A stretch of 56,709 nt of DNA, taken from a virus. Its lineage: Duplodnaviria > Caudoviricetes. Both the position numbers and the translations under genes were made by a program. Positions 1 to 56,709 of this stretch are shown here, in pieces. The stretch spans positions 1-56,709 of the IMG/VR virus record IMGVR_UViG_3300048009_000562. The stretch is one strand, 5' to 3'. Numbering within the stretch: position 1 is the stretch's first letter; each line of letters starts with the position of its first letter. The notes under the pieces are model-generated. The model ran no database searches. It saw only the letters and a list, made by a program, of their open reading frames with translations, and was not told where the DNA came from.

Positions 1-1
1 T

Positions 2-859
2 ATGCCTAGTCACCTTGCTATGCAATTTGTAGAACGTGTAAAAACTGAGATTCACCAAAGACGTATTCCAAGCCAATCAGGCGGGGGTACCAATGTTATA
101 GACAGTAGTTACAACCCGTTAAGTATTAATGAAGATTACTTCTTTCCGCAAACAGCAGAAGGACGTGGTTCTAAAGTAGAAACGTTACCCGGTGGTACAA
201 ATTTAGGAGAAATTGATGACCTTAGATATTTTACTAATAAGCTCGTACGCGGTTTACGAATTCCTAGCTCATACCTGCCTACAGGGGCTGAGGATGCAAG
301 TAGTCAGTACAATGATGGTAGAGTCGGAACAGCATACATTCAAGAATTAAGGTTTAATACTTACTGTGAGCGTTTACAAGGTATGCTCATTGAAGAATTT
401 GACAAAGAATTCAAAAAATACTTGTTAGAAAAGGGTATGAACGTTGATACATCAATGTTTGACCTTATTTTCCAACCACCACAGAACTTTGCATCGTATA
501 GACAAAGCGAAGTTGACAATGCTCGTGTACCAACATATACACAAATGAGTGCTATTCCTTATATTTCGAATAGATTTGCACTAAAACGTTTCTTAGGTAT
601 GACAGAAGAAGAGATTGCTGAGAACGAAAGACTGTGGAGAGAAGAAAATGACGAGAATCTTGAAACACCACCAACAGATGCCGCAGGCGAAATGCGTGGC
701 GGAGGTATTTCAGGAGCAGGTATGGAAGCAGACTTAGGTGGAGTAGAAGATGAAGATACTACTGTACCATCAGAAGATGGTGGAGATGCAACACCGCCAG
801 ATACAACAACAGGAACCGAACTAGGCTCGGGCGCACCAACAACTGACCAAACGGTATAA
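2..859 (+). CDS. gp20: Portal vertex protein, T4 gp20-like (C-terminal part; gene begins upstream of the window)
   Basis: EDYFFPQTAEGRGSKVETLPGGTNLGEIDDLRYFTNKLVRGLRIPSSYL matches the gp20 EDY..P....GRG....TLPGG.NLGE..D..YF..KL...L..P motif. It has an acidic tail and lies upstream of protease, scaffold and capsid. Confidence 0.93.
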   Translation: MPSHLAMQFVERVKTEIHQRRIPSQSGGGTNVIDSSYNPLSINEDYFFPQTAEGRGSKVETLPGGTNLGEIDDLRYFTNKLVRGLRIPSSYLPTGAEDASSQYNDGRVGTAYIQELRFNTYCERLQGMLIEEFDKEFKKYLLEKGMNVDTSMFDLIFQPPQNFASYRQSEVDNARVPTYTQMSAIPYISNRFALKRFLGMTEEEIAENERLWREENDENLETPPTDAAGEMRGGGISGAGMEADLGGVEDEDTTVPSEDGGDATPPDTTTGTELGSGAPTTDQTV

Positions 860-862
860 ATA
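855..862 (+). promoter_or_regulatory. T4-type late promoter (TATAAATA)
   Basis: Exact TATAAATA overlapping the portal stop codon, just before ORF 867. Confidence 0.7.
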
Positions 863-866
863 CAAT

Positions 867-1115
867 ATGATACTTAGAGAATTATTTTATTTTGATAGAG
901 AAACACTTGAGCCTGTAGAGGATAAAGTCTACGAGCCTGAGCATGATCAATCTCCAATCAAAGCATCCGACACAAGAAAAACTAGACTAACACTAGGTCA
1001 AATCAATAGAATAAGAAAAGCATCAGAAACACATCACGAAGAAATGCAAAATGAATTAGATTTTGTACGTCAAATGTATGGTATAGCATCGCAAGCGGAG
1101 GCCGGCGGTGTTTAA
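867..1115 (+). CDS. Small hypothetical head-module protein
   Basis: 82-aa ORF tightly packed between the portal and the next gene, preceded by a late promoter box. Confidence 0.75.
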   Translation: MILRELFYFDRETLEPVEDKVYEPEHDQSPIKASDTRKTRLTLGQINRIRKASETHHEEMQNELDFVRQMYGIASQAEAGGV

Positions 1116-1117
1116 TA

Positions 1118-1837
1118 ATGGCCAAAATTGATAAGTCTCTTTATACAAAAGAAGAATGGCTAGTAATACGCAACAGACGTAGACTAGATAAACAACTCAA
1201 AAAACAAAAACAACAAATAACACAGTCTATGAAGAACAAAGACACTAAAACTGCCTTTGTATTAGGCAATGGTGTAAGTAGAGCTTCTATAGATCCAGAG
1301 CAATTAGCAAAATTAGGTGCAACCTACGGATGTAATGCATTATATAGAACGTTTGCTCCGGATTATCTTATTGCTGTAGATGTAAAAATGATATTAGAGA
1401 TATCTAGAAGTGGTTATCCTGATAGAAACACTGTTTGGACTAATCATAACAAAGCATACACTGAATTAAAGAACATTAATTACTTTCAACCTAGCAAAGG
1501 ATGGTCAAGTGGTCCTACAGCATTATGGTTAGCGGCTGAACACGGTTATGATAATATCTATATTTTAGGATTTGATTATAAAGGTTTAGATGACCATAGT
1601 AAATTTAATAATCTATATGCTGACACTAAAAATTACAAAAGAAGCAACGAAGGCGCCACATTCTACGGTAATTGGCTAAGACAAACCAAAACAGTTATAA
1701 GAGATAATAAGCAAACTAACTTTACTAGAGTTATAGCACCAGATAATTATCAGCCAATTGAACTAAATAATTTTGAGAACTTTAATACAATAGAGCTTGG
1801 AAATTTCCAAGAAATCTTCCAAATCTCGCAATTCTAG
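1118..1837 (+). CDS. Maf/DUF115 (sialyltransferase-like fold) glycosyltransferase-like protein with basic N-terminal extension
   Basis: Motifs AFVLGNGVS, YGCNALYR, PDYLIAVD, SSGPTALWLA and IYILGFD are typical of DUF115/Maf/GT29-like nucleotide-sugar transferases. Confidence 0.65.
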   Translation: MAKIDKSLYTKEEWLVIRNRRRLDKQLKKQKQQITQSMKNKDTKTAFVLGNGVSRASIDPEQLAKLGATYGCNALYRTFAPDYLIAVDVKMILEISRSGYPDRNTVWTNHNKAYTELKNINYFQPSKGWSSGPTALWLAAEHGYDNIYILGFDYKGLDDHSKFNNLYADTKNYKRSNEGATFYGNWLRQTKTVIRDNKQTNFTRVIAPDNYQPIELNNFENFNTIELGNFQEIFQISQF

Positions 1838-1879
1838 CGAAAATGGCTCGTTTTGAGCCTATTTGTACATACATTTCCG

Positions 1880-1895
1880 TATAAATAGTAAATAC
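1880..1895 (+). promoter_or_regulatory. Late promoter (TATAAATA followed by a second GTAAATAC box)
   Basis: TATAAATA at 1880-1887 in the intergenic region. An AGGAG RBS precedes ATG 1941. Confidence 0.75.
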
Positions 1896-1940
1896 AAATG
1901 ACAGCCTTACCATAGGTAAAACTTTTATAGGAGAAACGAA

Positions 1941-2942
1941 ATGGCAGATAAAAATAAGTTCGAAGAAATGCTCGAGCGTCTTGTTAATGAAGACAAAGCC
2001 GGTGCAGAAGAACTATTCCACGAAATTGTTGTAGAGAAGTCAAGAGACATCTACGCAAATCTAATTGAATCAGATATTGAAATTGAAGAAGAAGACAAAG
2101 AAGTCGAAGAAACAACTGACGAAGAAGTTGATGAAGCTACTGACGAAGAAGTAGATGAGTCAAGTGATGAAGAAGTTGATGAGTCAAGCGACGAAGAAGT
2201 AGACGAAAACTTTGATCTAGACGAATTTGAAGTTGAAGGCGAACCAGAAATTGGTGGCGATGCTGGAGACGACATGTTAGGTGACATCGAAATGGGTGGC
2301 GACGAAGAAGGTGAAGAAGGCGAAGAAGAGCTTGAAGACCGTGTTGTTGACTTAGAAGACGCACTTGACGACCTAAAAGCAGAATTTGAAAAAATGATGG
2401 GTGACGAAGAAGGCGAAGGCGATGACGAAGAAGGTGAAGAAGCACCTGAAGAAGAAGCGTTTGCGTTTGAAGCAACTGATGAAGAAGTAGACGAAGCAAC
2501 TGATGAAGAAGTTGACGAAGCTGCTGATGAAGAAGTTGACGAAGCTTCAGAAGAAGAAGTAGACGAGTCTACATCACAAAAATCAGACAGAGAACAAATG
2601 CGTGAGTACGTTGACAAAGTAGCAAGCGGACACGGCGCAGAAAAGAAAGGCACAGGCGACAATGGAGACGGCGGAAAGTCACCAGTAGCAAGTGCAAATA
2701 ACATGGGTGGTACTTCAGCTAACATCGTAAAAGGTGGAGAAGCAGGAAGTGGTGACCATGCTGGTCTAGGCGAACTGAACGCAAAAGACCAAGACGGCGG
2801 AAACATCAATGTACCAGGCGGTAAAGCGTCTAAAGCTGGTAAATCAGAACCAGGTCACGGTGCAGAGAAAAAAGGGAAGCCAGAACAAGCCGATAAGGGT
2901 GCAGGTTCACCACTAAACGGCGCTCCTAAAAGAGCAAAATAA
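1941..2942 (+). CDS. Highly acidic prohead core / internal scaffold-like protein (positional analogue of T4 gp67/gp68)
   Basis: Very E/D-rich with DEEVDE repeats. It sits between portal and prohead protease and has a strong RBS. Confidence 0.65.
   Translation: MADKNKFEEMLERLVNEDKAGAEELFHEIVVEKSRDIYANLIESDIEIEEEDKEVEETTDEEVDEATDEEVDESSDEEVDESSDEEVDENFDLDEFEVEGEPEIGGDAGDDMLGDIEMGGDEEGEEGEEELEDRVVDLEDALDDLKAEFEKMMGDEEGEGDDEEGEEAPEEEAFAFEATDEEVDEATDEEVDEAADEEVDEASEEEVDESTSQKSDREQMREYVDKVASGHGAEKKGTGDNGDGGKSPVASANNMGGTSANIVKGGEAGSGDHAGLGELNAKDQDGGNINVPGGKASKAGKSEPGHGAEKKGKPEQADKGAGSPLNGAPKRAK
2116..2570 (+). repeat. Two blocks of 24-nt (8-aa, DEEVDE[A/S][T/S/A]) coding tandem repeats
   Basis: Units like ctgacgaagaagttgatgaagcta occur at about 2116-2207 and 2470-2570. 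Confidence 0.85.
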
Positions 2943-2951
2943 GGAAACTGA

Positions 2952-3587
2952 ATGCAAAACTTTCTAAGAGAGCATCTGACATTTGACCAAGCTAACATGG
3001 TCGTTGAGTCTGCTGAAAATTCCAATGGAGGAAAAGACTTATACCTAAAAGGTATTTGTATACAAGGCGGGGTGCGTAATGCTAACCAACGTGTATATCC
3101 TGTAGAAGAAATTGGCAGGGCTGTCAAAACTCTTAATGACCAAATCCAGGGAGGATATAGTGTTCTTGGAGAAGTTGATCATCCAGAAGGACTTAACATT
3201 AACTTAGACCGTGTATCACACATGATTACTGAAACGTGGATGGACGGACCTAATGGTTATGGTAAATTAAAAGTATTACCAACCCCAATGGGGCAACTAG
3301 TGCAAACAATGCTGGAAAGCGGAGTTAAACTAGGTGTCTCATCTAGGGGATCTGGTAACGTATCAGAAGACGGAAGCGGAAACGTTTCCGACTTTGAAAT
3401 TATTACAGTGGACGTAGTTGCACAACCTAGTGCTCCTGGAGCGTACCCAACGCCAATATACGAACACTTGATGAACACCCGCGGAGGGTACCAGGCATAC
3501 GAACTAGCACAGGCAACTAAAGAAGACCATAAGGCACAAAAATATTTAAAAGAGAGCTTATTAGGAATAATAAGCGGGCTCCGATAA
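2952..3587 (+). CDS. gp21: Prohead core protease, T4 gp21-like
   Basis: LYLKGICIQGGVRNANQRVY, GEVDHP, VSH, LGVSSRGSG and DVVAQPSAPGA are gp21 family motifs, including the catalytic His/Ser regions. Confidence 0.96.
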   Translation: MQNFLREHLTFDQANMVVESAENSNGGKDLYLKGICIQGGVRNANQRVYPVEEIGRAVKTLNDQIQGGYSVLGEVDHPEGLNINLDRVSHMITETWMDGPNGYGKLKVLPTPMGQLVQTMLESGVKLGVSSRGSGNVSEDGSGNVSDFEIITVDVVAQPSAPGAYPTPIYEHLMNTRGGYQAYELAQATKEDHKAQKYLKESLLGIISGLR

Positions 3588-3603
3588 CTGAGGAGAATAT
3601 AAT

Positions 3604-4698
3604 ATGTTGGAAGCATTAAAATCACTCTTCGAGAGCAGCGCACTTTCAGAAGAAGTAAAAGCAGAAATACAAACGGCTTGGGACGCGAAGATCACTGAGA
3701 ATCGCCAACAAGTTACCGCTGAACTTCGTGAAGAATTTGCAAAGAAGTACGAACACGACAAGTCAACAATGGTGGAAGCCATTGATAGCATGTTATCTGA
3801 AAGATTAGCAGAAGAAATTGCTGAATTTTCAGAAGATCGTAAACAACTTGCAGAAGCTAAAGCAAAATATGCCATTGCAATGCGTGAAAACGCAGAGCTA
3901 ATGAAAGATTTTGTTTTAAATCAACTTTCAAAAGAAGTTGGTGAACTACACGAAGACAAGAAAGCAATGGCATCTAAGTATGCACAGCTTGAGGAATTTG
4001 TAGTTGAAGCTCTTTCATCTGAGATTGCAGAGTTCTATGAAGATAAGAAAGATTTAGCAGAAACAAAAGTACGTTTAGTACGTGAAGCTAAAGAACACTT
4101 CAAGAAAGTTAAAACTAACTTTGTTGAAAGAAGTGCTACGGCAGTATCAGAAACTGTTGATAAAGTTCTCAAAGGAGAAATTAGTCAACTTAAAGAAGAT
4201 ATTGAAGAAGCACGAAGAAACGATTTTGGTCGCAAAATATTTGAATCATTCAGCAATGAATATGCAAATAGCTACCTAAATGAAAAAAGCGAAAGTGCTA
4301 AGTTACTTAAAGTTATTGACCTTAAAGACCAACAACTTCAAGAAGCAAAAGCATTTGCTACTAAAGCTAAAACATTAGCAGAAGCTCAGGCAACTGAGAA
4401 GAAGCAATTAGTTGAAGCAGCAAACCGTGAAAAGATCATGCGCGATCTAATTGCTCCATTGAGCAGAGATCAGCAAGAGATTATGACAGACTTACTGGAA
4501 AGTGTACAAACCACTAGATTACAAAAATCTTTTGACAAGTACCTACCATCAGTTATTGATGGCCAGACTCCAGCAAAGCGTAAGGCAATATTATCAGAAG
4601 GCACAGAAGTAACAGGCAACAGAGAAAAAACAACGACACATGTCAAAGCAGACGAATCAAATGTACTTGATATACGCCGTCTTGCTGGATTAAATTAA
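3604..4698 (+). CDS. gp22: Prohead core scaffold protein, T4 gp22-like
   Basis: Long E/K/A-rich coiled-coil between protease and capsid, with a GRKIFE motif and many L-x-E sites. Confidence 0.85.
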   Translation: MLEALKSLFESSALSEEVKAEIQTAWDAKITENRQQVTAELREEFAKKYEHDKSTMVEAIDSMLSERLAEEIAEFSEDRKQLAEAKAKYAIAMRENAELMKDFVLNQLSKEVGELHEDKKAMASKYAQLEEFVVEALSSEIAEFYEDKKDLAETKVRLVREAKEHFKKVKTNFVERSATAVSETVDKVLKGEISQLKEDIEEARRNDFGRKIFESFSNEYANSYLNEKSESAKLLKVIDLKDQQLQEAKAFATKAKTLAEAQATEKKQLVEAANREKIMRDLIAPLSRDQQEIMTDLLESVQTTRLQKSFDKYLPSVIDGQTPAKRKAILSEGTEVTGNREKTTTHVKADESNVLDIRRLAGLN

Positions 4699-4705
4699 GG
4701 AGAAA

Positions 4706-5884
4706 ATGATGTCAGAACTATTAGAAAGTCGCTGGACAGAAACCAAAGATGCTCTTCTTGAAGGCCTAGACGGTAACAAGAAAAGCGTAATGGCTGCCAC
4801 ACTAGAAAACACTCGCAAGTATTTGTCTGAGAGTGCAACAGCTGGAGCAACATCAGCTGGTAACGTAGCAACACTTAACCGTGTTATCCTACCAGTTATC
4901 AGACGTGTTATGCCAACTGTTATTGCTAACGAGCTAGTTGGTGTACAACCAATGACTGGCCCAGTTGGTCAAATTCACACGTTACGTGTACGTTACGCAG
5001 AAGGCTTTGATAGCACAAACGGAACAGACACAACAGCTGGTGAAGAGGCGTTAAGCCCATTCAAGATTGCTGAAGGCTATTCAGGCGCAGCGGACGATAA
5101 AGCAGCTACTACAGCAGCTTTAGAAGGCCAAGCTGGACGTAAGTTAAGCATTCAAATCTTGAAGCAAACTGTAGAAGCGAAGTCAAGAAAGCTATCAGCT
5201 CGCTGGACTTTTGAAGCTGCACAGGATGCACAATCAATGCACGGTATTGACGTTGAAGCAGAAATTATGGCTGCTTTAGCACAAGAAATTACCGCTGAGA
5301 TTGATCAGGAAGTTTTAGCAAGCCTATCTAGCCTAGCTGGTAATGCCGCTGAAACATATGACCAAGCTGCTGTATCAGGTACAGCTACATTCGTTGGTGA
5401 CGAGCATGCTGCATTAGCTGTTCAGATCAACCGTGTTGCTAACTTGATTGCACAGCGTACACGTAGAGGCGCAGGTAACTACGCCGTAGTTAGCCCATTT
5501 GCGTTAACAATTCTACAAAGTGCAACAACTTCAGCGTTCGCAAGAACAACTGAAGGTACATTCGAAGCACCAACTAACACTAAGATGGTTGGTACATTGA
5601 ATAATGCAATGAAAGTGTACGTTAACACTTACTCAGCAGATGGTGCTGATGTACTTGTTGGTTACAAAGGCGCAAGCGAATCAGACGCACCAGCGTTTTA
5701 TTGCCCATACATTCCATTGATGTCAAGTGGTGTTGTATTAGATCCATCAACATTCGAACCTACCGTATCATTTATGACACGTTATGGTTATGTTGAATTG
5801 TCTAACACAGCTTCATCGCTTGGTAACGCAGCTGATTACTTAGGTAAAGTTGCAATTACTAATGGTAATGTTAGCTTTAGCTAA
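4706..5884 (+). CDS. gp23: Major capsid protein, T4 gp23-like
   Basis: RRVMPTVIANELVGVQPMTGPVGQI, AKSRKLSARWTFEAAQD, HGIDVEAE, FYCPYIPL and MTRYG. A probable maturation site lies at YLSE|SAT. Confidence 0.98.
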   Translation: MMSELLESRWTETKDALLEGLDGNKKSVMAATLENTRKYLSESATAGATSAGNVATLNRVILPVIRRVMPTVIANELVGVQPMTGPVGQIHTLRVRYAEGFDSTNGTDTTAGEEALSPFKIAEGYSGAADDKAATTAALEGQAGRKLSIQILKQTVEAKSRKLSARWTFEAAQDAQSMHGIDVEAEIMAALAQEITAEIDQEVLASLSSLAGNAAETYDQAAVSGTATFVGDEHAALAVQINRVANLIAQRTRRGAGNYAVVSPFALTILQSATTSAFARTTEGTFEAPTNTKMVGTLNNAMKVYVNTYSADGADVLVGYKGASESDAPAFYCPYIPLMSSGVVLDPSTFEPTVSFMTRYGYVELSNTASSLGNAADYLGKVAITNGNVSFS

Positions 5885-5900
5885 GTTTTTATAAACTGAG

Positions 5901-5929
5901 AAAATAGGACCTTCGGGTCCTATTTTTTT
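5901..5929 (+). terminator. Rho-independent terminator after the capsid gene
   Basis: AAAATAGGACC-TTCG-GGTCCTATTTT followed by more T: a perfect stem with a cUUCGg tetraloop. Confidence 0.93.
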
Positions 5930-5944
5930 GACTAAATAATTTTA

Positions 5945-6000
5945 GTATAGTCCGCTTTAGAGACTCGCATAGGTTCATGCGTTAAAAGAATCGTATATCT
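5945..6000 (+). ncRNA. Candidate structured leader RNA (two hairpins plus H-type pseudoknot) upstream of the YRGV peptide
   Basis: AGTC(5949-52)/GACT(5962-65) and CGCAT(5966-70)/ATGCG(5977-81) pair. Loop GGTTC(5972-76) is complementary to GAATC(5988-92) across an A-rich linker. A TAAATA box lies at 5933-38. Confidence 0.4.
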
Positions 6001-6020
6001 GTTATTATAGGAGAAATACG

Positions 6021-6083
6021 ATGACTAAAGAACTAACCTTTATATATCGCGGTGTTAAGTATGTTAAAACCGTAAGAGTATAA
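6021..6083 (+). CDS. 20-aa micro-peptide MTKELTFIYRGVKYVKTVRV (DUF4278-like YRGV peptide); absent from the supplied ORF track
   Basis: Hand translation, with AGGAG RBS at 6009-6013, a YRGVKY motif and a terminator immediately downstream. Confidence 0.75.
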   Translation: MTKELTFIYRGVKYVKTVRV

Positions 6084-6090
6084 TTCACGT

Positions 6091-6111
6091 AGGACAAGGA
6101 TGTCCTTTTTT
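6091..6111 (+). terminator. Rho-independent terminator after the micro-peptide
   Basis: AGGACA-AGGA-TGTCCT followed by a T run. Confidence 0.7.
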
Positions 6112-6123
6112 CAAATCTGTTTT

Positions 6124-6136
6124 GATAAATACTATT
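6124..6136 (+). promoter_or_regulatory. Late promoter variant GATAAATACTATT
   Basis: The identical 13-mer also occurs at 14660, and GATAAATACTA occurs at 46867. Confidence 0.65.
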
Positions 6137-6142
6137 GTCAAA

Positions 6143-6210
6143 TAGTGTGCCGCAAGGCGGACTTATGCTGTTTAACCCACAGCGTACCGGATAGAACCCG
6201 GATAGGACTA
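6143..6210 (+). ncRNA. Candidate structured 5' leader RNA (three hairpins)
   Basis: GCC-GCAA-GGC (GNRA loop), TATGCTGT/ACAGCGTA and CCGG/CCGG stems, possibly closed by TAGT/ACTA. It is GC-rich within an AT-rich intergenic region. Confidence 0.5.
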
Positions 6211-6229
6211 CTTATATAGGAGAAAAAAA

Positions 6230-6682
6230 ATGGGAAGACCAATTAACAAAAGATTTTTTGGACCAGCTACTGCAGGTGGTAATGAAATCAAAGTAGACTT
6301 TTATAACGGTGCAGCCGTTGTTGAAGGCTATATCGTAAAGCAATTAGGATCTAAAAAGTTTCGTGTAGCGGCTATCGGTACACCAGCAACAACTTACGAT
6401 CGTGTATTAACAACTGGTAAACTACCAGCTACGCTAACTGGCACAGAAATGGCTATTAGTGTAAAAGGTGATGACGGTGAAACTTACGGAGTTAGTAAAA
6501 TTTCAGGACGTAAGGCAACTATCGTTGCTCCAAATGCAACAGGTGCAAACGCATTAGACGGACAGTCAATTGCATGGAACTTTAGCACAAGCGCAGTTGA
6601 TGGTGCTGTTGAAATCGAAGAAGCTGGTGATGATGATACATTAATCGGCGTAGACGATACAGACTTCACTGAAGACGCATAA
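6230..6682 (+). CDS. Hypothetical virion protein (possible head-associated fibre base or decoration)
   Basis: Strong RBS and own late promoter; first gene of the fibre cluster after the capsid; beta-rich sequence. Confidence 0.6.
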   Translation: MGRPINKRFFGPATAGGNEIKVDFYNGAAVVEGYIVKQLGSKKFRVAAIGTPATTYDRVLTTGKLPATLTGTEMAISVKGDDGETYGVSKISGRKATIVAPNATGANALDGQSIAWNFSTSAVDGAVEIEEAGDDDTLIGVDDTDFTEDA

Positions 6683-6692
6683 GGAATAACTT

Positions 6693-7706
6693 ATGGACAA
6701 GTATTTAAGAGTAGCAGACGGAAACTATAGAGTATCTGTTAAAAGCGGTGGTAGAATTACACTAGACACAGGAACGGAAGTTGGTGACGTTTATGTTACT
6801 GGCAACCTTGTTGTAGAAGGAACGCAAACTACTCTTGATACTGTTAATACAACAGTTGAAGACAACATAATTGTACTAAACAAAGGCGAAACCGGGAACG
6901 GCATCACTAGAGATGGCGCTTCCGGTATTCGTGTTGACAGAGGCACAATAGAAGACGGCCAATGGGTATTTGTTGAAAGTTTAAACTGGACAGATACACA
7001 AAATAGTGGCACTACAGACTTAGGTGCATGGAGTGTAAGATCTCCAAGTGGTAGAGTTGGTGGTATTGAAACTGTTAGTATTGTTACTCCGGGTGTTGAT
7101 TTAAATTTAATGGGTCAATACAATTTATCAGGTAACGTAACACCTAACCCTGGTATGTTAACTGTTAAAGGAACATTTGAATACGAAACTCGAGTAAGTG
7201 ACGATGATCATATTCCAAACAAAAAATATGTTGACGATACTGTAACAAACTTTTTTGGTACCGTTGTTCCAAACAGAGTTCAAGTAGGCGACACCAAAGT
7301 ACAAGTGTATGATAATAGTGTTGCAGGTCCAAGTAGAGTTGAAGTAGAAATTGACGGTAACTTAATACAAGATATTCGTCCTACATATTCAGATCAATAC
7401 GGAATACGAATTGAGCAAACCCTATACGGTACAGAAATAAAAACACTTGGCACAAGTCAAGAAAATTTAATTTTAAGCGCAACAGGAACAGGACATGTTG
7501 TTGTTGACGATAATTTAAGACTAGGATATACACCGCATGAAGGCGTTGACGGTGTAACAGATCCTGCAGAACCCGACGATGGAATACTACTGTATGCTAA
7601 ACCATCACAGGCGGCAGGTACAGGAATGTATTTCGTTAATGCTGAAAGTCAACGCGATGAGATAATAAGTAAAAACAGAGCACTAGTTTTTAGTATGCTT
7701 TTTTAA
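6693..7706 (+). CDS. Virion structural fibre-like protein
   Basis: VTGNLVVEGTQTTLDTVNTTVEDNIIVLN and IPNKKYVD are fibre-type motifs. The C-terminus is hydrophobic (RALVFSMLF). Confidence 0.65.
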   Translation: MDKYLRVADGNYRVSVKSGGRITLDTGTEVGDVYVTGNLVVEGTQTTLDTVNTTVEDNIIVLNKGETGNGITRDGASGIRVDRGTIEDGQWVFVESLNWTDTQNSGTTDLGAWSVRSPSGRVGGIETVSIVTPGVDLNLMGQYNLSGNVTPNPGMLTVKGTFEYETRVSDDDHIPNKKYVDDTVTNFFGTVVPNRVQVGDTKVQVYDNSVAGPSRVEVEIDGNLIQDIRPTYSDQYGIRIEQTLYGTEIKTLGTSQENLILSATGTGHVVVDDNLRLGYTPHEGVDGVTDPAEPDDGILLYAKPSQAAGTGMYFVNAESQRDEIISKNRALVFSMLF

Positions 7707-7715
7707 GGAAACAAT

Positions 7716-8087
7716 ATGGCAATAGTAAACGAAGCAATTATTGATCAAGGTGGTGGCGACTACAGACACATTATGTTAACTGTGCCAGCAAATAAATCAT
7801 ATGCTATTACAAACATTTTAATATGCAATACGTATGACCCAAGTGCAGCAACTCCAGAGAATGAAACTTGCGAATTTGATTTGCACTTTGTTCCAGCATC
7901 TGGATCATACAGCGATACAGTTACTTCAGTAGTAAGAAGACTGTCATTACCAGCAGGTGAAACATTTACTTTAGACACAGAAAAAGTTGTGTTAGATGCA
8001 GGTGACAGTGTACAAGTTAACGGCGGACCTTCAGCAAGTGGTACAGGTAGACTAGCCTGTACAGTGAGTTATTTGGATATTACATAA
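7716..8087 (+). CDS. Small beta-sandwich virion adaptor (paralogue of 20449 and 34327)
   Basis: The pattern TVPA...I.NI.ICN...LPAGETF..EKVVLDAGDSV is shared with the 109-aa and 106-aa ORFs. Confidence 0.65.
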   Translation: MAIVNEAIIDQGGGDYRHIMLTVPANKSYAITNILICNTYDPSAATPENETCEFDLHFVPASGSYSDTVTSVVRRLSLPAGETFTLDTEKVVLDAGDSVQVNGGPSASGTGRLACTVSYLDIT

Positions 8088-8617
8088 TGAGATTACTCAA
8101 GGCACAAAATACAAATAGAAGAACTATCTATGGTAGAGGTGTACAGTTTGATGTAGATGATCAAGTGTATATGGAATCTACTAATAGTATACGTGTGCCT
8201 AAAGGTACAACAGCAGAACGTCCTGCTAATCCTGAAAATGGACACTTTAGATATAATACAACAGACAATAGATTTGAAGTTTATGAAGCTGGTGTATGGG
8301 CAGGCGTTAGAGGAGCAACACCTGTACTTGTTGGAATTACACAACAAGGTTTAGGTAATGGTGATGCATCAGAAACTGTATTTGGACCATTAGCAAGCGG
8401 AGATGCAGAATTTCCTGTTCCAGCAGCCGCACAAAACGTGTTGGTATTTGTTGAGAACGTATTTCAAATTAGCACAACAAACTACACACTAGAACAGAGC
8501 GTAAGCGGTAATCTTACTGGCCCTAACGCTCCATATGCCGACGGTTGGTATATTAAATTTTCTTCAGCACCAGACTTAGCAAAACCTATTACTGTACTAC
8601 ATAACTTCGACAAGTAA
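8087..8617 (+). CDS. Virion structural protein with P.GTTA.RP...G.FRYN connector motif
   Basis: SIRVPKGTTAERP...GHFRYNTTDNRFEVY, plus an LVFVENVFQ module. Confidence 0.65.
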   Translation: MRLLKAQNTNRRTIYGRGVQFDVDDQVYMESTNSIRVPKGTTAERPANPENGHFRYNTTDNRFEVYEAGVWAGVRGATPVLVGITQQGLGNGDASETVFGPLASGDAEFPVPAAAQNVLVFVENVFQISTTNYTLEQSVSGNLTGPNAPYADGWYIKFSSAPDLAKPITVLHNFDK

Positions 8618-8620
8618 TCC

Positions 8621-8628
8621 AATAAATA
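8621..8628 (+). promoter_or_regulatory. Late promoter variant (AATAAATA)
   Basis: Intergenic box upstream of the AGGAG RBS of ORF 8647. Confidence 0.55.
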
Positions 8629-8646
8629 CAAGTAGGAGAACTTTAA

Positions 8647-11600
8647 ATGTCGCAAGTAGGTAGAATCTCAGGTCCGTTATTATTTGCCAATCTGGAAAGA
8701 AATGGTATTGATCTAGCCTTTGAAACAGACTTAATTTATCTTGATGTAACAGGCAACAAGATAGGTATACGCAATGCTTCACCTAGTAATGAAATACAAA
8801 TTTTAGACACTACTAGAACAGTATCTTTAATTGCTGATACACAAGCAAACATAGCAAACTTCGATATACAAACCACTACAATACAACCGTTTCCGGGCGA
8901 TGTAATTCTTGATGCAAGATATAAAATTACTAGTAGCAATGTAAAAACCGACGATATTTTTATTGATGACAATTACATTAGTACAACAAATAATAACAGT
9001 ATTTTAGAACTACGTCCTAACGGAACAGGACAAGTTGAAGTATTTTCAAACTTAGAAGTAGACGGAGATATACATGCCGATGGTAATATTACACTAGAAG
9101 GTAATATTACATTTGGTGATGCATTGTCTCAAGACACAGTTACATTTGATACTGATGTTACTAGTGATATTAATCCAAATACTACTGTAAATTATGCTCC
9201 ATATGATTTAGGTAAAGCTGATAAACGTTGGCTAGAAACTAATACAAGACTAGCAAACGTATCTAGAATAAATGCTACAGACTTTGCATTGGGCGGAGTT
9301 GACCTTACACTATCGCCTGGTAAAACTTTTTATGTTGCAAAAAATGGAGACAACGATAGTAACGGTGAACATATACAAGCACCATTTGAAACTATTGATT
9401 ATGCACTAACGCAAGTATCAGCAGGCGACACTGTTTATGTATTACCCGGCGAATACGAAGAGTCGTGTCCTTTAGTTGTACCAGCAGGAGTAACTGTTAC
9501 AGGTCATGACATAAGAAATACAATTATTACTCCTCCAAGTAGTTCAAGTTCAAGAGATATATTTCATCTTAACGGCGAAACTACTGTTCAAAATTTTACA
9601 ATAAAAGATTTCTTTTATGATAGCGGTAATGACGTAGGTTATGCATTTAGATTTGCTCCTAGTGCAACTGTAACATCACGTAGTCCGTATGTACAAAACA
9701 TCACAGTAAGCACACAAGGTAGCACAACTAGTGCAAGCGATCCAAGAGGATATGCAAGTGCAGATGCAGGTAAAGGTGCTCTTGTAGACGGTGCAAGTGT
9801 CCTTGGTACAAGTAACGAAGCAAGTATGTTATTTCATGCTGTAACATTTATTACACCAGGTGTTGATGCACTTACAATGACAAACGGAGTTAGGGTAGAA
9901 TGGCTCAACTCATTTACATATTTTGCCGACAAAGGAATGTATGCTGTAAATGGTTCAACAGGACATTTAAGTACAGACGGTTCAACAATATTATATGGTG
10001 CAGAATTAAGATCAATTGGATCAGCAAACGTATACGGAAACAAAGGTGCAGTAGCAGACGGCGATGACACACTAATGTACCTTATCCAACATAACTTTGG
10101 ATACATAGGTGCAGGCAAATTTGTCGACAATGATCCAAGTAGAGCAATACAAGCAAACGAAACTGAAGAATTAAATTCAGGTACAATTTACTTTAGTTCT
10201 ACAGACCATCTAGGAAATTTTAGAGTTGGTGAACAATTTTTTGTTGACTTAGACACAGGAAACAGTACACTTACTATTGACGAATCAACTGTAGATTCAC
10301 TTGCTGGATTAACTGTAACTACAAATGGTAACATTGCAATTATAGATGCAACAAAGATACAAAATCAAAATATCAGATTAAGCGGCAACACAATAGAAAG
10401 CCTAAGTGGCGGCATGACTATTGATAGTCCTGTGTCTACATTTATTAATCTAAATGGCGATACTAGTCTCACTGGTAACTTAGATATAACAAATAACTTT
10501 ACATTTGATGGAACACTTTCACTAGCAGGTAATCAGCCAACTGATACAGTTACATTTAATACAGAATTTAGTCAAGACTTAGAACCTAATCAACACGATA
10601 CTTTTACATTAGGTAAGGAAGACAAGCGTTGGAATTTTGCATATGTAAATGATGCAGATTTAAATGGTATAACAATTGAAACAAATGTTATTACTACAAC
10701 TGATAGCAATGCTGACTTAGAATTAAGACCTAATGGAACTGGCAAAGTAAACATTACCGACGATGTAGGAATTGGCAATGATATTACTGTTGGCGGTACG
10801 TCTACATTCCAAAACTTACAAGTTGCTACTATTGATGTTGATGCTGATATTACAGCAACAGACTTTACTATTAGAAACTTTGATATACAAGGTAACTTAG
10901 GTCAACTAGGTCGTACACAATTTGAAAATATAGTAATTGATGACAACTTTATTTCTACTACAGTAAGTAATAGTGATTTAGAATTACGTGCTGCCGGCAC
11001 AGGTGAAGTTACAACTGATGAATTTGTAAGAATTAATAATACACTATTTAATGAAAGTACAACTACAACTGGTCCTGTAACTATTTCAGGACAAACAACA
11101 TTTACTACTTTAACAACAGATGATATTACAATAAACAGTAATAGTATACAAGTTAACAATACTAATCAAGACCTTATTATAGAAACATTTCCACGTGAAA
11201 TATTTACTGGAACTATTGAAAGATGGGGCGGTGCTGTACAAACTGGCGGTACTATTAGCTATGGCTCCTATAGATGGGGATACGACGGATTCAATACCAA
11301 CGGAGTTTATCCAGACCCTCGTGATAGTTTAGTAGTAGGAAAGACGTACAATCTTACATTTACACAGTATAACACTGGAAAAATTATAAAAGTACCAAGG
11401 GTTTATAAAGGGTATAACTACTCAACGTCAGATATTGCTGATATAAACTCTTTTTGGTTTTTAAACACTAACTCAGGGACACCCGGACCAAATGATTTTG
11501 CAATACGAATTGGCTGGGGCTCAGAAGATGGTGTTAACGGCAACGCAGCTAATGGCGGAAGAAATCCCACAGGTTGGCGACCCTCTGGCGCCTGGATTGC

Positions 11601-14600
11601 ATATCCAGCAATAATAGAATTTTTTGAAGTTACTAATCAAGATGGTGATGTAAAAATTAACACTAGCGATGTTGTTATTGAAGAAAATCTTACAGTAGAA
11701 GGTAGTAGCAACTTTGCAGATTTAAACGTTATAGGTAGTTTGCAACACACTGGTGACAGAACACAAACCGGCAATTACAATATTGCAGGAGAAATAACTA
11801 ACGAAAAAATCTTAATAGAAGATAACTTTATTACAACCTACGGACCGTCATTAGATTTACAAATAAAAGCAAATGGCACAGGCGAAATTTACATTCCATC
11901 TAATGTTCAATTTGATAATGATCTAACAGTACAAGGTACAAGTACATTTAGTGATATGACGGTAAATGGTACATTCCAACCAGGATTTGCATATATTACT
12001 GGCGACAGAGGATTTACTGGAAATTTAACTATTACAGAAAATTTAACTGTTGATCAAAAAGCACAGTTTGAAGAAATATTAATTGATGATAATTTTATTA
12101 CAACGACTTCAAGTAATGCAGATTTAGAACTTCGTGCTCGCAATGCCGGCGTAGTATTAATACCAAACAACGATGTAGAAATTACAAATAATTTAAGTGT
12201 AGCAAATGCACAAGTTGTAAATGTTAATATTGCACAAGACTTAGTGTTAAATGAATTAATTATACCACCTAGCATTATAGAAATAGATGATAACTTTATT
12301 AGCACAAGAATATCAAACGCTGATTTAGATTTACGTGCAGACGGTAATGGAAATATTGTGTTCACTGATAATACTACTATTACTGACGCACTCAATGTTA
12401 ATACACTAAGCACTTTAGACGATGTTGAAATTACAGGCATTACAAATATTAATGGCAATACAACATTCACTAATGATTATACTGTTACAGGACAACTAAC
12501 AACTGATAAATTAGTCTTAACTGAAAATTATCAAGACTTTGAAAAAGTTGGTATATATGGCAATAAGATTATATCTCAAGAATCAAATACTGATTTAGAA
12601 TTACGTGCTAGTGGAACTGGCAGAGTTGTAATAGACGATGCTATATTTTCTCAAGGAACTACAGCAAAAGATTTAACAGCAACAAATATTGTTGCAGATC
12701 AAGACTTTTTTGCAGAAGTTATTGACGTAGGTGATATTGAAATATTTGATAATGTTATTACAACATCTACATCAAACAGTGATTTAGAATTACGTGCAAA
12801 CGCAGACGGTGAAGTTATTGTAGAGCAACCGCTTGATATAACCAATGGCCTAACTGTAAACGACACAGCAACACTTAATACTTTTGTTCAATTAGACGGA
12901 CAACTTGATATAACTGGCGATATAATACGCACAGGAAATACAGTAACACAACCTGGTCATACATACTCAGTAGATGGCGCCATTACAATTAATCCGGGTA
13001 ATCTTGACCTTGTTAAACTATCAAACTTTGCTTTCAATCAAAATCAAGTATTGTTACAAACTGCAAATGACCTTACATTAAATGCAATCGGAACTGGAAA
13101 TGTTGTTCTAACTGATACTATTGTAAGCCAAGATATGTCAGCAATCTCTGCGGCATTTGGAAGTTTGAGAATATTAGATAGTTTTGAATTAGAAAACATG
13201 GTTAGTTCAACTGACATTGAAATATTTGATAATGTTATAACAACAACTAACAGTAACAGCGATTTAGAATTACGTGCCCAAGGTAATGTAGAAATTGATA
13301 ACAATTTTAATGTTACAGGAAACACTGTTGTAACTGGCGCAACTAGTTTGCAAGATACTGATATTAATGCTAATCTTAATATAACAGCAAATGTAGTTCA
13401 AACAGGCAACAGGACTATTAGTAGCGATGTTTCAGTAACAAACTTAATTGTAGATAGACAAACAGATTTAGGCAATTTTACGTTTGAAGACAATACAATA
13501 ACAAATAATAATGCAGGCAATTTAACATTTACAGCACCAGGCACTGGCAATGTAATAATTGAACAAGGTAAAGTAGATAATAATTTATCTGCAGCGTCTG
13601 CTTCAGCATCAGACTTTGTAATTAATAATATTGTTACAGCAAATAAATTTGTGTCAACTGATGATATTGAAATATTCCAAAATGTTATTACAACAACTAA
13701 TAATAACAGCGATTTAGAGTTACGCACATCGGGTAGCGGCACAGTGTTTATTGAAGATTTAGAATTTGACGGGAGTTATTTAAAGTCAGCTTTTGATATT
13801 ACAATAGCATCTGATATTGTAGACTTTGATGCGGTACGTGCAATTAGATTACCGGCTGGTGATAGTTCACAACGTATAGTAGCATCTGTAGCATCGGTAG
13901 TACTAGATGGCGGTAATGGTGTAAATGATCCACAACCACTTACTGTAGATGGCGGAGATGCTGTTACAGTATTTGGCCCAACAGATACATTCTACGATGC
14001 AGGAACATCATTAGAACCAAATGGTAATCCAGGTGATATGCGATTTAATACTGATTTTAACTTATTTGAAGGATTTAGTCAAGCAAATAAATATTTTGGT
14101 GGTGTGTTCAGTGAAGATGCACAAACAAATGTACAAGCACTTAACGACGAGGTTGAGTTTAGGGTAGCAGGAACTAAAGTAGGTAGTGTAGCATATGACG
14201 GTGTAAACATTACTACAGCATTACAAACAACAAATATAACTATATCCGATAACATAGTTACATCTGAAAATAATACAGCATTACAACTAGTGCCAAATGG
14301 CGCAGGTAAAGTTAAGTTCTTTAACAATACAGCATTTGATGATAATAAAATACAAAATTTAGCAAACGACAATAGTTTAACACTAGCATCTACAGATGAC
14401 GGCTATATTAAAATTAACACAACTGTAAACGGATTTGTAATTCCTGTTGGTGACGACTCAAACAGGGGTGCAACTCCTGTTGTTGGTGAATTGCGTTATA
14501 ATACCGAAGCTGGCGACGAAGGCGGCGCTGAAGTGTACAATGGTACAGAATGGGTATCTGTTGCAGGCGATAATAGCCAAGCAGATGCACTTGTTATTGG

Positions 14601-14637
14601 TGAAGCCATTGACGAATGGACTCTTATACTAGGGTAA
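8647..14637 (+). CDS. Giant fibre/virion structural protein A1 (pectin-lyase-like beta-helix plus 14 'DNFITTT.SN.DLELR..GTG' repeats)
   Basis: FYVAKNG...PFETI..AL...GDTVYVLPGEYEE marks a beta-helix entry and RSPYVQN follows. It has a repeated shaft motif and is a paralogue of 14782. Confidence 0.8.
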   Translation: MSQVGRISGPLLFANLERNGIDLAFETDLIYLDVTGNKIGIRNASPSNEIQILDTTRTVSLIADTQANIANFDIQTTTIQPFPGDVILDARYKITSSNVKTDDIFIDDNYISTTNNNSILELRPNGTGQVEVFSNLEVDGDIHADGNITLEGNITFGDALSQDTVTFDTDVTSDINPNTTVNYAPYDLGKADKRWLETNTRLANVSRINATDFALGGVDLTLSPGKTFYVAKNGDNDSNGEHIQAPFETIDYALTQVSAGDTVYVLPGEYEESCPLVVPAGVTVTGHDIRNTIITPPSSSSSRDIFHLNGETTVQNFTIKDFFYDSGNDVGYAFRFAPSATVTSRSPYVQNITVSTQGSTTSASDPRGYASADAGKGALVDGASVLGTSNEASMLFHAVTFITPGVDALTMTNGVRVEWLNSFTYFADKGMYAVNGSTGHLSTDGSTILYGAELRSIGSANVYGNKGAVADGDDTLMYLIQHNFGYIGAGKFVDNDPSRAIQANETEELNSGTIYFSSTDHLGNFRVGEQFFVDLDTGNSTLTIDESTVDSLAGLTVTTNGNIAIIDATKIQNQNIRLSGNTIESLSGGMTIDSPVSTFINLNGDTSLTGNLDITNNFTFDGTLSLAGNQPTDTVTFNTEFSQDLEPNQHDTFTLGKEDKRWNFAYVNDADLNGITIETNVITTTDSNADLELRPNGTGKVNITDDVGIGNDITVGGTSTFQNLQVATIDVDADITATDFTIRNFDIQGNLGQLGRTQFENIVIDDNFISTTVSNSDLELRAAGTGEVTTDEFVRINNTLFNESTTTTGPVTISGQTTFTTLTTDDITINSNSIQVNNTNQDLIIETFPREIFTGTIERWGGAVQTGGTISYGSYRWGYDGFNTNGVYPDPRDSLVVGKTYNLTFTQYNTGKIIKVPRVYKGYNYSTSDIADINSFWFLNTNSGTPGPNDFAIRIGWGSEDGVNGNAANGGRNPTGWRPSGAWIAYPAIIEFFEVTNQDGDVKINTSDVVIEENLTVEGSSNFADLNVIGSLQHTGDRTQTGNYNIAGEITNEKILIEDNFITTYGPSLDLQIKANGTGEIYIPSNVQFDNDLTVQGTSTFSDMTVNGTFQPGFAYITGDRGFTGNLTITENLTVDQKAQFEEILIDDNFITTTSSNADLELRARNAGVVLIPNNDVEITNNLSVANAQVVNVNIAQDLVLNELIIPPSIIEIDDNFISTRISNADLDLRADGNGNIVFTDNTTITDALNVNTLSTLDDVEITGITNINGNTTFTNDYTVTGQLTTDKLVLTENYQDFEKVGIYGNKIISQESNTDLELRASGTGRVVIDDAIFSQGTTAKDLTATNIVADQDFFAEVIDVGDIEIFDNVITTSTSNSDLELRANADGEVIVEQPLDITNGLTVNDTATLNTFVQLDGQLDITGDIIRTGNTVTQPGHTYSVDGAITINPGNLDLVKLSNFAFNQNQVLLQTANDLTLNAIGTGNVVLTDTIVSQDMSAISAAFGSLRILDSFELENMVSSTDIEIFDNVITTTNSNSDLELRAQGNVEIDNNFNVTGNTVVTGATSLQDTDINANLNITANVVQTGNRTISSDVSVTNLIVDRQTDLGNFTFEDNTITNNNAGNLTFTAPGTGNVIIEQGKVDNNLSAASASASDFVINNIVTANKFVSTDDIEIFQNVITTTNNNSDLELRTSGSGTVFIEDLEFDGSYLKSAFDITIASDIVDFDAVRAIRLPAGDSSQRIVASVASVVLDGGNGVNDPQPLTVDGGDAVTVFGPTDTFYDAGTSLEPNGNPGDMRFNTDFNLFEGFSQANKYFGGVFSEDAQTNVQALNDEVEFRVAGTKVGSVAYDGVNITTALQTTNITISDNIVTSENNTALQLVPNGAGKVKFFNNTAFDDNKIQNLANDNSLTLASTDDGYIKINTTVNGFVIPVGDDSNRGATPVVGELRYNTEAGDEGGAEVYNGTEWVSVAGDNSQADALVIGEAIDEWTLILG

Positions 14638-14650
14638 CTCAACCCTTTTC
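14631..14650 (+). terminator. Possible weak terminator
   Basis: AGGGT-AACTCA-ACCCT-TTTC overlapping the stop codon of 8647. Confidence 0.4.
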
Positions 14651-14659
14651 TCTATAATT

Positions 14660-14672
14660 GATAAATACTATT
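14660..14672 (+). promoter_or_regulatory. Late promoter variant GATAAATACTATT
   Basis: Identical to 6124-6136. Confidence 0.65.
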
Positions 14673-14674
14673 AA

Positions 14675-14765
14675 TGCAATGTACGACCATACTTGCAGGG
14701 TCAAACTGTGGTTAGCCAGCAAAGAACCGAAAGGGCGAAAATTAGGCTAGAGGGACAGGATCCCC
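14675..14765 (+). ncRNA. Candidate structured 5' leader RNA
   Basis: TGCAA/TTGCA plus GTA/TAC hairpin, then nested GGGTC/GATCC, CTGT/ACAG, TAGCC/GGCTA and CC-GAAA-GG stems. It is GC-rich and ends just before the RBS. Confidence 0.5.
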
Positions 14766-14781
14766 GTGTATAGGAGAGAAA

Positions 14782-17700
14782 ATGGCTGTAGGTCGCATAT
14801 CGGGTCCACTCTTAAAATCGAATCTAATTCGTAATGGAATAGATTTAGCTTTTGAGACTGACTTATTATATTTAGATGTTAACAATCAGCGTATTGGTAT
14901 ACGAACTAATACTCCTTCACACGATTTACACGTAAACGGTACAGCACGTACAACAAATTTAATAGTAGATAATATAGCAGAAATTGCTGATATTACTATC
15001 TCTGGTAATACAATCCAAAGTGCTAACACACTAAATCTTCTTACAACAGGCCCAGACAGTGTTGTTTATCAACGTCGACTTGACATCCAAAGTATTTCAA
15101 TATTTGATAATGTAATTAATACAAATGATTCTAATGCAAACTTAGAACTACGTCCTAACGGAACAGGACAAGTTGAAGTATTTTCAAACTTAGAAGTTAA
15201 TGGCGATATACATGCAACTGGTAATATTAGTGCAGACGGCAATATTACACTTGGCGATGCAGACACTGATAACGTAACATTTAATGCAGAAGTAGCAAGT
15301 GATATTATACCTGATGTTACTGATACATATAGACTAGGTAATTCAACAAAGCGTTGGGACCAAGTTTGGTCAGATACAATTAATGCTGATACAATAGCAG
15401 CAGATAGTTTAGTTTTAGATGGCGTAGATATGACACTACGTCAAGGCAACATTTTTTATGTTGCAAAAAATGGTGATGATGCAAGAACAGGCACACACCC
15501 GCAAGATCCATTCTTAACAGTAGGACAAGCTCTTACACAAGCAAGCACAGGTGATACTGTTTACATTTATCCTGGTGCTTATGAAGAAACATTTCCTCTA
15601 ACAATACCAGTAGGAGTAACAGTAAAAGGTCACTCATTAAGAAGTGTTACAATTACTCCTACAGTTGGAACTAATACAAATGATGCGTTTTTATTAAACG
15701 GTGAAACAACTGTTGAAGACTTAACAATTAAAGACTTTTATAGTCCAGGTTATGCATTTAAATATGCAACTAATATGACGGTTACAAGTAGAAGTCCTTA
15801 CATTAAAAACATTACAGTTATTACAAAAGGTACAACACTTACAGCAGAAGATCCTAGAGGGTTTAACAGTGCAGATGCTGGTGCTGGTGCATACTTAGAT
15901 GGTAGTGTTGTAAATGCAAGTTCAAAAGAGGCAAGTTGTTTATTCCATGCTGTAACATTTATTACACCAGGCGTTGATACATTAATAGCAACAAATGGTG
16001 TTAGAATAGAATGGCTCAACTCATTTACATACTTTGCTAATAGAGGCTTGTACGCATTTGACGGTACAGCAGGAAAGTACAACGATGGTAAAACTCGTGT
16101 ACGTTTAGGCGGCATTGCTGGAGGAACATTTACAGCAGGCGACACAATTACATTTACATCTACAGATAGTTCTACAACTATTGCTGTAACAGCAGAAAGT
16201 GTTGACAATGATGTTATTGTAATTGATGGCAAAAATGTACAATTTATAGATTTTGATACAACACCGCAAAGCATATCAAACGGAAGCGGCGTAACAGCAA
16301 CAACAATTTTAAATCATGATGTAAGAGACTTTGGTGCTGAAATACGTATGATTGGTAGTGCTAGTGTATATGGTAACTACGGCTTATACGGTGATGGACC
16401 AGGCGTTATTGTTTATGCTATTGGACAAAACTTAGCATACATTGGTAATGGTAAAGAAGTTACTAATGATGCAGGCACGGTATTACAAGACAACGAAGTA
16501 ATAGAATTAAATGATGCTAAGATAAGATTTAACACAGTTGACCACAAAGGTGATTTTAGAGTAGGTGATCTATTTTACGTAAACCAAGATGACGGTACTG
16601 TAAACTTTGTTGCAAATGCACTTAATGTAGATTTAACACAAGGTGTTACGTTTACAAGTAATGGCAATTCAACTTTTGTAAGCGGCGATAGAATTGACAC
16701 TGGTAACTTAAGAATAAGTGGAAACACTATTGAAAGTTTAAGTGGAAATATTAATATTAGTCCGCTAACACAAACATTAAACTTAAACAGCGATGTAAAT
16801 GTTGATGGTAGTTTAGATGTAACAGGGAATGTTACAATAGGCGGCAACATTACAATAGGTGACGAAGCAAGTGATACAATACAAATTGTAGCAGGCATTG
16901 ATAGTGATCTAATACCAAACATTGATACAGCATACAACTTAGGTGCTGATAATAAAATGTGGAAGTGGTTGTATGCAAATGGCGCTGACATGGGCGACAT
17001 TAGAATTACAAACAACTTTATAGAAACTACAGTTTCAAATGCAGATTTAGAATTACGTGCTAGTGGAACAGGTAGAGTTTTAGTTCCTAGTGCAGACGTA
17101 GAAATATCAGGTGAGCTTTCAGTAGGCGGCGACAGTGTTTTACAAGATGTAGACATTCAAGGCGACCTAACTATTACAGGTAACATTGTACAAACAGGTG
17201 ACCAAACAGTTATTGGTGATGTTAACGTAGGTGCTGATCTTACTGTTACTGGACAAGCACAATTTGAAGAAATATTAATTAACGATAACTTTATTACAAC
17301 TACTTCAAGTAATACAGATTTAGAACTTCGTACTAATGGCACAGGCGAAATATTAATACCAAATGATAATTTTAGAATTAGCAATAATTTATTTGCTAAC
17401 GCTATAGAAGCAAACACATTAATTGGAACTACAATTGATGCGACAAACTTTACAAATAGCACAATTGATATTAATAACAATAATATTACTGTATTAACAC
17501 CAAATACAGATCTTAATATTGATGCGGCTGGCTCCGGTGATGTTAAAATTAATGGCAGTGATGTTGTTATAGAACAAAACTTAACAGTCAACGGCACAAC
17601 TAATTTAAAAGATACAACAATTATAGGATCAGTGGTACACACTGGTGATGTTACACAAACAGGTAACTTTAATATTGCTGGAGAAATTAGTAACGGTAAT

Positions 17701-20445
17701 ATTTTAATTGAAGATAATTTTATTACTACAACTGACAGTAACAGCGACTTAGAACTACGTGCTTCAGGTACTGGTAAAATAGTAATACCAGACAACAATG
17801 TTCAAATTAATGATGACCTTACAGTAGGTGGCGATACTGATTTACAAGACACTGTTGTTAATGGAACATTTACTTTAACTGGTGATTTTAACCAAACAGG
17901 CGACAGTAATATTACAGGTAATGTTACAGTAACACAAGACATTGATGTATCAGGGCAAGCACAGTTTGAAGAAATATTAATTGACGATAACTTTATCACA
18001 ACTACTACTTCAAACACTAATTTAGAATTACGTGCTGTAGGAACTGGCAAAGTTCTTGTACCAAATAATGATGTAGAGATTACTAATGATGTAACTGTAG
18101 GCGGCACACTAACTGTTAATGATATTACAAGTACAGGTACAATTACAGCAAATAGATTTACTACTGGTGATATTTTAATTGATGATAATTTTATTACCAC
18201 AACACAGAGTAATAGCAATTTAGAATTACGTGCAAACGGTACAGGCGAAATAATTGTACCTAGCAATGATGTAACATTTAATAATAACATAGATGTTATA
18301 GGTTTGTCAACACTTGCTGACACAACTATCAACGGAACACTACAAGTAACTGGTAATGTAACACACACCGGCAATATACAGGTACTTGGTACGTCAACAC
18401 TTGATAAAGTTATAGTAAATCAAACTCTACAACTTGAAGAAATATTAATTGATGATAACTTTATTACAACTACATCAAGTAATGCAGATTTAGAATTAGC
18501 AGCAAATGGAACAGGTAGAGTTTTAGTTCCTAATAATGATGTTGTAATAACAAATGATTTAACTGTAGAAGGAACGTTTGCTGTAAACAATATAAGTGCT
18601 ACAGGAACAATCACAGCAAACAGTTATTCAACTGGTGACATATTAATTGATGAAAACTTTATCACAACAACACTTAGTAATAGTGATTTAGAATTACGTG
18701 CAAGTGGTACAGGTAAAGTTCTAGTACCAAGTAACAACATGCAAGTAAATGGAACGTTGAATGTCGACGGCCAATCAAATCTTGCAGGCACAACAATTAA
18801 TGGTACGCTTAATCATGTAGGTGCTACAGTAATTGACGGCGACTTAACACAAACTGGTAACCAAGTAATTAATGGTGGATTACAAGCCTCTGGCACTGTC
18901 CAACTTGAAGATATTCAACTTGCTAATAATGTAATTCAAACAACTGAAAGTAACAGTGATTTAGAAATTAGAACACAAGCTGGTCAAAACATTTTAATAC
19001 CTAATAGTGATGTAAGTGTAACTGGTGACTTAACTGTTAGTGGTCAACTTACTGTTGGTGATATTCAAAGTACAGGTACTATCGAAGCAAATAACTTTAC
19101 TACTGGCGATGTATTAATTGACGATAATTTTATTACAACTACAACATCTAACAGCGACTTAGAGCTACGTGCAAATGGAACTGGTAGTGTAGTAGTCCAA
19201 GACGATTTAGACGCAACACAAGACCTTACAGTAAGCGGAACGACTACTTTAAACGACACTGTAGGTATTACTGGTACAGTTACTCATGTAGGTAATACTG
19301 TACAAACTGGTACATATACACAAACAGGTACAACTGATATTACAGGCGGATTAACTGTAACAGGCGATGCTGATTTTGAAGGTATTAGTATATCAGGCAA
19401 TACTATTAGTAGTACACAATCAAATGCAGATTTAGAAATAAAAACGTCTGGTACTGGAGATATATTATTTCCAAATAATGATTTACAAGTTACAAATGAC
19501 TTTGTAGTTGGCGGCACACTAACTATTGGCAATTTAACAGCATCAGGAACAATTGAAGCACAAAAGTTTTCAACTGGTGATATTTGTATTGATGATAATT
19601 TTATTACAACAACACAGAGTAATAGCAATTTAGAATTACGCACAGCAGGAACAGGCTCTGTTACTATTGATAATTTTAGTATTAGCGGATCAACATTAGA
19701 TAACAGCGGCACTTTACTGGTGGATGCAGCTACTGGTTATACAATATTCTCTGGCACAGGTGCAATTAATATTCCAGTTGGTTCAACTCTACAAAGACCA
19801 TTTATTGCTACACCATCACTAGCTACTGGTTTTATTAGATATAACAATGATACAAATAGATTTGAAGGCTATAACGGAACTAACTGGGTCATATTACAAG
19901 GTGTTGAAGATTTAGACGGTGATACAAAAGTTACAGCAGAACTTGTTGAAGGTCAAAATGATAACAAAATTAGATTTTATACACAAAATAATGTAAGAGC
20001 TGATATTGATTCAAATAGATTTTATGCAGATAGATTTGAAGTAGATGATGTACAAATAGAGCAAAACACGATTAGCACACTTACTACTGATCAAGATTTA
20101 GTTTTAAGTGCAGCAGGTACTGGTAGAGTACAAATAGAAAACTTTGCCTTCGATGGCAACAGGATAATAAATACAGTATCGAATAGTATAACTCAGTTTG
20201 AAAATACAAACAACGGTTATGTCAAGTTTGCTGGAACAGGTGGACTTGTTATACCAAGCGGTACTAGTGCAGAAAGACCTGCAGTTGCTTATAGAGAAAT
20301 AGGCATGACAAGGTTTAACACTGAAGACGACAGAGTTGAAATATTTGATGGCATAAACTGGGCATCTTCAGCTGGTGCAGGATCAGGAATTAATCCTGCA
20401 GACGCAGCAGATTTAGCAATTGAAACGGTTTTATACTTAGGATAA
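14782..20445 (+). CDS. Giant fibre/virion structural protein A2 (paralogue of 8647)
   Basis: Shared N-terminus GRISGPLL..NL.RNGIDLAFETDL, a beta-helix domain, 14 shaft repeats and two P.G...RP..G..R.N motifs. Confidence 0.8.
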   Translation: MAVGRISGPLLKSNLIRNGIDLAFETDLLYLDVNNQRIGIRTNTPSHDLHVNGTARTTNLIVDNIAEIADITISGNTIQSANTLNLLTTGPDSVVYQRRLDIQSISIFDNVINTNDSNANLELRPNGTGQVEVFSNLEVNGDIHATGNISADGNITLGDADTDNVTFNAEVASDIIPDVTDTYRLGNSTKRWDQVWSDTINADTIAADSLVLDGVDMTLRQGNIFYVAKNGDDARTGTHPQDPFLTVGQALTQASTGDTVYIYPGAYEETFPLTIPVGVTVKGHSLRSVTITPTVGTNTNDAFLLNGETTVEDLTIKDFYSPGYAFKYATNMTVTSRSPYIKNITVITKGTTLTAEDPRGFNSADAGAGAYLDGSVVNASSKEASCLFHAVTFITPGVDTLIATNGVRIEWLNSFTYFANRGLYAFDGTAGKYNDGKTRVRLGGIAGGTFTAGDTITFTSTDSSTTIAVTAESVDNDVIVIDGKNVQFIDFDTTPQSISNGSGVTATTILNHDVRDFGAEIRMIGSASVYGNYGLYGDGPGVIVYAIGQNLAYIGNGKEVTNDAGTVLQDNEVIELNDAKIRFNTVDHKGDFRVGDLFYVNQDDGTVNFVANALNVDLTQGVTFTSNGNSTFVSGDRIDTGNLRISGNTIESLSGNINISPLTQTLNLNSDVNVDGSLDVTGNVTIGGNITIGDEASDTIQIVAGIDSDLIPNIDTAYNLGADNKMWKWLYANGADMGDIRITNNFIETTVSNADLELRASGTGRVLVPSADVEISGELSVGGDSVLQDVDIQGDLTITGNIVQTGDQTVIGDVNVGADLTVTGQAQFEEILINDNFITTTSSNTDLELRTNGTGEILIPNDNFRISNNLFANAIEANTLIGTTIDATNFTNSTIDINNNNITVLTPNTDLNIDAAGSGDVKINGSDVVIEQNLTVNGTTNLKDTTIIGSVVHTGDVTQTGNFNIAGEISNGNILIEDNFITTTDSNSDLELRASGTGKIVIPDNNVQINDDLTVGGDTDLQDTVVNGTFTLTGDFNQTGDSNITGNVTVTQDIDVSGQAQFEEILIDDNFITTTTSNTNLELRAVGTGKVLVPNNDVEITNDVTVGGTLTVNDITSTGTITANRFTTGDILIDDNFITTTQSNSNLELRANGTGEIIVPSNDVTFNNNIDVIGLSTLADTTINGTLQVTGNVTHTGNIQVLGTSTLDKVIVNQTLQLEEILIDDNFITTTSSNADLELAANGTGRVLVPNNDVVITNDLTVEGTFAVNNISATGTITANSYSTGDILIDENFITTTLSNSDLELRASGTGKVLVPSNNMQVNGTLNVDGQSNLAGTTINGTLNHVGATVIDGDLTQTGNQVINGGLQASGTVQLEDIQLANNVIQTTESNSDLEIRTQAGQNILIPNSDVSVTGDLTVSGQLTVGDIQSTGTIEANNFTTGDVLIDDNFITTTTSNSDLELRANGTGSVVVQDDLDATQDLTVSGTTTLNDTVGITGTVTHVGNTVQTGTYTQTGTTDITGGLTVTGDADFEGISISGNTISSTQSNADLEIKTSGTGDILFPNNDLQVTNDFVVGGTLTIGNLTASGTIEAQKFSTGDICIDDNFITTTQSNSNLELRTAGTGSVTIDNFSISGSTLDNSGTLLVDAATGYTIFSGTGAINIPVGSTLQRPFIATPSLATGFIRYNNDTNRFEGYNGTNWVILQGVEDLDGDTKVTAELVEGQNDNKIRFYTQNNVRADIDSNRFYADRFEVDDVQIEQNTISTLTTDQDLVLSAAGTGRVQIENFAFDGNRIINTVSNSITQFENTNNGYVKFAGTGGLVIPSGTSAERPAVAYREIGMTRFNTEDDRVEIFDGINWASSAGAGSGINPADAADLAIETVLYLG
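16990..19660 (+). repeat. Coding repeat array (ILIDDNFITTT.SN.DLELRA.GTG) with mostly alternating long and short spacers
   Basis: gataa(c/t)tttattacaac...ttagaattacgtgc recurs at DNA level. Confidence 0.85.
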
Positions 20446-20448
20446 TAA

Positions 20449-20778
20449 ATGGCAACGATATTTAAAAATAAAGTTATTAACAATGTAGGAACACAACCTA
20501 TAGACATTATAGAAACTAACTCAGCAACTCGAGTTACAGTAATAGGGTTAAGTTTAACTAATCTTACTGATAGTTTTGTGTACGTTAGTGTACTTCTAAA
20601 AGATGATACAAGCGTTACAGGACATTATATTAAAGATACGTTGCTTCCAGCAAATACAAGTTTGCGTGTTGTTGCAACAGGTGAAAAACTTATTGTTGCA
20701 CCTGATAATTGTGTGCAAGTAGTTGCAAGTACAGACGATGCTGTTGATGCTGTAGCAAGTTTTGTGGAGATAGTATAA
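20449..20778 (+). CDS. Small beta-sandwich virion adaptor (paralogue)
   Basis: VIGLSLTN...LPANTSL...GEKLIV pattern; follows a giant gene ending in AIETVLYLG. Confidence 0.7.
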   Translation: MATIFKNKVINNVGTQPIDIIETNSATRVTVIGLSLTNLTDSFVYVSVLLKDDTSVTGHYIKDTLLPANTSLRVVATGEKLIVAPDNCVQVVASTDDAVDAVASFVEIV

Positions 20779-21221
20779 TGAGTCACTATATAGGAAGTAA
20801 CCCAACAGACGTACAAAACGGATTTATCAAAAGATATTTTTACGGTTTACGTAGAAATGACGATGGTGAATTATTTTTAGTTAGAGTTGATCAACTTGCA
20901 GGCGGAGATACAAACAGTATTACAATTAACGATTTAGGTATATCAGAAGAAAACTTTTTAGACTTTGAAGAAGGTATTGATTACTTAGACGGTATTGATG
21001 AAAATAAAGATATTGTTTATCCTAACTTACGTTATCCACAACTACGTTGGGACGGTAGAAGCTTAACATATTTCATTGAAGCAAGTACAGGACATTTTGT
21101 ACAAGCAGTTAGTGAAAAAGTAACATTTGAAAATAACATTAGTTCACCGGCATATGGCGAAGGTGTAGATGATACGGTATTAATTCCTGGAGAAACAGGT
21201 GGACCAGGACCGGGATACTAG
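20778..21221 (+). CDS. Hypothetical virion protein
   Basis: Translationally coupled (TAATG) inside the structural operon. Confidence 0.6.
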   Translation: MSHYIGSNPTDVQNGFIKRYFYGLRRNDDGELFLVRVDQLAGGDTNSITINDLGISEENFLDFEEGIDYLDGIDENKDIVYPNLRYPQLRWDGRSLTYFIEASTGHFVQAVSEKVTFENNISSPAYGEGVDDTVLIPGETGGPGPGY

Positions 21222-21232
21222 AGGAAAAATAA

Positions 21233-24200
21233 ATGGCAGAATTTAAATTAGAACGTTTTAAGTATACATGGCAAGGCGAATGGATTGCAGGCAATGTATA
21301 CAAACGTGATGACATTGTAAGAGTTGGCGGTAAGTCGTATGTGTGTTTAGAAGGACATACAGCAGATGCTAAATTTAAAGTTGACTTACTTGCGGTATTA
21401 CCAGAAAGTAATCCACCACAAGCGGCACCAAGATGGCGCTTAATGACAGATGGTAGATCATACAAAGGTCAATGGGTAACAGCAACAACATATGCAATTA
21501 GTGATATTGTTGAAAAAGATGGCTCACTTTGGGTTTGTATTAACGAACATGATTCTTCAGACTTTGTAATTAACAAAAATGATTGGTCATTACTAGTATC
21601 TCATATAAAATATACAACAGACTGGGAAACAGCAACTGACTACGGGCCGGGCGCACTAGTAAAATACAACGGTATAGTTTACAAGTGTATTGAACCTCAT
21701 GTATCAGGATTGTTCTTAGAAGATAACCTTATAACAACACCAACTACATTACAAGTTGCTGTTGTTAGAAATGCAGAAGATACAGCAAACATATACACAT
21801 TGAACGGCATTCCGCAAGCAGAGCTTACATTTGCTAAAGGCAAAACATATGTGTTTGATCAAAGTGCTCCTACAGATGGCACTGATGATACTAACAAATT
21901 TTTTGGCGGCGGTGAAGATTTAAACGGCGACCCAATAGCAAACCCGCATCCATTATTACTAAGTAATGAAGCTGACGGAACGTTTGGTGACCCAGCAGGA
22001 ACAATTTATAGTACTGGCGTAACATATCTGTTAGACGGTAACGAAGTAACACAACAAAATTATATTGCTAATTTTGGCACAGCAGAAATAAGACAACTTA
22101 GAATATCAGTTCCATATACAGCACCTGAAAACTTATATTACTATTGTAGGTATCATGCAGGAATGGGCAGCACACTTACAATAGATAATTCAGCAGATGT
22201 TGCTTGGGAAGTATTTCACAGTGGAATTGAATATACAGGTGCATGGGCAAGAGAAACATTATATAGAAAAAATGATCTTGTACTATACGGCGGCAGTATT
22301 TGGAGATGTACAGAAACACACCAATCAGCAGCTTTAGGTACATTAAATGCTGAAGGCAAACTTGCTGATCAGTTAGATATTACAAAATTTAACATAGAAC
22401 TACCTGGTTTTCAATATGAGTCAGAATGGTCTAACACAGCAGAATATCAACCAGGTGACGTTGTACGTTATGGTGGTTACTTATACTTTGCTTCTAAATA
22501 CAACAGAGACGACCAACCAGCACAATCACAAGATAGTACACAAAGTTGGGTAGAATTACAATACGGTTACAACTTTAGAGGTGACTGGGAAGATGGTGCT
22601 GTTTACAATCCGGGTGATATGGTATTACGTGGCGGCGAGCTTTATATGGCACTTGTGTCAATAGGTAGTACAGAAGTTGATGGAAGCACATCAGACTATT
22701 TACAATCAGAAAAATGGCAATTAGTTATTCCAAGTAAAACTTGGGGACAAGCATGGTTAACCGACTCAAGATATCATGTAGGCGAAGTTGTTTATCACTT
22801 TGGTAATGCATATGTTTGTAATACATCACACGTTGCATCAAATGATAATTTCCCAGGTGATAATGGTAGTGGTTATTTTTATTGGGACTTATTAATACAA
22901 GCAGGACAAGCATCTGGACTATCGTCATTAGGTGACTTACTTACATATAACCTAAGCAGAACTAACGTTGGTGACGGAAGTACAGTTGGACCAACATCAG
23001 TACCAATAGGCGAACAAGATAATTTACTTGGCATTGATGATGCTGATAATATATTCTGGAGAGATTATATTCGAACAGCAGGTGAAATATTTGTAGGCAT
23101 ACACGGATCAGATAGCAAAGGATACGGACTATCGCCTGATAAACCGTTTAGAACAATTAGACATGCTGCTGAATACATACTAGATACATTCCCAGCACTA
23201 ACGCCTATTAAAATTAAAGTTAACACAGGAAGATATCTAGAAATAGGACCAATTACTGTTCCTGCAGGTTGTGTTGTAATGGGCGACGAATTACGTTCTA
23301 CTACTATAGTTGCAAGTGGTGCAAAAGAAGAATACCAAAACGAAACAGAACAATTTGCGGCTATGTGGGACTATATAGAAAGTGTTTTATTAAGTCTTTA
23401 TTCTAATATTGACGTACCTGCACTACCAGGAAATACAACTGTACTAAACAAAACACCAGGAATATTAGGACTATCTGAAACAAACTTAACTCAAACATTG
23501 TTTACTATTATAAAACAAAAAATAAATTTTGTTGCAGAAAGTGGTGATGTTGATCCTGCTATAGTAGGAACAAACATACAAACAGCAGACGTACAAAGAC
23601 GTCAAACAGCAAGTAAGTTAGAAAGCGTAGCAGAATGGTTATCACAGCAAGTTGAAGCATGGGTAAGACAAAATTATCCAGATAAAGTTTTTAGAACAAA
23701 CAGAGTTGCTGAAGACTTTTTACACTTTTTCAAAGCTACGATATATGACTTGCGATATGAAGGTACTTATAGATCGATACTATCAGCAGAACGTTATGCT
23801 CTTTCAATAGTGGGAAGTAATTTAGTAGATTTATTTAGACATAGAGATACAACAGGTTTAAGACAATGCACAGTCGAAGGACTAGACGGAAATCTAAACC
23901 CACCAGGTGTTTACGACTTGTATCAAAGACCAACATCGGGTGCGTTTACAGCACTTGATCCAGGTTGGGGACCAAACGATGACAGTGCATGGATCAACCG
24001 TCGATCACCTTATATTCAAGGTGTAACAACAATTGGTAAAGCATGTACAGGAATGCGAGTAAACGGATTATTACACAACGGCGGTAATAAGTCTATGACA
24101 GCAAACGATTATACACAAGTGTTAAGTGATGGCATTGGAGCATGGATATCAGATAATGGTAGAGCAGAACTTGTGTCAGTGTTTACATATTATAACCAAG

Positions 24201-27200
24201 TTGGATACTTAGCTGAACGCGGCGGAGTTATACGTGCAACAAACGGTAACAACTCATATGGCGCTTATGGTTCAATTGCAGACGGCATTGACCCTAATGA
24301 AGTTCCTGTAGTGGCATCTGTGTTTAATAGAGACAACGAAGCAACTGTAGACGGCGTGTTTGCAGGAGCATTTGGTGATGAAATTTTTGTATACGAATAT
24401 GAAAATGCAGGTGAAAAATATACAACAGCAACTAGTACAATAGCTGGTGCAGGTGCAAACGCATCCGCACTTCATGAAGATATTAGACACGGATCATTAT
24501 TCCAATCAAGAATTATTAACCCTGCAGACAGTGGTGCAGTTGGGGGTGTAGGATACACTAACATTCAAAACCAAGCAACGCAAGGTGATACAACTTCGAT
24601 TACACTAAATCCAAACGATACAGCAACAGAAGATGATCTCATAGGACAAGCAATATATATTATTTCAGGTAAAGGTACAGGACAGTATGGTTACATACAA
24701 GCGTACAATGAGATAAACAGTACAGCAACAGTTTATAAAGAAAGCACTGAAACTCCAGGCTGGGATCATGTTCTTTCAGGAACACCAATTGAAGCAACAT
24801 TAGAATCTAATACTAGATATAAAATAGAACCAAGAATTATATCAAGTAAACCTGCATTTACATCAACTAACTACAACATTTTAAATGGTAGAGATATTAT
24901 TGATATTGCATTTAGTAATACTACTTTTGAATATACAGATGTTCAAGGTACTCCAGGTACAGGAGATGTTATTACACAAGATGGATTAGCAGCAGCAAAT
25001 GCAGTATTTGACATTACTAAGAACGGCCTAGTGTACGAAGTTACAGTTACAGACGGCGGATTAGGATATGCTGTTGGTGACTCTATTGTTATTTCAGGAA
25101 GTGTACTTGGTGGCGAAGATGTCACTAACGACTGTACTATTAAAGTTTCTGGTACTTCAGACGATAGTTCAAACTCTATTACAAGTATTGTTGTTACAGG
25201 TACAGGACGTAGTGGTAAGTTTGTTGCTATTGCAAAACCAAACTTTGCACTAACTAGTGATAATGGTCAAGGTTGGAGCGAATCATTACTACCAAACAAT
25301 ACAGCAATTGATTGGCTTAAAGTGCAAGCAGGTAACAATAGATTTGTTGCTATTGCAAAAGGCTCCGACGAAGCTGCATATAGTTTAGATGGCGAAAATT
25401 GGACAGAAGTTACATTACCATTTGTTGAAAACTGGATTGATATAGAATTTGGTGAAGGTAGATTTGTTGTTATTGCAGAAAACTCAACAACAGTAATTCA
25501 GTCAGCAGATGGTATAACCTGGACATCTAGTAACATGCCTAACGATGCTATTGGTGATAGTGCATCAGCAGAATGGCAAGCAATGACATATGGTAAAGGT
25601 AAATTTGTTGCTGTTGCAGGTAATGACGGTACTGTAGGACATAGTACAGACGGTACAACATGGACTTTTGATGCAGGATTTGTAAGTACTCCTAATATAC
25701 AAGTAGCAGGTCTTGCATACGGAAATAACAGATACTTAGCGTTACTACAAACAGGCGAAACATATTATAGTTTTGATGGCACAACATGGACACAAGGTGA
25801 AGACGTTCCTACGCAAGATGGATCAACTATAATGAAATGGAATGATATGAAATTTGCAGAAGGTGTGTTCTTTGCAATCTGTGATGCTGATAACCAAGTA
25901 GTTGGCGGTGAATTAAACGGTAACGACACAAACTTTGCGGCAACAACAGAAGACGGTTTAGTATGGGAAGGTAGACAATTAGAAGTAATGAATCCATATT
26001 ACGGTATAGGTTTTGGTGTTGTAAACGATATAGGTAGTTGGATTATAGGTTCAAAAAATATTGCTCTTAACGGTGTTTCAAAAGTAGAAACAGGAGCCCA
26101 AGTAAAAGTTAGAGCTAAACTTGGAAGCGGCGGCTTAATACAAACAATTAAAATATTAGATCCAGGTAGTGGTTACACACAAGAAAATCCTCCAGTATTT
26201 ACAGTTACTGATAATGCATTTACAGCTGGCATAGGTTGGGAAAACAGAGTAGGCTCAGGCGTACTTGCACAACCAAGTTGGGTAAACAGAGGTATTGGAT
26301 ATAGATCAAGTACTACTAAAGTTACTATAACAGGTGACGGTTATGCAGACTTTATACCAGATACAAATATTATTAAGATATCAGGATTACCTCGTATACC
26401 AACAATTGGTAGCCAGTTACTATTTCCAAATATTTTAGATGACGCAACAATAGATCCAAATGATTTAAAAAGTTATCGTGTAGCTATAGCAACAGATTTA
26501 GGTGACGATGGTACAGGTAATAATACAAGACTTGCACAATTCCAAATTAGTCCACGTATGCGTACTGAAAATGATTTAATTCATGGAACATCAGTTACAA
26601 TTAACGAAAACTTTAGTCAGTGTAGAATTACAGGACACGACTTCTTAGACATTGGTACAGGTAACTTTATAGAAACAAATTATCCAGACATTTATGCAGG
26701 CGGCAACTATTTTAGAAGTGCTCCTGAAAATGAAGTATACGAAACAGATGGCGGACGTATATTCTATGTAAGTACTGACCAAGATGGTAACTTTAGAGCA
26801 GGTGAACTGTTTAGTGTTCAACAGGCAACGGGTGTTGTTACTATTAGTGCTGAGTTCTTTGACTTAGATGGTCTTTCAGAACTATCACTAGGTGGTGTAA
26901 GATTAGGTGGCTCGGGTGCTGTTGTAAGAGAATTTAGTACTGATCCAACATTTTCCGAAGATTCAAATAATGTTATTCCAACACAAAGAGCTATTGCAAC
27001 ATTCCTTGCAGATAGATTAAGTGTTGGTGGATCAGACTTAGAATTAAACGCAATACAAGCAGGCCAAATTTATCTAGGCGGCGAATTTAACGAAATAGGC
27101 AACATACAAAACAAGATAATAAATGTTGCTGTTCCAGTACATATGGAAGGGTCAAATGCACTTGGTAATACCACAGGATTAGGTGGCTCATATGTCGGAC

Positions 27201-27241
27201 AAATGATGTTACTTCGAAACTTTGAAGAAGGCATGAAGTAA
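21233..27241 (+). CDS. Giant fibre protein B1: 7 CBM5/12-like W..Y..D.V.YGG..Y.C...H repeats, cupredoxin-like insert, beta-helix, Asp-box/BNR-like propeller
   Basis: N-terminal repeats, YYYCRYHAGMG, RSPYIQG, S.DG..W repeats and a C-terminal GHDFLDIGTG...STDQDGNFR. Paralogue of 27292. Confidence 0.8.
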   Translation: MAEFKLERFKYTWQGEWIAGNVYKRDDIVRVGGKSYVCLEGHTADAKFKVDLLAVLPESNPPQAAPRWRLMTDGRSYKGQWVTATTYAISDIVEKDGSLWVCINEHDSSDFVINKNDWSLLVSHIKYTTDWETATDYGPGALVKYNGIVYKCIEPHVSGLFLEDNLITTPTTLQVAVVRNAEDTANIYTLNGIPQAELTFAKGKTYVFDQSAPTDGTDDTNKFFGGGEDLNGDPIANPHPLLLSNEADGTFGDPAGTIYSTGVTYLLDGNEVTQQNYIANFGTAEIRQLRISVPYTAPENLYYYCRYHAGMGSTLTIDNSADVAWEVFHSGIEYTGAWARETLYRKNDLVLYGGSIWRCTETHQSAALGTLNAEGKLADQLDITKFNIELPGFQYESEWSNTAEYQPGDVVRYGGYLYFASKYNRDDQPAQSQDSTQSWVELQYGYNFRGDWEDGAVYNPGDMVLRGGELYMALVSIGSTEVDGSTSDYLQSEKWQLVIPSKTWGQAWLTDSRYHVGEVVYHFGNAYVCNTSHVASNDNFPGDNGSGYFYWDLLIQAGQASGLSSLGDLLTYNLSRTNVGDGSTVGPTSVPIGEQDNLLGIDDADNIFWRDYIRTAGEIFVGIHGSDSKGYGLSPDKPFRTIRHAAEYILDTFPALTPIKIKVNTGRYLEIGPITVPAGCVVMGDELRSTTIVASGAKEEYQNETEQFAAMWDYIESVLLSLYSNIDVPALPGNTTVLNKTPGILGLSETNLTQTLFTIIKQKINFVAESGDVDPAIVGTNIQTADVQRRQTASKLESVAEWLSQQVEAWVRQNYPDKVFRTNRVAEDFLHFFKATIYDLRYEGTYRSILSAERYALSIVGSNLVDLFRHRDTTGLRQCTVEGLDGNLNPPGVYDLYQRPTSGAFTALDPGWGPNDDSAWINRRSPYIQGVTTIGKACTGMRVNGLLHNGGNKSMTANDYTQVLSDGIGAWISDNGRAELVSVFTYYNQVGYLAERGGVIRATNGNNSYGAYGSIADGIDPNEVPVVASVFNRDNEATVDGVFAGAFGDEIFVYEYENAGEKYTTATSTIAGAGANASALHEDIRHGSLFQSRIINPADSGAVGGVGYTNIQNQATQGDTTSITLNPNDTATEDDLIGQAIYIISGKGTGQYGYIQAYNEINSTATVYKESTETPGWDHVLSGTPIEATLESNTRYKIEPRIISSKPAFTSTNYNILNGRDIIDIAFSNTTFEYTDVQGTPGTGDVITQDGLAAANAVFDITKNGLVYEVTVTDGGLGYAVGDSIVISGSVLGGEDVTNDCTIKVSGTSDDSSNSITSIVVTGTGRSGKFVAIAKPNFALTSDNGQGWSESLLPNNTAIDWLKVQAGNNRFVAIAKGSDEAAYSLDGENWTEVTLPFVENWIDIEFGEGRFVVIAENSTTVIQSADGITWTSSNMPNDAIGDSASAEWQAMTYGKGKFVAVAGNDGTVGHSTDGTTWTFDAGFVSTPNIQVAGLAYGNNRYLALLQTGETYYSFDGTTWTQGEDVPTQDGSTIMKWNDMKFAEGVFFAICDADNQVVGGELNGNDTNFAATTEDGLVWEGRQLEVMNPYYGIGFGVVNDIGSWIIGSKNIALNGVSKVETGAQVKVRAKLGSGGLIQTIKILDPGSGYTQENPPVFTVTDNAFTAGIGWENRVGSGVLAQPSWVNRGIGYRSSTTKVTITGDGYADFIPDTNIIKISGLPRIPTIGSQLLFPNILDDATIDPNDLKSYRVAIATDLGDDGTGNNTRLAQFQISPRMRTENDLIHGTSVTINENFSQCRITGHDFLDIGTGNFIETNYPDIYAGGNYFRSAPENEVYETDGGRIFYVSTDQDGNFRAGELFSVQQATGVVTISAEFFDLDGLSELSLGGVRLGGSGAVVREFSTDPTFSEDSNNVIPTQRAIATFLADRLSVGGSDLELNAIQAGQIYLGGEFNEIGNIQNKIINVAVPVHMEGSNALGNTTGLGGSYVGQMMLLRNFEEGMK

Positions 27242-27263
27242 TTTTAAAGGAACAATAAAAATG

Positions 27264-27271
27264 TATAAATA
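27264..27271 (+). promoter_or_regulatory. T4-type late promoter (TATAAATA)
   Basis: Exact consensus in the intergenic region upstream of 27292. Confidence 0.75.
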
Positions 27272-27291
27272 CAATAACGGAGCATTACAAA

Positions 27292-30200
27292 ATGGCAGAA
27301 TTTAAACTAGGTAGAATTAGGTTTGTGTGGAAAGACGCATGGACTTCTGCCAACACATATTATAAAGACGATGTTGTAAGGTTCGGAGGCAAAGTATATA
27401 TTTGTGTGATTGGTCATACAAGTGCTTCGGAATTCTTTACAGACTTCGAAATAGTACCACCTAAATGGAACTTGGTGAGTGACGGTCAAACTTGGAAAGG
27501 TGACTGGACTATATCAACAGGTTATGTTTATGGCGACATTGTACAATATGGTGCAAGATTATATATTTGTAAAGTTGTTCATACATCACAAGCAACAGTA
27601 GCAGCAGGCCTAGAAACTGATATTGCTAACTGGGACGTGTATGCAGAAGGACTTGACTGGAAAGGTGAATGGACTGTAGATACAAAATATCTAATTAATG
27701 ATATTGTAAAATATGGTGGACAAACTTATGTTTGTAAAGTTTACCATACATCTGCTGCAACCGAAGCTGACGGGCTAGAAGTTAACCAAGCAAACTGGGA
27801 TGTCTTTAATGCTGGCATCGAATACAAAAGTTCTTGGACATCCGGTACTAGATATAAAGTTAATGACGTAGCACAGTATGGCGCTGCACTTTGGATTTGT
27901 ACAGCAGAACATACAGCTGCTACATTGTTTAGCACAGACAATGCAAACTGGGAACAGTTTGTAAGAGGCTTCCAATTTGAATCAGATTGGGAAGCATTAA
28001 GAAATTATCAAAAGGGTGATATTGTACGTTACGGTGGTAACCAATATATTGCTTTAACAAATCATGCAGAAAAGAATCCAGTAGTTGAATCAACAGACTG
28101 GCAATTATTTTCACAAGGATTAAGATTTTTAGGAGACTGGCAAGATGACAGTACTCTACAAGATTATAGAGTGGGCGAAGTTGTTAGATACGGTGGATAT
28201 ACATATCTTTGTATTCAAGATCACCAAGATCAAACACCAACTAATACATCTTACTGGCAACGACTAAACACTGGTTTACGTTGGAGAGGCGCATGGGTAG
28301 ATGATGTAGAATACTTACAAGGTGATGTTGCACGTTATGGTGATAACTCATATGTTTGTGTATTAGGTCACTTCTCAGAAGGTGATGACTTTTCAACTAT
28401 CCAAACACAACCAGGCGGCGGTGGAGCAGAAAATTCACGCCCAGATTTAGATGTATCAGGTACTTATTGGCAAGTAATTGCTATTGGTAATGAAGCAAGT
28501 GTACTTACTACCAAAGGCGATTTAGTTTATTATGCGGCTGGTGGACCTGCAAGATTACCAATTGGTGAAGAAGGACAATTTTTACAAGTAGGCGCAAACA
28601 ATGCTCCTGAATGGGCATACTCCGGTGTAGCAGATGACGTATACTATGTTGCTACTCATGGTAAAGATGAGGCAAGTCCTATTGCAGGTAGAACACTTGA
28701 TAGACCATGGAAGTCTATACGTTATGCTTGTGAACAAGTTGAAAACGGAGCAAAGAATCCGCATGCAAAAAAATTATTAGAACAAAATAGATACTTTATA
28801 CAACGTGAAATTGTAGAGTGGACTGATGCACAAATTACAAGTAACATAGCACCATTTGCAACAGGCTTTGATTACGATAGTGCAAAATGTGAAAGAGATA
28901 TGGGTTATATTGTTGATGCACTTATTCACGATGTTACCCACGGCGGCAATGTTAAATCAAGAGAAGCAGCGTTATCGTATGTTAATGATACAGTTGGCTC
29001 ACCTTATTTGACACAAAAAGCAGAAACTAAAGCAAGTATTAATTATGGTCTAACTGTTATACAAGCGGTATTAAATCAAACAGCACCAGCTGTAAATTAT
29101 CAAGTTAACAATGGTGATAATTCAACAGCAGTTGTTGCACAAATTTTTGATGCAAATATTACAGCAGAATCAGTATACAGTGATATTACAGGTCTTGTAA
29201 AAATTATTACAGATGCTATTGAGGCAGGCGTTGCAACAGGTATTCCAAATAGACTTATTTCTAGTACACTTATTAAAGTTGCAACCGGCAAATACTACGA
29301 AGTATTACCAATACGTGTTCCAGCAGAAACTTGTGTTATAGGTGACGAACTACGTGCAACTAATGTACAACCTAGAAAGTCTAACAATTCAACGTTAACT
29401 GATGCAGGCGACTACTTGTATAGTAATACAGCAATTGAAAGATTAGAAGCAATTATTGGTGACATTGTTGAAGGTGTTTCAGTAACAGCAACATCAACTA
29501 ATCCTACATCACAGTCTACACTATATCCATTAGCTAATAACGAAACAGGTTATGTAAGAAGTGCTGTTGAGCAACTAGCAAGACTATATAGACGTAGAAC
29601 TGATTGGGCGTTAGGTCGTAAAGAAGAAGCTATTGCAACATTCACACTAGCAGACGAAATGACAGATCCAAATGCAGGATATGCTAGAAACTTAATAATT
29701 GCAAACAGAGATTTCTTAAAAGCAGAACTAATTGGCTACATTACAGAAAATTATCCAGATTTAAAATATAGTAAAACAGCATGTAAAAAAGATGTTGGAT
29801 ACTTAATTGATGCAGTAGCATATGATTTAACATACGGTGGTAACTGGCAAACAGTTAATGCTGGTGAAGCATATCATGTTGGTGCAAGTTCAAACTTACC
29901 TGCGGCACAGAAAGCGGCAACACTAGCAGCTTATGGATACCTAAAAGGTATTATGCAAACTGTAGGTAGAAACATTACTGTTACTCCTGGTACACAATCT
30001 AGTGTAACACAATTAGTAGGAACAGCAGGCGATGCGACAAGTGCAACAACAGTAGGTGATTTACTAGATGACTTTATTAATATTGTTGACAACGGCACTG
30101 GTAGCGAAACTATAGTATATCCTAGTATTACTGGAGCGGCGGCAGGTTTACAAACTGACCACTCACTACTAGGATCAGCGGCTGCTACAATTAAAACAAA

Positions 30201-33200
30201 CACAACGAATTGGATCACAGCAAACTTTCCTAACTTAACATATGATAGTGCAAAGTGCGAAAGAGATGTTGGGTACTTACTAGACGCGGCAAGATACGAT
30301 TGGTGTTTAGGTACAACATTTGCATCAACTGTAGCGGCAATAAGTTACTTAAGAAAGCCAAGTGCTAAAGTAACAGGTGCTCAAAAAGATGCTACACTAG
30401 GAAGTTACGAGTTTGCAAGAAATGCAGCAAGAGCTGAAGTTTCAGAAGCAATAAGTTTAGCACAGATTAATAATACATTTGTTACAACTAATGATATTAT
30501 ATTAGGCGGAAGTAATGAAGGTACTAACAGAGCATCTGATCAGCAAGACGTTTATGCAGGTATACAGCAACTTGAACTTAATAAAGATTTTATTGCAAAA
30601 GAAGCTGTTGCATATGTAAATGAATACTATTCAGATATAGTTACAGCAACAACAGCATCAAGTGGTGCGTTAACTGTAACAAGCACAGCATGGTTAAGAC
30701 AAAATAGACCAATTAAGTTTACTGGGGTTGGTACTGAAGTTGGCGGATTAACTTTAGATACTACTTACTATGTAAAAAATATTTTAAGCTCAACAACATT
30801 TACTATTAGTGCAACTATTGGCGGCGCAGAGATTACTGTAACTGACGATACAGGCGCAATGAGTGTTGAAAAAGATTATGAATATAATGTAACACTTTGT
30901 GAAAGAGATATCAAATCAATCATAGATGCTATGAAATGGGATTTAAAATATGCTCCAAGTTATAGAAGAACATATACAGGCGGCATTAGTTTAACTATTC
31001 CAGCAACATATAAAACAAGATATGCTTCAAGATTTTATGTAAACAGCGTATTAGGATCACAAGAAGAAGACTTCTACTACTTACGTAATGGTACAGGTAT
31101 AAGACTACAAACACTTGAAGGTCTTAACGGTGACATGACAGCAGAAACATCTGCAGGTACAAGTAGAATGACAGCAGGTGCATATGCATCACTTGATCCA
31201 GGTTGGGGTCCAGACGATACTAGAGTGTGGATTACAGCACGTTCGCCATACGTACAAAACTGTACAACATTTGGTAATGCGGCAACTGGTCAAAGAATTG
31301 ACGGTGCATTGCACAACGGTGGTAACGATTCGATTGTTAGTAACGATTTTACACAGGTTATAAGTGACGGTATTGGCGCACACATTCTTAACAATGGTAG
31401 AGCAGAACTTGTGTCAGTGTTTACATACTACTCACACATTGGCTACCTTGCAGAAACAGGTGGACGTATACGTGCAACAAATGGTAACAACTCATATGGT
31501 GATTTTGGTTCAGTTGCTGAAGGCGTTGATCCAGATGAAACACCAACAACAGGTATTGTAGACAACAAAACACAATACAATGCTACAATAGCATCAGCTG
31601 TTACTGACCAAGATATGATACTTGCAGCAGAATTTACACATGCTGGTAATGATTATACTGAAGTAACATTTAACACATTTGGTCCAGGAAGCGGCGAAGT
31701 TTTAATTGGTGATGAATTTAGAGATGAAGCACTAATACAAGCTCGTGTTATTGATGATCAAGTAGATGGCGATGCTGGTGGTAGTGGTTACTTAACAGCA
31801 AGTAACACAGCACAGGCAGGCGATGCATCAAGTATTACATTATCTGCTACAGACGGTAACTTAAACAGCTCATACCCAGGTATGAAAGTTGTAATTGTTG
31901 GTGGCGCAGGTGCTGGACTTTATGCATTAATTGATACATATGACGCAGGTACAAAAGTAGCAACAGTTATTAAAGAATCAGATGGAACAGCAGGCTGGGA
32001 TCATTTTGTTCCAGGTACAACACTTGTTACACCAAATGCTTCGTCAACTTATGAAATTGAACCAGCTGTTTCATTTAGCGCACCGGCGAAAACAGCAACA
32101 GATGCAACAATAGGTTCAAACGTATATGTAGACTTTGATTACTTTGAAACATCACAGCAAGTTAACAACCAAGCAGCTACTACATACACAGGCGCAGGTT
32201 CAAACGCTACATTTAATATAGACAGAGTTGGATCTAAGTATTATGTAGCACTTAACAGTGCAGGTAGTGGTTATGTAAGATTAGAAACTATTACTGTAGC
32301 AGGTACATCATTAGGCGGAACAAGTCCTGCTAATGATCTTGTAATTACACTTACATCAATTGGCGTAAGTGGAGACGTAATTGATTTTGACTTTACAGGT
32401 ATTGGACGTAAAGGTGCATACGTAGCACTAAGTGATGATACATCAGTAGCAACAAGTTATGATACAACAACATGGGCTAGTGTAACACTTCCACAACAAT
32501 GTGATAAATTTACAACAGGTTTATTAGATGACGGAAGTTCACAGTTTAAATCAAGTGCATTTATTGCTGTAGCAACAGGATCAAGTACAGCGGTGTTAAG
32601 TGAAGACTTAGCAACATTTAGTACATCATCTTTACCAGCAGGGTTCGACACTTCAACTGGTGTTGATGTACAATACGGATACACTGGTGTAGGTACAAAT
32701 AGATTTGTTGCAATAGCACAAAATGATCAAGACGTTGCTTATTCAGATGATGCAGGTTCAAATTGGACACTAGCAAGTAGTGTATTACCTAATACAGGAT
32801 TTAGTAGTATTACTAGAGGTATGGGTTTATATGTTGCTGTACGCACAGGATCTAACCAAGCAACATATTCAGCAGATGGTATTAGTTGGACAGCAACATC
32901 ATTGCCGTCAAGTTTAAACTGGAGCAAAGTTGTTTGGGGTAATGGCAGATTTATTGCAATAGCAAACAACAGTGTTAACGCAGCTTATAGTTTAGACGGT
33001 GTTAACTGGACAGCAACTACAATTGGTACTGAGAGTGCAGCTCTTCCAACAGACATTGCATATGGACAAGGCATGTTTGCAGTAACAAGTGCAGACACTA
33101 ACAGCGTATGCTATAGTGAATACGGTCTAGTATGGGATAACATTACTGTTACAGCAAATGTAAGCGGATACAAATTAATAGCATTTGGTAATCCAAATAG

Positions 33201-34311
33201 AGAACCGTTCTTTGCATCAATAGCAGACGGCACAACAACACAAGTTGCAATAACTAAACTTGGTGCAAGAGCTAAAGGAAGGGTAAACATTGCAAGCGAG
33301 AAAATATTTGAAGTAAAACTATCAGAAGCAGGTAGTGGTTACGGATCAACGGCACCAACGATTACTATTACTGATCCAAACAACATTGATGATGTTGTAT
33401 TCCAAAATAGACTTGGAGACGGAGCATTAGGTAATCCTAGTTTTGCAAACAGAGGTACAGGCTTTAGTGCTGCAAGCATGGAAGTTGACGATCAAACATC
33501 AAATGGTAATGCAGACTTCTTGCAAAACGGATCATTTGTTGCTGTAAGACGTTTAACAGAAAGACCGGTAGCTGGTTCAAACATTACGTTTGCAAGTTTA
33601 CCAGGGCAGTTCTTTAAACTAGTTACTGTTGTTAGTTTCTTAGGAAGTAATCCAGGATCGCACACAGCATTCTTACAGTTAAGTCCATCAATGACAATTG
33701 GAGACGCACCTACTGACGGTGACGGAGTAACTTCAAGAATTAGATACTCTCAAGTACGTCTAACAGGACACGATTTCCTAGACATTGGTACAGGTAGTTT
33801 TGCAGAAACAAACTATCCTGGACAACCAACACAAACCCCAGATCAAACTAAAGAAACTTTTGATGTTGATGGAGGACGAGTGTTCTTTACATCAACTGAC
33901 CAAGATGGTAACTTTAGAGTTGGTGACTTGTTCCAAATTGAACAGGCAACTGGTGTTGCAAACTTGAATGCAGAAGCGTTTAACATTGCAGGTCTACAGG
34001 AACTTACATTAGGTGAAGTTACACTAGGTGGTAACTCAGCTGCTGTAAATGAATTTAGTACTGATCCATTCTTTACAGCCAACAGCGACAGTGTTGTGCC
34101 AACTCAACGTGCGATTAAAGCGTATATTGAAGCACAAATTGGTGGCGGTGGTGCCGCGTTGAACGTGAACAGTGTTACAGCTGGTGACATTTTTATTAGT
34201 TCAAACATAATTACAACGGCAAGTGGAGAGTTGATAAATATTACAGCAAACATGAACTTTACTGGACCTGTTACAGGGTATCCTTTAGCATACCAGTACT
34301 TTTTAAGATAA
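27292..34311 (+). CDS. Giant fibre protein B2: 7 CBM-like repeats, four C-x-(R/K)-D helical repeats, beta-helix, Asp-box propeller
   Basis: MAEFKL.R start shared with 21233, plus YDSAKCERD repeats, RSPYVQN, S.DG..W repeats and GHDFLDIGTG. Confidence 0.8.
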   Translation: MAEFKLGRIRFVWKDAWTSANTYYKDDVVRFGGKVYICVIGHTSASEFFTDFEIVPPKWNLVSDGQTWKGDWTISTGYVYGDIVQYGARLYICKVVHTSQATVAAGLETDIANWDVYAEGLDWKGEWTVDTKYLINDIVKYGGQTYVCKVYHTSAATEADGLEVNQANWDVFNAGIEYKSSWTSGTRYKVNDVAQYGAALWICTAEHTAATLFSTDNANWEQFVRGFQFESDWEALRNYQKGDIVRYGGNQYIALTNHAEKNPVVESTDWQLFSQGLRFLGDWQDDSTLQDYRVGEVVRYGGYTYLCIQDHQDQTPTNTSYWQRLNTGLRWRGAWVDDVEYLQGDVARYGDNSYVCVLGHFSEGDDFSTIQTQPGGGGAENSRPDLDVSGTYWQVIAIGNEASVLTTKGDLVYYAAGGPARLPIGEEGQFLQVGANNAPEWAYSGVADDVYYVATHGKDEASPIAGRTLDRPWKSIRYACEQVENGAKNPHAKKLLEQNRYFIQREIVEWTDAQITSNIAPFATGFDYDSAKCERDMGYIVDALIHDVTHGGNVKSREAALSYVNDTVGSPYLTQKAETKASINYGLTVIQAVLNQTAPAVNYQVNNGDNSTAVVAQIFDANITAESVYSDITGLVKIITDAIEAGVATGIPNRLISSTLIKVATGKYYEVLPIRVPAETCVIGDELRATNVQPRKSNNSTLTDAGDYLYSNTAIERLEAIIGDIVEGVSVTATSTNPTSQSTLYPLANNETGYVRSAVEQLARLYRRRTDWALGRKEEAIATFTLADEMTDPNAGYARNLIIANRDFLKAELIGYITENYPDLKYSKTACKKDVGYLIDAVAYDLTYGGNWQTVNAGEAYHVGASSNLPAAQKAATLAAYGYLKGIMQTVGRNITVTPGTQSSVTQLVGTAGDATSATTVGDLLDDFINIVDNGTGSETIVYPSITGAAAGLQTDHSLLGSAAATIKTNTTNWITANFPNLTYDSAKCERDVGYLLDAARYDWCLGTTFASTVAAISYLRKPSAKVTGAQKDATLGSYEFARNAARAEVSEAISLAQINNTFVTTNDIILGGSNEGTNRASDQQDVYAGIQQLELNKDFIAKEAVAYVNEYYSDIVTATTASSGALTVTSTAWLRQNRPIKFTGVGTEVGGLTLDTTYYVKNILSSTTFTISATIGGAEITVTDDTGAMSVEKDYEYNVTLCERDIKSIIDAMKWDLKYAPSYRRTYTGGISLTIPATYKTRYASRFYVNSVLGSQEEDFYYLRNGTGIRLQTLEGLNGDMTAETSAGTSRMTAGAYASLDPGWGPDDTRVWITARSPYVQNCTTFGNAATGQRIDGALHNGGNDSIVSNDFTQVISDGIGAHILNNGRAELVSVFTYYSHIGYLAETGGRIRATNGNNSYGDFGSVAEGVDPDETPTTGIVDNKTQYNATIASAVTDQDMILAAEFTHAGNDYTEVTFNTFGPGSGEVLIGDEFRDEALIQARVIDDQVDGDAGGSGYLTASNTAQAGDASSITLSATDGNLNSSYPGMKVVIVGGAGAGLYALIDTYDAGTKVATVIKESDGTAGWDHFVPGTTLVTPNASSTYEIEPAVSFSAPAKTATDATIGSNVYVDFDYFETSQQVNNQAATTYTGAGSNATFNIDRVGSKYYVALNSAGSGYVRLETITVAGTSLGGTSPANDLVITLTSIGVSGDVIDFDFTGIGRKGAYVALSDDTSVATSYDTTTWASVTLPQQCDKFTTGLLDDGSSQFKSSAFIAVATGSSTAVLSEDLATFSTSSLPAGFDTSTGVDVQYGYTGVGTNRFVAIAQNDQDVAYSDDAGSNWTLASSVLPNTGFSSITRGMGLYVAVRTGSNQATYSADGISWTATSLPSSLNWSKVVWGNGRFIAIANNSVNAAYSLDGVNWTATTIGTESAALPTDIAYGQGMFAVTSADTNSVCYSEYGLVWDNITVTANVSGYKLIAFGNPNREPFFASIADGTTTQVAITKLGARAKGRVNIASEKIFEVKLSEAGSGYGSTAPTITITDPNNIDDVVFQNRLGDGALGNPSFANRGTGFSAASMEVDDQTSNGNADFLQNGSFVAVRRLTERPVAGSNITFASLPGQFFKLVTVVSFLGSNPGSHTAFLQLSPSMTIGDAPTDGDGVTSRIRYSQVRLTGHDFLDIGTGSFAETNYPGQPTQTPDQTKETFDVDGGRVFFTSTDQDGNFRVGDLFQIEQATGVANLNAEAFNIAGLQELTLGEVTLGGNSAAVNEFSTDPFFTANSDSVVPTQRAIKAYIEAQIGGGGAALNVNSVTAGDIFISSNIITTASGELINITANMNFTGPVTGYPLAYQYFLR

Positions 34312-34326
34312 TGGAGAAAAATTAAA

Positions 34327-34647
34327 ATGGCAAACGGAAGATTAGGAGTAGCAGATTTATTAGCTGCTACAAATACAACAGTATACGAGGTGCCTGCAGA
34401 TAATTTCGCTGTTGTTACACTTAGCGTATGTAATAGAGACGCAGGTAACAGAACGATTAGAGTTGCATTGGCAAGTGCTGATACACCAACTGGCGGAGAG
34501 TGGATTGAATACGATACTGAATTAGTAGGTAACGGTACACTAGAAAGATCAGGAATTGTATTAGATGCGGGAAAGAAAATTGTTGTATATAGCAATAGTT
34601 TAAATGTTTCAGCCGTAGTTTACGGTTTAGAAACATCAACAGTATAA
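34327..34647 (+). CDS. Small beta-sandwich virion adaptor (paralogue)
   Basis: YEVPA...VTLSVCN...LERSGIVLDAG pattern, with a GGAG RBS. Confidence 0.7.
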   Translation: MANGRLGVADLLAATNTTVYEVPADNFAVVTLSVCNRDAGNRTIRVALASADTPTGGEWIEYDTELVGNGTLERSGIVLDAGKKIVVYSNSLNVSAVVYGLETSTV

Positions 34648-34657
34648 GGAAGAAATA

Positions 34658-35596
34658 ATGCGTAGAATAGGAATAGGAACAGCAGGTGATCCGGTACTAG
34701 GCAAAATGCTAGGCCTCGATAATACGATAACAACGTTGGATGTGGATACCGACCTAGTACTAGATCCTAACGGCGCTGGCGAAACTAAAGTATCTGGAAA
34801 CATGCAAATTACTACTGGATCAACACTTAAATTTGGTGATGACGACGATAGTAACTGGGTAGGATTAACAAGTCCTGCAAGTGTTAGTAGTGATATAACA
34901 TTTACTTTACCAGACGGTTACGGAAGCAATACACAGGTATTAACAACTAATGGCTCAGGAACATTAAGTTGGTCAACTCCTGGTATTAGCGTTACCAATG
35001 ATACTGGTACAGCAAATAATAATAACTACTTATTGTTTACAGCAACTGATAATGGTACAATTACAGGAGCAAGCGTAAGTAATAATAAACTTGCATATCA
35101 GCCAAGTACAGGCAACTTATTTGTTGGCTTTCTAACAGGCGGTGAAGGCAACGGCGGTAATCTAATACTTAGAAGTACTAGTGCAGGCACAAAAGGACAA
35201 GTATATGTTGATGAAAGTACAGCAAGTACTTCGTCAACAACGGGTGCATTTAGGGTTATAGGCGGTGTAGGCATAGGCGGAGCATGTTACGTTGGCGGCG
35301 CACTAACAGCGTCATCAATTACAGAAACATCAAGTATTGCACTTAAAGAAAATGTACAACCAATTGAAAATGCATTAGATAAAATTGTACAATTGGCTGG
35401 CGTTATATATGATAGAAAAGATGGTTCAACTACAAATGAACCTGGTTTGATTGCAGAAGATGTTAAAAAAGTAATACCAGAACTTGTTACAGAAAATGCA
35501 GAAAGCGTTTACTATACAAAAATTGGTGCATACTTAATTGAAGCAATTAAATCATTAAAAGAAGATCTCGATAATGTGAAGCAGAAGCTGGGGTAA
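34658..35596 (+). CDS. Tail fibre with C-terminal intramolecular chaperone (peptidase S74-like autocleaving domain)
   Basis: FTLP..G...QVL.TNGSG.LSW shaft, then TSSIALKENVQPIENALDKI...GLIAEDV...PELV...LIEAIK. Confidence 0.85.
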   Translation: MRRIGIGTAGDPVLGKMLGLDNTITTLDVDTDLVLDPNGAGETKVSGNMQITTGSTLKFGDDDDSNWVGLTSPASVSSDITFTLPDGYGSNTQVLTTNGSGTLSWSTPGISVTNDTGTANNNNYLLFTATDNGTITGASVSNNKLAYQPSTGNLFVGFLTGGEGNGGNLILRSTSAGTKGQVYVDESTASTSSTTGAFRVIGGVGIGGACYVGGALTASSITETSSIALKENVQPIENALDKIVQLAGVIYDRKDGSTTNEPGLIAEDVKKVIPELVTENAESVYYTKIGAYLIEAIKSLKEDLDNVKQKLG

Positions 35597-35599
35597 TAC

Positions 35600-36475
35600 A
35601 TGGCTGATCTAAAGAACACAGTTATAAGTGATGTTGGGGCAATAACATTACCCAAAGGTGCGACTGCACAACGTCCTACAAATCCTCCAGAAGGAGCAAT
35701 GCGTTATAACACTGATTTAGGTTATACTGAATGTTACTGGAAGGGCTATTGGTTTGATTTAGCAACAGGTGCAGATAAACCTGTAATGCTAGATTTAGTT
35801 GCACACTTTGATGCAAATCACCCTGATAGTAATACCGGCTCTGGAAATATATGGTATGACATTTCTGCTAATAACAACGATGCAACTCTTGTAGGTATTA
35901 CTAGAACTACTAGCACTCCAGGAAGTGTGCTTCAAACAGCAGGTAACAGCAGTAGCTATATTGAAATGGATTCAAATGCAAACGGTGCATTTAATTTAAC
36001 TAATCCTCCAGAAGGATATACTGTTATTGTTTGTCAAAGATATAGCGGCGGCACTAGAGGCAGAATGTTAAATGGTCGTAGAAATAATTGGCTTATAGGA
36101 CATTGGAGTTCAGGCATGGTAGAACATTATGCTGAAGGTTGGATATATGGCGCAAGCGGTGGCGGAACTCGGTATCAAAACGATGAAGTTTGGCGTGTTC
36201 ATGCTGCAGTTGGAAGACCATCGGCTGACTTTTATGAATTTTGGTGTGACGGCCAGCGTCTAGCTGGACCGAGAGACACAGGTGGATCGCAAGGCCCTAA
36301 CGGGTTTGTAGTAGGTATATACGGTAACACTATGACCTCAGAACAATCAACAGGTCAAATTTCAGAAATATTAATCTACAACAGAGCAATGCGTCCAGAA
36401 GAAACAAAACAAAGTATGATGGCTATGATGAAGAAAAACAACATTGACTGCACTAGGTATTACAATCAAGGATAA
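35600..36475 (+). CDS. Fibre tip protein with LamG/ConA-like lectin domain
   Basis: LVAHFDA...SGNIWYDIS.NNN.ATL and GQISEILIYNRA, plus an N-terminal LP.G.TAQRP motif. Confidence 0.8.
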   Translation: MADLKNTVISDVGAITLPKGATAQRPTNPPEGAMRYNTDLGYTECYWKGYWFDLATGADKPVMLDLVAHFDANHPDSNTGSGNIWYDISANNNDATLVGITRTTSTPGSVLQTAGNSSSYIEMDSNANGAFNLTNPPEGYTVIVCQRYSGGTRGRMLNGRRNNWLIGHWSSGMVEHYAEGWIYGASGGGTRYQNDEVWRVHAAVGRPSADFYEFWCDGQRLAGPRDTGGSQGPNGFVVGIYGNTMTSEQSTGQISEILIYNRAMRPEETKQSMMAMMKKNNIDCTRYYNQG

Positions 36476-36481
36476 TAAAGA

Positions 36482-38440
36482 ATGGCTATACTAAAAAGTA
36501 CAATAATAAACGACACAGGGTATTTAAGTTTACCTACAGGAACAACTGCACAAAGATTATCAACGGTTGCAGGAACGCTTGTATACTTTACTAGTGTAGG
36601 TTCTACCCAATGGACTGTACCTGCTAACGTAGATAGTGTTGAAATATTAGTTGTAGGCGGCGGCGGAGGCGGCGGCTCGGATATGGGCGGTGGCGGCGGA
36701 GCCGGTGGTGTAATTTATGATGGTACATATCCGACAGTACCAGGTCAGGCTATAGATGTTACAGTAGGCGGAGGTGGCGTAGGTGCATCCGCAGGTGTAG
36801 GTCAAGCAAAAGGTAGCGGCGGCGGAGACTCACGTTTTGGAACTGCCATAGCATATGGTGGCGGTGGTGGTGCAAGTGCTCACGATAGATCAACTTCACC
36901 AGCAGGTGATGGAGCATCAGGTGGCGGAGCATCAGGTGGTGCTGTTCCTCCAAGTGGTGGCGCAAACACTGATATTAATAATAACGGACTTATCGGTAAC
37001 GGCGGTTATGGCGGCGGCTCAAGAGGTAGATCAATATATCCAGAACAAGGACACGATGGTTCATGGGGCTCAGGACATTGGTATCCAGGTGGAGGCGGCG
37101 GCGCTGGCGAACCAGGTAAGTCATATCCAAGACCACATGGTGGTAAAGGTGCAGAAATTAAAATCACTGGAGAAACTATTTTCTTTGGTGGAGGCGGAGG
37201 TGGCTCTGGCTACTCAAACACTGGCGGCGATGGCGGCTTAGGTGGCGGTGGTGGCGGTGCTGTTGGATCTGCTTTCGGCGGCGTAGGTTATAATAACGGC
37301 GCAGACGGCGGTGGTGGCGGAACAAGTACTTGGGCAAATACACCAGGCGGTAACGCAGGCGCAAACACCGGCGGAGGTGGTGGCGGTGGTGCTCACTACA
37401 ACTCTAATAACTACGGCGGTAACGGCGGATCAGGTATTGTAATTGTTAAGTATAACACTACTACAGCAACTCAAGAGACACTTCAAGGTGCGTTGAGAAT
37501 GAATGCAGATACTGGTAACGCAGAATTTTTTAGTTCAGATGCTACATGGCAAAGTTTAGCAATACCATTTAAAGAAAGAACACATATTACAACTAACTAC
37601 ATGTTAGGCGGATACAAAAGCTCAAGTGCATGGAATAATGTTAACAGAACATCTATATCAACAGACACAACAGTTAATTTAGGCGACAATTCATTAGAAC
37701 GTTCGTTTAACTATCAAGCAGGTGCATGTAGTAAAAACGTAGCATGGGTATTTGGTGCTGGTAACGGACACGTTGTTACATCTAATTATGTTATAGGATT
37801 TAACATGCGTACTGATCAACAGTACACAGGAACATTTGACAGAAACCTTAGCGGCGGCAAACTACGAGACGGTACTATTTGGAGAGAACACTACATGGCA
37901 TGGACGTCAGGTAGTTCAGAACTTGACAGATATAATATGCAGACTGAAACACAATCAACTGTAGGTATTGGAGCTCCAGCAGGATCAACAGCTGACGCAT
38001 GGGGAGCAAGTTGGGAAAACGAAGGAATGTTTACTAGAAACAATACTGGTACTTTCTTTGATATGATTACAGAAACATATGGTTCTTGGGGAGGAACATT
38101 CCCAAGTAATCATCACCAACAAAAAACACTACATAGTAAATTAAACTTTACTTGGGCAGGCAACGAAGGTAGTTATGCAGGCGGAGCAAACTTCCGCAGA
38201 ACAAGCTGGATTACTAGAACTACTTCAGGCACTTATGCTAAACCAGTAAACGGCGGTGAAGAAAACTTTACAATGGGACAAGACCATGGTTATCAATTAG
38301 GGTGCTTTAACGGTTCCCAAAATAATTTAAGTTTCCGATGGAATTACGTAACAGAAGCAGGCTTCCAAGGAGGAACATCTATGGAACCAAAAGGTAAGGC
38401 AGGTTCAAGTTCAGGACTAGGCGCATGGAGAGATAATTAA
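36482..38440 (+). CDS. Fibre tip protein: glycine-rich domain plus C-terminal beta-propeller-like domain
   Basis: VEILVVGGGGGGG...GGSGIVIVKY glycine-rich module. The C-terminal half is paralogous to 38440. Confidence 0.75.
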   Translation: MAILKSTIINDTGYLSLPTGTTAQRLSTVAGTLVYFTSVGSTQWTVPANVDSVEILVVGGGGGGGSDMGGGGGAGGVIYDGTYPTVPGQAIDVTVGGGGVGASAGVGQAKGSGGGDSRFGTAIAYGGGGGASAHDRSTSPAGDGASGGGASGGAVPPSGGANTDINNNGLIGNGGYGGGSRGRSIYPEQGHDGSWGSGHWYPGGGGGAGEPGKSYPRPHGGKGAEIKITGETIFFGGGGGGSGYSNTGGDGGLGGGGGGAVGSAFGGVGYNNGADGGGGGTSTWANTPGGNAGANTGGGGGGGAHYNSNNYGGNGGSGIVIVKYNTTTATQETLQGALRMNADTGNAEFFSSDATWQSLAIPFKERTHITTNYMLGGYKSSSAWNNVNRTSISTDTTVNLGDNSLERSFNYQAGACSKNVAWVFGAGNGHVVTSNYVIGFNMRTDQQYTGTFDRNLSGGKLRDGTIWREHYMAWTSGSSELDRYNMQTETQSTVGIGAPAGSTADAWGASWENEGMFTRNNTGTFFDMITETYGSWGGTFPSNHHQQKTLHSKLNFTWAGNEGSYAGGANFRRTSWITRTTSGTYAKPVNGGEENFTMGQDHGYQLGCFNGSQNNLSFRWNYVTEAGFQGGTSMEPKGKAGSSSGLGAWRDN

Positions 38441-39468
38441 TGGCTAATTTAAAGAACACAAATATTGATGATACTGGACACTTAACATTACCTGGTGCAG
38501 GAGACGGCGCACACGAAGCAGGCGATATAAGATACAACGGTAACTTTGGTAGGGTAGAAATTTATCACGATAAAGATGGTGCTACGTGGACCAACATGGC
38601 TATACCTTTCCTTACTAGACAAATTGTAACAGTAGGGTATATACATGGCGGATATGCTTCAAGTGTTGTTTGGGACGAAACAAACAAGACATATTTTGCT
38701 ACAGATACTACAGTTGACTTATCAGGAAAACAAGAAAAGGGTCACAACTACAAAGACAGCATGCACAACACAAACTTGTGTTGGACTGTAGGCGGAGCTG
38801 CTAACGGTCACTGTGTAAGTTCAAATGGTATTACTTGTTACAATCATAGAACAGAAAATAACTTAACAAGTGGATACACTAGAACACACACTTGGAGTAC
38901 CAACAATATTGGTATTATCCAGCAAGGATTAGAAACAGCATGGATTACAGGTGGCGGCAGTAGTCAAATTAGACGTTTCAATATGATTACTCAAACACTT
39001 GGTTCACAATACGGAAACTCAAGTACATCAGGTGGTATTTGGGGACTACAACACGAAAATTACGGCATATGGACAAACAATAACCAAGCGTTTAAATGGG
39101 CAACAGAAACACCAGTTGCTCGTAGTGCAACAGCACCACAAGGCGACAAACATCAACACTGTTTAATGTTTAAGCATGCTAACATGTATGGCGGACGTGA
39201 AAGCAATCCAAGTTCAAACTGGAGAGAAACAAACTTTTACAACGATACAACCCAAGACGTTATTGGTTCAAAGAGTTATTATGGCGGCGAAGAAAACATG
39301 ATTGCAGGGCAAGATTGGGGTTATGCTATTGGTTGGTATCAAGGCTCACACGTTGTAAGTAGTGCTAAATTTACATACACTACTAGATCAAGTATTACAG
39401 GCGGCTCAAGTCTTAATGCTAAAGGAGTTAATGGACAAAGTTCAGCAACGATGTCTTGGAGGGATTAA
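38440..39468 (+). CDS. Fibre tip protein, Kelch-like beta-propeller (paralogue of the 36482 C-terminus)
   Basis: MA.LK.T.I.D.G.L.LP start, GY..GG blade motifs, and shared GEEN...GQD.GY and SS....WRD endings. Confidence 0.7.
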   Translation: MANLKNTNIDDTGHLTLPGAGDGAHEAGDIRYNGNFGRVEIYHDKDGATWTNMAIPFLTRQIVTVGYIHGGYASSVVWDETNKTYFATDTTVDLSGKQEKGHNYKDSMHNTNLCWTVGGAANGHCVSSNGITCYNHRTENNLTSGYTRTHTWSTNNIGIIQQGLETAWITGGGSSQIRRFNMITQTLGSQYGNSSTSGGIWGLQHENYGIWTNNNQAFKWATETPVARSATAPQGDKHQHCLMFKHANMYGGRESNPSSNWRETNFYNDTTQDVIGSKSYYGGEENMIAGQDWGYAIGWYQGSHVVSSAKFTYTTRSSITGGSSLNAKGVNGQSSATMSWRD

Positions 39469-39507
39469 CTTGGTAAATATTCATATATTAATATCAAGGA
39501 GTTTAAT

Positions 39508-40374
39508 ATGACAAATGATGTACAAAATGTCGATCGTAGAAAGCAGTACATGTCTGATCACAGATATGAAAGTTCTGTCAATACAGACACTTCAATGCTT
39601 AACGAACGCGAAAAGGGTGCAATTAGTTATGCAATTAACAAAGAATGGACCAACCCTAAGTACAAGCTAAGATGGTTTGTAGGTCAAGCTCAAATTACAC
39701 CGTATAGTAAATTAAGACAGTATCTATTAGAAATTAAATCTAAAGAAGAATCAATTGAAAACATAGAGTACGAAATTGCAAAGTATGACGTAGAAGTCAG
39801 ACGTTTCAAACGTATGGCCGAAGAAGCACATGACGAATTAGATAGAGAACTTGCAAGTGTCGAAGCATGGAATTCAGAACGTAATCATATTATGTCAAAA
39901 CGTAGATTGCAAGATTGGTATTTAGAAAGACAACACTTATTAGATCTCTTAGAAGAATTTTTAGAAAGCGAAGAAGCATTAGTACCAGACGGAAGTGGAC
40001 GTACTTTTATGGATATTCTTAATACTGACGAAGAAGATATTTACGAAGCACAGTATTGGACTAATAGACTTGCTAAACAAGCAGCAACAGACATGATTTT
40101 TTATGGACGTATTGGTACAGGTAACATGGATGCTATCCTAAGCACTGGACCTGAACAACAAGCAGATATCCTAGCATTAACAATGGACTATAGCACAAAA
40201 TTACAAAGTTACAACTTGCAATTACAAAGTGCTGCAGAAGAAAATTTAAGATTACAGGGCAAAGTTGATACTAAAGAGTTACTAGCACCGATAGATAAAT
40301 ACAGTAAGACAGAAAACCCAACACCAACAAACGGAGGCTCTGAGGAGACAATAAATGACATATATAATGTTTGA
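39508..40374 (+). CDS. Alpha-helical/coiled-coil hypothetical protein
   Basis: AGGAG RBS and an upstream GGTAAATA box (39472-79); central coiled-coil. Confidence 0.7.
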   Translation: MTNDVQNVDRRKQYMSDHRYESSVNTDTSMLNEREKGAISYAINKEWTNPKYKLRWFVGQAQITPYSKLRQYLLEIKSKEESIENIEYEIAKYDVEVRRFKRMAEEAHDELDRELASVEAWNSERNHIMSKRRLQDWYLERQHLLDLLEEFLESEEALVPDGSGRTFMDILNTDEEDIYEAQYWTNRLAKQAATDMIFYGRIGTGNMDAILSTGPEQQADILALTMDYSTKLQSYNLQLQSAAEENLRLQGKVDTKELLAPIDKYSKTENPTPTNGGSEETINDIYNV

Positions 40375-40891
40375 AACAGTACCTAGTAATGATCCTAGGC
40401 TAGTTCCTGAAATTGATATAATAGGAAATGACTGGCACTTTAGTTTTGCTAGAGTAACAGGCACTCCTCAAATTGATTGGCTAAAACCTACGACTATTAC
40501 AGAAGATATGTTTCATGCACGTATGTTTACTAATGCTCTAAACGGGGAAGTTGCTATTATGCGTAGTACAACTAATCCTGCAGATATCCTTCAGCCAACT
40601 AGTTTTGGTGATAATGATTACGAAAAAGTTGCATATAGATTAACTTCAATTGACGAAGCAAACACTGTAGCACTATTAAAAGCACAAATGCTCAATTGGG
40701 CAGAAAATAATTTTGATAACGATGGCGGCCTAGTGCAAATTAGAGCTCAAGTTCCAGGGTTAGCAAGATTAGAAGAAACTCAAACATATATGGCAACATA
40801 TTTTGAATGGGATTGTGCTTTTACAGCAAATACAGAAAAAACTCCACAATTTGCAACAACAAAGTTTACACAAACACTTTATCCGGAATAA
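40355..40891 (+). CDS. Hypothetical protein
   Basis: GAGGAG RBS; overlaps the end of the upstream gene. Confidence 0.65.
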   Translation: MTYIMFETVPSNDPRLVPEIDIIGNDWHFSFARVTGTPQIDWLKPTTITEDMFHARMFTNALNGEVAIMRSTTNPADILQPTSFGDNDYEKVAYRLTSIDEANTVALLKAQMLNWAENNFDNDGGLVQIRAQVPGLARLEETQTYMATYFEWDCAFTANTEKTPQFATTKFTQTLYPE

Positions 40892-40908
40892 TCACTTTAC
40901 TTTTTAAC

Positions 40909-40950
40909 AAAAAGGTGCTATACTAAGTATACAGTATAGTGCCTTTTTTT
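40909..40950 (+). terminator. 16-bp hairpin/terminator with a TAAGTA promoter-like box at the loop
   Basis: AAAAAGGTGCTATACT-AAGTATAC-AGTATAGTGCCTTTTT (two G-U pairs) with T7 at the 3' end. Confidence 0.75.
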
Positions 40951-40964
40951 ATGGAAGAGAATGA

Positions 40965-42677
40965 ATGAGAAAAATTTTTAGTATTCCTCTAAATCCTAAG
41001 TTATCAAACGAACAATATATAGAGTTTGTTAATTTTATTAGAGAGTACAAGGATCACATCAAAGACGTATATTTTACATGTAGAATTGCTCCATTTGCAC
41101 AAGATGCAATGGGCGATATCTTTGTAGAAGATGACGATTATAAGTTAGCAATTGAGCAAGCATTGTTTGTGCAACAGCAAACAGGCGTACCAGTGAGTGC
41201 TACATTTAATAATATACAAGTACCACCTAGTCAAAAAAACTTAGATACATTTATTAAAAACTTTAAGCCTGTTTACGATGCAGGTGTACGTATTGCAACT
41301 ATTCCGCATACACATTGGATGGCAACAGGACAAATTCAAAAAGCATTTCCTGAATTATACATAAAAAATACTATATTACGAGATGTTAGAGTAGCATCAG
41401 AAATTGTAAGTTTAGCAAAGTACGGATTTGATTATATTAACCTTGATAGAGATCTTATGCGTGATAGAGACACGTTGAAAAGATTACTTGAAGCAAAGGT
41501 TTGGATTAAAGAAAATTATGGCAAAGACATACACTATAGTTTGTTAGCAAACGAAGGATGTAAAGGCAACTGTCCAATGATGGTTGAACACTTTGAATAC
41601 AATAATACTAGAGCAGGTCGAGAACCACAATATTTCAATAATCCTATTAGTAGAGTAAGTTGTCCTAAGTGGGATGTTGATGATCCAAGTATACATTTAA
41701 AGACAGCTAATATTACTCCTTGGAGAGAAGACTGGGAAGAATATTTAGATGAGCTAGGTATTGATGTTTTTAAAATGCACGGTCGTGAAGCTGTAAGCAG
41801 ACTATATGAAACAATGAATATTGTAAAACGTTGGGCTTCAGGGGAACCGCTACTGTATGATAACTTTGAAAAATACTTAGTAAGTACAAATTTAAAAGAT
41901 AGACCAATTGATGCATGGCGTAAAAAAATTAAAAATTGTAAATTTGATTGTTGGGAATGTCATTTTTGCGATGATATTTACAAAGTTAAATCTAAAATTG
42001 AACACACAAATAAAGTAAAACACGTAGCAGAAAGTATATTGATAAGCGGTGTTCCAACTGTAAACACACGTATACCTGGATTAACAAGTCCTAGAGTACA
42101 AACAGTATTAAATCATATTGCTAGTGGATCTAAACATTATATGGAAGTAGGTGTAGCACAAGGAGCAACATTCTGTGGAGCAATTAAAGACAATAACTTA
42201 AATGCTGTAGCGATTGACAACTGGCAAGAAAACATACAACCTGCTGATCCAAATGTTCCTAAGTTACCAAATAATGAAAAACAAAACTTTTTAAATAATT
42301 TAGAATCGTATAAGAAAGACAACACTGTTGATGTAATTAATAATGATTTATTTGAAGCTGATGTATCACAATACAACGGTAAAATAGACATGTGGTTTTA
42401 TGACGGACCTCATGATGCAACAAGTACTGAGCAAGCTATACTTCACTACAAAAATGTATTCGCTAAAGAAGCTGTTTTAATATTTGATGATGCAAATTGG
42501 GATGGTGTTGTTGAAGGTGCAAGAAACGGCATTAACAAAGCAGGCTTTGAAGTTGCATATGAAAAAATGTTATTATGTGATGTAGAAGATATAGAAAGCT
42601 GGTGGAACGGGTTATATATTATTGTACTTGCTAAACCTGAAGAAGAATTAATATCAATAGAGGAAGTAGAATGGTAA
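40965..42677 (+). CDS. U32-family (Fe-S hydroxylase-like) domain fused to a class I SAM methyltransferase (Methyltransf_24-like)
   Basis: N-half has LDRDLMRD, LLANEGCKGNCP, VSC, FKMHGRE and CKFDCWECHFC. C-half has YMEVGVAQGAT, AIDNW, FYDGPH and LIFDDANW. Confidence 0.75.
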   Translation: MRKIFSIPLNPKLSNEQYIEFVNFIREYKDHIKDVYFTCRIAPFAQDAMGDIFVEDDDYKLAIEQALFVQQQTGVPVSATFNNIQVPPSQKNLDTFIKNFKPVYDAGVRIATIPHTHWMATGQIQKAFPELYIKNTILRDVRVASEIVSLAKYGFDYINLDRDLMRDRDTLKRLLEAKVWIKENYGKDIHYSLLANEGCKGNCPMMVEHFEYNNTRAGREPQYFNNPISRVSCPKWDVDDPSIHLKTANITPWREDWEEYLDELGIDVFKMHGREAVSRLYETMNIVKRWASGEPLLYDNFEKYLVSTNLKDRPIDAWRKKIKNCKFDCWECHFCDDIYKVKSKIEHTNKVKHVAESILISGVPTVNTRIPGLTSPRVQTVLNHIASGSKHYMEVGVAQGATFCGAIKDNNLNAVAIDNWQENIQPADPNVPKLPNNEKQNFLNNLESYKKDNTVDVINNDLFEADVSQYNGKIDMWFYDGPHDATSTEQAILHYKNVFAKEAVLIFDDANWDGVVEGARNGINKAGFEVAYEKMLLCDVEDIESWWNGLYIIVLAKPEEELISIEEVEW

Positions 42678-44179
42678 GAAAGATAGTTATATTTGGTGGT
42701 GGCACAAGTGGTTGGCTTACAGCTGCTTACTTGACTAATAATTTAACAGAGCCTGTTGAAATACAATTAATTGAAGATGCATCAAAAGGACCAATTGGTG
42801 TAGGAGAAGGCACACAACCTCTTACAGCTTCATTCCTTTACAAGTGTGGCATTACTGCAAAAGACTGGATGAAGCCTAGTAATGCTTCTTTTAAATATGG
42901 TGTAGAACTTACAGGTTGGAATGATGAACCTTATTTTGTTGACAATGACACTGTCAACAATGTTGTTCCAGCACCGCATATTCCTGTAAGCAAATACTTT
43001 ATAGACAAACCGTATTCAGAATTTGCAAAATGGCATCCTGCTTATAGATTAGCAAAAAGTAACACAGCAACAAAATTAGATAGCGAAATTGATGTAAACT
43101 TTAATGTTGGTTTAGATAGTTACGGTGCTGTACATTTTAGTGCGTACGATATTATCGATACAATCAAGAAACTTATACTAGATAGAATTAACTATGTTGA
43201 TACAAAAATTGTACAAGTTGGTACTGATGTTAGCGGTATTACAAAACTAATAGATGCTGATGGTAAAGAATATGCAGGTGATTTGTATATTGACTGTAGT
43301 GGATTTCAATCAATTTTATTAGGCAAAACTTTAAAAGAAGATTTTATTAGTTACAATAAATGGTTACTAAACGACAGTGCTGTTGCTATGCCAACACAAT
43401 ATACTAATCCAGAAGAAGAATGTTTTCCTTATACTAAAGCAACTACTATGAATGCTGGATGGCGTTGGACTATTCCTACGTATCATCGTGTTGGTAATGG
43501 ATATGTTTATAGTTCTAAACACATCACACCAGAAGAAGCAGAAGCAGAACTACGTGAATCAATTGGCGAGTATGATGCACCAGCAAACCATTTAAAAATG
43601 CGTATAGGATCTTATAAAAATATTGCTGTAAAAAATGTTGTAGGCGTTGGCTTAGCGGCAGGCTTTATAGAACCATTAGAAGCCACAGGTATAACTTTTA
43701 CTACAGCATTAGTAACATCATTAACTGAATTATTAAATCTTTCAGGTAACCAATGGACTGAGCAACCGCAAGCAATGATTAATAGAGGTTTTTACGAAAT
43801 GAACGTAGAAATACTTACTTTTATTTTTGCACACTATTATTTTAGTACTAGAAACGACACACCTTACTGGCAAGATGTGCGTAAACAACGTATTGAAGAC
43901 TTGCCAGATGATGCTAGAATGATTCTAAGTCAATATTATCCATATCCTAAGGATTTTATATTTTTTAGTCCTAACAGTATGTTTAATAGTGTCCAATGGT
44001 GGTCGATGTTACATGCTGGCGGCGCTTACCCAAATGCAAGATGTGATTTAACAGACGAACAAAAAAAGTATATTGAACACTTTATGAAAGTACAAGATGT
44101 AAGAGTTGATAGTTCTAAAGAGCTATTTGGCAATCACTATGAATTTCTAAAGAAATGGTACAAAGAATGGCAAGAGTAA
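42671..44179 (+). CDS. Flavin-dependent tryptophan halogenase family protein (PrnA-like)
   Basis: GGGTSG FAD motif, IGVGEGT, ASFK (position of the catalytic Lys), DCSGF, WRWTIP (WxWxIP) and FIEPLEATGI. Confidence 0.9.
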   Translation: MVRKIVIFGGGTSGWLTAAYLTNNLTEPVEIQLIEDASKGPIGVGEGTQPLTASFLYKCGITAKDWMKPSNASFKYGVELTGWNDEPYFVDNDTVNNVVPAPHIPVSKYFIDKPYSEFAKWHPAYRLAKSNTATKLDSEIDVNFNVGLDSYGAVHFSAYDIIDTIKKLILDRINYVDTKIVQVGTDVSGITKLIDADGKEYAGDLYIDCSGFQSILLGKTLKEDFISYNKWLLNDSAVAMPTQYTNPEEECFPYTKATTMNAGWRWTIPTYHRVGNGYVYSSKHITPEEAEAELRESIGEYDAPANHLKMRIGSYKNIAVKNVVGVGLAAGFIEPLEATGITFTTALVTSLTELLNLSGNQWTEQPQAMINRGFYEMNVEILTFIFAHYYFSTRNDTPYWQDVRKQRIEDLPDDARMILSQYYPYPKDFIFFSPNSMFNSVQWWSMLHAGGAYPNARCDLTDEQKKYIEHFMKVQDVRVDSSKELFGNHYEFLKKWYKEWQE

Positions 44180-44742
44180 ATTTATTTAGATCAGATTTTT
44201 TTGTTAGTAGAGTAGGTAATGAAGATCAAATTACTAATCTAAAACAACAAATGCTAGTAGCACAAGAAAATAATGTTGACAAAATTGCAAACAGCAATGA
44301 CCGTTGTTGGCGTAGTACTGTTAAGTATGACGGCATTGATTGGTTATTAGACGGTGTAAAGACACTTGCAGAAGAAGCAATAGATTACTATAGTAATTTA
44401 GATAGTACATTTAAAGAACATATAGTAGAGAGACATATTAACTTAGATTACTGGTCAAATATTAACAAGCCTGCAAGTAAAAATGTTTTGCATAGTCATG
44501 TAGCAGATAGTTTTGCCGCTGTGTATTATATACAAGGCACAAAAACAGGACCATTAAAATTTATAAATCCAGCAAATGTCTTAAATGATTGTAATACAAT
44601 TAGTCCGTTTGTACGTGAAGTTTTAGTACACCCCCACGACGGTGAGCTAATATTATGGCCTGCTTGGGTTCCGCATGAAGTAGAAGTAAACCAATCAGAT
44701 AGAGATAGAATGAATGTCGCATTTACATTACAGGTAACATGA
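44155..44742 (+). CDS. 2OG-Fe(II) oxygenase-like protein (TIGR02466-like); true start may be ATG 44167
   Basis: WSNIN...HSH...AVYY...G.L.LWPAWVPHEV...R.NVAF. Confidence 0.8.
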   Translation: MVQRMARVNLFRSDFFVSRVGNEDQITNLKQQMLVAQENNVDKIANSNDRCWRSTVKYDGIDWLLDGVKTLAEEAIDYYSNLDSTFKEHIVERHINLDYWSNINKPASKNVLHSHVADSFAAVYYIQGTKTGPLKFINPANVLNDCNTISPFVREVLVHPHDGELILWPAWVPHEVEVNQSDRDRMNVAFTLQVT

Positions 44743-45479
44743 TGTTTAAGAAAAAAGATAAAATAGAATTTTTTAGTAAGATTGACGGAGTTGCAGAAGC
44801 ATATCCTATTATTCCTGCTAAAGATTTTAGACCTAAATGGATGTCTCGTTGTAAACAAAATTATGTAGATACTAAGGATAGAAACTTACCTAGTCACTTG
44901 TATCAGTGTCCTGGTATTTTTGATTTATACAATCACGGATTTATATTGCCTTTATGGCACGATGTTATTATTAAAACACAAGCAGGACAACAAGGGTTTC
45001 AGTATATAACTCCAAGCGAAACATTATCAAAATTATACGAAGGGGATACTGTAACTAGTCAACCGCCTGATGTAACTAAATGGATACCTAAGAGACCGCA
45101 TAGTATAGAAGCTATTGTAAAATTAAACACACCTTGGCATATAGTTACACCAAAAAATGTTAAGTTGTTAATTACGCCTGTTGCATACAGCGACCGCTAC
45201 GAGTTTGAATCTACAATTGGAGTATTAGACCCTGCAATTAATACTGAATTAAATATACAAGGGTATTGGAATATACCAAACGGAGAACGTAAACTTACAG
45301 CAGGTACACCGATTGCACATATTATTCCACTTACGGAAGAAAAATACGAACATGTTATTAGAGATATGACCGAAGCAGATTGGAGATTTTTTAAGAAGAG
45401 AATTTTTTGGAAAACACATTCTTTCAATCATAACAATTCGTTACTTAAACGTATGTATAAAAAGCACTTTAGGAGATAA
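44739..45479 (+). CDS. Hypothetical protein with CPG motif (DUF6065/dUTPase-like fold candidate), paralogue 1
   Basis: KIEF...PIIPA...CPGI...G..LPLW.D...K...PW...G..D...GTP.A pattern shared with 45885. Confidence 0.6.
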   Translation: MMFKKKDKIEFFSKIDGVAEAYPIIPAKDFRPKWMSRCKQNYVDTKDRNLPSHLYQCPGIFDLYNHGFILPLWHDVIIKTQAGQQGFQYITPSETLSKLYEGDTVTSQPPDVTKWIPKRPHSIEAIVKLNTPWHIVTPKNVKLLITPVAYSDRYEFESTIGVLDPAINTELNIQGYWNIPNGERKLTAGTPIAHIIPLTEEKYEHVIRDMTEADWRFFKKRIFWKTHSFNHNNSLLKRMYKKHFRR

Positions 45480-45481
45480 CA

Positions 45482-45892
45482 ATGCCACTTACAGAATATC
45501 ATACAGATGAGTTTATAACTTATACACAGACTTTAAGAGAAGCAAAAGACCAATATACAGCACGTAAAGTGCAAAAAGACAGAGTAAAACATGTAGGTTG
45601 GTTCAATGCTGTATTATCACAAAAAGATATTATAATTACTTTTAAAGGCAAAGACACAACTTACATACAAGTAGTTGCAAGTAAACACGGGGATGAAATT
45701 TTACCAGAACCGCCTATTACTGTAGAAGATGTATTAGGCGAGGATGAAGAACAAATACAGCACATTGTATTTTATTCAAAGCCTGATGGCAAAATTCATG
45801 TAGTGCATATAGATGATGTATTATGCTGGTCTGTAACTAACTCTATGATGAATCAAATAGACACACTTTACAAAGGCAAGGTTCGTGTTTAA
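45482..45892 (+). CDS. Hypothetical protein
   Basis: AGGAG RBS; in-operon ORF. Confidence 0.6.
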   Translation: MPLTEYHTDEFITYTQTLREAKDQYTARKVQKDRVKHVGWFNAVLSQKDIIITFKGKDTTYIQVVASKHGDEILPEPPITVEDVLGEDEEQIQHIVFYSKPDGKIHVVHIDDVLCWSVTNSMMNQIDTLYKGKVRV

Positions 45893-46643
45893 TTGGTTTA
45901 AGAAAAAACCTAAAATAGAGTTTGTATCTTTATTTCCAGAGATAACTCAAATTATGCCGATTGTTCCTGCTGGTAAAATAAAATTCAACTGGACTAAATC
46001 AGCAATTGAAGATTGGAAAACACAGCAAAAAAATACACAAAATTCTAAACTTACTCATATTGCACGATGCCCTGGTATACACAAAATTATGCGAGAAGGC
46101 TGGGTAATTCGTAGTTGGTGTGATTTTAATATAGAAACAAACGGCGATGGCGTATCTTATAAATGGGCAATGCCCGTAAGTCAAAGCACAATGGATGCCG
46201 ATCATATTTGGAAATGGGATTATATTTCACATCATTCAGAATCTATTTTTGGACAAACTAATAAAAAGAATACTTTAGATACAGTAATTAAAGTACAATC
46301 GCCATGGTTAGTTTATGTTCCTAAAGGATATTATTTAATGAGTATGCCTATTGCATATCCAGACAATCATAGTTTTACAGCTGCAACAGGTCTTATAGAC
46401 GGAGACGAAGGTCCTAATTTTTTAAATGTCCAATTATACTGGCACGAATTAAATAGTAATACAACAATTCCTGCAGGCACACCGTTAGCACAATATGTTT
46501 TAGTAAAAAAAGAAAAAATTGATTCTAATGTAAGATCTGTAGAGGATAAAGACATTAAAAATTTACGTTTAAGATCGACTATATTAGATAATCGTTTTAT
46601 TGTAGATTACAAACCGTTAAAGGAAGTAAAGTGGCATGAGTAG
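45885..46643 (+). CDS. Hypothetical protein with CPG motif, paralogue 2
   Basis: KIEFVS...PIVPA...RCPGI...GW....W.D...SPW...GLID...GTPLAQ; GTG start. Confidence 0.6.
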   Translation: MFNWFKKKPKIEFVSLFPEITQIMPIVPAGKIKFNWTKSAIEDWKTQQKNTQNSKLTHIARCPGIHKIMREGWVIRSWCDFNIETNGDGVSYKWAMPVSQSTMDADHIWKWDYISHHSESIFGQTNKKNTLDTVIKVQSPWLVYVPKGYYLMSMPIAYPDNHSFTAATGLIDGDEGPNFLNVQLYWHELNSNTTIPAGTPLAQYVLVKKEKIDSNVRSVEDKDIKNLRLRSTILDNRFIVDYKPLKEVKWHE

Positions 46644-46860
46644 TTTTCATAAAGTAGAAATTAGTTTGTATGCAAATAAAGATACTAAAACAGCAAATGA
46701 TGCACATGCAAATTGGCTTAATTATTCTGTACAACATAGGCGCATGGCCGGCTTTAGAATTGTAATAAGTCACTGTAAACAGTTCGTAACAATGAATGAC
46801 GAAGAAGCATTTAATTATTTTTTAGATACCTGGAAACATTACAAGCGAGTTATATACTAA
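46636..46860 (+). CDS. Small hypothetical protein
   Basis: Overlaps the upstream stop and fills the gap before the next promoter. Confidence 0.5.
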   Translation: MSSFHKVEISLYANKDTKTANDAHANWLNYSVQHRRMAGFRIVISHCKQFVTMNDEEAFNYFLDTWKHYKRVIY

Positions 46861-46866
46861 ACTTCA

Positions 46867-46874
46867 GATAAATA
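46867..46874 (+). promoter_or_regulatory. Late promoter variant (GATAAATA)
   Basis: Intergenic; same GATAAATACTA core as 6124 and 14660. Confidence 0.65.
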
Positions 46875-46897
46875 CTACTGTAGATTAGGATTATAAT

Positions 46898-48400
46898 ATG
46901 GCATCAAATACAGCACCAGTAGTAGATAGAATACGCATTATACCAAGACCTGACGATTTCTTAGATCGTAATGTAGGGTCAAGTGGTGAAGTCTTCTTTG
47001 ACAAGCAAGCAAACACCTTAAGAGTTTATAGCGGAAAACTAGCTGGAGGTTATTCTGTTGTTACTGAAAACAATTTAGCAAGGAATATTGCTAATGCTAA
47101 AGTTGCAACAGTAAACTATGCTGTTAGTGTTACATCAGCACAAGGTGACGATGTTGGTAACAAATATGTCCTTAATGGAGTTTACAAACCAGATCTAAAC
47201 CTTGTTATAGGTTACACATATGTATTTGATCAAACAGATTTAACAAACGTTCATTATCCAAATCCTAATGGTGGCGGACTTAACCAACATCAACTTGCAT
47301 TTTCAACTTCGCCTAACGGTGAGTTAGATCCAGGAGAAACAGCATATGAGGATAATGTAAGATATTACATAAATGATGATCCTGTAACAAGAGCTGTGTA
47401 TTACGACAGATTTAATGAAGCAATAACCCGCCAAGTACAAATTACAATTACAACAGACACGCCTACTACACTTTATTACTGGTGTAAAAATCATACCGGC
47501 ATGGGCGGATCAATTACTGTTGCTGAGCCCGGAACAGGTAGCGGATCAGGCGGTGCAAATGTAGAAGTATCAGACACAGCACCAAATGAACCAACACAAG
47601 GCACTATTTGGTTCGACAGTACTAATGGTAGAATATTTGTATACGTAGCAGACGAAGATAGTAGTCAGTGGGTACAACCTACAGTGCCATTGCCAGCGGT
47701 TAACACATTTAAAAATATTAATGTTGTTGACGGACTAGGGTTTTCTGCAAGTGGCAACAACGATACATTAAACTTTAAAGAAGGGTCTAACATCACTATA
47801 GATGTTAACACAATTACAAATACTTTAACTATTAACAGTTCAGGCGGAGGCGCCGGCGGTGGCTCCTACGATCAGAGCCTTAACACTACCGATGATGTAA
47901 CATTTGATGATTTAACAGCAACATCACTAACAGCAGATACTATAAATGCTACATCAATACAGAATACAGGAATAGGCGCTCCGACATTTACTAGTGCCAG
48001 CACAATATCGTTTAATGCCGCAGACGGTATTAATATAGAAAACATTTTACTAACAAATGAAGTTATCTCAAGATATGACTCCCCAAGTGATACTGTTAGT
48101 ATTAGTTACGACACTGGCCCAGTTTACTATCTTACAAATTTAACAGTTCCTACTAGTTTATCGATTAGTAATGTTCCTGAAACAGATGATAGAGCAAATA
48201 ACATAGCGGTAGTAGTAGATCAAACTAGTACTCCGCAAACATTACAATTCTTAAGCATTAATGGCAGTCAGGTGACAATCGACTGGTTAGACGGAACTTC
48301 CCCAGCTGGTGTAGCACTTAAAAAACAAGTGTTTTCTTTAAGTTTGTTGAAAGTAGCAGGTCTATGGATGGCGTTTGGTAGCTCAGCAGCTTATGGATAA
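46898..48400 (+). CDS. Fibre/appendage protein with cupredoxin-like domain
   Basis: TYVFDQ...HQLAF...LYYWCKNHTGMG, plus an AP..P.QG.IWFD connector. Confidence 0.7.
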   Translation: MASNTAPVVDRIRIIPRPDDFLDRNVGSSGEVFFDKQANTLRVYSGKLAGGYSVVTENNLARNIANAKVATVNYAVSVTSAQGDDVGNKYVLNGVYKPDLNLVIGYTYVFDQTDLTNVHYPNPNGGGLNQHQLAFSTSPNGELDPGETAYEDNVRYYINDDPVTRAVYYDRFNEAITRQVQITITTDTPTTLYYWCKNHTGMGGSITVAEPGTGSGSGGANVEVSDTAPNEPTQGTIWFDSTNGRIFVYVADEDSSQWVQPTVPLPAVNTFKNINVVDGLGFSASGNNDTLNFKEGSNITIDVNTITNTLTINSSGGGAGGGSYDQSLNTTDDVTFDDLTATSLTADTINATSIQNTGIGAPTFTSASTISFNAADGINIENILLTNEVISRYDSPSDTVSISYDTGPVYYLTNLTVPTSLSISNVPETDDRANNIAVVVDQTSTPQTLQFLSINGSQVTIDWLDGTSPAGVALKKQVFSLSLLKVAGLWMAFGSSAAYG

Positions 48401-48405
48401 TTTCT

Positions 48406-49728
48406 ATGCCAAGATATAGTTCATTTAGTTCATCATTATATAATAAACCAACAGGTAAGAGCTTTACTCTTATTAGGACATTAGATAATCCTAATCCAAG
48501 AGGTATTGCTAATTCAGATGCATTTGGTACAAGTGTTGCTGTAGGTCCTAATCATATTGCTGTTGGTGCTCCAGGAGAAGACGGCGTACAAAATACACCG
48601 TCACAAGGTGCAGTTTATGTATACGATAAACAAGGATTTTATAGATTTACAGTTGAAAACCGTAATCTTTTACCACCACTAAATGCAGGTGATGGCGATA
48701 GATTTGGTACAAGTGTTGCACTTAATTCAAGGCATCTTTTAGTAGGAGCACCTGGCGAGAACCAAGTAGTAGGCAGTTCTACTGTAGACAATAATGGTAT
48801 GATTTATATTTACTCAGTCGATGATGCAACTCCAGGAACACTACTAATGAATTACGGAAGTCCAAATCCTGCTACAACTGCAGTTACGGCCAACGGTGAC
48901 GCATTTGGACAAACTGTTGCACTTAGTGAAAATTATATGTCTGCATCTGCTTATAGAGAAGACGCTGTAGGACTAGGTGATGATACAGGATACACATATA
49001 TTTACGATATAGCAGGAGTAAACATAACTGGCTGGCCACTAAGTGAAACACACAGTATAGAAAATCCTAACTTAGACACTGAAGACGAATACCCAGGCGA
49101 CCAAATTGGTGAAAAGATAAACACTTTAGCAATAACTGATACATACACAATGATAGGTAACTGGAGAGAAAACGAACCAGGAGCATTAGGACAAGGCGAT
49201 AGTGGTGCATTCTTTCTATTTAATAACAGCACAGGCGCAACAGACCAATCAATATATAATCCAAAAGATGATGCCGTTGACGCAGATGATAGATTTGGTT
49301 ATGCTGTAGACCTAAATGAAAATTTTGCAGCAGTTGGCTGTCCTGGAGAAGATACTGACGGTACTAACAGTGGCCGCGTATATGTTTACAATCCGTCAAC
49401 TGGTAATTTAGTAACAACTATTTCTAACCCAAATAATTACATCGGCAACAACAATGATAGATTTGGTGAGTCAATTGCAATTAATGATAATTATCTTGCT
49501 GTTGGAGCATTAGACGAAGACGACGATGACGGCTTCTCAAGCGGAGTAGTGTATATTTTTAACACATCGGATTGGACTTTAGTCACCACATTAACTAATC
49601 CAAATAAATACTCTACAAGTACTAACGATAAGTTTGGTTATACAATTAGAATGGACGATGAGGTTTTAGTAGTAGGTGTCCCTGCAGAAGAAGCAGGTAG
49701 TGGCGCTGTTTATATTTACAAGGTTTAA
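48406..49728 (+). CDS. FG-GAP (integrin-alpha-like) beta-propeller protein
   Basis: Repeated D.FG.SVA...VGAPGE...G.VY.Y blades. Confidence 0.88.
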   Translation: MPRYSSFSSSLYNKPTGKSFTLIRTLDNPNPRGIANSDAFGTSVAVGPNHIAVGAPGEDGVQNTPSQGAVYVYDKQGFYRFTVENRNLLPPLNAGDGDRFGTSVALNSRHLLVGAPGENQVVGSSTVDNNGMIYIYSVDDATPGTLLMNYGSPNPATTAVTANGDAFGQTVALSENYMSASAYREDAVGLGDDTGYTYIYDIAGVNITGWPLSETHSIENPNLDTEDEYPGDQIGEKINTLAITDTYTMIGNWRENEPGALGQGDSGAFFLFNNSTGATDQSIYNPKDDAVDADDRFGYAVDLNENFAAVGCPGEDTDGTNSGRVYVYNPSTGNLVTTISNPNNYIGNNNDRFGESIAINDNYLAVGALDEDDDDGFSSGVVYIFNTSDWTLVTTLTNPNKYSTSTNDKFGYTIRMDDEVLVVGVPAEEAGSGAVYIYKV

Positions 49729-49730
49729 GA

Positions 49731-51692
49731 ATGGAAAAAGAATATATTGTAGTTGTAAAAAGAGGTATAGACCTTGACGCATTTGATAGTGAATTAGCAG
49801 CAACTACCGGTATGGGTCCTATACCTAATAGAAGCGTTGAAGTAGCAAATCCTAGAATTGGCTCAAAGCGTATGACGCATTGGATGTTAACAGACGAAGA
49901 AGCAGAAGTACTCAAAGGAGACCTTAGAGTATTAAGCGTTGAAATACCACCTGATCAAAGAGATGATGTTATAATGATGCGTTCTGCGTCACAGTCAGGT
50001 ACATTTTACAGATCAATCGGCGGCACATCACCAACTGTAAATCAATATGTAAATTGGGGTCTAAGACGGTGTATCGAAAAAACTAATCCGTACGGTAATA
50101 ATAATACAATCGCAGGAAACTATGATTACGCACTAGACGGAACTGGTGTAGACGTAGTAATACAAGATAGCGGAATTGATCCTAATCATCCTGAATGGAA
50201 TAATACATCAATACAGCTCATTGATACTGTAAAAGGCGGAACTGCTACACTTAATTTTGTTGATAACAATAGAGCCACTTATGATTTATATGTACCATAT
50301 TTTGGTTTTGCTATTCCTAATTATCTTGCTTCAACAACAGGTGACCCGGCATGGGCAAGTGGACAATATGATGGCGCTGAATTTTTAATACGATTTGTTT
50401 TAGCAAACGGCGAAACCATAGAAAGAAATAGAATATTTGGCGGCGTTGGAACTGGTACAGTAACAACAGAAAAAAATACTTTTGAGATTGGTACAGATGG
50501 TACAATAGCAATTGAACAAACTAATGAAGATTTAAGACTTGAGTTAGCAACATCAGCTCAAAAAGGAGAAATACAGTTATGGTTACTGTCAGGCGGATCT
50601 AGACTACGTCAAATTGATTGGTATACTGTAAGTGGTATTTCTGGTACCCAATCTACTGAGCATTATAGAGATCGAGATGGCCATGGATCACATTGTGCTG
50701 GTATTGCTGCTGGCAGTACTTATGGCTGGGCAAAAGGCGCAAATATATACAGTCAAAAACTTGCAGGTTTAGAAACTTTATCAGGTAGCGACAATACTGG
50801 TATAGCAATTAGTGATGCATTTGATGCTATAAGACTATGGCATAATGGTAAAACATCCGGACGTCCTACAGTGGTTAATATGAGTTGGAATTATGGAACG
50901 GCAGTAATTGGTAATCCTGCATCAGGAATATACAGAGGTACTGCATGGACATATGGAGCCGACTACGATACTAGGGGCGCCTTAAATAATGCAACAGGCA
51001 TAGCACCGCCATATTTTGATGGTGGAACGCAAACTCGATTGCCTCTAAGAATCCCGTCAATTGATGCAGAGATTGAAGAAATGATAGATGCCGGTATACA
51101 TGTTTGTATTGCCGCAGGAAATAATTTTACAAAAGTTGATATAGTAGGCGGAGTCGACTATGACAATGAAGTTACATTTACTCCAGTTACAGCTAATTAT
51201 CATAGAGGAGCTTCTCCATATAGTGACGAAGCATACATAGTAGGCAATATTGACTCACAAGTTAATATAAATGTAGACAGACCTTCAGTGTCATCAAATA
51301 AAGGTCCTGGCGTAAATATTTTTGCACCTGGTGATAATATTATTAGTGCATCAAGTACTGAAGCAGATTCAAGTTATACACTTTTAGATTATCCTAGTAA
51401 TACTACATATAAAATTATGAGTATTGGCGGAACGTCGATGGCTTCGCCGCAAGTAGCAGGAGTATGTGCGTTATATTTGCAAGCAATGCCTAATCTTAGG
51501 CCAGAACAACTTAAAAATAAAATTGAAGCAGATTCTGCTAAAGATATAATATCGGACACAGGAAATAACAACGATTATTCAGCATATAATACAAGTCTGT
51601 TAGGAGGACCTAACAGACATTTATACAGTAAATATGGAATACCAACGCCTTGGGGCCTTGGCGGAACGATAAATATTAGCGGAGGCTCTTAA
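49731..51692 (+). CDS. Subtilisin-like S8 serine protease with N-terminal prodomain and internal insertion
   Basis: VVIQDSG (Asp), HGSHCAG (His), AAGN (oxyanion Asn) and GTSMASPQVAG (Ser). Confidence 0.92.
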   Translation: MEKEYIVVVKRGIDLDAFDSELAATTGMGPIPNRSVEVANPRIGSKRMTHWMLTDEEAEVLKGDLRVLSVEIPPDQRDDVIMMRSASQSGTFYRSIGGTSPTVNQYVNWGLRRCIEKTNPYGNNNTIAGNYDYALDGTGVDVVIQDSGIDPNHPEWNNTSIQLIDTVKGGTATLNFVDNNRATYDLYVPYFGFAIPNYLASTTGDPAWASGQYDGAEFLIRFVLANGETIERNRIFGGVGTGTVTTEKNTFEIGTDGTIAIEQTNEDLRLELATSAQKGEIQLWLLSGGSRLRQIDWYTVSGISGTQSTEHYRDRDGHGSHCAGIAAGSTYGWAKGANIYSQKLAGLETLSGSDNTGIAISDAFDAIRLWHNGKTSGRPTVVNMSWNYGTAVIGNPASGIYRGTAWTYGADYDTRGALNNATGIAPPYFDGGTQTRLPLRIPSIDAEIEEMIDAGIHVCIAAGNNFTKVDIVGGVDYDNEVTFTPVTANYHRGASPYSDEAYIVGNIDSQVNINVDRPSVSSNKGPGVNIFAPGDNIISASSTEADSSYTLLDYPSNTTYKIMSIGGTSMASPQVAGVCALYLQAMPNLRPEQLKNKIEADSAKDIISDTGNNNDYSAYNTSLLGGPNRHLYSKYGIPTPWGLGGTINISGGS

Positions 51693-53272
51693 TGGCATTA
51701 AATTTTCCAGCAACACCAAATGTAGATGATACATTCACAGACGGTATAACTACGTGGGTTTGGGACGGTACTTCTTGGAACGTAGTTTCAAGTGGAGGTA
51801 TATCTGCTGAACAACCAGATGCATTTAAGACATTTACAGCAGACACTGGTACTACAACAGCAGATAATGAAAACGATTCATTTGCTATAACAGGCGGCAC
51901 TGGTATAGTAACAGCAATAACTAATGACGAAGTAAGTATTAGTTTTAACGGTGCAGTTGGCGATCCTGATCAAAATTTATTTTCTCAAATTGATGCAGAT
52001 GTAGGATCTATTTCAGCATCTACACCTACTAGTACAGTAACATTTGAAGGTGGAACTAACATAGCCACACAAATTGTAGGTAATACAGTAACTATAAATG
52101 GTACTACACCTACACTTAGTATAAACGATTTATCCGATGTTGATACTTCAAATACAACTCCTGTTGCAGGTAATGTGTTAAAATGGGATGGTGCTAAATG
52201 GTCACCAGGACTTGATTCTACAACAGGCGGCGGCGGTACAGACGCTGATACACTAGATGGACAAGACAGTGTTTACTTTTTAAATTATAATAACTTTATT
52301 AACACACCTACAATACCAGCAGACCTAAGCGACTTAACAGATACTACAAGTTTATTGTTTAGTGGCGATTTTGCAGATCTAACAAGTAAACCAACTACAA
52401 TAGCAGGTTACGGAATAACAGATGCATTTGACGGATCATTTTTAAACTTATCAAATGTACCTACTACAATAGCAGGATACGGTATTACTGATGCTGTAGA
52501 AGACTTTGCTGACTTAGGAACAACTCCAACAACACTTTCAGGATATGGTATTACTGATGCACTAAGCACAAGTTCTAATCTTGCAGACTTAGCAGATGTT
52601 GGTAGTGCTGTTCCTAGTACAGGCCAAGCATTAGTATGGTCAGGCAGTGAATGGGGACCAGATTCAATTAGTGGCGGTGGCGGTGATCCAGACCAAAATT
52701 TATGGCAAACATTCAACGGTGATGCAGGTAGTGTTTCTGCTAATACAACAACAGATACATTTACATTTACTGGTGGTACTAATATAAACACAACAGTTAC
52801 AGGCGATAGTGTGCGTATTGATATGCCGGCAACATTGGGTGTTAGTAAGTATGACGACTTAGAAGAAGTTGGTAGAACTGGTAGAACAATTGACAAAAGT
52901 TATATGCCAGCTTTTGCTATGATTAGATTAAATAATGCAGGTAATACAGCATATACAGTTGACAGTCACGGATACTCAGGAAACAATCCAACACTACATG
53001 CAATAGGTGGTATGACTATTGCTTTTGACTTAGACGAAATTGGTGGACATCCATTTGAAATACAAGATGGTACAGGAACAGCATATAATACTGGACTAGT
53101 GCATGTAGATATTATTGGTAATGTGACTACAGGTACAAACGCACAAGGTAAAGATGGCGGAACATTATATTGGGAAGTACCAGAAACAATTTCGGGTAAT
53201 TACAGATATCAATGTACATTGCACCCTGCAATGGTAGGTGCTATATCTGTTAAACGTATATCAGTTATTTAA
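51692..53272 (+). CDS. Tail-fibre-like protein with PTT(I/L).GYGITDA repeats and a C-terminal cupredoxin-like domain
   Basis: MALNFPA.P...W.WDG..W start, three F..F..D.G...A modules, L.DL.DV motifs, and HPF...YQCTLHPAM. Confidence 0.75.
   Translation: MALNFPATPNVDDTFTDGITTWVWDGTSWNVVSSGGISAEQPDAFKTFTADTGTTTADNENDSFAITGGTGIVTAITNDEVSISFNGAVGDPDQNLFSQIDADVGSISASTPTSTVTFEGGTNIATQIVGNTVTINGTTPTLSINDLSDVDTSNTTPVAGNVLKWDGAKWSPGLDSTTGGGGTDADTLDGQDSVYFLNYNNFINTPTIPADLSDLTDTTSLLFSGDFADLTSKPTTIAGYGITDAFDGSFLNLSNVPTTIAGYGITDAVEDFADLGTTPTTLSGYGITDALSTSSNLADLADVGSAVPSTGQALVWSGSEWGPDSISGGGGDPDQNLWQTFNGDAGSVSANTTTDTFTFTGGTNINTTVTGDSVRIDMPATLGVSKYDDLEEVGRTGRTIDKSYMPAFAMIRLNNAGNTAYTVDSHGYSGNNPTLHAIGGMTIAFDLDEIGGHPFEIQDGTGTAYNTGLVHVDIIGNVTTGTNAQGKDGGTLYWEVPETISGNYRYQCTLHPAMVGAISVKRISVI
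52391..52561 (+). repeat. Three PTT(I/L)(A/S)GYGITDA tail-fibre repeats
   Basis: Units like ccaactacaatagcaggttacggaataacagatgca at 52391, 52460 and 52526. Confidence 0.85.
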
Positions 53273-53527
53273 TTGCTTAATAATTACTTCTATTTTTTCT
53301 TTAGTTGTAAATAAATTATGTTTTATGTCTATTAGTTGCCGAGGCTTAATATAACCACCACTACCACTTTGGTGTCCTACGTCGATATCGTTACTTAAAC
53401 TTTCAAAAGTTTTAATATATAACCCTAATTTATCTTTAATAGTGCCTTCATCTAAATTACTATATACTGTTTGATACCTATTCATATCTTTAAGCCATTT
53501 TTCAGAAGTTGTTAATCTTGGAAACAT
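53261..53527 (-). CDS. Small hypothetical protein
   Basis: Last gene of the - strand operon; overlaps the + strand stop by 12 nt. Confidence 0.6.
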   Translation of the reverse strand: MFPRLTTSEKWLKDMNRYQTVYSNLDEGTIKDKLGLYIKTFESLSNDIDVGHQSGSGGYIKPRQLIDIKHNLFTTKEKIEVIIKQLNN

Positions 53528-53530
53528 TGT

Positions 53531-53887
53531 TTATCCTATATTCTTAGAAGGCAATACAATAAACATATCGTTATCATAGTTACCGTTACTTGACTCGGTA
53601 ATTGAACAATCATCTTTTATTGCTTCTAAACAACACGGCATTAGTGGAGGTACGTGATGTGTTTGACCTTCTTGTAGTACTGTTTCAAATAACTGTCCAG
53701 TATCAGTATCAATCCATCTTAATTTAAAATGCCCTGTATTAACAAACCAAGTTTTTTCTTTTTTCACATTAAATGAAAAATTAGTTCTACTTCCGGGACC
53801 TGTAAATGCTAATATTTTTGTACAGTAATCATTTGTACTAGCAATAGTAAGTTCGTGTCCCCAGTCATATTTTTGTACATCACTCAT
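53531..53887 (-). CDS. Cupin-fold protein (phosphomannose-isomerase type II C-terminal-like), metal ligands apparently degenerate
   Basis: K..WG.E...YC.KIL.F...K..TW.V..G.F...IDT...L..G....VPP...L...I.E.S pattern. Confidence 0.65.
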   Translation of the reverse strand: MSDVQKYDWGHELTIASTNDYCTKILAFTGPGSRTNFSFNVKKEKTWFVNTGHFKLRWIDTDTGQLFETVLQEGQTHHVPPLMPCCLEAIKDDCSITESSNGNYDNDMFIVLPSKNIG

Positions 53888-54320
53888 TAGTGTCTATTAC
53901 CTTTAATACTTCAATAATTGTTGTTACCTTATTTTGAATAGTTTTATTTTGTAAAGTATTACGTAAGCCATGGTGCAATGGCTTAGGCCATTTTCCTATA
54001 CTAACCCATGCGTATCCGTCATGTTCTTTATTAAGTGTAGGTATAAATTCGTTGTCTACTACAATAAGATATGTATGAAAGAAAAAGTGGTTGTCATTAC
54101 TAACAAAACTTTCTAAAGGAACAACTTTTTTATATTCTGTTTTGCCGATCTCTTCTTGAATTTCTCTTTTAAGACCTTCCCACGGAGTTTCTTTATGTTC
54201 GTTAGTGCCGCCAACAAGGCCCCAAGAAACGTTAGACTTGTTTCCTGTTCTATGTAAAAATAAAAATCTTTCTGTGTTTAAGGAGTAGAATAATGCTCCG
54301 CTACAAACAATCTCTTTCAT
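53880..54320 (-). CDS. Nudix hydrolase
   Basis: Nudix box G-TNEHK-E-TPWEGLK-REIQEEIG, plus LNKEHDGYAW. Confidence 0.9.
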   Translation of the reverse strand: MKEIVCSGALFYSLNTERFLFLHRTGNKSNVSWGLVGGTNEHKETPWEGLKREIQEEIGKTEYKKVVPLESFVSNDNHFFFHTYLIVVDNEFIPTLNKEHDGYAWVSIGKWPKPLHHGLRNTLQNKTIQNKVTTIIEVLKVIDTNE

Positions 54321-54328
54321 ACTAATAA

Positions 54329-55855
54329 TTATGCATCAAGTAGTATGGTCCAGGTCGCTCCTGAGTATTCTCCTTCGTAGCTCTTAATCCAAAATTCGCC
54401 ATTCCATTTGTACTGAATACCTGTATTTAGATTACTAACATATGTTGCTGGTGAGCCTGTACTACCGTCATTAGCACCGCTTGCATCAAACACAACATGC
54501 CAATTAGTTCCGTCCCATTCTAGTATATCTGATTCGTTAGCAATAAAATCACTTCCGTCTGCATTTTTCCAAGCATCAGGACCGTCTTCATTATTGCTAT
54601 TACCAATATCACTTAAAATCAATAAACGTACACCTGCGCCCTTAATTTGATTTGGATCAAAACGTAATGGATCAATAATATAATCAATTGTTGTAAGACT
54701 ATTTGAACTTCTAGCAGGACCAGAAATAACTGTGTCGTCGGGTAACGTATCGCTATCAAAATCAATAACAATTTTTGTGTCATCTAAAGGATTAATTGTA
54801 AACGTACCTGTAATATAAGTATCACCATCATTAGATTTTAATAGTATTCTACTTACACCTGCTTGATATGTACCTGGATATGCTTCTACAAGTTCTGGCC
54901 AGCTAACGTCACCAACTTTATTTCTGTATACTAGTTGTGCAACGTCATTTTCTACACTTAGACCATAGTTTTGATATGTGCTACTAATACTTGTTTTATC
55001 AAATAAACGTTTAGTATTAAAGTCCATAAGTCCTGTACCTTGGTTTGGAAATTCGCCATCGTCTACAGACATTGTACTTCCGTCATTGATTCCATCAATA
55101 GGACCAGTGTTTACTCTTGTTACAAATGTAGGCTCAGTGCCGTCTATTTGTCCTGCAACAGTAGCACCTAAATTAATATCACCTTGTTGCTCATTAAATA
55201 TATTAGATATAATACTTGTTGTAACACCTAAACGTTTTACTTTAGCTGGAGGTGTTAAGTATATAGGTGTGCTAAACTGTAAATTAGCAACATCAATTTC
55301 GCTGTCTACACCGACAGGTATTGATCTAGAACTAAATGTAATACCTTCCATATTTACAACAGTTAAACTTGTCCAGTCTAAATAATTGTCTGTAGTTTGT
55401 ATTTCAAAACTAGGATTAAACAATACTAGTATTTGTTCTAATATTTGTAATTTTTGCTCTGTGTTAGAAGCCCAAATATCTGCACTTACTTTTAACGTAT
55501 AAGGTGCTGGCATATGTCTTTCTACAGTATAGTTTTTACCTTGTGTGTTAAGGTATTGTCCTGTAGCAGTATCGAATGTGCGTTCACGTACATGTCTTTT
55601 GCTTATTAGACTTGAGTCAGCTGTTCTGTCTCTATCCATTTCTAAACCAGTAACATATACAGCCATACGTGGTGCTGTGGGTATTTTATTTTCTGAGTTA
55701 TCTCTAATAATACTTGCAACCTGTCTTGTTAAGTCGCCGTACATAACAGGTACTTGTTTATCATTTCCGTGTGCATCTTGCACATTGAAATTACTCAACA
55801 TTCTTATAAGTTGTGTAATATATCTTCTAATTTGTGCATCATAAAAAAATTGCAT
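54329..55855 (-). CDS. gp15: Tail completion/sheath stabiliser, T4 gp15-like, with long C-terminal extension
   Basis: FYDAQIRRY, VPVMYG, PRMA, PAPY.L...IW.....KLQILEQILVLFNP; adjacent to the neck gene. Confidence 0.8.
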   Translation of the reverse strand: MQFFYDAQIRRYITQLIRMLSNFNVQDAHGNDKQVPVMYGDLTRQVASIIRDNSENKIPTAPRMAVYVTGLEMDRDRTADSSLISKRHVRERTFDTATGQYLNTQGKNYTVERHMPAPYTLKVSADIWASNTEQKLQILEQILVLFNPSFEIQTTDNYLDWTSLTVVNMEGITFSSRSIPVGVDSEIDVANLQFSTPIYLTPPAKVKRLGVTTSIISNIFNEQQGDINLGATVAGQIDGTEPTFVTRVNTGPIDGINDGSTMSVDDGEFPNQGTGLMDFNTKRLFDKTSISSTYQNYGLSVENDVAQLVYRNKVGDVSWPELVEAYPGTYQAGVSRILLKSNDGDTYITGTFTINPLDDTKIVIDFDSDTLPDDTVISGPARSSNSLTTIDYIIDPLRFDPNQIKGAGVRLLILSDIGNSNNEDGPDAWKNADGSDFIANESDILEWDGTNWHVVFDASGANDGSTGSPATYVSNLNTGIQYKWNGEFWIKSYEGEYSGATWTILLDA

Positions 55856-56709
55856 TATACATCATCCGGTTTTGGTCTTAAGGCTTTACTTAGTGCCTGT
55901 CGTTCTGTTACAGTTTCGTCACCAATAACATCAGTGTTTGTGTTGTTAATGAATGTACCAATTTGATTCAATCTTTGATCGGTATTTGTCATTGTCATTC
56001 TAATATTATCTTGTACTTTAAGCCATCTGCTACCATCAAACTTAAATAACCTATTAGGTAAAAAGTCTGTACGCAAGAAGTAATCGCCTGCTTCATTAAT
56101 AACAGGAAAACTAGTGCCACTACCAAATGCTGCGCCGTTGGGTGGTTGTCCATCTTCTACTAAGTAACCAGCATAACCTGATCTGCTAGGCGAACTAGCA
56201 GTTGGATCTTCTACAGTGTTAACTCTAGTTTTACCTGAATCATCTGTATCTAATGTATAGTAATGTCCAGTGTCATAACCTGACTTAGGAGCATCAGCTT
56301 CTGCCTCAGCAAGCACAGCATCATTAATTGCTTTTTCTTTATCGTATGTGCTTAGTAAATCCCTTAAGGTGTTCTCAGTATACTCTGACCAATTAAAAAC
56401 GTCTGTAGGTGTGTTTCCTTGCGTCTGTGCTGTGGCTTGATATAGTTTGCCTTTATACTTTACAACTTGTCCAATTTCATAAGTTGTTGTAGTACTATAA
56501 TCGCCTATAAAGATATCTTCATCTTCCGGAGTTTCTAGTATATCTGCAAACTCTTGACTGTCAACAATTTGTTTTAATTTAATTCTATATAAGTGCGGAT
56601 ACCACGTTGGACTAAATCCTTCTGCAGCTCTGTTTACATCTTCTACAACATAATATCTTTTAAGACTAGTAGCAAAATCATTTTCTGCATACTCATCTTT
56701 TAAGTGTGG
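55855..56709 (-). CDS. gp14: Neck protein, T4 gp14-like (partial; the frame is open to the window end, beyond the 153-aa track call)
   Basis: In-frame from 56709: PHLKDEYA...KRYYVVEDVNRAAEGFSPTWYPHLYRIKL...DSQEFADI. It lies directly upstream of the gp15-like gene. Confidence 0.7.
   Translation of the reverse strand, partial: PHLKDEYAENDFATSLKRYYVVEDVNRAAEGFSPTWYPHLYRIKLKQIVDSQEFADILETPEDEDIFIGDYSTTTTYEIGQVVKYKGKLYQATAQTQGNTPTDVFNWSEYTENTLRDLLSTYDKEKAINDAVLAEAEADAPKSGYDTGHYYTLDTDDSGKTRVNTVEDPTASSPSRSGYAGYLVEDGQPPNGAAFGSGTSFPVINEAGDYFLRTDFLPNRLFKFDGSRWLKVQDNIRMTMTNTDQRLNQIGTFINNTNTDVIGDETVTERQALSKALRPKPDDV

Follow-up and report, generated by a model that had tools for sequence, protein, structure and literature searches.

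The window, i.e., the whole stretch of DNA analyzed here (56,709 nt), is a fragment of a large gp23-type phage; the record comprises 56.7 kb, with an estimated completeness of 15%. Pfam matches identify a prohead protease (S77, 6.4e-26) and a major capsid protein of the Gp23 family (2.1e-97) among its products, along with a scaffold protein. The nearest deposited capsid proteins belong to jumbo phages and share 67–70% identity with the protein of the window. Plus-strand location was found for 33 of the 36 long ORFs. An internally repetitive ORF of 1996 aa (8647–14637) may encode a fiber or another large structural protein.

Organization of the cassette behind the major capsid gene

The major capsid gene ends at position 5884 and is followed by a cassette whose features are listed in Table 1. 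An earlier note on this DNA had described a self-contained micro-gene between two terminators, and all of the described parts were located. The cassette has the layout of a terminator-bounded unit, with a putative promoter represented by a promoter-like box on its 5′ side and a GC-rich hairpin followed by a T-run on its 3′ side. The leader had been described as ~55 nt long, with two hairpins and a pseudoknot. These structures were recovered; the length was revised to ~75 nt, counted from the likely start at ~5945–5948.

Table 1. Positions of the features of the cassette and of the preceding terminator in the window
Feature	Position	Strand	Description
Intrinsic terminator of the major capsid gene	5898..5930	+	14-bp stem, UUCG loop, T-run; seen in fold
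Promoter-like box CTAAATAA	5932..5939	+	TAAATA at 5933-5938
P0 hairpin	5949..5965	+	AGUC / GACU (5949-5952 with 5962-5965), 9-nt loop, abutting P1
P1 hairpin	5966..5981	+	CGCAU / AUGCG (5966-5970 with 5977-5981), loop A-GGUUC
A-rich linker	5982..5987	+	UUAAAA, loop 3 of the pseudoknot
3′ strand of the pseudoknot	5988..5992	+	GAAUC, complementary to loop GGUUC 5972-5976; five pairs, one G-U
P3 platform helix	5990..6022	+	5990-5996 (AUCGUAU) with 6016-6022 (AUACGAU, including A and U of the start codon)
Ribosome site	6009-6013	+	AGGAG
ORF	6021..6083	+	20-aa peptide MTKELTFIYRGVKYVKTVRV, stop included
Intrinsic terminator closing the cassette	6091..6112	+	6-bp stem, 4-nt loop, T-run; scan and fold

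The terminator hairpin of the capsid gene was revealed by folding and is missing from the list of the consensus terminator scan; its stem is kept in sister loci with compensatory changes. The third helix, P3, is present in the minimum-energy fold of the leader and absent from the earlier description. It encloses the ribosome site and has 3 nt in common with the 3′ strand of the pseudoknot. An additional hairpin, ACUAAA/UUUAGU (5931–5946), overlaps the promoter-like box and probably lies outside the RNA.

The TAAATA box is plausibly a late-type promoter of the phage, because it is enriched in intergenic DNA ahead of ORF starts. Thus, 11 of its 31 copies on the plus strand are intergenic vs. 1.4 expected (intergenic DNA makes up 4.6% of the window), and 9 of these 11 have an ORF start 24–297 nt downstream. 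The enrichment in the intergenic DNA of this strand is approximately eight-fold, and the usual form of the box before genes is (A/T)TAAATAC. We take this box to resemble the late promoter of phage T4. In sister loci, the same box precedes a glutamine-I cassette. Other copies of the leader element are preceded by a sigma-70-like promoter in some cases and by a TATAAATA box in others.

Comparison of positions 5860–6260 with 50,697 deposited phage records by DNA similarity search yielded no match. No small YRG ORF was found in the 80 best relatives by capsid protein, and relatives of the cassette surfaced through pattern scans only. Six sequencing runs, all available as contigs, were considered, and three of them contain part of the stretch. 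Among the four that were compared with the window, one of uncertain kind contained a 158-nt contig identical to it over 5861–6018; no contig reaches the ORF, and neither transcription nor its absence can be read from these runs.

A full-length freshwater-2 RNA (RF02980; 70.8 bits vs. a gathering score of 49.9) was found in the window at 6124–6232. It is preceded by a GATAAATAC box and ends at the start codon of a gene for a 150-aa protein (6230–6682). This RNA was also found in five other loci (L008, L011, L029, L082, and L104).

Recurrence and structure of the leader RNA

The leader (5931–6023) folds with an energy of -21.3 kcal/mol vs. -14.2 ± 2.8 kcal/mol for shuffled sequences (z = -2.5; 1 of 200 shuffles is as good). 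A strict pattern for this leader was found in 44 viral loci and in 61 metagenome hits; four distinct sequences (five loci) among the latter look like chance matches. No hits of the strict pattern were found in 185,579 cellular species genomes. A relaxed pattern was found at 14 loci in cellular genomes, of which one, L257, is a true array and the other 13 look like chance.

The core of the element is an H-type pseudoknot of 25 nt, herein referred to as the unit. It occurs singly behind P0, as in the window, or in arrays of two to four units with an exact period of 25 nt. The unit consists of a 5-bp P1 with three invariant inner pairs, an invariant A, a loop of 4–5 nt ending in C, an A-rich linker of 6 nt, and a strand that begins with G and is complementary to the loop. 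In the window, the core reads CGCAU-A-GGUUC-AUGCG-UUAAAA-GAAUC (5966–5992).

Pairing was analyzed in 12 distinct 25-nt units. In total, 95.4% of the cells are paired vs. 77.1% after shuffling, with none of 500 shuffles as high, and this control, like the other shuffle controls, overstates the significance because the sequences are related. The 12 units were selected with a pairing filter, the ascertainment of which was compared inside and outside leaders: of the 15 units inside leaders, 14 passed it, vs. 2 of the 14 similar 25-mers that the retrieved DNA contained elsewhere. Changes on both sides were found in five of the nine pairs, two in P1 and three in the pseudoknot (covariation score 0.49 vs. 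0.14). The outer two pairs of P1 covary in the tandem units, being represented by CG, GC, AU, UA, and UG; in the single-unit leaders, P1 is invariant because it was fixed in the search pattern. Of the four A columns in the linker, three are invariant, and the remaining one is at least 90% conserved.

The pseudoknot helix itself varies among the relatives, with the forms AGUC/GACU, GUGC/GCAC, and AGAC/GUCU. The metagenome scan added AAUC/GAUU, a compensatory variant in place of AGUC/GACU. Three of the four pseudoknot pairs are changed on both sides, and when the partner strand is slid by 1–3 columns, 21–39% of the cells are paired. Upstream of the unit, a P0 helix of at least 4 bp ends exactly at P1 in 19 of 20 distinct sequences, vs. 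a mean of 5.7 and a maximum of 13 in shuffles (0 of 1000 reaching 19) and 4–11 in offset controls. Three of the four P0 pairs are changed on both sides in a model-based alignment; on a MAFFT alignment, RNAalifold predicted P1 only and did not predict P0.

The covariation argues that the H-type pseudoknot of the leader is real. The GGTTC/GAATC pairing proposed in the earlier note is thereby upheld, and the covariation among homologous leaders by which it was to be checked was observed both in the unit and in P0. That the structure and the ORF are chance features of an AT-rich spacer is extremely improbable. The single copy in the window would be weak evidence against such a reading, given its z-score and the one shuffle in 200 that folds as well; the reading is refuted by more than 100 loci, by the covariation, and by synonymous codon changes in the ORF. 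Judged from the sequences, the element exceeds chance because of recurrence and covariation in other contigs and not because of the copy in the window.

Among the 44 viral loci, 12 are located directly behind a gp23-like capsid gene 84–99% identical to that of the window, and a thirteenth is cut before the capsid gene. In other loci, the element is immediately preceded by a major head gene of a different family, phrog_267 in L103 and phrog_1005 in L102. In two loci (L098 and L105), ORFs of like size occupy the capsid position. Elsewhere, the element precedes an Hsp20 gene (L110), adjoins a gp32-like SSB gene (L116), and occurs close to a large terminase gene (L092).

The true array in a cellular genome belongs to a metagenome-assembled genome (MAG) of Thermodesulfobacteriota (L257, 5918–6250, minus strand). 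It comprises four tandem units, one of them with a mismatched pseudoknot (pairing run of 1), and precedes an ORF of 67 aa, the C-terminal part of which resembles the second peptide type described below. The array is flanked by three tRNA genes as well as by an ArgJ-like ORF and an ABC-transporter-like ORF, both recognized by eye. In this genome, the only exact match to the pattern is that array; two one-mismatch matches lie elsewhere, vs. four for a reversed-pattern control, and the pattern scan revealed no wider regulon.

Downstream peptides and relation to glutamine riboswitches

The 44 viral loci were gathered by an RNA-based pattern scan that is independent of the coding sequence. Across 19 distinct homologous ORF nucleotide sequences, the residues YRGVKY are invariant except for one replacement of K by R. 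All six of the corresponding codons vary synonymously, with two or three forms each; Arg, for instance, is encoded by CGC, CGT, and AGA. Because the residues are kept while the codons vary, the ORF at 6021–6083 can be regarded as a real coding sequence under protein-level selection, and from the same synonymous variation we infer its translation in vivo. Peptides of the YRGVKY type are 16–27 aa long.

The peptide was expected to carry a YRG motif, which was found at residues 9–11, near the N terminus as in DUF4278. The peptide of the window matches no Pfam family at E ≤ 10. Its 27-aa relatives match only DUF4278 (PF14105), at 15.1 bits vs. a cut-off of 25.3 bits (E = 0.03) and thus below the threshold, with the match covering profile positions 2–14 of 57, i.e., the YRG block. 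By profile score, therefore, the peptide is not assigned to DUF4278. Its sole family resemblance, as judged from these alignments, is to the N-terminal YRG block of the DUF4278 proteins, IF17-like glutamine synthetase inactivating factors. The likeness consists of the M-x-L-x-YRG-x-x-Y block at the N terminus and the location behind nitrogen-responsive leaders; the difference lies in the absent or sub-threshold Pfam matches. We hypothesize that the peptide has a host-modulating role.

In total, 30 distinct leaders were assigned to downstream peptides. Of these, 24 precede YRG peptides and so have the placement known for glutamine riboswitches, before small DUF4278-like ORFs. The other six, all tandem arrays, precede a second peptide type, which is basic and probably helical. 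No third peptide type was found among 21 further distinct metagenome copies. Pfam searches with the second peptide type, with several peptides associated with glutamine-I, and with the 67-aa ORF of the MAG gave nothing credible.

A scan of viral contigs for the glutamine-I core revealed at least 120 loci, at least 22 of them with YRG peptides. Glutamine-I aptamers were confirmed by Rfam in L128, L144, L174, L195, L201, L206, and L150. In the first two of these, the aptamer is followed by 17-aa YRGVKY peptides near-identical to that of the window. Many other peptides behind glutamine-I aptamers, judged by eye among the matches listed, are basic like the second type. Among the matches listed, many of the longer peptides behind these aptamers repeat a YRGV(S/K)(W/Y) block two or three times; this block presumably recalls the YRG element of AP2-type DNA-binding domains.

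In sister phages, the capsid proteins of which are 83–90% identical, the capsid gene and the following conserved gene, which was located in 24 of 80 loci, are separated by a gap of 155–1908 nt. In four of these phages (L008, L021, L029, and L011), the gap holds a glutamine-I aptamer and a small ORF behind the same terminator and TAAATA box. The link between YRG peptides and glutamine riboswitches drawn in the earlier note is thus borne out, both by this cassette in the same slot and by the aptamers of L128 and L144. The pseudoknot and glutamine-I cassettes are thus interchangeable with respect to position and cargo.

Structured RNAs, including glutamine-I aptamers with small ORFs and manA RNAs, are concentrated in the capsid-downstream slot of the sister phages, between the capsid terminator and the freshwater-2 RNA. 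Such RNAs were found around 3733–4021 in the four phages named above, as well as in L029 (3927–4131), L082 (12456–12661), and L011 (4256–4465). The phages with this concentration of RNAs are gp23-type relatives of jumbo phages and not known cyanophages.

Both kinds of RNA coexist in one leader, in L174 (5563–5650, minus strand), where a complete glutamine-I aptamer is preceded, at a distance of 3 nt, by a unit that has a P0-like hairpin of its own. This leader precedes a 36-aa peptide with two YRG motifs. The arrangement may reflect a different input or a generic role of the unit. Heterologous tandems that sense one ligand are represented by SAM-II with SAM-V.

The comparison with Rfam by Infernal that the earlier note had called for revealed no family over the element. 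A search of Rfam 15 over 5850–6260 at E ≤ 10 gave no match to it, and at the gathering threshold the neighboring freshwater-2 RNA was the only family found in the whole window. The element matched no family in a further 15 loci bearing the motif (gathering threshold), in L174, and in L257, nor did the four-unit array of L091 at E ≤ 10. Glutamine-I (RF01739) and glutamine-II (RF01704) both failed to match the leader at E ≤ 10, the latter throughout the record, and their gathering scores of 35 and 33 bits were not reached. The same search scored glutamine-I at 47–60 bits in L008, L011, L021, L029, L128, L144, L174, and others. The statement that the leader lacks both glutamine consensus sequences agrees with these results, and the possible new class of cis-acting RNA suggested at the same time is supported by the recurrence and covariation of an element absent from Rfam 15, the riboswitch function being hypothetical. 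We would place the element, as a new structural variant, among the small-peptide leaders of the glutamine-riboswitch regulon.

Within the main texts of the papers searched, no glutamine-III or type 3 glutamine riboswitch was found, and broader searches of the same scope gave no description of the pseudoknot element.

Other known systems were also compared. A type III toxin-antitoxin RNA was rejected as a candidate, since no ToxN-like gene lies downstream and the ORFs encode 16–36 aa, or 67 aa in L257. Guanidine-II (mini-ykkC) resembles the element in having very small modules in tandem before one gene; its modules are simple hairpins with ACGR loops that pair mutually, not pseudoknots, and its gene associations are unrelated to those of the leader. 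The leader shares the architecture of compact pseudoknot riboswitches, in which a 5-bp stem and a short loop 1 are combined with a short second helix, the third loop is A-rich and runs along the first stem, and the 3′ strand extends towards the ribosome site. It differs from them in having no second loop between the helices to hold a ligand-pairing base. No match to the leader was found at E ≤ 10 for preQ1-I, SAM-II/V, and guanidine-III, which are listed as the compact H-type pseudoknot class in excerpts of PMC6698751; for preQ1-I (RF00522), this holds for the window and for L091.

Possible functions of the leader

The late-type TAAATA promoter would probably start an mRNA of ~165 nt, at the 5′ end of which P0 would be stacked on the compact H-type pseudoknot. 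The latter comprises the 5-bp P1, a loop 1 of one nucleotide (A), a pseudoknot helix of 3–5 bp, and the loop UUAAAA. Its 3′ strand, GAAUC, would double as the first part of P3, so that the pseudoknot and P3 would be mutually exclusive. With the pseudoknot stabilized, the start codon would be free and the 20-aa YRGVKY peptide would be made; otherwise, P3 would shut the initiation region. A translational ON switch is suggested by this model because the 3′ strand of the pseudoknot overlaps the helix that pairs with the start codon. What we infer here is the switch, its ON polarity, and its effector. As the whole explanation, a self-contained moron-like cassette with a pseudoknot-controlled translational ON switch, occupying a highly transcribed slot of a jumbo gp23-type phage downstream of its major capsid gene, is favored with moderate confidence.

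When the pseudoknot strand is blocked in folding calculations for the window, the energetic cost is 5.1 kcal/mol, and the mean unpaired probability of the stretch from the Shine-Dalgarno site (SD) to the AUG increases from 0.22 to 0.40. The cost is 2.8–6.7 kcal/mol in 18 of 20 distinct leaders and near zero in the other two (0.9 kcal/mol in L086 and 0.4 kcal/mol in L103), and the accessibility of the SD to AUG region is increased in all 20. In leaders of the tandem type, it is the SD that the competing helix covers. Covariation in P3 is weak (76% paired vs. 71% shuffled and 72% with a slide of +3), and the main support for the predicted helix comes from conserved sequence and from the folding of single sequences.

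We hypothesize that the leader functions as a riboswitch. According to excerpts of PMC6212724, glutamine-I and glutamine-II are ON switches located mainly before DUF4278 ORFs, which is the polarity proposed for the leader. Since the pseudoknot and glutamine-I cassettes are interchangeable, the reasoning commonly applied in riboswitch discovery would suggest one signal, or two related ones, for both. By this analogy, the leading guess for the effector is glutamine or nitrogen status. Stabilization of the pseudoknot by a small metabolite or ion is given slightly less than an even chance, and glutamine as the stabilizing compound, counted against all possibilities, is considered unlikely. Equally speculative is the proposal in its full form, namely that the 25-nt unit serves as the aptamer for a riboswitch class sensing glutamine or nitrogen status, the third of its kind and structurally unrelated to the other two. 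Such units would act alone or, in arrays with as many as four members, cooperatively, and would couple production of IF17-like micro-peptides to the nitrogen state of the host late in infection. Against glutamine sensing, the unit has only 25 nt, its pseudoknot sequence varies freely, and the glutamine-contacting CGUUC/GAACG helix and the linking strand are absent in comparison with excerpts of PMC6698751, where a shared binding core of glutamine-I and glutamine-II is described. The likeness to glutamine-I consists of control over the same YRGVKY micro-peptides (L128 and L144) and of tandem occurrence, also mentioned for glutamine-I in excerpts of PMC2864571. Glutamine-I is a three-way junction with an E-loop, in contrast to the H-type pseudoknot of the leader, and the two have no sequence likeness.

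Glutamine-II shares with the leader a short pseudoknotted element in the 5′ UTR before very small YRG ORFs, a marine distribution including phage, and, as published in PMC6212724 and PMC6698751, translational ON switching, the polarity that we propose here. It differs in topology and size (~60 nt vs. the 25-nt unit), and the arrays of up to four set the leader element apart. The leader might be a diverged or permuted member of glutamine-II (Downstream-peptide) and not a new class. In favor of this, both RNAs form pseudoknots from coaxial helices and precede small ORFs of the YRG type, and GGUUC/GAAUC faintly echoes CGUUC/GAACG of the solved structure (excerpts of PMC6698751). Neither RF01704 nor RF01739 matches the leader, however; the strand connectivity is different, the 5′ strand of the pseudoknot being a hairpin loop here; and the pseudoknot sequence is free, whereas that of glutamine-II holds nucleotides conserved at >97% (excerpts of PMC6698751). 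The CGUUC/GAACG helix with the CGC linking strand of the glutamine-II pocket was not seen on inspection of the leader against the same excerpts. Membership in glutamine-II is already contradicted by the tests made and is considered very improbable. A different account, in which the units are binding sites for a protein regulator of the phage or host, or for the basic peptide in feedback, with arrays acting cooperatively, is rated as rather unlikely. It would explain the small repeated units with their exact 25-nt period and the K- and R-rich peptides of both downstream types, and a unit upstream of a complete glutamine-I aptamer, as in L174, is possible under it. Small repetitive hairpin architecture was taken to suggest protein binding in a remark by Weinberg (2010; excerpts of PMC2864571). 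On the other side, two peptide types without an evident common motif would need to recognize one RNA, a glutamine-I aptamer without any unit serves the same peptides in L128 and L144, and no common dedicated partner is evident for at least three capsid families and a bacterial MAG. Mini-ykkC, the subject of that remark, was reportedly shown later to bind guanidine.

The exact tandem period would also fit a purely structural leader. In this account, a very stable stacked structure at the 5′ end would protect the short mRNA from 5′-end-dependent decay or would boost initiation, with no switching. P0 begins 7–11 nt after a -10-like element under three promoter types and would thus lie at the very 5′ end; all the helices of abutting units could stack; and the cassette follows major capsid genes of three families, in regions where late expression is high. 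A stabilizer, however, needs neither the invariant A of loop 1, nor the inner pairs of P1, nor the A-tract across divergent phages, and the conserved overlap of the pseudoknot strand with an anti-start or anti-SD helix would be superfluous. Moreover, the element precedes two peptide types only and not other late genes, with one model copy in the 56.7-kb window. A constitutive role is rated as quite unlikely, and the pseudoknot-controlled ON switch is retained as the preferred reading.

If the leader is a sensor, a new RNA class joins the regulon that defined both glutamine riboswitches. In that case, jumbo and other marine phages would swap glutamine-I and pseudoknot cassettes before the same micro-peptides at the hottest site of late expression, and the role of very short YRG (IF17-like) peptides, as well as the reason for their carriage by phages, would become directly testable. 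Should a third glutamine class prove true, the unit would be among the smallest natural aptamers, used by several marine phage lineages and at least one bacterium. Even without a small ligand, the leader provides a compact and modular pseudoknot that is supported by covariation and has a clear competitor in the alternative helix; it could serve as a model system and as a component in the engineering of translational control.

In the viral contig L201 (7297–7814), the glutamine-I aptamer (59.1 bits) lies 6 nt after a tmRNA gene (alpha/permuted tmRNA, 104–108 bits).
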